Of a stretch of DNA of 12,503 nt, positions 1 to 12,503 are shown one piece after another. The position numbers were made by a program, and so were the translations under genes. The notes under the pieces were generated by a model. That model had not been told where the DNA came from. It ran no database searches and saw only the letters and a program-made list of their open reading frames with translations. Source of the DNA: Microcoleus asticus IPMA8 (lineage in GTDB: Bacteria; Cyanobacteriota; Cyanobacteriia; Cyanobacteriales; Microcoleaceae); the NCBI RefSeq assembly GCF_013179805.1, contig NZ_SRRZ01000172.1:1-12503 (forward strand), in the 5' to 3' direction. Numbering within the stretch: position 1 is the stretch's first letter; each line of letters starts with the position of its first letter.

Positions 1-90
1 TACGAAGACGAAGCGATCGCGTTTGAGCCAGTCGTCGAGTACATCAAAGATGCCTCTTTCGGTCTGGGCGCGTCCGACTGCGATTGTCAT
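1..90 (-). CDS. psbD: Photosystem II D2 protein, N-terminal 30 codons (gene continues off the left edge)
   Basis: The reverse complement of 1-90 reads ATG ACA ATC GCA GTC GGA CGC... = [30 protein letters not shown]. This closely matches the conserved D2 N-terminus ([29 protein letters not shown]). A GGAG lies about 9 nt upstream of the ATG on the minus strand. It is too short to appear in the ORF track. Confidence 0.9.
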
Positions 91-285
91 TACGCAAATC
101 TCCAAATGGATATAATTACAGCGGATCTTTCTCTAGTCATTAGTCTCCAACCGTTGCCTCTGCTTACCAGAAAACAAGTTGGATTATGAACAGAGTTTAC
201 TTTTCTTTACCGTATTGACGATTATAGAGGTAATTCTTTACAAGAGCAAGTTTTTCTTAAAAAAATTTCGGCTCTTGACTTGTCC

Positions 286-330
286 GAAGTCCCCGAAGTC
301 CCCGAAGCCCTCGAAGTCCCTGAAGTCCTT
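286..330. repeat. Tandem 9-bp repeat, 5 copies (GAAGTCCCC, GAAGTCCCC, GAAGCCCTC, GAAGTCCCT, GAAGTCCTT)
   Basis: Read directly from the sequence: five head-to-tail nonamers, with a partial unit at 281-285. They lie in the psbD upstream region and account for the artefactual SPK-rich ORF 179..454. Confidence 0.85.
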
Positions 331-506
331 GCCCTGCATTTGGGAACTTCTACTATATAGGAGTCTCTGCGCTTTGCGTCAGAAGCCCCGTGGCTTGGTA
401 GATGTATCGCCCTCAACCTCTGATTTTTCTAAGAAACTGGGTTTCCGTGGGTAAGTCCTATATATATACTGAGGATAGAGCTCCAAACTTAGGTTTTTAA
501 GACTAT

Positions 507-779
507 ATGTTCAGCATTGACATCATTGTGAAAAATACGCCCGTCTCGCTGTCGGTGCAGCGGAAGTTGGAGGAGGACGCTGAGACTGTTTACCAGCAGG
601 TACTGGCGGCGATTCGCAACTCCCAACCGCAAGTTTTGGAACTAACTTGCGAGAAAAATCCTGAGAAAAAGGTGGCTGTCGTCAGCAGCGAGATTTCTGG
701 GGTGGTGGTTTCTCAGAAATCGGGGGCGTCATCTACAGGCAGATCCCCGGGTTTTGTCTCGCTGTCGGCAGCAGAATGA
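507..779 (+). CDS. Small soluble hypothetical protein (90 aa), resembling small uncharacterized proteins I recall from cyanobacteria (from memory, unverified)
   Basis: ATG-initiated ORF. Its stop TGA (777-779) overlaps the ATG (776-778) of the downstream ABC ATPase gene as ATGA. Composition looks coding and there are no hydrophobic segments. I did not recognise a catalytic motif. Confidence 0.6.
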   Translation: MFSIDIIVKNTPVSLSVQRKLEEDAETVYQQVLAAIRNSQPQVLELTCEKNPEKKVAVVSSEISGVVVSQKSGASSTGRSPGFVSLSAAE

Positions 780-1474
780 GGGCTGGGGGTGTTGGTGCCG
801 AGATGAGCCAGTCAGCCGTTGCTGTGCGGGATTTGGGTTTTTGCTGGCCGTCGGGCGATCGAGTGTTGCAAGGTTGCTCTCTGGATGTACCCAAGGGCGA
901 GTTTTGGATGCTTTTGGGTACTAACGGCAGCGGCAAGTCTACGCTGTTGAGGCTGATGGCTGGGCTGCTGCACCCCCAGTCGGGGGAAATTGACTTGGGT
1001 GGGCGAGTGGGTTTTGTGTTCCAAAACCCGGATCACCAACTGGTGATGCCGACTGTGGGTGCGGATGTGGCTTTTGGTTTGGTGGAGGAAAAGCTTTCTA
1101 ACGTTCAGGTGCGGGAGAGGGTGGCGGAGGCTTTGGAGGCTGTGAATTTGCTGGATTTGCAGCGGCGGCCGATTTATGCTTTGAGTGGGGGCCAGAAGCA
1201 GCGAATTGCTCTTGCTGGGGCGATCGCCCGTCACTGCGAAATTCTCCTGTTGGACGAACCGACGGCTTTGTTAGATCCTGATTCTCAGTTGGATTTGGTG
1301 GCGGCGGTGCAGCGGTTGGTGAAAAATCGCGGGATTACGGCTTTGTGGGTGACTCACCGTTTGGATGAGTTGAATTATTGTGATGGGGCTTTTTTGTTGG
1401 AAAAGGGCCAAGTGGTCGATCGGGGAGATCCGGCGCGTTTGAAGCAGCGGTTGATGCAAAGTCAAGATGTTTAG
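776..1474 (+). CDS. ABC transporter ATP-binding protein, EcfA/CbiO-like (energy-coupling-factor/cobalt type)
   Basis: Walker A GTNGSGKST, Q-loop region FQNPDHQL, ABC signature LSGGQKQR, Walker B ILLLDEPT and H-loop VTHR are all present. An alternative start is ATG 803 (MSQSAVAVRDL...). Confidence 0.9.
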   Translation: MRAGGVGAEMSQSAVAVRDLGFCWPSGDRVLQGCSLDVPKGEFWMLLGTNGSGKSTLLRLMAGLLHPQSGEIDLGGRVGFVFQNPDHQLVMPTVGADVAFGLVEEKLSNVQVRERVAEALEAVNLLDLQRRPIYALSGGQKQRIALAGAIARHCEILLLDEPTALLDPDSQLDLVAAVQRLVKNRGITALWVTHRLDELNYCDGAFLLEKGQVVDRGDPARLKQRLMQSQDV

Positions 1475-1536
1475 CCCTCAAGCAATTTAAGAATTAAGTC
1501 ACTCGGCGATTGAAATCGCTGCATAGAGTGAAACGA

Positions 1537-1554
1537 AGTCTGCCTCCGCAGACT
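1537..1554. terminator. Hairpin AGTCTGC-ctcc-GCAGACT in a convergent intergenic region (weak terminator candidate)
   Basis: Perfect 7-bp stem with a 4-nt loop, between the 3' ends of the ABC ATPase (+) and the DUF4058 gene (-). There is no clear U-tract on either strand, so confidence is low. Confidence 0.25.
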
Positions 1555-1599
1555 AAGAAATAAATAGGGTATTTAACCAGAATTTGGCTCCAGCCCAAA

Positions 1600-2391
1600 T
1601 TAATCTCGCAATCCTCGATCGCGCAACCAAGCATCTGCCCAAATTGTATCGGCTTCTGATAGCGCTGGTATGACTTCCCAGTTGCGATAATCTATCTTCA
1701 GGTCGTAACTTGCTATGTCGTAAATTTGAGTGAATAATTCCTGCAAGTTTATGACAGGTTCAGTATCGCCAGATCGCAGCGGTAAAGGAAAGGCAGGAAT
1801 CGGGTTTTGCAGGTTAAAAGCATACAAATCCGCTCGGGGACGGCGATTTCCCCGACATACTAAAACGCTATAGTGACTATCAATATTGTTTTCAAGAATT
1901 GGCATTTTTCGACCGCGCCGCAATAAATCTATTTCTATTAAATGAGTGCGACTACTTAAAACTTCTTCTCGCTTTTCCTCATACATTTGTCGCCCTTTGC
2001 CTGTTCGCTTATTCGTAGGCGAGAGAATTTCAATTACTGTTATCAATTCTTTTTCCCCCCTTTCTCTAATTTCTAAATAAGCTTCTCGAAGCGTGTAAGG
2101 TATGGGAAGAGTTACTGTGAATGGTTGTGTAAGCGGTGCTGCCACCGCTACGTTTGATGCTGTTGTTACTGTTGCAGTTTGTGGCTGCATTACAGTTACG
2201 TCGGGAATGCCAATGACTGATAAATCGTCGTCAGCCGTTTCATAGATTCTCACTTCCAGCGACACTAAATACTTAGGACGCAGTTGGGGAGATAAAAACC
2301 TGAAAATTTCACTAATCAGCAAGTTATGCATCCCAGGCCAGAGTTCGGGATGCTCTAAATACGGGTCCATACCGGGAAAGGGAGATGGCAT
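1600..2391 (-). CDS. DUF4058-family protein (Uma2/PD-(D/E)xK restriction-endonuclease-like fold)
   Basis: The N-terminus MPSPFPGMDPYLEHPELWPGMHN is what I recall as typical of DUF4058. IPDV ... EILSPTNK fits a PD...ExK nuclease core. I prefer ATG 2391 over the track's TTG 2412 because AGGAG lies 8-9 nt upstream of it (caAGGAGtcaaatcaATG). Confidence 0.85.
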   Translation of the reverse strand: MPSPFPGMDPYLEHPELWPGMHNLLISEIFRFLSPQLRPKYLVSLEVRIYETADDDLSVIGIPDVTVMQPQTATVTTASNVAVAAPLTQPFTVTLPIPYTLREAYLEIRERGEKELITVIEILSPTNKRTGKGRQMYEEKREEVLSSRTHLIEIDLLRRGRKMPILENNIDSHYSVLVCRGNRRPRADLYAFNLQNPIPAFPLPLRSGDTEPVINLQELFTQIYDIASYDLKIDYRNWEVIPALSEADTIWADAWLRDRGLRD

Positions 2392-2543
2392 TGATTTGAC
2401 TCCTTGACTCAAGTCTATTTATAGTTTAGCAATACTTTTCTGGCGCGAATGGCTTGCCAACAGATTTTAGGGCATAGCTTCGCTTGTGGCAGATGATGAC
2501 TGAAGGCTCGATCGACCTTTTGCAATAATAGGTTCGATCGCAC

Positions 2544-2613
2544 ATCTTGCACTTATTGCCATGTTCCGTCGGGGGTTTAAACTCCTGCCGGAATATGGCA
2601 ACAAATGCAAGAT
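2544..2613. repeat. 70-bp imperfect palindrome (25-bp arms, 22/25 complementary), MITE/REP-like element
   Basis: Left arm 2544-2568 is ATCTTGCACTTATTGCCATGTTCCG. The reverse complement of right arm 2589-2613 is ATCTTGCATTTGTTGCCATATTCCG. The element is flanked by the direct repeat TTCGATCGCA at 2533-2542 and 2619-2628. Confidence 0.5.
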
Positions 2614-2628
2614 ATTAATTCGATCGCA

Positions 2629-2871
2629 TTAACTTTCGATCGACAATTGCATCGGAATTGGAACGCTGTTTTCATCTAAGACAGACAGCGCATTTACGAA
2701 AACAATTGTATGCGGGACTGCGGGCATTAAGCGGCGCAGTGCTTTGAGGTAAGATTCGGCATCGGGGCGGCGGCTGAAACGAGCGACTGTTAACCGCTGA
2801 CAGTTGGGGAGGTGGCGAATTATGCACCAAGGTTGAAGTCGATCGCGATATGTCGGTTGTTTTGGTATCAT
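2629..2871 (-). CDS. Small hypothetical protein (80 aa)
   Basis: ATG start with GGAAGGA about 7 nt upstream on the minus strand. The segment WCIIRHLPNCQRLTVARFSRRPDAESYLKALRRLMP resembles small proteins I recall from cyanobacteria. Function is unknown. Confidence 0.55.
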   Translation of the reverse strand: MIPKQPTYRDRLQPWCIIRHLPNCQRLTVARFSRRPDAESYLKALRRLMPAVPHTIVFVNALSVLDENSVPIPMQLSIES

Positions 2872-2969
2872 AGGAAAATCCTTCCCACTTTTGTGGGTGG
2901 TGAATGAAAGGCGATCGCTCTAGATTTCTCAGGTCCGAGGGCGATCGCTATTAATTGTATATTCATTAA

Positions 2970-2987
2970 ATTACGAGTAGTCGTAAT
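2970..2987. promoter_or_regulatory. Candidate operator palindrome ATTACGA-gtag-TCGTAAT just upstream of the HTH gene
   Basis: Perfect 7-bp inverted repeat. It ends 13 nt before ATG 3001 and starts a few nt downstream of a -10-like TATATT (2958-2963). This position fits autoregulation by the adjacent XRE-type repressor. Confidence 0.3.
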
Positions 2988-3000
2988 TGTCAAGGGCGGA

Positions 3001-3213
3001 ATGGGACGAATTAGACTGCGAGTTCGAGAACTTGCTCAAGAGAAGGGTTGGACTCTTAGGGAAGTCTCCAACAGAACGGGTATTCCATACACTACGATCG
3101 CCACCTATGCCAGTTCTCCAGGTATGGCAACTGTTGACTACACGGCTTTGGACAAGATGGCTCGTGCGTTCGATATTGCGATCGAAGATTTAGTCGAGAT
3201 TTTGGAACAGTAA
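3001..3213 (+). CDS. XRE/Cro-CI family helix-turn-helix transcriptional regulator (70 aa)
   Basis: LRELAQEKGWTLREVSNRTGIPYTTIATY is a canonical HTH_3-type helix-turn-helix pattern. AAGGGCGGA lies directly upstream of the ATG. The overlapping ORF 2987..3193 is in another frame and is rejected. Confidence 0.85.
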   Translation: MGRIRLRVRELAQEKGWTLREVSNRTGIPYTTIATYASSPGMATVDYTALDKMARAFDIAIEDLVEILEQ

Positions 3214-3273
3214 ACTGATTGTGCGTAAAGGACGGCTCTTGCGTTAGCACTTTTTACACGATACTTGCGTATA

Positions 3274-3302
3274 TTGGAATTTTCCGGCTGTAGACTATAG
3301 TC
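3274..3302 (+). promoter_or_regulatory. Candidate sigma70-type promoter (TTGGAA, 16 nt spacer, TATAGT) with a 10-bp palindrome GACTATAGTC over the -10
   Basis: TTGGAA is at 3274-3279 and TATAGT at 3296-3301, 16 nt apart. The perfect palindrome GACTATAGTC (3293-3302) overlaps the -10 element. All of this lies upstream of ORF 3334. Confidence 0.3.
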
Positions 3303-3333
3303 AGGAGTTGTTCAGTCTGCCGGAGTTATATTA

Positions 3334-3825
3334 ATGCCGATCGATCGCCTGTCTGACATGGAAGGGAACTTGGAAGATCTGAAAGAGCAATTAGTGGGCA
3401 AGGTAAAGGCTCTAAATTTAGCACCGCAAGAAGAAAAGATCCGAATTAAACAGCAAATCCGAGAGCTACGCAAGGAGATTCGGGAGCAGGAAGAGGAGGA
3501 TTGGCAGGTTCTCGCTCAGCAAACGAAAACGGTGGAAATTCCCGAACAGGAAGCTGAGATTATTGTTGCCGAGATTGTCGAAGAAGTTGGGCAAATTGAA
3601 GTGCAGGGACAGTATCCCGATGAGGTAATTCAGATTTTGCAGGAGATTCGGGACAGGCTAAACCAACCGGGACCGACAGCAGCCGCGAAACTTAAAGGCG
3701 TGATCTCAACTAATTTCCCGTTCCTGGGAATTTCCTACGAGGCTGAAGTGGATACAGAGGAGTTATTCAACCAGCATTTCCCAACGTTCAACAGGTTAAT
3801 TAAGGCATTAGCAAAAAAGCCCTAG
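3334..3825 (+). CDS. 163-aa coiled-coil/acidic protein with an amphipathic C-terminal segment; probably the N-terminal module of the downstream NB-ARC-TPR protein
   Basis: ATG with GGAG 9 nt upstream. Heptad-like charged region LEDLKEQLVGKVKAL...IRIKQQIRELRKEIREQEEE, then an acidic stretch, then AAKLKGVISTNFPFLGISYEAEVDTEELF. The ORF ends ...GCA AAA AAG CCC TAG, overlapping the open upstream part of the NB-ARC frame. Confidence 0.75.
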   Translation: MPIDRLSDMEGNLEDLKEQLVGKVKALNLAPQEEKIRIKQQIRELRKEIREQEEEDWQVLAQQTKTVEIPEQEAEIIVAEIVEEVGQIEVQGQYPDEVIQILQEIRDRLNQPGPTAAAKLKGVISTNFPFLGISYEAEVDTEELFNQHFPTFNRLIKALAKKP

Positions 3826-3856
3826 ACCTGGAGCGAAAAACACCGAATCCAGGTTT
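3801..3856 (+). other. Candidate -1 recoding cassette: SD-like UAAGG (3801-3805), slippery A_AAA_AAG (3813-3819), hairpin 3824-3832/3848-3856
   Basis: In the zero frame the heptamer reads GC-A AAA AAG, which is the correct X_XXY_YYZ phase. A -1 shift makes GCC (3819-3821) the next codon, and this is in the frame of ORF 3930..6101. ACCTGGA (3826-3832) pairs perfectly with TCCAGGT (3848-3854). The stem is extended by a G-U and an A-U pair, and the loop is 15 nt. Confidence 0.5.
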
Positions 3857-3929
3857 CACAAGTTTTTACCAACTATACGATATTCCCTCCGAACTCGGTT
3901 CCAAAAACTTTGTCGGACGGGATGAGGAA

Positions 3930-6101
3930 ATGCAGCAGTTGCACGGATTGTTGCAGGATGGAAGCCGCGTTGCCATTGCCGCTGCGTCGGGAATGGGCGG
4001 CATCGGCAAGACAGAATTGGTATGGCAGTATGCAACTTTTCACCGCGAACAGAACACCTATTCAGCGGGGATTTGGTGGCTGTTTGTCCGGGACAACGAT
4101 TTAGCGCCCCAGGTGTTGCAGAAAGCGCTGCGAATGGGAATTCAGCCGCCGGATACTCTCGACAATCTGGAGGAACGGTTGCAGTTTTGCTACGAAGAGT
4201 GGGCAAAACAAACCTCTGGCAATGCTCTGCTGGTATTGGATGATGTCAACGATTACCGCAGGGTGGAGCGGTTGCTGCCTAGAAATCCCCGCTTTAAAGT
4301 GTTGCTGACAGCGCGACAAATTGTGCCCCCGCCTGTGGGGTGTTTGCCGTTAAAAGTGTTGAAACCAGAGGCGGCGCTAAACTTGCTGCGGCTGACGGCA
4401 GGGGATTTGCCGGGAAACCGACTGGGTTTAAATATTGATGCCCAGCTTGAAGATGCTCAAGCACTTTGTCAGTGGTTGGATTATTTGCCTTTGGGCATCG
4501 AACTGGTGGGGCGCTATTTGCGACGCAAGCGGGCGCTGTCCTTGGCAACAGTGCTGCAACGGTTGCAGAGTCAGCGATTGGAGGCGCGGGCATTGCAGGA
4601 GGCGGAAGCTGGGATGACGGCTAGGCGCGGAGTGGCGGCAGCTTTTGAGTTGAGTTGGGCGGAGTTGAAACCTCCCGCGCGGACGCTGGGGTGTCTGCTG
4701 AGCGTGTTTGCTCTGGCTCCGATTCCTTGGGAGTTGGTAGCCGAGTGTTTGCCGGATTGGGATGAGGAGGAGATGGAGGATTGTCGGGATTACGAACTGC
4801 TGGAACAGAGTTTGCTGTCGCTGGTGGAGGATGAAACCTCTGATCCAGCTCAATCTGGGCTGGTGCAGCCACGCTATCAACTTCATGCTTTGATTCGGGA
4901 GTTTTTTGCGGCCAAATTGCAGGGACACGCCGATGCTGAGAATTTGCGGAGAAGTTTTGCGGCGGTGCTGACAGCGGTGGCGAAGACGATTCCGCAGACT
5001 GTGACGCTGGAGGTGCAGGAACGGGTGAAGGAGGCGTTGCCTCATTTGGATGTGGTGGCGGAGCAATGGTCACATCTGCTGGAAGATAGTGATGCTGTGT
5101 GGTCTTTCACGGTTTTGGGGCTGATTGCTAAGGGACAGAGTTTGTGGGCAGAGGCAGAAAAGTGGTTCAAAGCTTGCCTCCAGATGACAGAGAAACGTTG
5201 CGGAGCCGAACATTCCCTTACGGCAAAGAGTTTGAACAATCTGGCATTGCTGTACGATGCAATGGGACGCTACCCAGAGGCGGAACCCTTGTATGTGCGA
5301 TCGCTCTCTATTTACGAGCAGCAGCTCGGAGCCGACCATCCCGATACAGCTCTGAGTTTGAACAATCTGGCAGCCCTGTACTATGCAATGGGTCGCTACG
5401 CGGAAGCGGAACCTTTGTATGTGCGATCGTTCTCGATTTACGAGCAGCAGCTAGGAGGCGATCATCCCAATACGGCTACGACTTTGAGCAATCAGGCAGA
5501 GCTATACCGTGCGATGGGACGCTACCCAGAAGCGGAACCCTTGTATGTACGCTCGCTCGCCATCAGGGAGCAGCAGCTCGGAGCGGAACATCCCGATACA
5601 GCTCTGAGTTTGAACAATCAGGCATTGCTGTACCATGCAATGGGTCGCTACCCGGAGGCGGAACCCTTGTATGTGCGAGCGATCGCGATCAGAGAGCAAA
5701 AGCTCGGAGCAGAAGATCCCTATACGGCAACGAGTTTGAACAATCTGGCACAACTATACAGTGCAATGGGACGTTACCAGGAGGCGGAACCCTTGTCTAT
5801 TCGATCGCTCTCTATCCATGAGCAACAGCTCGGAGCCGACCATCTCCATACGGCAAGTAGTTTGAACAATCTGGCAGCGCTGTATTGTGCAATGGGACGC
5901 TACCCGGAAGCAGAACCCCTGTATGTGCGATCATTAGAAATTTTGTTTAACCGATTGGGGAAGAATCATCCCAACACCCAAAGAGTTTGTAGGAATTTCA
6001 TTAATTTTCTCCAGAAGGCGATATCAGCGGGTCAAGAGTCGCAACTGTCGCAGCATCCAACAACGCAAGCAATGCTTCAGCAACTTCGGGAGACGGAGTA
6101 G
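3930..6101 (+). CDS. NB-ARC (STAND/AP-ATPase) NTPase with a C-terminal TPR array (NLR-like protein); the true N-terminus probably lies upstream of 3930
   Basis: Walker A GMGGIGKT (3990-4013), Walker B LLVLDDV (4227-4247), KVLLTAR (RNBS-B-like), LPLGIELVG (GLPL-like) and LHALIREFF (MHD-like, from 4881). These are followed by 7 TPR_10/12-type 42-aa repeats (about 5103-5984). Confidence 0.92.
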   Translation: MQQLHGLLQDGSRVAIAAASGMGGIGKTELVWQYATFHREQNTYSAGIWWLFVRDNDLAPQVLQKALRMGIQPPDTLDNLEERLQFCYEEWAKQTSGNALLVLDDVNDYRRVERLLPRNPRFKVLLTARQIVPPPVGCLPLKVLKPEAALNLLRLTAGDLPGNRLGLNIDAQLEDAQALCQWLDYLPLGIELVGRYLRRKRALSLATVLQRLQSQRLEARALQEAEAGMTARRGVAAAFELSWAELKPPARTLGCLLSVFALAPIPWELVAECLPDWDEEEMEDCRDYELLEQSLLSLVEDETSDPAQSGLVQPRYQLHALIREFFAAKLQGHADAENLRRSFAAVLTAVAKTIPQTVTLEVQERVKEALPHLDVVAEQWSHLLEDSDAVWSFTVLGLIAKGQSLWAEAEKWFKACLQMTEKRCGAEHSLTAKSLNNLALLYDAMGRYPEAEPLYVRSLSIYEQQLGADHPDTALSLNNLAALYYAMGRYAEAEPLYVRSFSIYEQQLGGDHPNTATTLSNQAELYRAMGRYPEAEPLYVRSLAIREQQLGAEHPDTALSLNNQALLYHAMGRYPEAEPLYVRAIAIREQKLGAEDPYTATSLNNLAQLYSAMGRYQEAEPLSIRSLSIHEQQLGADHLHTASSLNNLAALYCAMGRYPEAEPLYVRSLEILFNRLGKNHPNTQRVCRNFINFLQKAISAGQESQLSQHPTTQAMLQQLRETE
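5229..5984 (+). repeat. Six in-frame tandem 126-bp repeats (42-aa TPR units), highly similar at the DNA level
   Basis: Units start at 5229, 5355, 5481, 5607, 5733 and 5859, exactly 126 bp apart. The consensus is SLNNLAxLYxAMGRYPEAEPLYVRSLSIxEQQLGADHPDTAx. A degenerate unit precedes the array at 5103-5228. Confidence 0.9.
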
Positions 6102-6140
6102 CTGTTGCTGCTAGAGCGATTATTGCCAACTTCCTACAAA

Positions 6141-6240
6141 ACTTACGCATGGGGTCCAGAAACCGGGTTTTTTCCATAATACTTCGTTACAGCTTGCAGA
6201 TAAGGCAAAAAACCCGGTTTCTTTGACGAAGCGCATAAGT
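6141..6240. repeat. 100-bp imperfect palindromic element with a perfect 16-bp inner inverted repeat
   Basis: AGAAACCGGGTTTTTT (6158-6173) is the exact reverse complement of AAAAAACCCGGTTTCT (6207-6222), with a 33-nt spacer. Outer arms ACTTACGC (6141-6148) and GCATAAGT (6233-6240) match 7/8. Confidence 0.6.
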
Positions 6241-6282
6241 CTCGATCGCATTAAAAAGAGGTAAGTTGTGATTTTTCGTTGG

Positions 6283-6345
6283 GTGGGGGCGGGTTTTTGA
6301 GATTGTCTATCTGTGTCATAAAGGGTTGGAAAAACCCGCCCCCAC
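6283..6345. repeat. Second long inverted repeat, perfect 16-bp arms with a 31-nt spacer
   Basis: GTGGGGGCGGGTTTTT (6283-6298) is the exact reverse complement of AAAAACCCGCCCCCAC (6330-6345). It shares the CGGGTTTTT...AAAAACCCG core and the overall architecture with the element at 6158-6222. Confidence 0.6.
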
Positions 6346-6392
6346 AGGTCGATCGAGGATGTGCGATATCTCAGATTTTACGGTTAATTCCC

Positions 6393-7901
6393 CTACTTCA
6401 TCTCATATCCAAACAAATTCGGATCGACTTCACCCAAATTCAAATCAGCCAAACCATACTCAGCCCAACGCCGATCGACCATCGCGGCCACATCCGGATC
6501 GGACTCCAAAACTTCACCCCATTCGTGATCGGTTTCCGGCGGCATCTTCGTAGTAGCATCAATCCCCATTCTGCCTCCCAAACCAATCTTTTCACTGGCA
6601 AAATCTAACGTATCAAAAGGCGTATTCGGCAGAATAAATACATCCCGAACCGGATCGACTTTAGAACTAATTGCCCAAACTACTTGACGCGGGTCGCGAA
6701 TGTTGATACTTTTATCGACAACAATCACAAACTTAGTGTAAGTAAACTGCGGTAATGCACTCCAAAATGCTAAAGCAGCCCTGCGCGCTTGACCGGGATA
6801 TGCTTTATCAATCGAGATAATTGCGGCTTTATAACTCAGGGCTTCCATCGGTAAGAAGAAATCGACAATTTCCGATACTTGCTGCCGCAAAATAGGGGTA
6901 TAAATACGGTTAAGCGCGATCGCCATCATTGCTTCTTCTTTCGGCGGCCGCCCGCTAAATGTCGTCAGATAAATCGGGTCTTTGCGGTGCGTCATGCAGT
7001 GGAACCGCACCAACGGCGAATCTTCCACGCCGCCGTAATAACCCATGTGATCGCCGAAGGGCCCGTCGGGCAGAACTTCCCCCGGCGTAATCGTTCCTTC
7101 TAACACAATTTCCGAGTCCGCCGGTACTTCCAAATCTACGGTTTTGCACTTCGCCAATTGCACGCCGGAACCGCCGTAAAGTCCCGCAAATAACCATTCC
7201 GATAAATCTACAGGAATTGGGGTTGCTGCGGCGAGAATAATCAGGGGATCGACTCCCAGGGCGATCGCAATTTCCAACTTTTTACCAGCCTGCGCCGCTT
7301 TCCGTAAGTGTCGCGCCCCGCCCCGCACCGATAACCAGTGTACAGTCATCGTGTTTTTTGACTGCAACTGCAACCGATAAACCCCCACATTCGGAGTGCC
7401 CGTTTCGCAATCTTTGGTAATTACCAAACCCAGGGTGATAATTTTGCCCGCATCTCCCGAATAAGGGCGAATCATCGGGATTTTGTTCAAATCCACCCCT
7501 TCTCCCTCAAATACCACTTGCTGACAAGCTGGGAAAAAGTTGCGGCCGGGTTTGGCTTTCACTACGTCAAACAGCACTTTGCCGAATTCTATCGCTTGGG
7601 AAATCTTTTTCGGCGGTTTTGGCTGTTGCAGCATTCCCAGTTTTTTGCCGAGCTCTTCTAGTTCGATCGGCTTTTCCATGTTCATCGCCCAGCAAACGCG
7701 CTCTTCCGTACCCAACAGGTTAATGGCGACGGGGAAATCTGCCCCTTTGACGTTTTCAAACAGCAATCCAGGGCCGCCTTTTTGCAGCATTTGGTTGGAA
7801 ATTTCGGCAATTTCGAGGTCGGAATCGACTAAGGCGCTAATCCGGCGCAGTTGTCCCCGTTCTTCGAGCAGTTTTAGGAATCCCCGCAAGTCTCTTGCCA
7901 T
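6393..7901 (-). CDS. ubiD: UbiD-family (de)carboxylase, 4-hydroxy-3-polyprenylbenzoate decarboxylase-like (plastoquinone pathway in cyanobacteria)
   Basis: The 502-aa length and the N-terminus MARDLRGFLKLLEERGQLRRISALVDSDLEIAEI are typical of UbiD. Conserved blocks GVYRLQ, HWL..RGGARH and GPFGDHMGYY are present. Confidence 0.92.
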   Translation of the reverse strand: MARDLRGFLKLLEERGQLRRISALVDSDLEIAEISNQMLQKGGPGLLFENVKGADFPVAINLLGTEERVCWAMNMEKPIELEELGKKLGMLQQPKPPKKISQAIEFGKVLFDVVKAKPGRNFFPACQQVVFEGEGVDLNKIPMIRPYSGDAGKIITLGLVITKDCETGTPNVGVYRLQLQSKNTMTVHWLSVRGGARHLRKAAQAGKKLEIAIALGVDPLIILAAATPIPVDLSEWLFAGLYGGSGVQLAKCKTVDLEVPADSEIVLEGTITPGEVLPDGPFGDHMGYYGGVEDSPLVRFHCMTHRKDPIYLTTFSGRPPKEEAMMAIALNRIYTPILRQQVSEIVDFFLPMEALSYKAAIISIDKAYPGQARRAALAFWSALPQFTYTKFVIVVDKSINIRDPRQVVWAISSKVDPVRDVFILPNTPFDTLDFASEKIGLGGRMGIDATTKMPPETDHEWGEVLESDPDVAAMVDRRWAEYGLADLNLGEVDPNLFGYEMK

Positions 7902-8077
7902 TGTTGTTAAAGAAATGTTAAGTGTCCCTACTATTATGCGGCGATCGGGGGATGGAGTGCGGGGTGGGAGCGATCGGGCGATCGCTAAATAAATTTCTAT
8001 TGTTATCGTTAGTCTATGAGTTGGTATTTCTCAGATTCATCAAAAATTGACTTTAGCTAATTTTTATTAGCAATACT

Positions 8078-8107
8078 CTTAACCATAATTTAAACAAAGC
8101 TTATTCT
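8078..8107 (+). promoter_or_regulatory. Pho box set 1: three 8-bp direct repeats at 11-bp spacing (CTTAACCA taa TTTAAACA aag CTTATTCT)
   Basis: Fits the cyanobacterial SphR/PhoB box pattern of PyTTAAPyPy(T/A) repeats separated by 3-bp A/T-rich linkers. The first unit is exact and units 2 and 3 each have one mismatch. It lies upstream of pstS. Confidence 0.55.
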
Positions 8108-8125
8108 AATATTATTTAATCTACT

Positions 8126-8155
8126 ATTAACCAAAATTTAAAACAAGCTTATTCT
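8126..8155 (+). promoter_or_regulatory. Pho box set 2: ATTAACCA aaa TTTAAAAC aag CTTATTCT
   Basis: Near-identical copy of set 1, 48 bp downstream, with the same 8+3 periodicity. It ends about 80 bp upstream of the pstS ATG. Confidence 0.55.
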
Positions 8156-8235
8156 ATTAAATCTCTTTCCTTGGGGGTTTCAGTCTATCCTATGGAGGAG
8201 ATTTGCAAAGTCGGCTATTAAGGGAGAGGAGGAAT

Positions 8236-9264
8236 ATGAATTTTTTCACAGGACGTTGGCGACGTAGTTTTATAGTGATACTAGCAGCAGCAGCATTTTC
8301 GCTGACTTTGATTAGTTCCGCTGTAGCTGCTGTAACCCTAAATGGTTCGGGAGCAACTTTCCCTAAACCTCTTTACGATCGCTACTTCTCTCAGATGAGA
8401 AGTGCAAATCAAATTACTGTAAACTACGAAGGAACCGGCAGCGGTGCTGGCATCAAAGCATTAATTACAGGCACTGTTGATTTCGCAGGCAGCGACGCGC
8501 TGATGACTGCTGCACAAATAGCCGAAGTAAAGCGCGGCGTCATGGCGATTCCGACTGCTGGCGGTGCTGTTGCAGTTGTTTATAACTTGCCCGGAGTGAC
8601 CAATCTGAGGCTAAATAAGGATGCCATGAACGGCATCTTTGAAGGCAAGATTACTCGCTGGAATGATGCGAAAATAGCCGGAATTTCTGGACAAGCTAAA
8701 AACTTGCCAAATACTCCCATTCGAGTAGCTGTACGCGCAGATAGCAGCGGTACAACCTTTATTTTTGCTAACCACTTGCAGGCAACTGGTAGCAGCATCA
8801 AAGCTGCCGCGCAACCGAAGTGGCCCGGAAGCCCTGTCAGCGGTCAAGGAAACCCCGGCGTAGCTGCTTTGGTGAAGAATACAGCGGGTGCGATCGGCTA
8901 CGTTCAAGATACTTATGCTCGGCAAAACAATCTCCAAACAGCATTTATTCAAAATAAAGCTGGCCGATTTGTAGATCCTAGCTTGGCTGAAGCAGAGAAA
9001 GCTTTAGCAGGGGAAACATTCCCCGCAGATTTCCGCTTAGTAGAAGGCAATCCTAACGACGGTTATCCGATTGTTGGTTTGACTTGGCTGTTAATCTACA
9101 AACAGTATCCTGCTGCGAAAGCAGAGGCTATTAAAAAGATGGTTAATTGGGTGATGACTACAGGTCAAGGTATCAACAAACAGCTAGAGTATACTACAAT
9201 TCCTTCAGCTACAGCTCAAAAGGTGGTTCAAACAGTTAATCAGACTGTGGTTGCCAGAGGTTAA
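8236..9264 (+). CDS. pstS: Phosphate ABC transporter substrate-binding protein PstS
   Basis: I prefer ATG 8236, preceded by AGGGAGAGGAGG, over the track's TTG 8203. An N-terminal signal peptide ends in AVA-AV. The mature protein has LNGSGATFP, GTGSGAGI and DSSGTT motifs typical of PstS, and pstCAB follow. Confidence 0.92.
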   Translation: MNFFTGRWRRSFIVILAAAAFSLTLISSAVAAVTLNGSGATFPKPLYDRYFSQMRSANQITVNYEGTGSGAGIKALITGTVDFAGSDALMTAAQIAEVKRGVMAIPTAGGAVAVVYNLPGVTNLRLNKDAMNGIFEGKITRWNDAKIAGISGQAKNLPNTPIRVAVRADSSGTTFIFANHLQATGSSIKAAAQPKWPGSPVSGQGNPGVAALVKNTAGAIGYVQDTYARQNNLQTAFIQNKAGRFVDPSLAEAEKALAGETFPADFRLVEGNPNDGYPIVGLTWLLIYKQYPAAKAEAIKKMVNWVMTTGQGINKQLEYTTIPSATAQKVVQTVNQTVVARG

Positions 9265-9360
9265 TTTGGGCGATCGCACAGGGTTAGGAGTTTACGAGTT
9301 AAATGTAGGACTCAAAACTCAGAAATTATCAAGTTAATGTGCGCTAGATTTACTGTGTAA

Positions 9361-9377
9361 GGTGCGCTGTGCGCACC
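9361..9377 (+). other. GC-rich hairpin GGTGCGC-tgt-GCGCACC (pstS-pstC intergenic region)
   Basis: Perfect 7-bp stem with a 3-nt loop and no following U-tract. A near-identical copy lies 27 bp downstream. Confidence 0.6.
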
Positions 9378-9387
9378 CTACAAACCA

Positions 9388-9404
9388 GGTGCGCAGCGCG
9401 CACC
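9388..9404 (+). other. GC-rich hairpin GGTGCGC-agc-GCGCACC (second copy)
   Basis: Perfect 7-bp stem with a 3-nt loop. Both copies are followed by C, giving GCGCACCC. Confidence 0.6.
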
Positions 9405-9462
9405 CAGCCCATTAAATTACTCGTCTTGCAAGCAAATATTTCACTTTTTACGCGATTCCGGT

Positions 9463-10464
9463 ATGACCAATATTTCAAAAAAAACGAAAAAACAGACTCG
9501 GCAACCGGCAGAAATAAACACAGAAGTAGATTTAACAGATACTACTGGTGAAGGTTTATGGATGGAGTCAGGATTTACACTATTTGTATGGGGTTTTGCC
9601 TTAGCGACAGCGGGTACGCTGTTTTGGATGAGTGCGGTAATTTTTAAAGATGCTTGGCCAGCTATTAGCGAATTTGGACTCTCATTCTTGTGGAATCCCA
9701 AGTGGGATATCGGCGAGTTGCAGTTTGGGGCTTTGCCGTTTATTTACGGTACTGTAATTAGTTCTGCGATCGGCATAATCATCGCACTTCCTTTAGGGCT
9801 GTCAGTAGCTATAGTTACTAGCGAGAACTTCTTACCCGTTTGGGTGCGATCGCCCTTGGGATTCATGGTTGAATTAATCTCGGCTATTCCCAGCGTGATA
9901 GTTGGCCTGTGGGGAATCTTTGTTTTGATTCCCTTTTTGTTGCCATTGCAGCAGTCATTGTTCGATAATTTCAGTTGGTTTCCCCTGTTCAGCAGCGAAC
10001 CTTTAGGCCCCGGAATGCTGCCGGCTGGAATACTGTTATCAATTATGATTTTGCCAACAGTAGCTGCCATCAGCCGCGATGTATTGATGTCAGTTCCCGT
10101 AGATTTGCGCAGTGCTTCCATGTCCCTCGGTGCCACCCGCTGGGAAACGATATTCAAGCTGTTATTGCCAGCAGCTAGTTCGGGGATTATCGGGGCTACA
10201 ATCTTGGCTTTGGGACGCGCTTTAGGCGAAACAATGGCCGTCACAATGGTGATTGGCAACTCGATTCAAATTAACCAATCCCTGCTAGCTCCCAGCTACT
10301 CAATTCCTGCTGTTTTGGCGAGTCAATTTCGGGAAGCTCTCGAACCGCTGCACATCGGCGCTTTGATGTATTTAGCCCTAATTTTATTTGCGATCACTTT
10401 GTTGGTAAATGCGATCGCAGTATTGCTAGTTCAGCTAATCGGCGTCAAGGGATCTAAAAATTAA
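9463..10464 (+). CDS. pstC: Phosphate ABC transporter permease PstC
   Basis: Multi-pass membrane protein with an EAA-like loop (ASMSLGATRWETIFKLLLPAA) and ALGRALGETMAV. It sits between pstS and pstA. The start is uncertain; an internal ATG at M34 has a GAAGG upstream. Confidence 0.9.
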   Translation: MTNISKKTKKQTRQPAEINTEVDLTDTTGEGLWMESGFTLFVWGFALATAGTLFWMSAVIFKDAWPAISEFGLSFLWNPKWDIGELQFGALPFIYGTVISSAIGIIIALPLGLSVAIVTSENFLPVWVRSPLGFMVELISAIPSVIVGLWGIFVLIPFLLPLQQSLFDNFSWFPLFSSEPLGPGMLPAGILLSIMILPTVAAISRDVLMSVPVDLRSASMSLGATRWETIFKLLLPAASSGIIGATILALGRALGETMAVTMVIGNSIQINQSLLAPSYSIPAVLASQFREALEPLHIGALMYLALILFAITLLVNAIAVLLVQLIGVKGSKN

Positions 10465-10576
10465 CACGCTCGAAAGTAATTGGTAACAAGCCATTTTATG
10501 TATTCTTTCCCCGGCTCAGGACGGAGAAAGAGAAAAGTGTAACATCCTGAGAACAAACTTGCGGATAAATCCGCAG

Positions 10577-10611
10577 AATCAATCTAAAATCTAAAATCTA
10601 AAATCTAAAAT
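10577..10611. repeat. Tandem heptamer repeat AATCTAA, 4 full copies (10581-10608) plus partial flanking units, STRR-like
   Basis: Read directly from the sequence. The array ends 4-6 nt before the pstA ATG (10615). It is preceded by hairpins CTCAGGA...TCCTGAG (10515-10551) and TGCGGA-taaa-TCCGCA (10560-10575). Confidence 0.85.
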
Positions 10612-10614
10612 TGC

Positions 10615-11595
10615 ATGACTCAAGTAAAAAAATCAAACAGTATTCTGGATGCAGAAATCAACAATCCCCTGTCGCTAAGCCGAAAATTTTTCAGCCGGGG
10701 GATGACAGTTATCGCTTTCGCTCTGACAGCTCTCGCCCTGCTCCCTTTGTTTGCTATCTTATACAAAATCCTGGGAGAAGGACTCACACATTTGAGCTGG
10801 GAAGTGCTAGTGTCTCTACCAGCACCCGTTGGAGTTGAAGACCAGCCCAACGGCTTTGCCAATGCGATTCTTGGGACAGCTTTAATGGTAGGAATTGCTA
10901 CGTTATTTAGTGTTCCAATCGGCGTAATGACGGGAATATTTCTGTCTGAGTTTGGTAGAGACAACAAAGCGCTGGCTAATAGCATCCGCTTTATCACCGT
11001 CATTCTCAGCAGCGTTCCCTCGATCGTAGTTGGCGTCTTTTCCTATGCCCTAATTGTCATTACCACCAAAGCATTTTCATCCTTAGCAGGCGGTTTTGCC
11101 CTTGGCATCATCATGCTTCCAGTTGTTGCTCTGACAACAGAACAAGCATTAAAATTAGTGCCTACTTCTTACCGCCTCGCTTCTGCTGCTTTGGGAGGCG
11201 GACGCTTTCAAACGATGTTTCGCACGATCGTACCCTCAGCACTTCCAACTATTACCACAGGTATTTTACTAGCTGCTTCCCGGGCCGCCGGCGAAACCGC
11301 ACCGCTGATTGTAACAGCGTTGTCGAGTCAATTTTGGCCTCCTTTAGTTGATAAGTTGGGCGAGATAATGCAGTCCCCCATAGGTGAAGAAACTATCTCA
11401 AAACTCAAAGAAATTCCCGAGACATTGCTGACTCCTACTCCTTCTATGTCAGTATTAATATATAGCTACGCCAGCTCTCCCTACAAAGAGCAGAACGAAT
11501 TGGCGTGGACTGCTGCCTCTGTGCTTTTGGGCATGGTTTTGATTGCTAGCGTCGCATCCCGTACAGTAACTCGGAAACGCTTTCAAAAGCGATAA
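10615..11595 (+). CDS. pstA: Phosphate ABC transporter permease PstA
   Basis: Multi-pass membrane protein with an EAA-like loop (ASAALGGGRFQTMFRTIVPSALP) and SRAAGETAPL. It sits between pstC and pstB. It seems to carry an extra hydrophilic segment (PPLVDKLGEIMQSPIGEETISKLKEIPETLL) relative to the PstA proteins I recall. Confidence 0.9.
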   Translation: MTQVKKSNSILDAEINNPLSLSRKFFSRGMTVIAFALTALALLPLFAILYKILGEGLTHLSWEVLVSLPAPVGVEDQPNGFANAILGTALMVGIATLFSVPIGVMTGIFLSEFGRDNKALANSIRFITVILSSVPSIVVGVFSYALIVITTKAFSSLAGGFALGIIMLPVVALTTEQALKLVPTSYRLASAALGGGRFQTMFRTIVPSALPTITTGILLAASRAAGETAPLIVTALSSQFWPPLVDKLGEIMQSPIGEETISKLKEIPETLLTPTPSMSVLIYSYASSPYKEQNELAWTAASVLLGMVLIASVASRTVTRKRFQKR

Positions 11596-11651
11596 ATCAA
11601 TAACTAAAGTCCATCTATCAGTCCAATATTAACAATATAACCAAGCAAATA

Positions 11652-12503
11652 ATGAAACCTAAAGCTAACTTGAAGGCCGAAAACTCTACAGAGAAATTTC
11701 TAGAAAATGCCACGCCGGAAATTGACCCCAATGCAATGCCAGCACTGCGGGTGCAGGACTTGAGTTTTTATTACGGAACTTACAAAGTCTTAGAAAATTT
11801 ATCGATGAATATCCCTCACCCGCAAATTACCGCGATTATTGGCCCTTCAGGTTGCGGCAAATCTACCTTTCTCAAAGCTCTCAACCGGATTGGTGAATTG
11901 GAGGGAAAGGTTAAAATTAAAGGAAGAGTAGAGTTTTTTGGACAGGATATTTACAGCCCGAAAGTAAACATTAATAGTTTGCGTCGCCAAATTGGGATGG
12001 TGTTTCAAAGACCGAATCCTTTTCCGCTGAGCATCTACGATAATATTGCTTACGGGGTGAGGATTTTTGGTCGCAAAAGCAAAGCAGAATTAGATGAAAT
12101 TGTGGAATCTGCACTTAAAAGTGCGGCGCTTTGGAATGAAGTCAAAGACGATTTGAAGAAATCGGCTCAGGGGATTTCGGGGGGACAGCAGCAGCGACTT
12201 TGTATTGCTCGCGCTTTGGCTGTGAAGCCGAAAATTTTGCTAATGGATGAACCTTGTTCTGCTCTAGATCCGATTTCAACGATGAAGATTGAGGAGTTAT
12301 TTCAGACTCTGCGGCAGCAGTTGACTGTTGTGATTGTGACCCACAATATGCAGCAGGCGGCTCGGGTTTCTGATTACACGGCATTTTTTAATACTGATGA
12401 AAGTCGCATCGGCCGCCTAGTTGAATTTGGGCCGACAAGTAAGATTTTTACTTCTGCGGGCAATTCGAGTACGAGAGATTACATTCAAGGCCGTTTCGGT
12501 TAA
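11652..12503 (+). CDS. pstB: Phosphate ABC transporter ATP-binding protein PstB
   Basis: Walker A GPSGCGKST, LSGGQQQRLCIARAL, Walker B ILLMDEPCSALD, H-loop VTHN, and the C-terminus YIQGRFG typical of PstB. The stop TAA is at 12501-12503. An alternative start is ATG 11736 (MPALRVQDL...). Confidence 0.93.
   Translation: MKPKANLKAENSTEKFLENATPEIDPNAMPALRVQDLSFYYGTYKVLENLSMNIPHPQITAIIGPSGCGKSTFLKALNRIGELEGKVKIKGRVEFFGQDIYSPKVNINSLRRQIGMVFQRPNPFPLSIYDNIAYGVRIFGRKSKAELDEIVESALKSAALWNEVKDDLKKSAQGISGGQQQRLCIARALAVKPKILLMDEPCSALDPISTMKIEELFQTLRQQLTVVIVTHNMQQAARVSDYTAFFNTDESRIGRLVEFGPTSKIFTSAGNSSTRDYIQGRFG

Follow-up and report, generated by a model that had tools for sequence, protein, structure and literature searches.

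In the cyanobacterium Microcoleus asticus IPMA8, translation of an NLR-like sensor gene appears to pass through a conserved site of ribosomal slippage. Sequence comparisons point to an NLR-like STAND switch whose adaptor has an ORF of its own upstream and is probably linked to the NLR through programmed −1 frameshifting, and no earlier report of such an arrangement for immune-type STAND genes was found in the literature. The window, which is the whole stretch of 12,503 nucleotides that was analysed (contig NZ_SRRZ01000172.1), carries the locus in the order XRE HTH gene (3001–3213), all-helical 163-aa ORF (3334–3825), and NB-ARC and TPR regions ending at 6101. Its coding features are the following.

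3001–3213, + strand: XRE/Cro-C1-type HTH protein of 70 aa (Pfam HTH_26 1.4e-8, HTH_3 6e-6).
3334–3825, + strand: ORF1, a 163-aa all-alpha, adaptor-like module; zero-frame product, terminating at TAG 3823–3825.
3813–3819, + strand: slippery heptamer A_AAA_AAG of the dnaX −1 type, in the zero frame of ORF1 (X_XXY_YYZ), one codon before the ORF1 stop.
3819–6101, + strand: −1 frame ORF with NB-ARC and TPR, open from 3804; joined to ORF1 at the heptamer, it would give a 922-aa fusion.
3819–3929, + strand: putative trans-frame linker ALDLERKTPNPGFTSFYQLYDIPSELGSKNFVGRDEE, −1 frame, with no ATG, GTG or TTG, and with FVGRDEE at 3909–3929.
3824–3856, + strand: hairpin AGACCUGGA / UCCAGGUUU, 9 bp with a 15-nt loop, starting 4–6 nt past the heptamer; candidate frameshift stimulator.
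3939–4589, + strand: NB-ARC (AP-ATPase) NTPase domain (Pfam NB-ARC 1.5e-12, 47.8 bits against a cutoff of 23.5).
3990–4013, + strand: Walker A, GMGGIGKT.
4227–4247, + strand: Walker B, LLVLDDV.
4296–4316, + strand: KVLLTAR.
4485–4505, + strand: GLPL-like motif, LPLGIEL.
4881–4904, + strand: MHD-like motif, LHALIREF.
5201–5932, + strand: TPR sensor array made up of 5.8 copies of a 126-nt (42-aa) unit (Pfam TPR_12 2e-97, TPR_10 1e-77).

The preliminary description had proposed that the locus is NLR-like, of the STAND (NB-ARC-TPR) class, and carries an N-terminal module of no recognised kind, and this is borne out by the Pfam matches to NB-ARC and TPR, by the complete set of NB-ARC motifs ahead of the TPR array, from Walker A and B and KVLLTAR to the GLPL- and MHD-like ones, all read directly from the sequence, and by a module that Pfam, NCBIfam and PADLOC assign to no family. 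It had also taken the module for the N-terminal part of the NB-ARC ORF, which does not hold: the module has its own ORF, which uses a different frame (3334 in frame 1, NB-ARC in frame 0) and ends at the stop 3823–3825. The key feature, a conserved −1 frameshift site as the sole predicted link between module and NLR, was overlooked.

ORF1 ends in GCA_AAA_AAG_CCC_TAG, and its heptamer is the only AAAAAAG on the + strand of the window (both strands hold two, against 6.2 expected). Twelve other Microcoleus species carry it without change, though ORF1 identity there is 57–86%, and the same junction architecture is present in 12 of 15 Microcoleus species-representative genomes. Across 26 non-redundant intact lineages with module identities of 26–86%, 24 carry an in-frame slip motif 0–2 codons before the stop, down to module identities of about 26–39%. 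The loci L027 and L054 (SNF2-module) have none. Codon usage shows that the site is conserved at synonymous positions, as all 20 tabulated lineages have NNA followed by AAA, and the next codon is AAG in 19 and AAA in one, while outside the slip site Lys is encoded by AAA in 59% and AAG in 41% of cases and third-position A amounts to 30% in these ORFs. The NNA codon itself varies (GCA, CCA, GGA, GTA, CTA). In E. coli, the slipperiness of A_AAA_AAG is set by the tRNA-Lys repertoire.

The reading frame entered after the slip site behaves as a coding sequence although it lacks a start. From 3804 until ATG 3930, the −1 frame contains no ATG, GTG or TTG, which leaves 37 start-less codons after the slip site; the peptide TPNPGFTSFYQLYDIPSELGSK is part of this linker, and the conserved pre-P-loop motif FVGRDEE is also encoded upstream of the first ATG. 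Eleven of the 20 variable linker sites are third positions of the −1 frame, as are all seven variable nucleotides (13 species) of the invariant block 3873–3929, whose nucleotide identity of 0.90–0.95 matches that of the NB-ARC N-terminus. This substitution pattern shows that the start-less −1 ORF is under coding constraint. At metagenome loci, the +1 frame runs into a stop after no more than 55 codons, usually much earlier, and the −1 frame stays open for hundreds of codons.

Candidate stimulators lie on both sides of the slip site. The hairpin of the window has a predicted energy of −13.8 kcal/mol (z = −3.9); it shows no covariation within Microcoleus and is broken or weakened in L001 (one pair) and L014 (two pairs). 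Hairpins of unrelated sequence occupy the same position in L016, L019, L025, L026, L029, L034, L036, L053, L057 and L058, and in many lineages such hairpins start 3–5 nt downstream of the heptamer, with z below −1.8 in 8 of 17. Roughly half of the lineages show no clear hairpin. Several, mostly those without a strong one, have an SD-like GGAGG or AGGAG 9–12 nt upstream of the slip site, an element that is weak in the window (TAAGGC). Both slippage itself and its efficiency are predictions.

The module itself is widespread, with more than 170 ORF1 homologues, nearly all of exactly 163 aa, and 251 clusters in a profile search. An AF2 model (pLDDT 82, pTM 0.67) has eight helices, and Foldseek found no match to it among solved or viral structures (best E 0.6). 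It contains no transmembrane segment (maximum Kyte-Doolittle 19-residue mean 0.84, net charge −12) and, in its free form, no recognisable effector activity. The segment first described as hydrophobic or amphipathic is no membrane segment but the helical core that the family conserves best, and a membrane-perturbing role like that of CC-NLRs is left without support. The other half of that guess, an adaptor, fits the architectures in which the module occurs: it is N-terminal in in-frame fusions with STAND-TPR and nSTAND1, and terminal on TIR, TRADD-N, vWA, NACHT, ROCO and SNF2 proteins. This pattern matches the “EAD principle” (Kaur et al., 2020; PMC7159879) for effector-associated domains (EADs), and the module is small and non-enzymatic. 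Similarity to a named EAD family stays below threshold: of 36 members searched, 6 hit EAD9 (best E 0.0024), and another 10 gave no hit. The module is best read as an adaptor that belongs to no classified family and whose architectures follow the EAD pattern.

Partners encoded in the −1 frame differ among lineages and include NB-ARC-TPR, NACHT, nSTAND1-WD40, nSTAND4, VMAP-C, GUN4 and TPR proteins; that of L055 may be an independent Tat-signal protein. In L053, a TIR-module ORF ends with the same slip site and hairpin, reading into a STAND-TPR. Two proteins, P0188 (module-nSTAND1) and P0221 (module-STAND-TPR), demonstrate that in-frame module-STAND fusions occur naturally, and the P0188 junction FKKAL resembles the KK|AL predicted for the window. 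A single extra A (A7) in L013 likewise gives an in-frame LAKKVVD....

Under the frameshift model, ribosomes translating ORF1 would reach A_AAA_AAG, where the majority would stop and release the free 163-aa module, and a fraction would slip back one base to produce ...LAKK|ALDLERK... and with it the 922-aa module-NB-ARC-TPR protein. As both would derive from a single coding sequence with two endings, the short and long isoforms would carry an identical module at a fixed ratio. Binding of a ligand to the TPRs, together with NTP-dependent oligomerisation, would then cluster the fused modules, and by analogy to EAD and Death-like adaptor domains the clusters may recruit free modules from the pool by homotypic binding. 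Effectors that carry the module, like the TIR-module and TRADD-N-module proteins of relatives, may be engaged as well. The expected outcome would be a conflict response, for instance defence, dormancy or cell death, a defence role being suggested by the same kind of analogy.

It is also possible, though this is not the favoured reading, that frameshifting occurs and the free module is a negative regulator, an excess decoy that caps the fused module and sets an activation threshold, much like mammalian CARD-only or Pyrin-only proteins, or IS3 OrfA relative to OrfAB. Any frameshift efficiency in the usual range should leave the zero-frame product in excess, and the short form of the window has no effector domain. 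Moreover, the heptamer is retained beside a decayed downstream ORF in L015 and L044/45/49, so the short form seems valuable by itself. In relatives, however, the short form carries TIR or TRADD-N, which fits effector delivery better than pure inhibition.

Upstream of the module, three further features accompany the XRE gene, which occurs in one to three tandem copies in other Microcoleus species.

2629–2871, − strand: divergent 80-aa ORF, conserved in Microcoleus-type loci and directed opposite to the XRE gene.
2969–2988: perfect palindrome AATTACGA-GTAG-TCGTAATT; candidate operator for autoregulation, located 12 nt before the start of the XRE gene.
3274–3301, + strand: promoter-like site TTGGAA-16 nt-TATAGT, upstream of the module ORF.

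The palindrome has a single match in the whole window and is identical in five loci; the first HTH is 97–100% identical to that of the window in L003, L004, L006 and L011 (four of five same-palindrome loci scored). Other HTH alleles have different palindromes at the equivalent place, and the operator palindrome changes in step with the HTH allele. Palindromes had been described at two promoters; the one at the XRE gene's own stands, but the 10-bp GACTATAGTC at the module promoter, which overlaps the −10-like TATAGT, is specific to the window, other species carrying the non-palindromic GACTAGAGTC. The suggested control of the module promoter by XRE likewise finds no support; the XRE gene is absent from the related loci L016 and L019, which lie in other contexts. 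The promoter block ATATTGGAATTTTCCG...CCGGAGTTA is kept in 12 of 13 loci irrespective of the HTH allele, and GGAG precedes the module ATG 3334 by 10 nt. The XRE gene or genes would act as an autoregulated, lineage-specific regulator of the island.

The surroundings of the locus bear on an unlikely alternative, that of an XRE-controlled housekeeping STAND protein of the AfsR/MalT kind, involved in signalling or regulation and belonging to the Microcoleus core genome rather than to a conflict system. A syntenic core position without a defence neighbourhood, named at the outset as evidence against a conflict role, was found in part: housekeeping genes directly adjoin the locus, and of the 15 Microcoleus-type loci found, 13 lie between the same flanks (ABC ATPase/DUF4058 on one side, UbiD/pstSCAB on the other). 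PADLOC recognised no known defence system at the locus, and NCBIfam reported partial similarity to AfsR (1e-27) and FxSxx_TPR, below cutoffs. Against this, the protein has no DNA-binding or output domain, and the island is evolving far faster than its flanks, with a dN about 10 times theirs and dN/dS values of 0.40 for the module and 0.31 for NB-ARC (purifying selection on both ORFs) as compared with 0.03–0.10. The TPR and HTH copy numbers vary between loci (−1 ORFs span 765–932 aa among species, in steps of roughly 42 aa), and there are insertions, namely a kinase-FGE-sulfatase gene inside the island and Fic/MazE genes downstream of the NLR. The partners of the module elsewhere (TIR, TRADD-N, VMAP-C, nSTANDs, NACHT) belong to the conflict-system vocabulary of Kaur et al. 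(PMC7159879). The divergent 80-aa ORF, which has no match in family searches, shows an island-like dN/dS of 0.34, unlike the flanks, and travels with the island; its membership of the system is uncertain.

Transcriptional slippage, in which RNA polymerase adds one A within the A-run and so makes the fusion, is improbable. One added A would restore the frame, as in the A7 allele of L013, and L030, L038, L039 and L058 have A8–A9 runs, lengths known to support such slippage, for example in Thermus dnaX (PMC3711429). Most lineages, however, have exactly A6 followed by G in strict X_XXY_YYZ register relative to ORF1, and the adjacent stop and the downstream hairpin or upstream SD-like element are relevant to a ribosome, not to RNA polymerase. 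Runs as short as A6 are not known to give appreciable transcriptional slippage.

It is quite improbable that the locus consists of two ordinary genes without recoding, a 163-aa protein and an NB-ARC-TPR protein initiated at ATG 3930, separated by an untranslated spacer. This ATG is conserved in 13 of 13 Microcoleus loci, and GAGG precedes it, so that in Microcoleus a slightly shorter NB-ARC-TPR protein might be initiated on its own; gene callers annotate the protein from there, and the Pfam NB-ARC match starts just past this Met. Yet the GAGG is just 2 nt from the ATG, and no species has a stop in the NB-ARC frame of the “spacer”, which varies as a −1-frame coding sequence and encodes FVGRDEE of the domain. 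Other lineages have Leu, not Met, at the equivalent position, with the first possible start up to 62 codons downstream and, in L041-43, at a Met within Walker A (GDPGMGKS). Independent genes would also have no need of NNA_AAA_AAG selected at synonymous positions.

A decayed or mis-assembled gene, in which a homopolymer sequencing error or a recent frameshift split a once-fused module-NB-ARC-TPR, would account for a break within a homopolymer, for the fused relatives and for the downstream decay at L015, L022 and L044/45/49, but it is effectively refuted by the comparative data, since the same split recurs in more than 40 independent assemblies and metagenomes, persists over module divergence of 26–86% with purifying selection on both ORFs, and leaves more than 100 protein clusters of exactly 163 aa.

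If programmed frameshifting at this site is true, one mRNA would provide the cyanobacterium with the 163-residue adaptor in two forms, free and fused to the ATPase-TPR sensor.

Three genes on the forward strand are central to the locus:

3001–3213, forward strand: XRE-type HTH gene of 70 aa (HTH_26, 1.4e-8; HTH_3 also above threshold)
3334–3825, forward strand: ORF1, the 163-aa module, without an assigned family
ending at 6101, forward strand: long ORF with a complete NB-ARC domain and a TPR array (Pfam NB-ARC, TPR_12)

The NB-ARC match (PF00931) reaches 47.8 bits against a curated cutoff of 23.5 (E = 1.5e-12) and covers model positions 8–228 of 248. Walker A (GMGGIGKT, 3990–4013) and Walker B (LLVLDDV, 4227–4247) of the P-loop NTPase can be read directly, as can the ARC motifs KVLLTAR (RNBS-B-like), LPLGIEL (GLPL-like) and LHALIREF, which is called MHD-like by resemblance alone. 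The TPR array (TPR_12, 2e-97) contains a 126-nt unit repeated 5.8 times at 5201–5932. Profile, P-loop and ARC motifs together place the predicted protein among the STAND NTPases, in the AP-ATPase/NB-ARC clade. The preliminary description had located the HTH gene, the NB-ARC motifs and the TPR array where Pfam and direct reading find them, so its observation is real. The window is cyanobacterial: the closest relatives are all Microcoleus/Oscillatoriales, and the HIP1 octamer GCGATCGC occurs 12 times against 0.27 expected. Among the species of loci L001–L014, the length of the NLR-like protein lies between 765 and 932 aa and changes by steps of about 42 aa, consistent with whole 126-nt TPR units being gained or lost by recombination inside the array.

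The module had been described as the N-terminal part of the NB-ARC ORF; in fact the two lie in different reading frames, that of NB-ARC being −1 relative to ORF1. ORF1 ends in ...GCA AAA AAG CCC TAG, and the frame junction carries the heptamer gcA_AAA_AAG (3813–3819), identical to that of dnaX and placed in the X_XXY_YYZ register of the ORF1 zero frame. The −1 frame is open from 3804, contains no ATG, GTG or TTG through 3929 and has its first ATG at 3930. Between 3819 and 3929 it translates as ALDLERKTPNPGFTSFYQLYDIPSELGSKNFVGRDEE, and the start-less stretch 5′ of ATG 3930 encodes both the linker tryptic peptide TPNPGFTSFYQLYDIPSELGSK and the motif FVGRDEE. FVGR(D/E)xEL is a conserved motif preceding the P-loop, and the AAA_16 model match begins at position 11, so the domain reaches 5′ of ATG 3930. 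A −1 slip at the heptamer is predicted to yield a 922-aa module-NB-ARC-TPR protein in which LAKK is followed by ALDLER; the one module copy within the 12.5-kb window would then be common to two products, if frameshifting occurs.

Sites of the dnaX type were judged by a 3′ structure 5–9 nt away and/or a 5′ SD-like element 10–14 nt away. In the window, a 9-bp hairpin (AGACCUGGA/UCCAGGUUU, 3824–3856) begins 4–6 nt 3′ of the heptamer with a folding z of −3.9, and the SD-like element is weak. RNAalifold found no compensatory changes in the hairpin among the Microcoleus sequences, because these are too alike, and an Rfam search of the junction matched no RNA family.

More than 170 homologues of the module were found, nearly all of exactly 163 aa and 69–93% identical; K161 and K162 do not vary among them. 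Scanning species-representative genomes gave 15 loci in Microcoleus-type genomes, 12 of which share the same junction architecture: the heptamer, one codon and TAG, with the −1 frame open from 19 nt ahead of the stop and its first start codon 107 nt past it. In the 104-nt start-less stretch, third positions of the −1 frame make up 11 of the 20 variable sites, as is also seen in the NB-ARC region after the ATG, and in the invariant 19-residue block LYDIPSELGSKNFVGRDEE this is true of all seven variable nucleotides. By this substitution pattern the stretch evolves as −1-frame coding sequence. Its nucleotide identity (0.90–0.95) is like that of the NB-ARC N-terminus and unlike that of an intergenic spacer, and both ORFs are under purifying selection (dN/dS 0.40 for the module, 0.31 for NB-ARC). 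A sequencing error or a pseudogene as the cause of the split frames is rejected on these comparative data. Non-canonical starts in the linker (ATT 3807, CTG 3828) were ruled out, being unconserved among species.

In Microcoleus sp. SVA1_B3 (L013), the slip site has A7 for A6, the frames are in register and read LAKKVVD..., and the NB-ARC domain is deleted, leaving an in-frame module-TPR protein (5023–7053 of that locus; 629 aa counted from the module start). The extra A joins both frames, and thus the fusion junction occurs in frame in nature. A separate 164-aa ORF (4494–4988) lies directly 5′ of this gene. At another locus, L022, the −1 ORF after the linker (3990–4327; ...FVGRDEEMQ) resembles the TRADD-N region of the module-bearing protein P0122 in place of NB-ARC and ends after 118 codons, suggesting recombination or decay of this allele.

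A profile search with the module returned 251 clusters. Among the 107 tabulated, most are stand-alone proteins of about 160–175 aa, with the module C-terminal in 25 and N-terminal in frame in eight. The exact KK C-terminus is found in a third of the 150 representatives listed; a background count of KK-ending ORFs was discarded, as the loci sampled were family-enriched. DNA of diverged members was taken from metagenomes and assemblies, the closer alignment A4 serving as query for the metagenome scan. In 24 of 26 intact, non-redundant lineages, the in-frame motif lies 0–2 codons before the ORF1 stop. Each of the 20 lineages tabulated has NNA followed by AAA, with AAG as the next codon in 19 and AAA in one. 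The NNA codon itself varies (GCA, CCA, GGA, GTA or CTA), and in the rest of these ORFs lysine is AAA in 59% and AAG in 41% of cases, with A at 30% of third positions. The heptamer is, by codon comparison, kept at synonymous positions across diverged homologues. The slip motif is absent from L054 and L027.

In the metagenome loci, the +1 frame never stays open for more than 55 codons and mostly closes much sooner. The −1 frame runs on for hundreds of codons with no start codon early in it, also in distant lineages, and leads into the following partners:

NB-ARC-TPR: several kinds
NACHT: L032
nSTAND1/NPHP3_N-type NTPase: L041
nSTAND1-WD40: L058
nSTAND4: L039
VMAP-C: L033
GUN4: L034
TM/TPR proteins: L029, L056

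In L041–43, the earliest possible start of the −1 ORF is a Met within Walker A (GDPGMGKS), so that no working NTPase can come from this ORF unless translation passes into it from ORF1. Downstream linkers of different lineages are unrelated. Strong hairpins 3–5 nt after the heptamer (z < −1.8) were found in 8 of 17 lineages, and several lineages outside this set have GGAGG or AGGAG 9–12 nt 5′ of the heptamer. In L015 and L044/45/49, the partner ORF has decayed and the heptamer is retained. The −1 partner of L055 may be an independent Tat-signal protein, and a PhdYeFM/ParE pair lies 3′ of the NLR gene of L057.

In three lineages, a run of A8–A9 stands before the stop instead of A_AAA_AAG. Runs of this kind were noted in L030 (about 536–545), L038, L039 and L058 (about 3993–4001), with a −1 frame into nSTAND4 or nSTAND1-WD40, and here transcriptional slippage of the kind known from Thermus dnaX, which the longer A-runs recall, may join the frames.

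The family resembles Escherichia coli dnaX in its identical heptamer, in a hairpin a few nucleotides 3′ and, in some lineages, in an SD-like element about 10–12 nt 5′; the 9–12 nt spacing of several lineages is the one that stimulates −1 shifts in dnaX. As with dnaX tau/gamma, IS3 OrfA/OrfAB and the phage tail chaperones G/GT, two products with a common N-terminus in a fixed ratio are predicted. Unlike in dnaX, however, the frameshift product would be the long form, and the zero-frame stop lies 0–1 codons after the slip, which is closer to IS3 and G/GT. The gene class also differs, and STAND/NLR-like conflict genes would be new for −1 frameshifting.

AlphaFold2 confidently models the module as an all-alpha protein (pLDDT 82, pTM 0.67), with a long helical hairpin at residues 5–66 followed by six shorter helices. 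The preliminary description had proposed a membrane-perturbing or adaptor module, analogous in position to the CC domain of plant CC-NLRs. Although the module is helical and placed N-terminal to NB-ARC, as in plants, neither structural similarity to the CC domain nor membrane insertion is borne out: generic helical bundles were all that Foldseek retrieved from PDB and BFVD, none significant (E ≥ 0.6, TM ≤ 0.41), and the module is acidic and soluble (net charge −12, maximum hydropathy 0.84), has no TM or membrane-inserting segment and occurs on many non-NLR proteins. The hydrophobic/amphipathic segment noted earlier does exist, as the family's most conserved core (AAAKLK...PPF...SYExELDTE...FPTF), and is not a TM segment. 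Profile and sequence searches of PDB gave no significant matches for the module or NB-ARC, and no enzymatic motif was found in the 163 aa.

Its domain contexts define it. The module is C-terminal on TIR, HTH-TRADD-N, vWA, SNF2, NACHT and STAS-LRR-Roc-COR proteins, and N-terminal on nSTAND1, STAND-TPR, TPR and PBP proteins; through the −1 junction it reaches NB-ARC, NACHT and nSTAND proteins as an N-terminal domain. Examples are:

TIR: P0126/L053
TRADD-N: P0122/L015
vWA: P0233 (by eye)
SNF2: P0125
NACHT C-terminus: P0202
STAS-LRR-Roc-COR: P0218
nSTAND1, module N-terminal and in frame: P0188
STAND-TPR, module N-terminal and in frame: P0221

In L053, the TIR-module ORF ends in gcA_AAA_AAG TAA with a hairpin, and the −1 frame leads into a 732-aa STAND-TPR protein. 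The predicted short product would be an effector-adaptor and the long one an effector-adaptor-sensor. The same contig holds two more upstream-ORF/NLR pairs (507–3806 and 7253–8969), whose upstream ORFs, one a TIR protein, have the C-termini ...GGTAYIGEIHIQGQPD and ...GGTVNIGNPPGQP; inspected by eye, both resemble the NLR-associated amyloid signalling motifs (BASS) of filamentous bacteria.

Effector-associated domains (EADs) are small non-enzymatic adaptors found on core NTPases and on effectors and predicted to make homotypic contacts (Kaur et al., 2020, PMC7159879; Kaur et al., 2021, PMC8195603). The module is likewise small, non-enzymatic and all-alpha, is terminal on a core NTPase and on effector/signalling proteins (TIR, TRADD-N, vWA), and is common in filamentous cyanobacteria with VMAP-C, GUN4, nSTAND1/4, NACHT and AP-ATPase-TPR partners. 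As a terminal non-catalytic domain with further copies on effector/signalling proteins, it fits the EAD principle by domain context. It matches none of the Pfam models EAD1–11. Membership in EAD9 (PF19962) was discarded, with sub-threshold matches in 6 of 36 members (best E 0.0024) and in none of 10 further members, and so was identity with EACC1, which is built around a conserved TM helix that the module lacks. TRADD-N genes adjoining AP-ATPase-TPR genes have already been recorded (Kaur et al., 2021, PMC8195603). In classical EAD systems, two domain copies are encoded separately in adjacent genes, whereas here a single copy would enter two products via the predicted frameshift; frameshifting is unmentioned in PMC7159879 and PMC8195603. 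In the BASS systems (Dyrka et al., bioRxiv 10.1101/2020.01.06.895854) and fungal NWD2/HET-S, the end of the upstream ORF is also the first element of the adjacent NLR, and the shared element permits templated homotypic signalling. BASS is, however, a short, duplicated amyloid motif, while the window's element is a helical, folded domain of 160 aa with a single coding copy, shared through predicted recoding.

The locus shares with Avs and bacterial NACHT proteins the tripartite order of N-terminal module, STAND NTPase and C-terminal repeat sensor. It differs in that its N-terminus is a putative adaptor rather than an effector enzyme, its NTPase is of the NB-ARC (AP-ATPase) clade with TPR_12-type repeats, and its gene is split and predicted to be recoded. 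No known defence system was recognised: PADLOC-DB v2 (Avs1–5, bNACHT etc.) gave no system-specific HMM match, only the generic 'TPR repeats containing protein' (2.9e-7). PADLOC left the module, the HTH protein, the 80-aa ORF and the DUF4058 protein unmatched, and in NCBIfam, too, the module and the latter two are without a family.

The central genes form an island, next to which lie two reverse-strand genes and, further out, an overlapping gene pair:

507–779: 90-aa conserved hypothetical (NCBIfam PRK13683, 1.4e-34), overlapping the next gene by 4 nt (ATGA)
776–1474: ABC-type ATPase gene
1600–2412, reverse strand: DUF4058 gene (1.2e-108), adjoining the 80-aa ORF
2629–2871, reverse strand: 80-aa ORF without a family, divergent to the XRE gene

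The 80-aa ORF is present in most Microcoleus-type loci (86–99% identical, dN/dS 0.34); the DUF4058 gene is 66–96% identical between species and duplicated in L009 and L014. By their variation, both behave as island genes, unlike the flank genes; the PRK13683 protein and the ATPase are 91–99% identical across these loci. Intergenic tandem repeats were seen at 284–328 (CCGAAGTCC, five copies) and at 10581–10611 (AATCTAA, 4.4 copies), just 5′ of a pstA-like gene. The same housekeeping genes flank the island in 13 of the 15 Microcoleus-type loci found, and its content varies (1–3 HTH copies, 1–2 DUF4058 copies, TPR number, an inserted kinase-FGE-sulfatase gene), which makes a defence role plausible. 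In L018, the inserted Pkinase-FGE-sulfatase (FGS-type) gene occupies 2851–4554, between the HTH genes and the module, and a Fic/MazE pair lies 3′ of the NLR gene (8278–8891).

The XRE HTH gene occurs in 1–3 tandem copies in Microcoleus species, each of 70 aa, about 24 nt apart and 68–100% identical to that of the window, in the following regions:

window: 3001–3213
L001: 2953–3628
L002: 4776–5451
L007: 3055–3726
L009: 5008–5683
L012: 4542–5450

A perfect 8+8 palindrome (2969–2988) lies 12 nt 5′ of the XRE start, and from species to species it varies in step with the HTH allele (TTACGA-N4-TCGTAA, GATACG-TT-CGTATC or AGCTATG-AG-CATAGCT before the first copy). The XRE gene is probably autoregulated, with the palindrome as candidate operator. 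Of the two promoter palindromes noted earlier, this one stands; the one at the module promoter (GACTATAGTC) is specific to the window, and no copy of the TTACGA-N4-TCGTAA operator was found in 3214–3333 with up to two mismatches. CGTAA-like half-sites there were spotted by eye alone. Two related loci in other contexts, L016 and L019, have no HTH gene.

In this family the adaptor is encoded in one copy, the slip site is conserved, the partner ORF lacks a start and in-frame fusions occur naturally; both the window lineage and L053 have A_AAA_AAG next to the stop plus a hairpin. We judge it reasonably likely that this adaptor-ORF family of filamentous cyanobacteria uses a conserved dnaX-type −1 frameshift into whatever STAND/NLR-like/VMAP-type ORF follows, giving free and sensor-fused isoforms in a ribosome-set ratio, the first such case in prokaryotic NLR-like genes. 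Ribosomes would yield mainly free adaptor and a fixed minority of adaptor-NLR, and the free (or effector-adaptor) and sensor-fused isoforms would carry an identical homotypic interface. The module is only 57–86% identical between species, against 94–99% for flanking genes of the same species, and since both isoforms would carry the same adaptor, the interface would stay matched despite this fast divergence. Activation by oligomerisation is established for the STAND superfamily; here, the fused adaptors would be brought together by ligand binding to the TPRs and oligomerisation of NB-ARC, and would then recruit or template the free adaptor pool as well as any effectors that carry the module. 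Alternatively, the surplus short form could be a decoy that sets the activation threshold.

Most known bacterial programmed frameshifts are in IS elements and phages, and very few are known to be conserved in bacterial cellular genes (dnaX, prfB, copA, csoS2, cdd). Within the recoding, STAND and general literature searched, no report of programmed frameshifting in STAND/NLR-type genes was found, and none is in the Atkins 2016 recoding review, the GeneTack survey with its supplements or the 2026 systematic STAND study. The kinds of parts are already known and their combination is new. In current annotation these genes appear as a 'hypothetical protein' and, after it, a 'TPR/NB-ARC protein' with a truncated N-terminus, and STAND architecture surveys would therefore miss their N-terminal modules. 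If the frameshifting reading is true, programmed recoding would be described here for the first time in prokaryotic NLR-like genes of immunity or cell death; it would also be a new way to keep fast-diversifying adaptor pairs matched, and a family-wide −1 site would add a large new class of cellular frameshifts. The stoichiometry of adaptor-only and adaptor-sensor isoforms would be a built-in control layer of bacterial NLR-like systems, comparable to the CARD-only or ASC-type proteins of animal inflammasomes.

Follow-up and report, generated by a model that had tools for sequence, protein, structure and literature searches.

The window studied here (the whole analysed stretch of 12,503 nucleotides, contig NZ_SRRZ01000172.1 of Microcoleus asticus IPMA8) raises the question of whether a short reading frame, ORF1, and the long NB-ARC-TPR frame that it runs into are two genes, one broken gene, or one gene with two products. 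ORF1 ends as GCA(3811) AAA AAG CCC TAG(3823–3825), and the −1 frame, whose last stop is the TAA at 3801–3803, is open from 3804 to 6101, with the ATG at 3930 as its earliest ATG, GTG or TTG. A weak promoter-like match is present 5′ of ORF1 (3274–3301). The features around the junction are as follows:

3322..3325, + strand: GGAG, a Shine-Dalgarno-like element with a putative function, 8 nt 5′ of the ORF1 start codon
3334..3825, + strand: ORF1, 0 frame, encoding the 163-aa N-domain, the product of standard decoding
3813..3819, + strand: A_AAA_AAG slippery heptamer in X_XXY_YYZ phase, the proposed −1 shift site
3823..3825, + strand: 0-frame stop TAG, one codon 3′ of the heptamer
3819..3929, + strand: −1-frame coding linker ALDLERKTPNPGFTSFYQLYDIPSELGSKNFVGRDEE, without ATG, GTG or TTG
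3819..6101, + strand: −1-frame portion of the fusion (760 aa and the stop codon), with an NB-ARC NTPase and TPR repeats

Judging from the comparative sequence evidence, we consider it likely that ORF1 and the NB-ARC-TPR frame are a single gene expressed via programmed −1 frameshifting. Ribosomes would initiate at ATG 3334, and the majority would decode GCA AAA AAG CCC, stop at TAG 3823 and release a free 163-aa helical N-domain. A minority (we infer the efficiency of the shift) would slip one base back on A_AAA_AAG (3813–3819), with two tRNA-Lys re-pairing on AAA AAA, and would resume at GCC 3819 to give an N-domain-NB-ARC-TPR protein, an NLR-like STAND NTPase. This conceptual slip product has 922 aa (162 + 760) and the junction ...ALAKKALDLER.... 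A first-pass annotation of the same DNA had already proposed such a shift at this heptamer, yielding a 163-aa module and a 922-aa protein. Its coordinates for the ORFs, the heptamer, the UAAGG, the 9-bp stem and the first start codon were all re-read as given, its central idea is strongly supported by the comparative evidence, and the comparison with orthologues that it suggested revealed that the split and the in-phase heptamer are conserved in related cyanobacteria.

The −1 frame encodes the following recognizable parts:

3921..4589, + strand: NB-ARC domain (PF00931), E = 4e-13, over the Pfam cut-off
3990–4013, + strand: Walker A motif GMGGIGKT, inside NB-ARC
4227–4247, + strand: Walker B motif LLVLDDV, inside NB-ARC
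5145..6068, + strand: TPR_12/TPR_10 repeat array, a putative sensor (TPR_12 E = 6e-97)

The predicted product thus fits a STAND NTPase of the NB-ARC (AP-ATPase) clade with a TPR sensor; PADLOC assigned this part to a generic TPR model only and matched it to no defence-system model. Between relatives the TPR copy number differs, and the −1 ORF ranges from 765 to 932 aa. The ORF1 N-domain, with 258 family representatives, is modelled by AF2 as an all-alpha fold of eight helices (pLDDT 83). No match to it was returned by Pfam, NCBIfam or PADLOC, a Foldseek search of the model against the PDB gave nothing at E ≤ 0.001 (the top matches being designed helical bundles), and a profile search against the PDB sequences gave nothing convincing. 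The effector-associated domain EAD9 (Pfam PF19962) was found sub-threshold only, in 3/50 and 3/40 family members at E about 0.004–0.008, and an exact-sequence look-up of the ORF1 protein and of P0289 returned no recorded entry.

Could the split simply be an artefact or a recent lesion? The first-pass annotation had listed a read error, a recent inactivating mutation and a phase-variable tract as alternatives. In these cases a sequencing or assembly error, a frameshift leading to a pseudogene, or a DNA-level change in A-tract length would account for the interruption. Homopolymers are indeed error-prone, and both occasional in-frame variants (related loci L012, with A7, and L018, with A10) and decayed copies (L012, L017 and L036) are encountered. 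However, the identical split is present in >130 sequences of several genera, drawn from MAGs and metagenomes as well as from independent isolates and a finished plasmid. Among the matches listed, which come from many independent genomes and metagenomes, all 120 of 120 ORF1 homologues (69–93% identity) are stand-alone proteins with the C-terminal pattern [A/P/T/K]KK[S/P/L]-stop. Even among the 76 stand-alone-size family representatives with <50% mutual identity, 53 have KK in the last eight residues and 33 end in KK-stop. Both ORFs are under purifying selection. For ORF1, pN/pS is 0.46 in its own frame, compared with about 1.2 in the other frames; an ungapped estimate covering the initial 600 nt of NB-ARC was set aside as unreliable, since indels are probably present in these sequences. 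Unlike in contingency loci, the A6G tract length is constant in 18/18 A-tract-type loci, and the slip site of L033 (GAG GGA AAA TAA, i.e. an in-phase G_GGA_AAA with four A only) is not a homopolymer at all. Since the split and the tract length are both conserved, we have rejected these alternatives for the present locus, where they appear highly improbable.

If the two frames were instead independent genes, the NB-ARC-TPR protein would have its own start, either ATG 3930 or some non-canonical codon, and overlap and heptamer alike would be incidental. The gene callers and the RefSeq annotation do give separate coding sequences, a GAGGA directly adjoins ATG 3930 on its 5′ side, and N-domain genes without a downstream overlapping ORF exist (L034 and L035). 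Purifying selection 5′ of 3930 is nevertheless confined to the −1 frame. Over 3858–3929 in 13 Microcoleus loci, the −1 frame has a pN/pS of 0.028, whereas the two remaining frames have 4.4 and 2.0, and 7 of the 9 variable columns are third codon positions; this start-less segment is under strong purifying selection in the −1 frame only. The Pfam NB-ARC and AAA_16 matches also begin 3–8 residues upstream of ATG 3930, and in relatives a Walker A or CPYRGL motif precedes every start codon. The Nostocales-type −1 ORF can run for up to 264 codons without any ATG, GTG or TTG, and the Walker A motif (codon 87–88) lies upstream of the first possible start in 7/10 split loci. Naturally fused orthologues are known as well: L018 (A10) is one uninterrupted 875-aa ORF, and when L033 and L030 are translated conceptually through the −1 shift, their products align with the naturally fused P0188 in one unbroken HSP that spans the junction (60% and 55% identity, respectively, over about 610 aa). 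The heptamer, moreover, is conserved beyond amino-acid needs, as described below. A reading as two genes is therefore hard to sustain and, in our estimate, very unlikely; some independent initiation at ATG 3930 may still produce an N-domain-less NB-ARC protein. A start at CTG 3828, the only in-frame CTG, was considered and rejected, since this codon is not conserved.

The conservation of the slip site itself is best judged at the nucleotide level. Each of the 18 tabulated loci of the A-tract type carries an in-phase A_AAA_AAG, after which the 0-frame stop comes either at once or one codon later; for L026, L028, L030, L032 and L033, the 0-frame stop follows the slip site immediately. A metagenome scan run with the alignment of close homologues returned only three loci; the metagenome loci L036–L038 carry the same in-phase A_AAA_AAG, as does a finished plasmid of Crinalium PCC 9333. 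The codon 5′ of AAA AAG varies among A-tract-type loci (GCA, CCA, ACA, TCA or GAA), and Lys codons elsewhere in their ORF1 are divided between 103 AAA and 101 AAG. The heptamer is thus kept beyond the needs of the protein sequence, with NNA AAA AAG in 18/18 despite approximately 50:50 Lys codon usage elsewhere. As for chance, AAAAAAG occurs twice in the 12.5-kb window, both strands counted, against 6.2 expected from shuffles; a single occurrence is not improbable alone, and it is the comparative conservation that exceeds chance.

A shift could also arise one step earlier, if RNA polymerase added one A and some of the mRNAs were then read through by an unshifted ribosome, which would produce the same protein as a ribosomal shift. 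The Nostocales-type loci lend some weight to this transcriptional slippage, with A9 at the junction (A10 in L019) and no significant downstream structure, and so do the in-frame variants L018 (A10) and L012 (A7), which carry exactly one additional A. In bacteria, efficient slippage takes place on runs of 9 A or T, and dnaX of Thermus thermophilus exploits it on a 9-nt homopolymer (Atkins et al. 2016, PMC5009743). The A9/A10 relatives resemble that gene, whereas the window has only A6G. A homopolymer of about nine or more A or T is absent from the window and present in the Nostocales-type relatives; the window and all Microcoleus-type loci offer no more than six A before a G that never varies, which is the optimal ribosomal heptamer. 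Even A9 contains A_AAA_AAA, and the X_XXY_YYZ phase, which a polymerase would not need, is found at every related slip site examined. The G_GGA_AAA of L033 holds just four A at the same place and in the same phase, which favours tandem tRNA slippage over an effect of the A run. Transcriptional slippage is therefore a rather unlikely explanation here, although in the A9 lineages the shift is possibly transcriptional; at the Microcoleus locus it is most likely ribosomal. In E. coli, the high shiftiness of AAG depends on tRNA-Lys(UUU) being the sole tRNA-Lys, which may not hold for this host.

Two further elements flank the heptamer of the proposed ribosomal shift:

3801..3805, + strand: UAAGG, an SD-like element 7 nt 5′ of the heptamer, whose TAA is the last −1-frame stop
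3824..3856, + strand: putative 3′ stem-loop of 9 bp (one G.U) with a 15-nt loop, in which 3824–3832 pairs with 3848–3856

The upstream element, which the first-pass annotation had taken as a complement of the 16S tail, is present at the spacing given there but is weaker than claimed, since it consists only of a 4-nt AAGG that comes from a conserved pair of codons, Lys followed by Ala/Val, and is missing from L032, L033 and most A9 loci. Its Lys codon is AAG in 14/16 loci versus about 50:50 elsewhere in ORF1, these loci being related. The hairpin of the same annotation can likewise be drawn as a 9-bp stem, beginning 4 nt 3′ of the heptamer (MFE −14.2 kcal/mol, z = −3.1 versus shuffles), but 22% of native 50-nt windows in the same gene fold as well, the covariation test found no compensatory pairs, and uncompensated breaks occur in 3/16 close relatives (L001, L010 and L013), all of which keep the split. 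Stable stems do begin 2–8 nt past the heptamer in several lineages, and those in L033, L028, L030 and L026 are of non-homologous sequence at the same position. The L033 stem (11 bp, −21 kcal/mol) is matched by 0/667 native windows, and over six lineages the tendency gives a Fisher combined p of 8e-4, or 0.025 without L033. A search of 3600–4100 against Rfam at E ≤ 10 matched no frameshift-element family. We regard the AAGG element as a candidate stimulator of the shift, and likewise the stop codon beside the heptamer and the 3′ stem.

Compared with known recoding systems, the locus is built like IS3 orfA/orfAB, retroviral Gag/Gag-Pol and phage G/GT: in each of these a longer fusion results from the shift. 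In phage lambda G/GT, a set-ratio −1 shift takes place near the end of the short ORF, with the short protein in excess and the long one scarce, and its slip site G_GGA_AAG resembles that of L033 (G_GGA_AAA); the proteins and the biology are unrelated. In the IS3 family, a short ORF ends just after an in-phase heptamer; ordinary decoding makes the short protein, and a −1 shift extends it into the fusion (Sharma et al. 2014, PMC4066793). The likeness to IS3 orfA/orfAB (IS911, IS3 and IS150) and Gag/Gag-Pol lies in a short ORF1, a start-less long downstream ORF and an N-terminally coincident fusion; in these systems the heptamer is also often A_AAA_AAG, and many have a 3′ stem or pseudoknot. The locus described here differs from them in being a chromosomal, non-mobile STAND/NLR-like NTPase gene with stimulators that are only candidates. 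The dnaX-type layout proposed in the first-pass annotation holds only in part. The locus and E. coli dnaX (tau/gamma) have in common the A_AAA_AAG heptamer, an upstream purine-rich anti-16S element, a downstream stem-loop and two products per gene, but the shift product is the shorter one in dnaX and the longer one here, where the −1 frame runs for 760 codons. E. coli dnaX has AGGGAG as its SD, at 10 nt, and a long stem on which high efficiency depends, whereas the present locus has AAGG at 7 nt, a stem without covariation support and no Rfam frameshift element.

The N-domain and slip site are not tied to one kind of receptor. At least five partners have been found downstream of them (NB-ARC, NACHT, nSTAND1, an nSTAND3/4- and PDC-S60-like NTPase, and a TM protein), and DUF7779-TPR also occurs downstream of this cassette; the partner of the L015-type (Nostocales-type) loci matches the PADLOC candidate family PDC-S60 with E = 8e-85. 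The gene family ranges over Microcoleus, Coleofasciculaceae, Crinalium, Aerosakkonema-like taxa, Nostoc, Anabaena and Stigonema. It also includes decayed copies (L012, L017 and L036) and N-domain genes that truly stand alone, with no overlapping ORF downstream (L034 and L035). The layout of an N-terminal variable domain, a STAND NTPase and a repeat sensor is that of the STAND/NLR-like proteins Avs, bNACHT and PDC-S60; these are described as single ORFs, whereas the locus here is split and its defence role is putative.

In STAND defence proteins, the position of the ORF1 N-domain is that of the effector or adaptor domain, so the gene would supply a scarce sensor fusion together with an excess of free, sequence-identical N-domain. 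The free N-domain could be recruited by an activated oligomer or could restrain it. Comparable homotypic two-gene arrangements are those of the fungal HET-S/NWD2 and bacterial amyloid-signalling pairs. Effector-associated domains offer a further parallel, in which the same small non-enzymatic domain is present on a STAND NTPase and on the protein of an adjacent gene, and homotypic interaction has been proposed (Kaur et al. 2020, PMC7159879). Here recoding of a single coding sequence would supply both partners, which would therefore be identical, and in contrast to the two-gene pairs the free partner bears no extra effector domain.

The recoding and STAND literature that we have searched mentions no NLR-like or STAND gene with recoding. 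To our knowledge, non-mobile bacterial genes with programmed −1 frameshifting are few (dnaX, copA, csoS2, cdd and some others). If the proposed shift is true, an entire gene family would be added to bacterial recoding, and its variety of slip sites (A_AAA_AAG, G_GGA_AAA and A9) would suit a comparison of ribosomal and polymerase slippage in cyanobacteria. It would also mean that annotations systematically misrepresent the NLR-like proteins of this family as a "hypothetical protein" plus an N-terminally truncated STAND protein, as in RefSeq NC_019736.1, so that surveys of bacterial NLR architecture would miss the N-terminal domain. More tentatively, and with considerable doubt, the portable cassette of a ~163-aa helical N-domain, slip site and stop may mark out a class of NLR-like receptors in cyanobacteria that has so far gone unrecognised. 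The different partners to which it has been joined number at least five, and comprise a TM protein and members of four STAND NTPase clades. One gene would then give a scarce sensor and an excess of free N-domain, which the activated oligomer would recruit or nucleate, or by which it would be held in check, in a one-gene form of inflammasome-adaptor or HET-S/NWD2 logic. Such a fixed ratio of sensor to free domain, if true, would be a directly testable design principle for bacterial NLR-like signalling.

The first-pass annotation had read the elements of a -1 frameshift site in the window, and all of them are present as claimed: the ORF coordinates, the phase of the heptamer, the start-less head of the -1 frame, the UAAGG element, the 9-bp stem and a conceptual slip product of 922 aa.

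3334-3825, plus strand: ORF1, 163 aa (product, the N-domain), with the 3' end GCA AAA AAG CCC TAG
3813-3819, plus strand: slippery heptamer AAAAAAG in X_XXY_YYZ phase
3804-6101, plus strand: open -1 frame, closed upstream by the TAA at 3801-3803; its first ATG, GTG or TTG is the ATG at 3930
3801-3805, plus strand: UAAGG, an SD-like element read from the sequence
3824-3832 with 3848-3856, plus strand: 9-bp stem, MFE -14.2 kcal/mol, z = -3.1 versus shuffles

In the conceptual translation, the slip joins the N-domain to the downstream partner through the junction peptide ...ALAKKALDLER.... The partner, as matched by Pfam, contains NB-ARC (PF00931, E = 4e-13) and TPR_12 (E = 6e-97), and the NB-ARC and AAA_16 matches both start at ...NFVGRDEE, 3-8 residues before the first ATG. 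On its two strands the window carries 2 copies of AAAAAAG against 6.2 expected. One heptamer could well arise by chance, and the case for frameshifting therefore rests on the comparison with relatives.

A query of N-domain plus linker matched 172 proteins, the best 120 of which are 69-93% identical and derive from Microcoleus genomes as well as from many metagenomes. All of these 120 stand alone, mostly at 163 aa, every one ends in [A/P/T/K]KK[S/P/L]-stop, and none extends across the junction. Species-representative genomes yielded 25 loci at the DNA level. The 12 intact split loci of the Microcoleus type all read NNA AAA AAG NNN TAG and continue in a -1 ORF for NB-ARC-TPR of 735 aa (cut by a contig end) to 932 aa, and the same arrangement is seen in three further metagenome loci. 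At the slip site, AAA AAG with an NNA codon before it is found in 18/18 loci; the Lys codons elsewhere in ORF1 number 103 AAA to 101 AAG.

A homopolymer error, a phase-variable tract and a recent inactivating mutation had also been considered in the first-pass annotation, and these are contradicted by the conserved split in the relatives. We reject pseudogene, phase switch and sequencing error alike, since the split is common to all 120 listed relatives, the metagenome loci and a finished plasmid. Three decayed copies were noted among the related loci: L012 (4001-5887), where an A7 tract is in frame, the NB-ARC is deleted and the N-domain is joined directly to the TPRs; L017 (4474-4504), which has kept the N-domain and heptamer and lost the downstream ORF; and L036 (2971-3327), with the NB-ARC truncated after 118 codons.

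The segment 3858-3929, which precedes any start codon, was compared among 13 Microcoleus loci. In the -1 frame its pS is 0.194 and its pN 0.005 (pN/pS 0.028), as against pN/pS values of 4.4 and 2.0 in the other two frames, and 7 of its 9 variable columns fall at third positions of -1-frame codons. For ORF1, pN/pS is 0.46 in frame and ~1.2 off frame. The linker made up of the first 13 post-slip codons (3819-3857) is variable, and its synonymous rate is reduced (pS 0.096 versus 0.18-0.19 nearby). As judged from these substitution patterns, the start-less -1 segment appears to be translated.

More distant loci, from Nostoc, Anabaena, Stigonema and Coleofasciculaceae, encode an N-domain that is 47-57% identical, and their ORF1 ends in ATT AAA AAA AAA CAG ..., the stop lying three codons further on. 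Their -1 frame stays open for ~714 codons and lacks ATG, GTG and TTG over as many as 264 codons; at codon 87-88, the Walker A motif GDEQSGKT precedes the first possible start in 7 of the 10 split loci. On the reading-frame layout, recoding seems unavoidable in these distant relatives. One of these split loci, L025, has gained -1-frame stops and may be decaying. The partner in these A9 loci is a different STAND NTPase, matching nSTAND_NTPase4/nSTAND3 in Pfam and PDC-S60 in PADLOC (E = 8e-85). PDC-S60 is a PADLOC candidate defence family; L015 (4492-6627) and its relatives among L014-L025 match it from profile position ~148-186 onward, and PDC-S60 proteins therefore seem to have a different N-terminal domain instead. 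At L018, A10 replaces A9 and a single 875-aa ORF results. At L019 (4480-4489; Anabaena azotica SJ-1, complete genome), A10 stands directly before TAA (GGA ATA AAA AAA AAA TAA) and a -1 shift is still required; thus, the A-run lineages are not uniform in tract length or context.

The cassette is not restricted to these groups. With clustering at 50% identity, the N-domain profile found 258 representatives; among those of stand-alone size, 53 of 76 have KK within the last 8 residues and 33 of 76 end exactly in KK-stop. The DNA was read for five further lineages and a Crinalium plasmid.

L026: ORF1 ends GCA AAA AAG TAG; -1 partner DUF7779-TPR
L028: ORF1 ends ACA AAA AAG TAA; -1 partner NB-ARC-TPR
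L030: ORF1 ends GAA AAA AAG TAA; -1 partner nSTAND1 plus pentapeptide repeats
L032: ORF1 ends TCA AAA AAG TAA; -1 partner a TM-helix protein
L033: ORF1 ends GAG GGA AAA TAA, with in-phase G_GGA_AAA; -1 partner nSTAND1
L039, Crinalium plasmid: ORF1 ends GCA AAA AAG TTG TAG; -1 partner NACHT

The last of these lies on pCRI9333.05, a finished plasmid from Crinalium epipsammum PCC 9333 (NC_019736.1; cassette 3152-5565, with a 647-codon -1 ORF for the NACHT protein). RefSeq annotates this locus as two ordinary separate CDS that both start late, with no frameshift noted. The conserved nSTAND1 motif CPYRGL...FFGRE precedes any start codon in L030 and L033. P0188 is a family protein in which the N-domain and nSTAND1 are naturally in frame; it aligns with the conceptual -1 translations from L033 and L030 straight through the junction, each in one unbroken HSP of ~610 aa (60% and 55% identity, respectively). 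L034 and L035, whose tails lack KK, have no overlapping downstream ORF and are truly stand-alone genes; the N-domain therefore also exists on its own. It also forms the very C-terminus of some long proteins (P0125, P0203, P0215, P0223 and P0123, with SNF2 helicase, NACHT, STAS-LRR-Roc-COR and TRADD-N-like parts), some of which again finish in ..AKK-stop. These could be genes of three parts (X, then the N-domain, then a slip to a STAND protein) or fusions made by gene calling.

Several features favour ribosomal tandem slippage: the strict X_XXY_YYZ phase at every site, a G that never varies at position 7 of the heptamer in the A6 lineages, the occurrence of G_GGA_AAA, which is no homopolymer, and, at the heptamer-type loci, a 0-frame stop that comes directly after the site or one codon further on. 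In E. coli, A_AAA_AAG ranks among the most efficient heptamers, and the genes of that species avoid it (Sharma et al. 2014, PMC4066793). The A9/A10 lineages have no significant downstream structure. In them, RNA polymerase could slip instead; on a run of 9 it does so efficiently (Atkins et al. 2016, PMC5009743). Both kinds of slippage yield the same protein. At the window locus the evidence points to the ribosome, although we infer the level of the shift, like its efficiency and the stimulator roles, from sequence.

The first-pass annotation had likened the SD-like element and hairpin to the dnaX stimulators. Both sequences exist. Of 16 close relatives, 13 keep the window stem, which shows uncompensated breaks in L001, L010 and L013 and no compensatory changes among the 16, and 22% of native 50-nt windows from the same gene match its stability. 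Other lineages have non-homologous stems at the same position, the strongest being the 11-bp stem of L033 (-21 kcal/mol), matched by 0/667 native windows; those of L028, L030 and L026 rank at 4%, 7% and 10%. The Fisher combined p for six lineages is 8e-4 (0.025 without L033). The AAGG spans a conserved Lys codon and the start of the next codon, which begins with G; that Lys codon is AAG in 14 of 16 related loci, whereas L032, L033 and most A9 loci do not have the element. Both stimulators are therefore possible but unproven.

As for the surroundings, ~900 nt upstream of ORF1 (2413-3333) hold no ORF of at least 90 aa and only weak promoter-like matches, e.g. 3274-3301. The neighbours (776-1474; 1600-2412, minus strand; 6393-7901, minus strand; 8203-12503) include an ABC ATPase, a conserved 270-aa minus-strand protein, a UbiD-like decarboxylase and a phosphate-transport (pstSCAB-like) cluster; from the ORF translations they look like housekeeping or unrelated genes, and no second defence-like gene obviously adjoins the locus. 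Toxin-antitoxin genes (PIN, DUF433, Uma2) often surround the related loci. The number of TPR_12 units varies between the window (5145-6068) and its close relatives L001-L013 (-1 ORF 765 to 932 aa), which suggests repeat expansion and contraction in a putative TPR sensor.

The recoding mechanism itself is classical, and the ORF layout resembles IS3 orfAB, Gag-Pol and G/GT and differs from dnaX. Neither Kaur et al. 2020 (PMC7159879) mentions frameshifting or slippage, nor do two major recoding surveys (PMC5009743, PMC3711429) mention such genes, and full-text searches of open-access papers for frameshifting with NLR, STAND or defence gave nothing relevant. Within the open-access literature, -1 recoding in an NLR-like receptor family thus appears undescribed.

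The AlphaFold2 model of the N-domain (50-sequence alignment; pLDDT 83, pTM 0.70) is all-helical: a long helical hairpin at the N-terminus, then shorter helices. It has no significant structural neighbour in the PDB and no match in Pfam, NCBIfam or PADLOC; a few family members give sub-threshold matches to Pfam EAD9. The domain is located where STAND defence proteins have effector or adaptor domains. Standard decoding would give abundant free N-domain, and frameshifting a scarcer N-domain-NLR fusion. The free domain might then be recruited, polymerise or act as an inhibitor. Such a pair would recall the effector-associated domain (EAD) principle, in which the same small domain occurs on a STAND protein and a neighbouring protein and makes homotypic contacts (Kaur et al. 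2020, PMC7159879). The two systems are alike in the shared domain, whereas here one coding sequence would make both partners.
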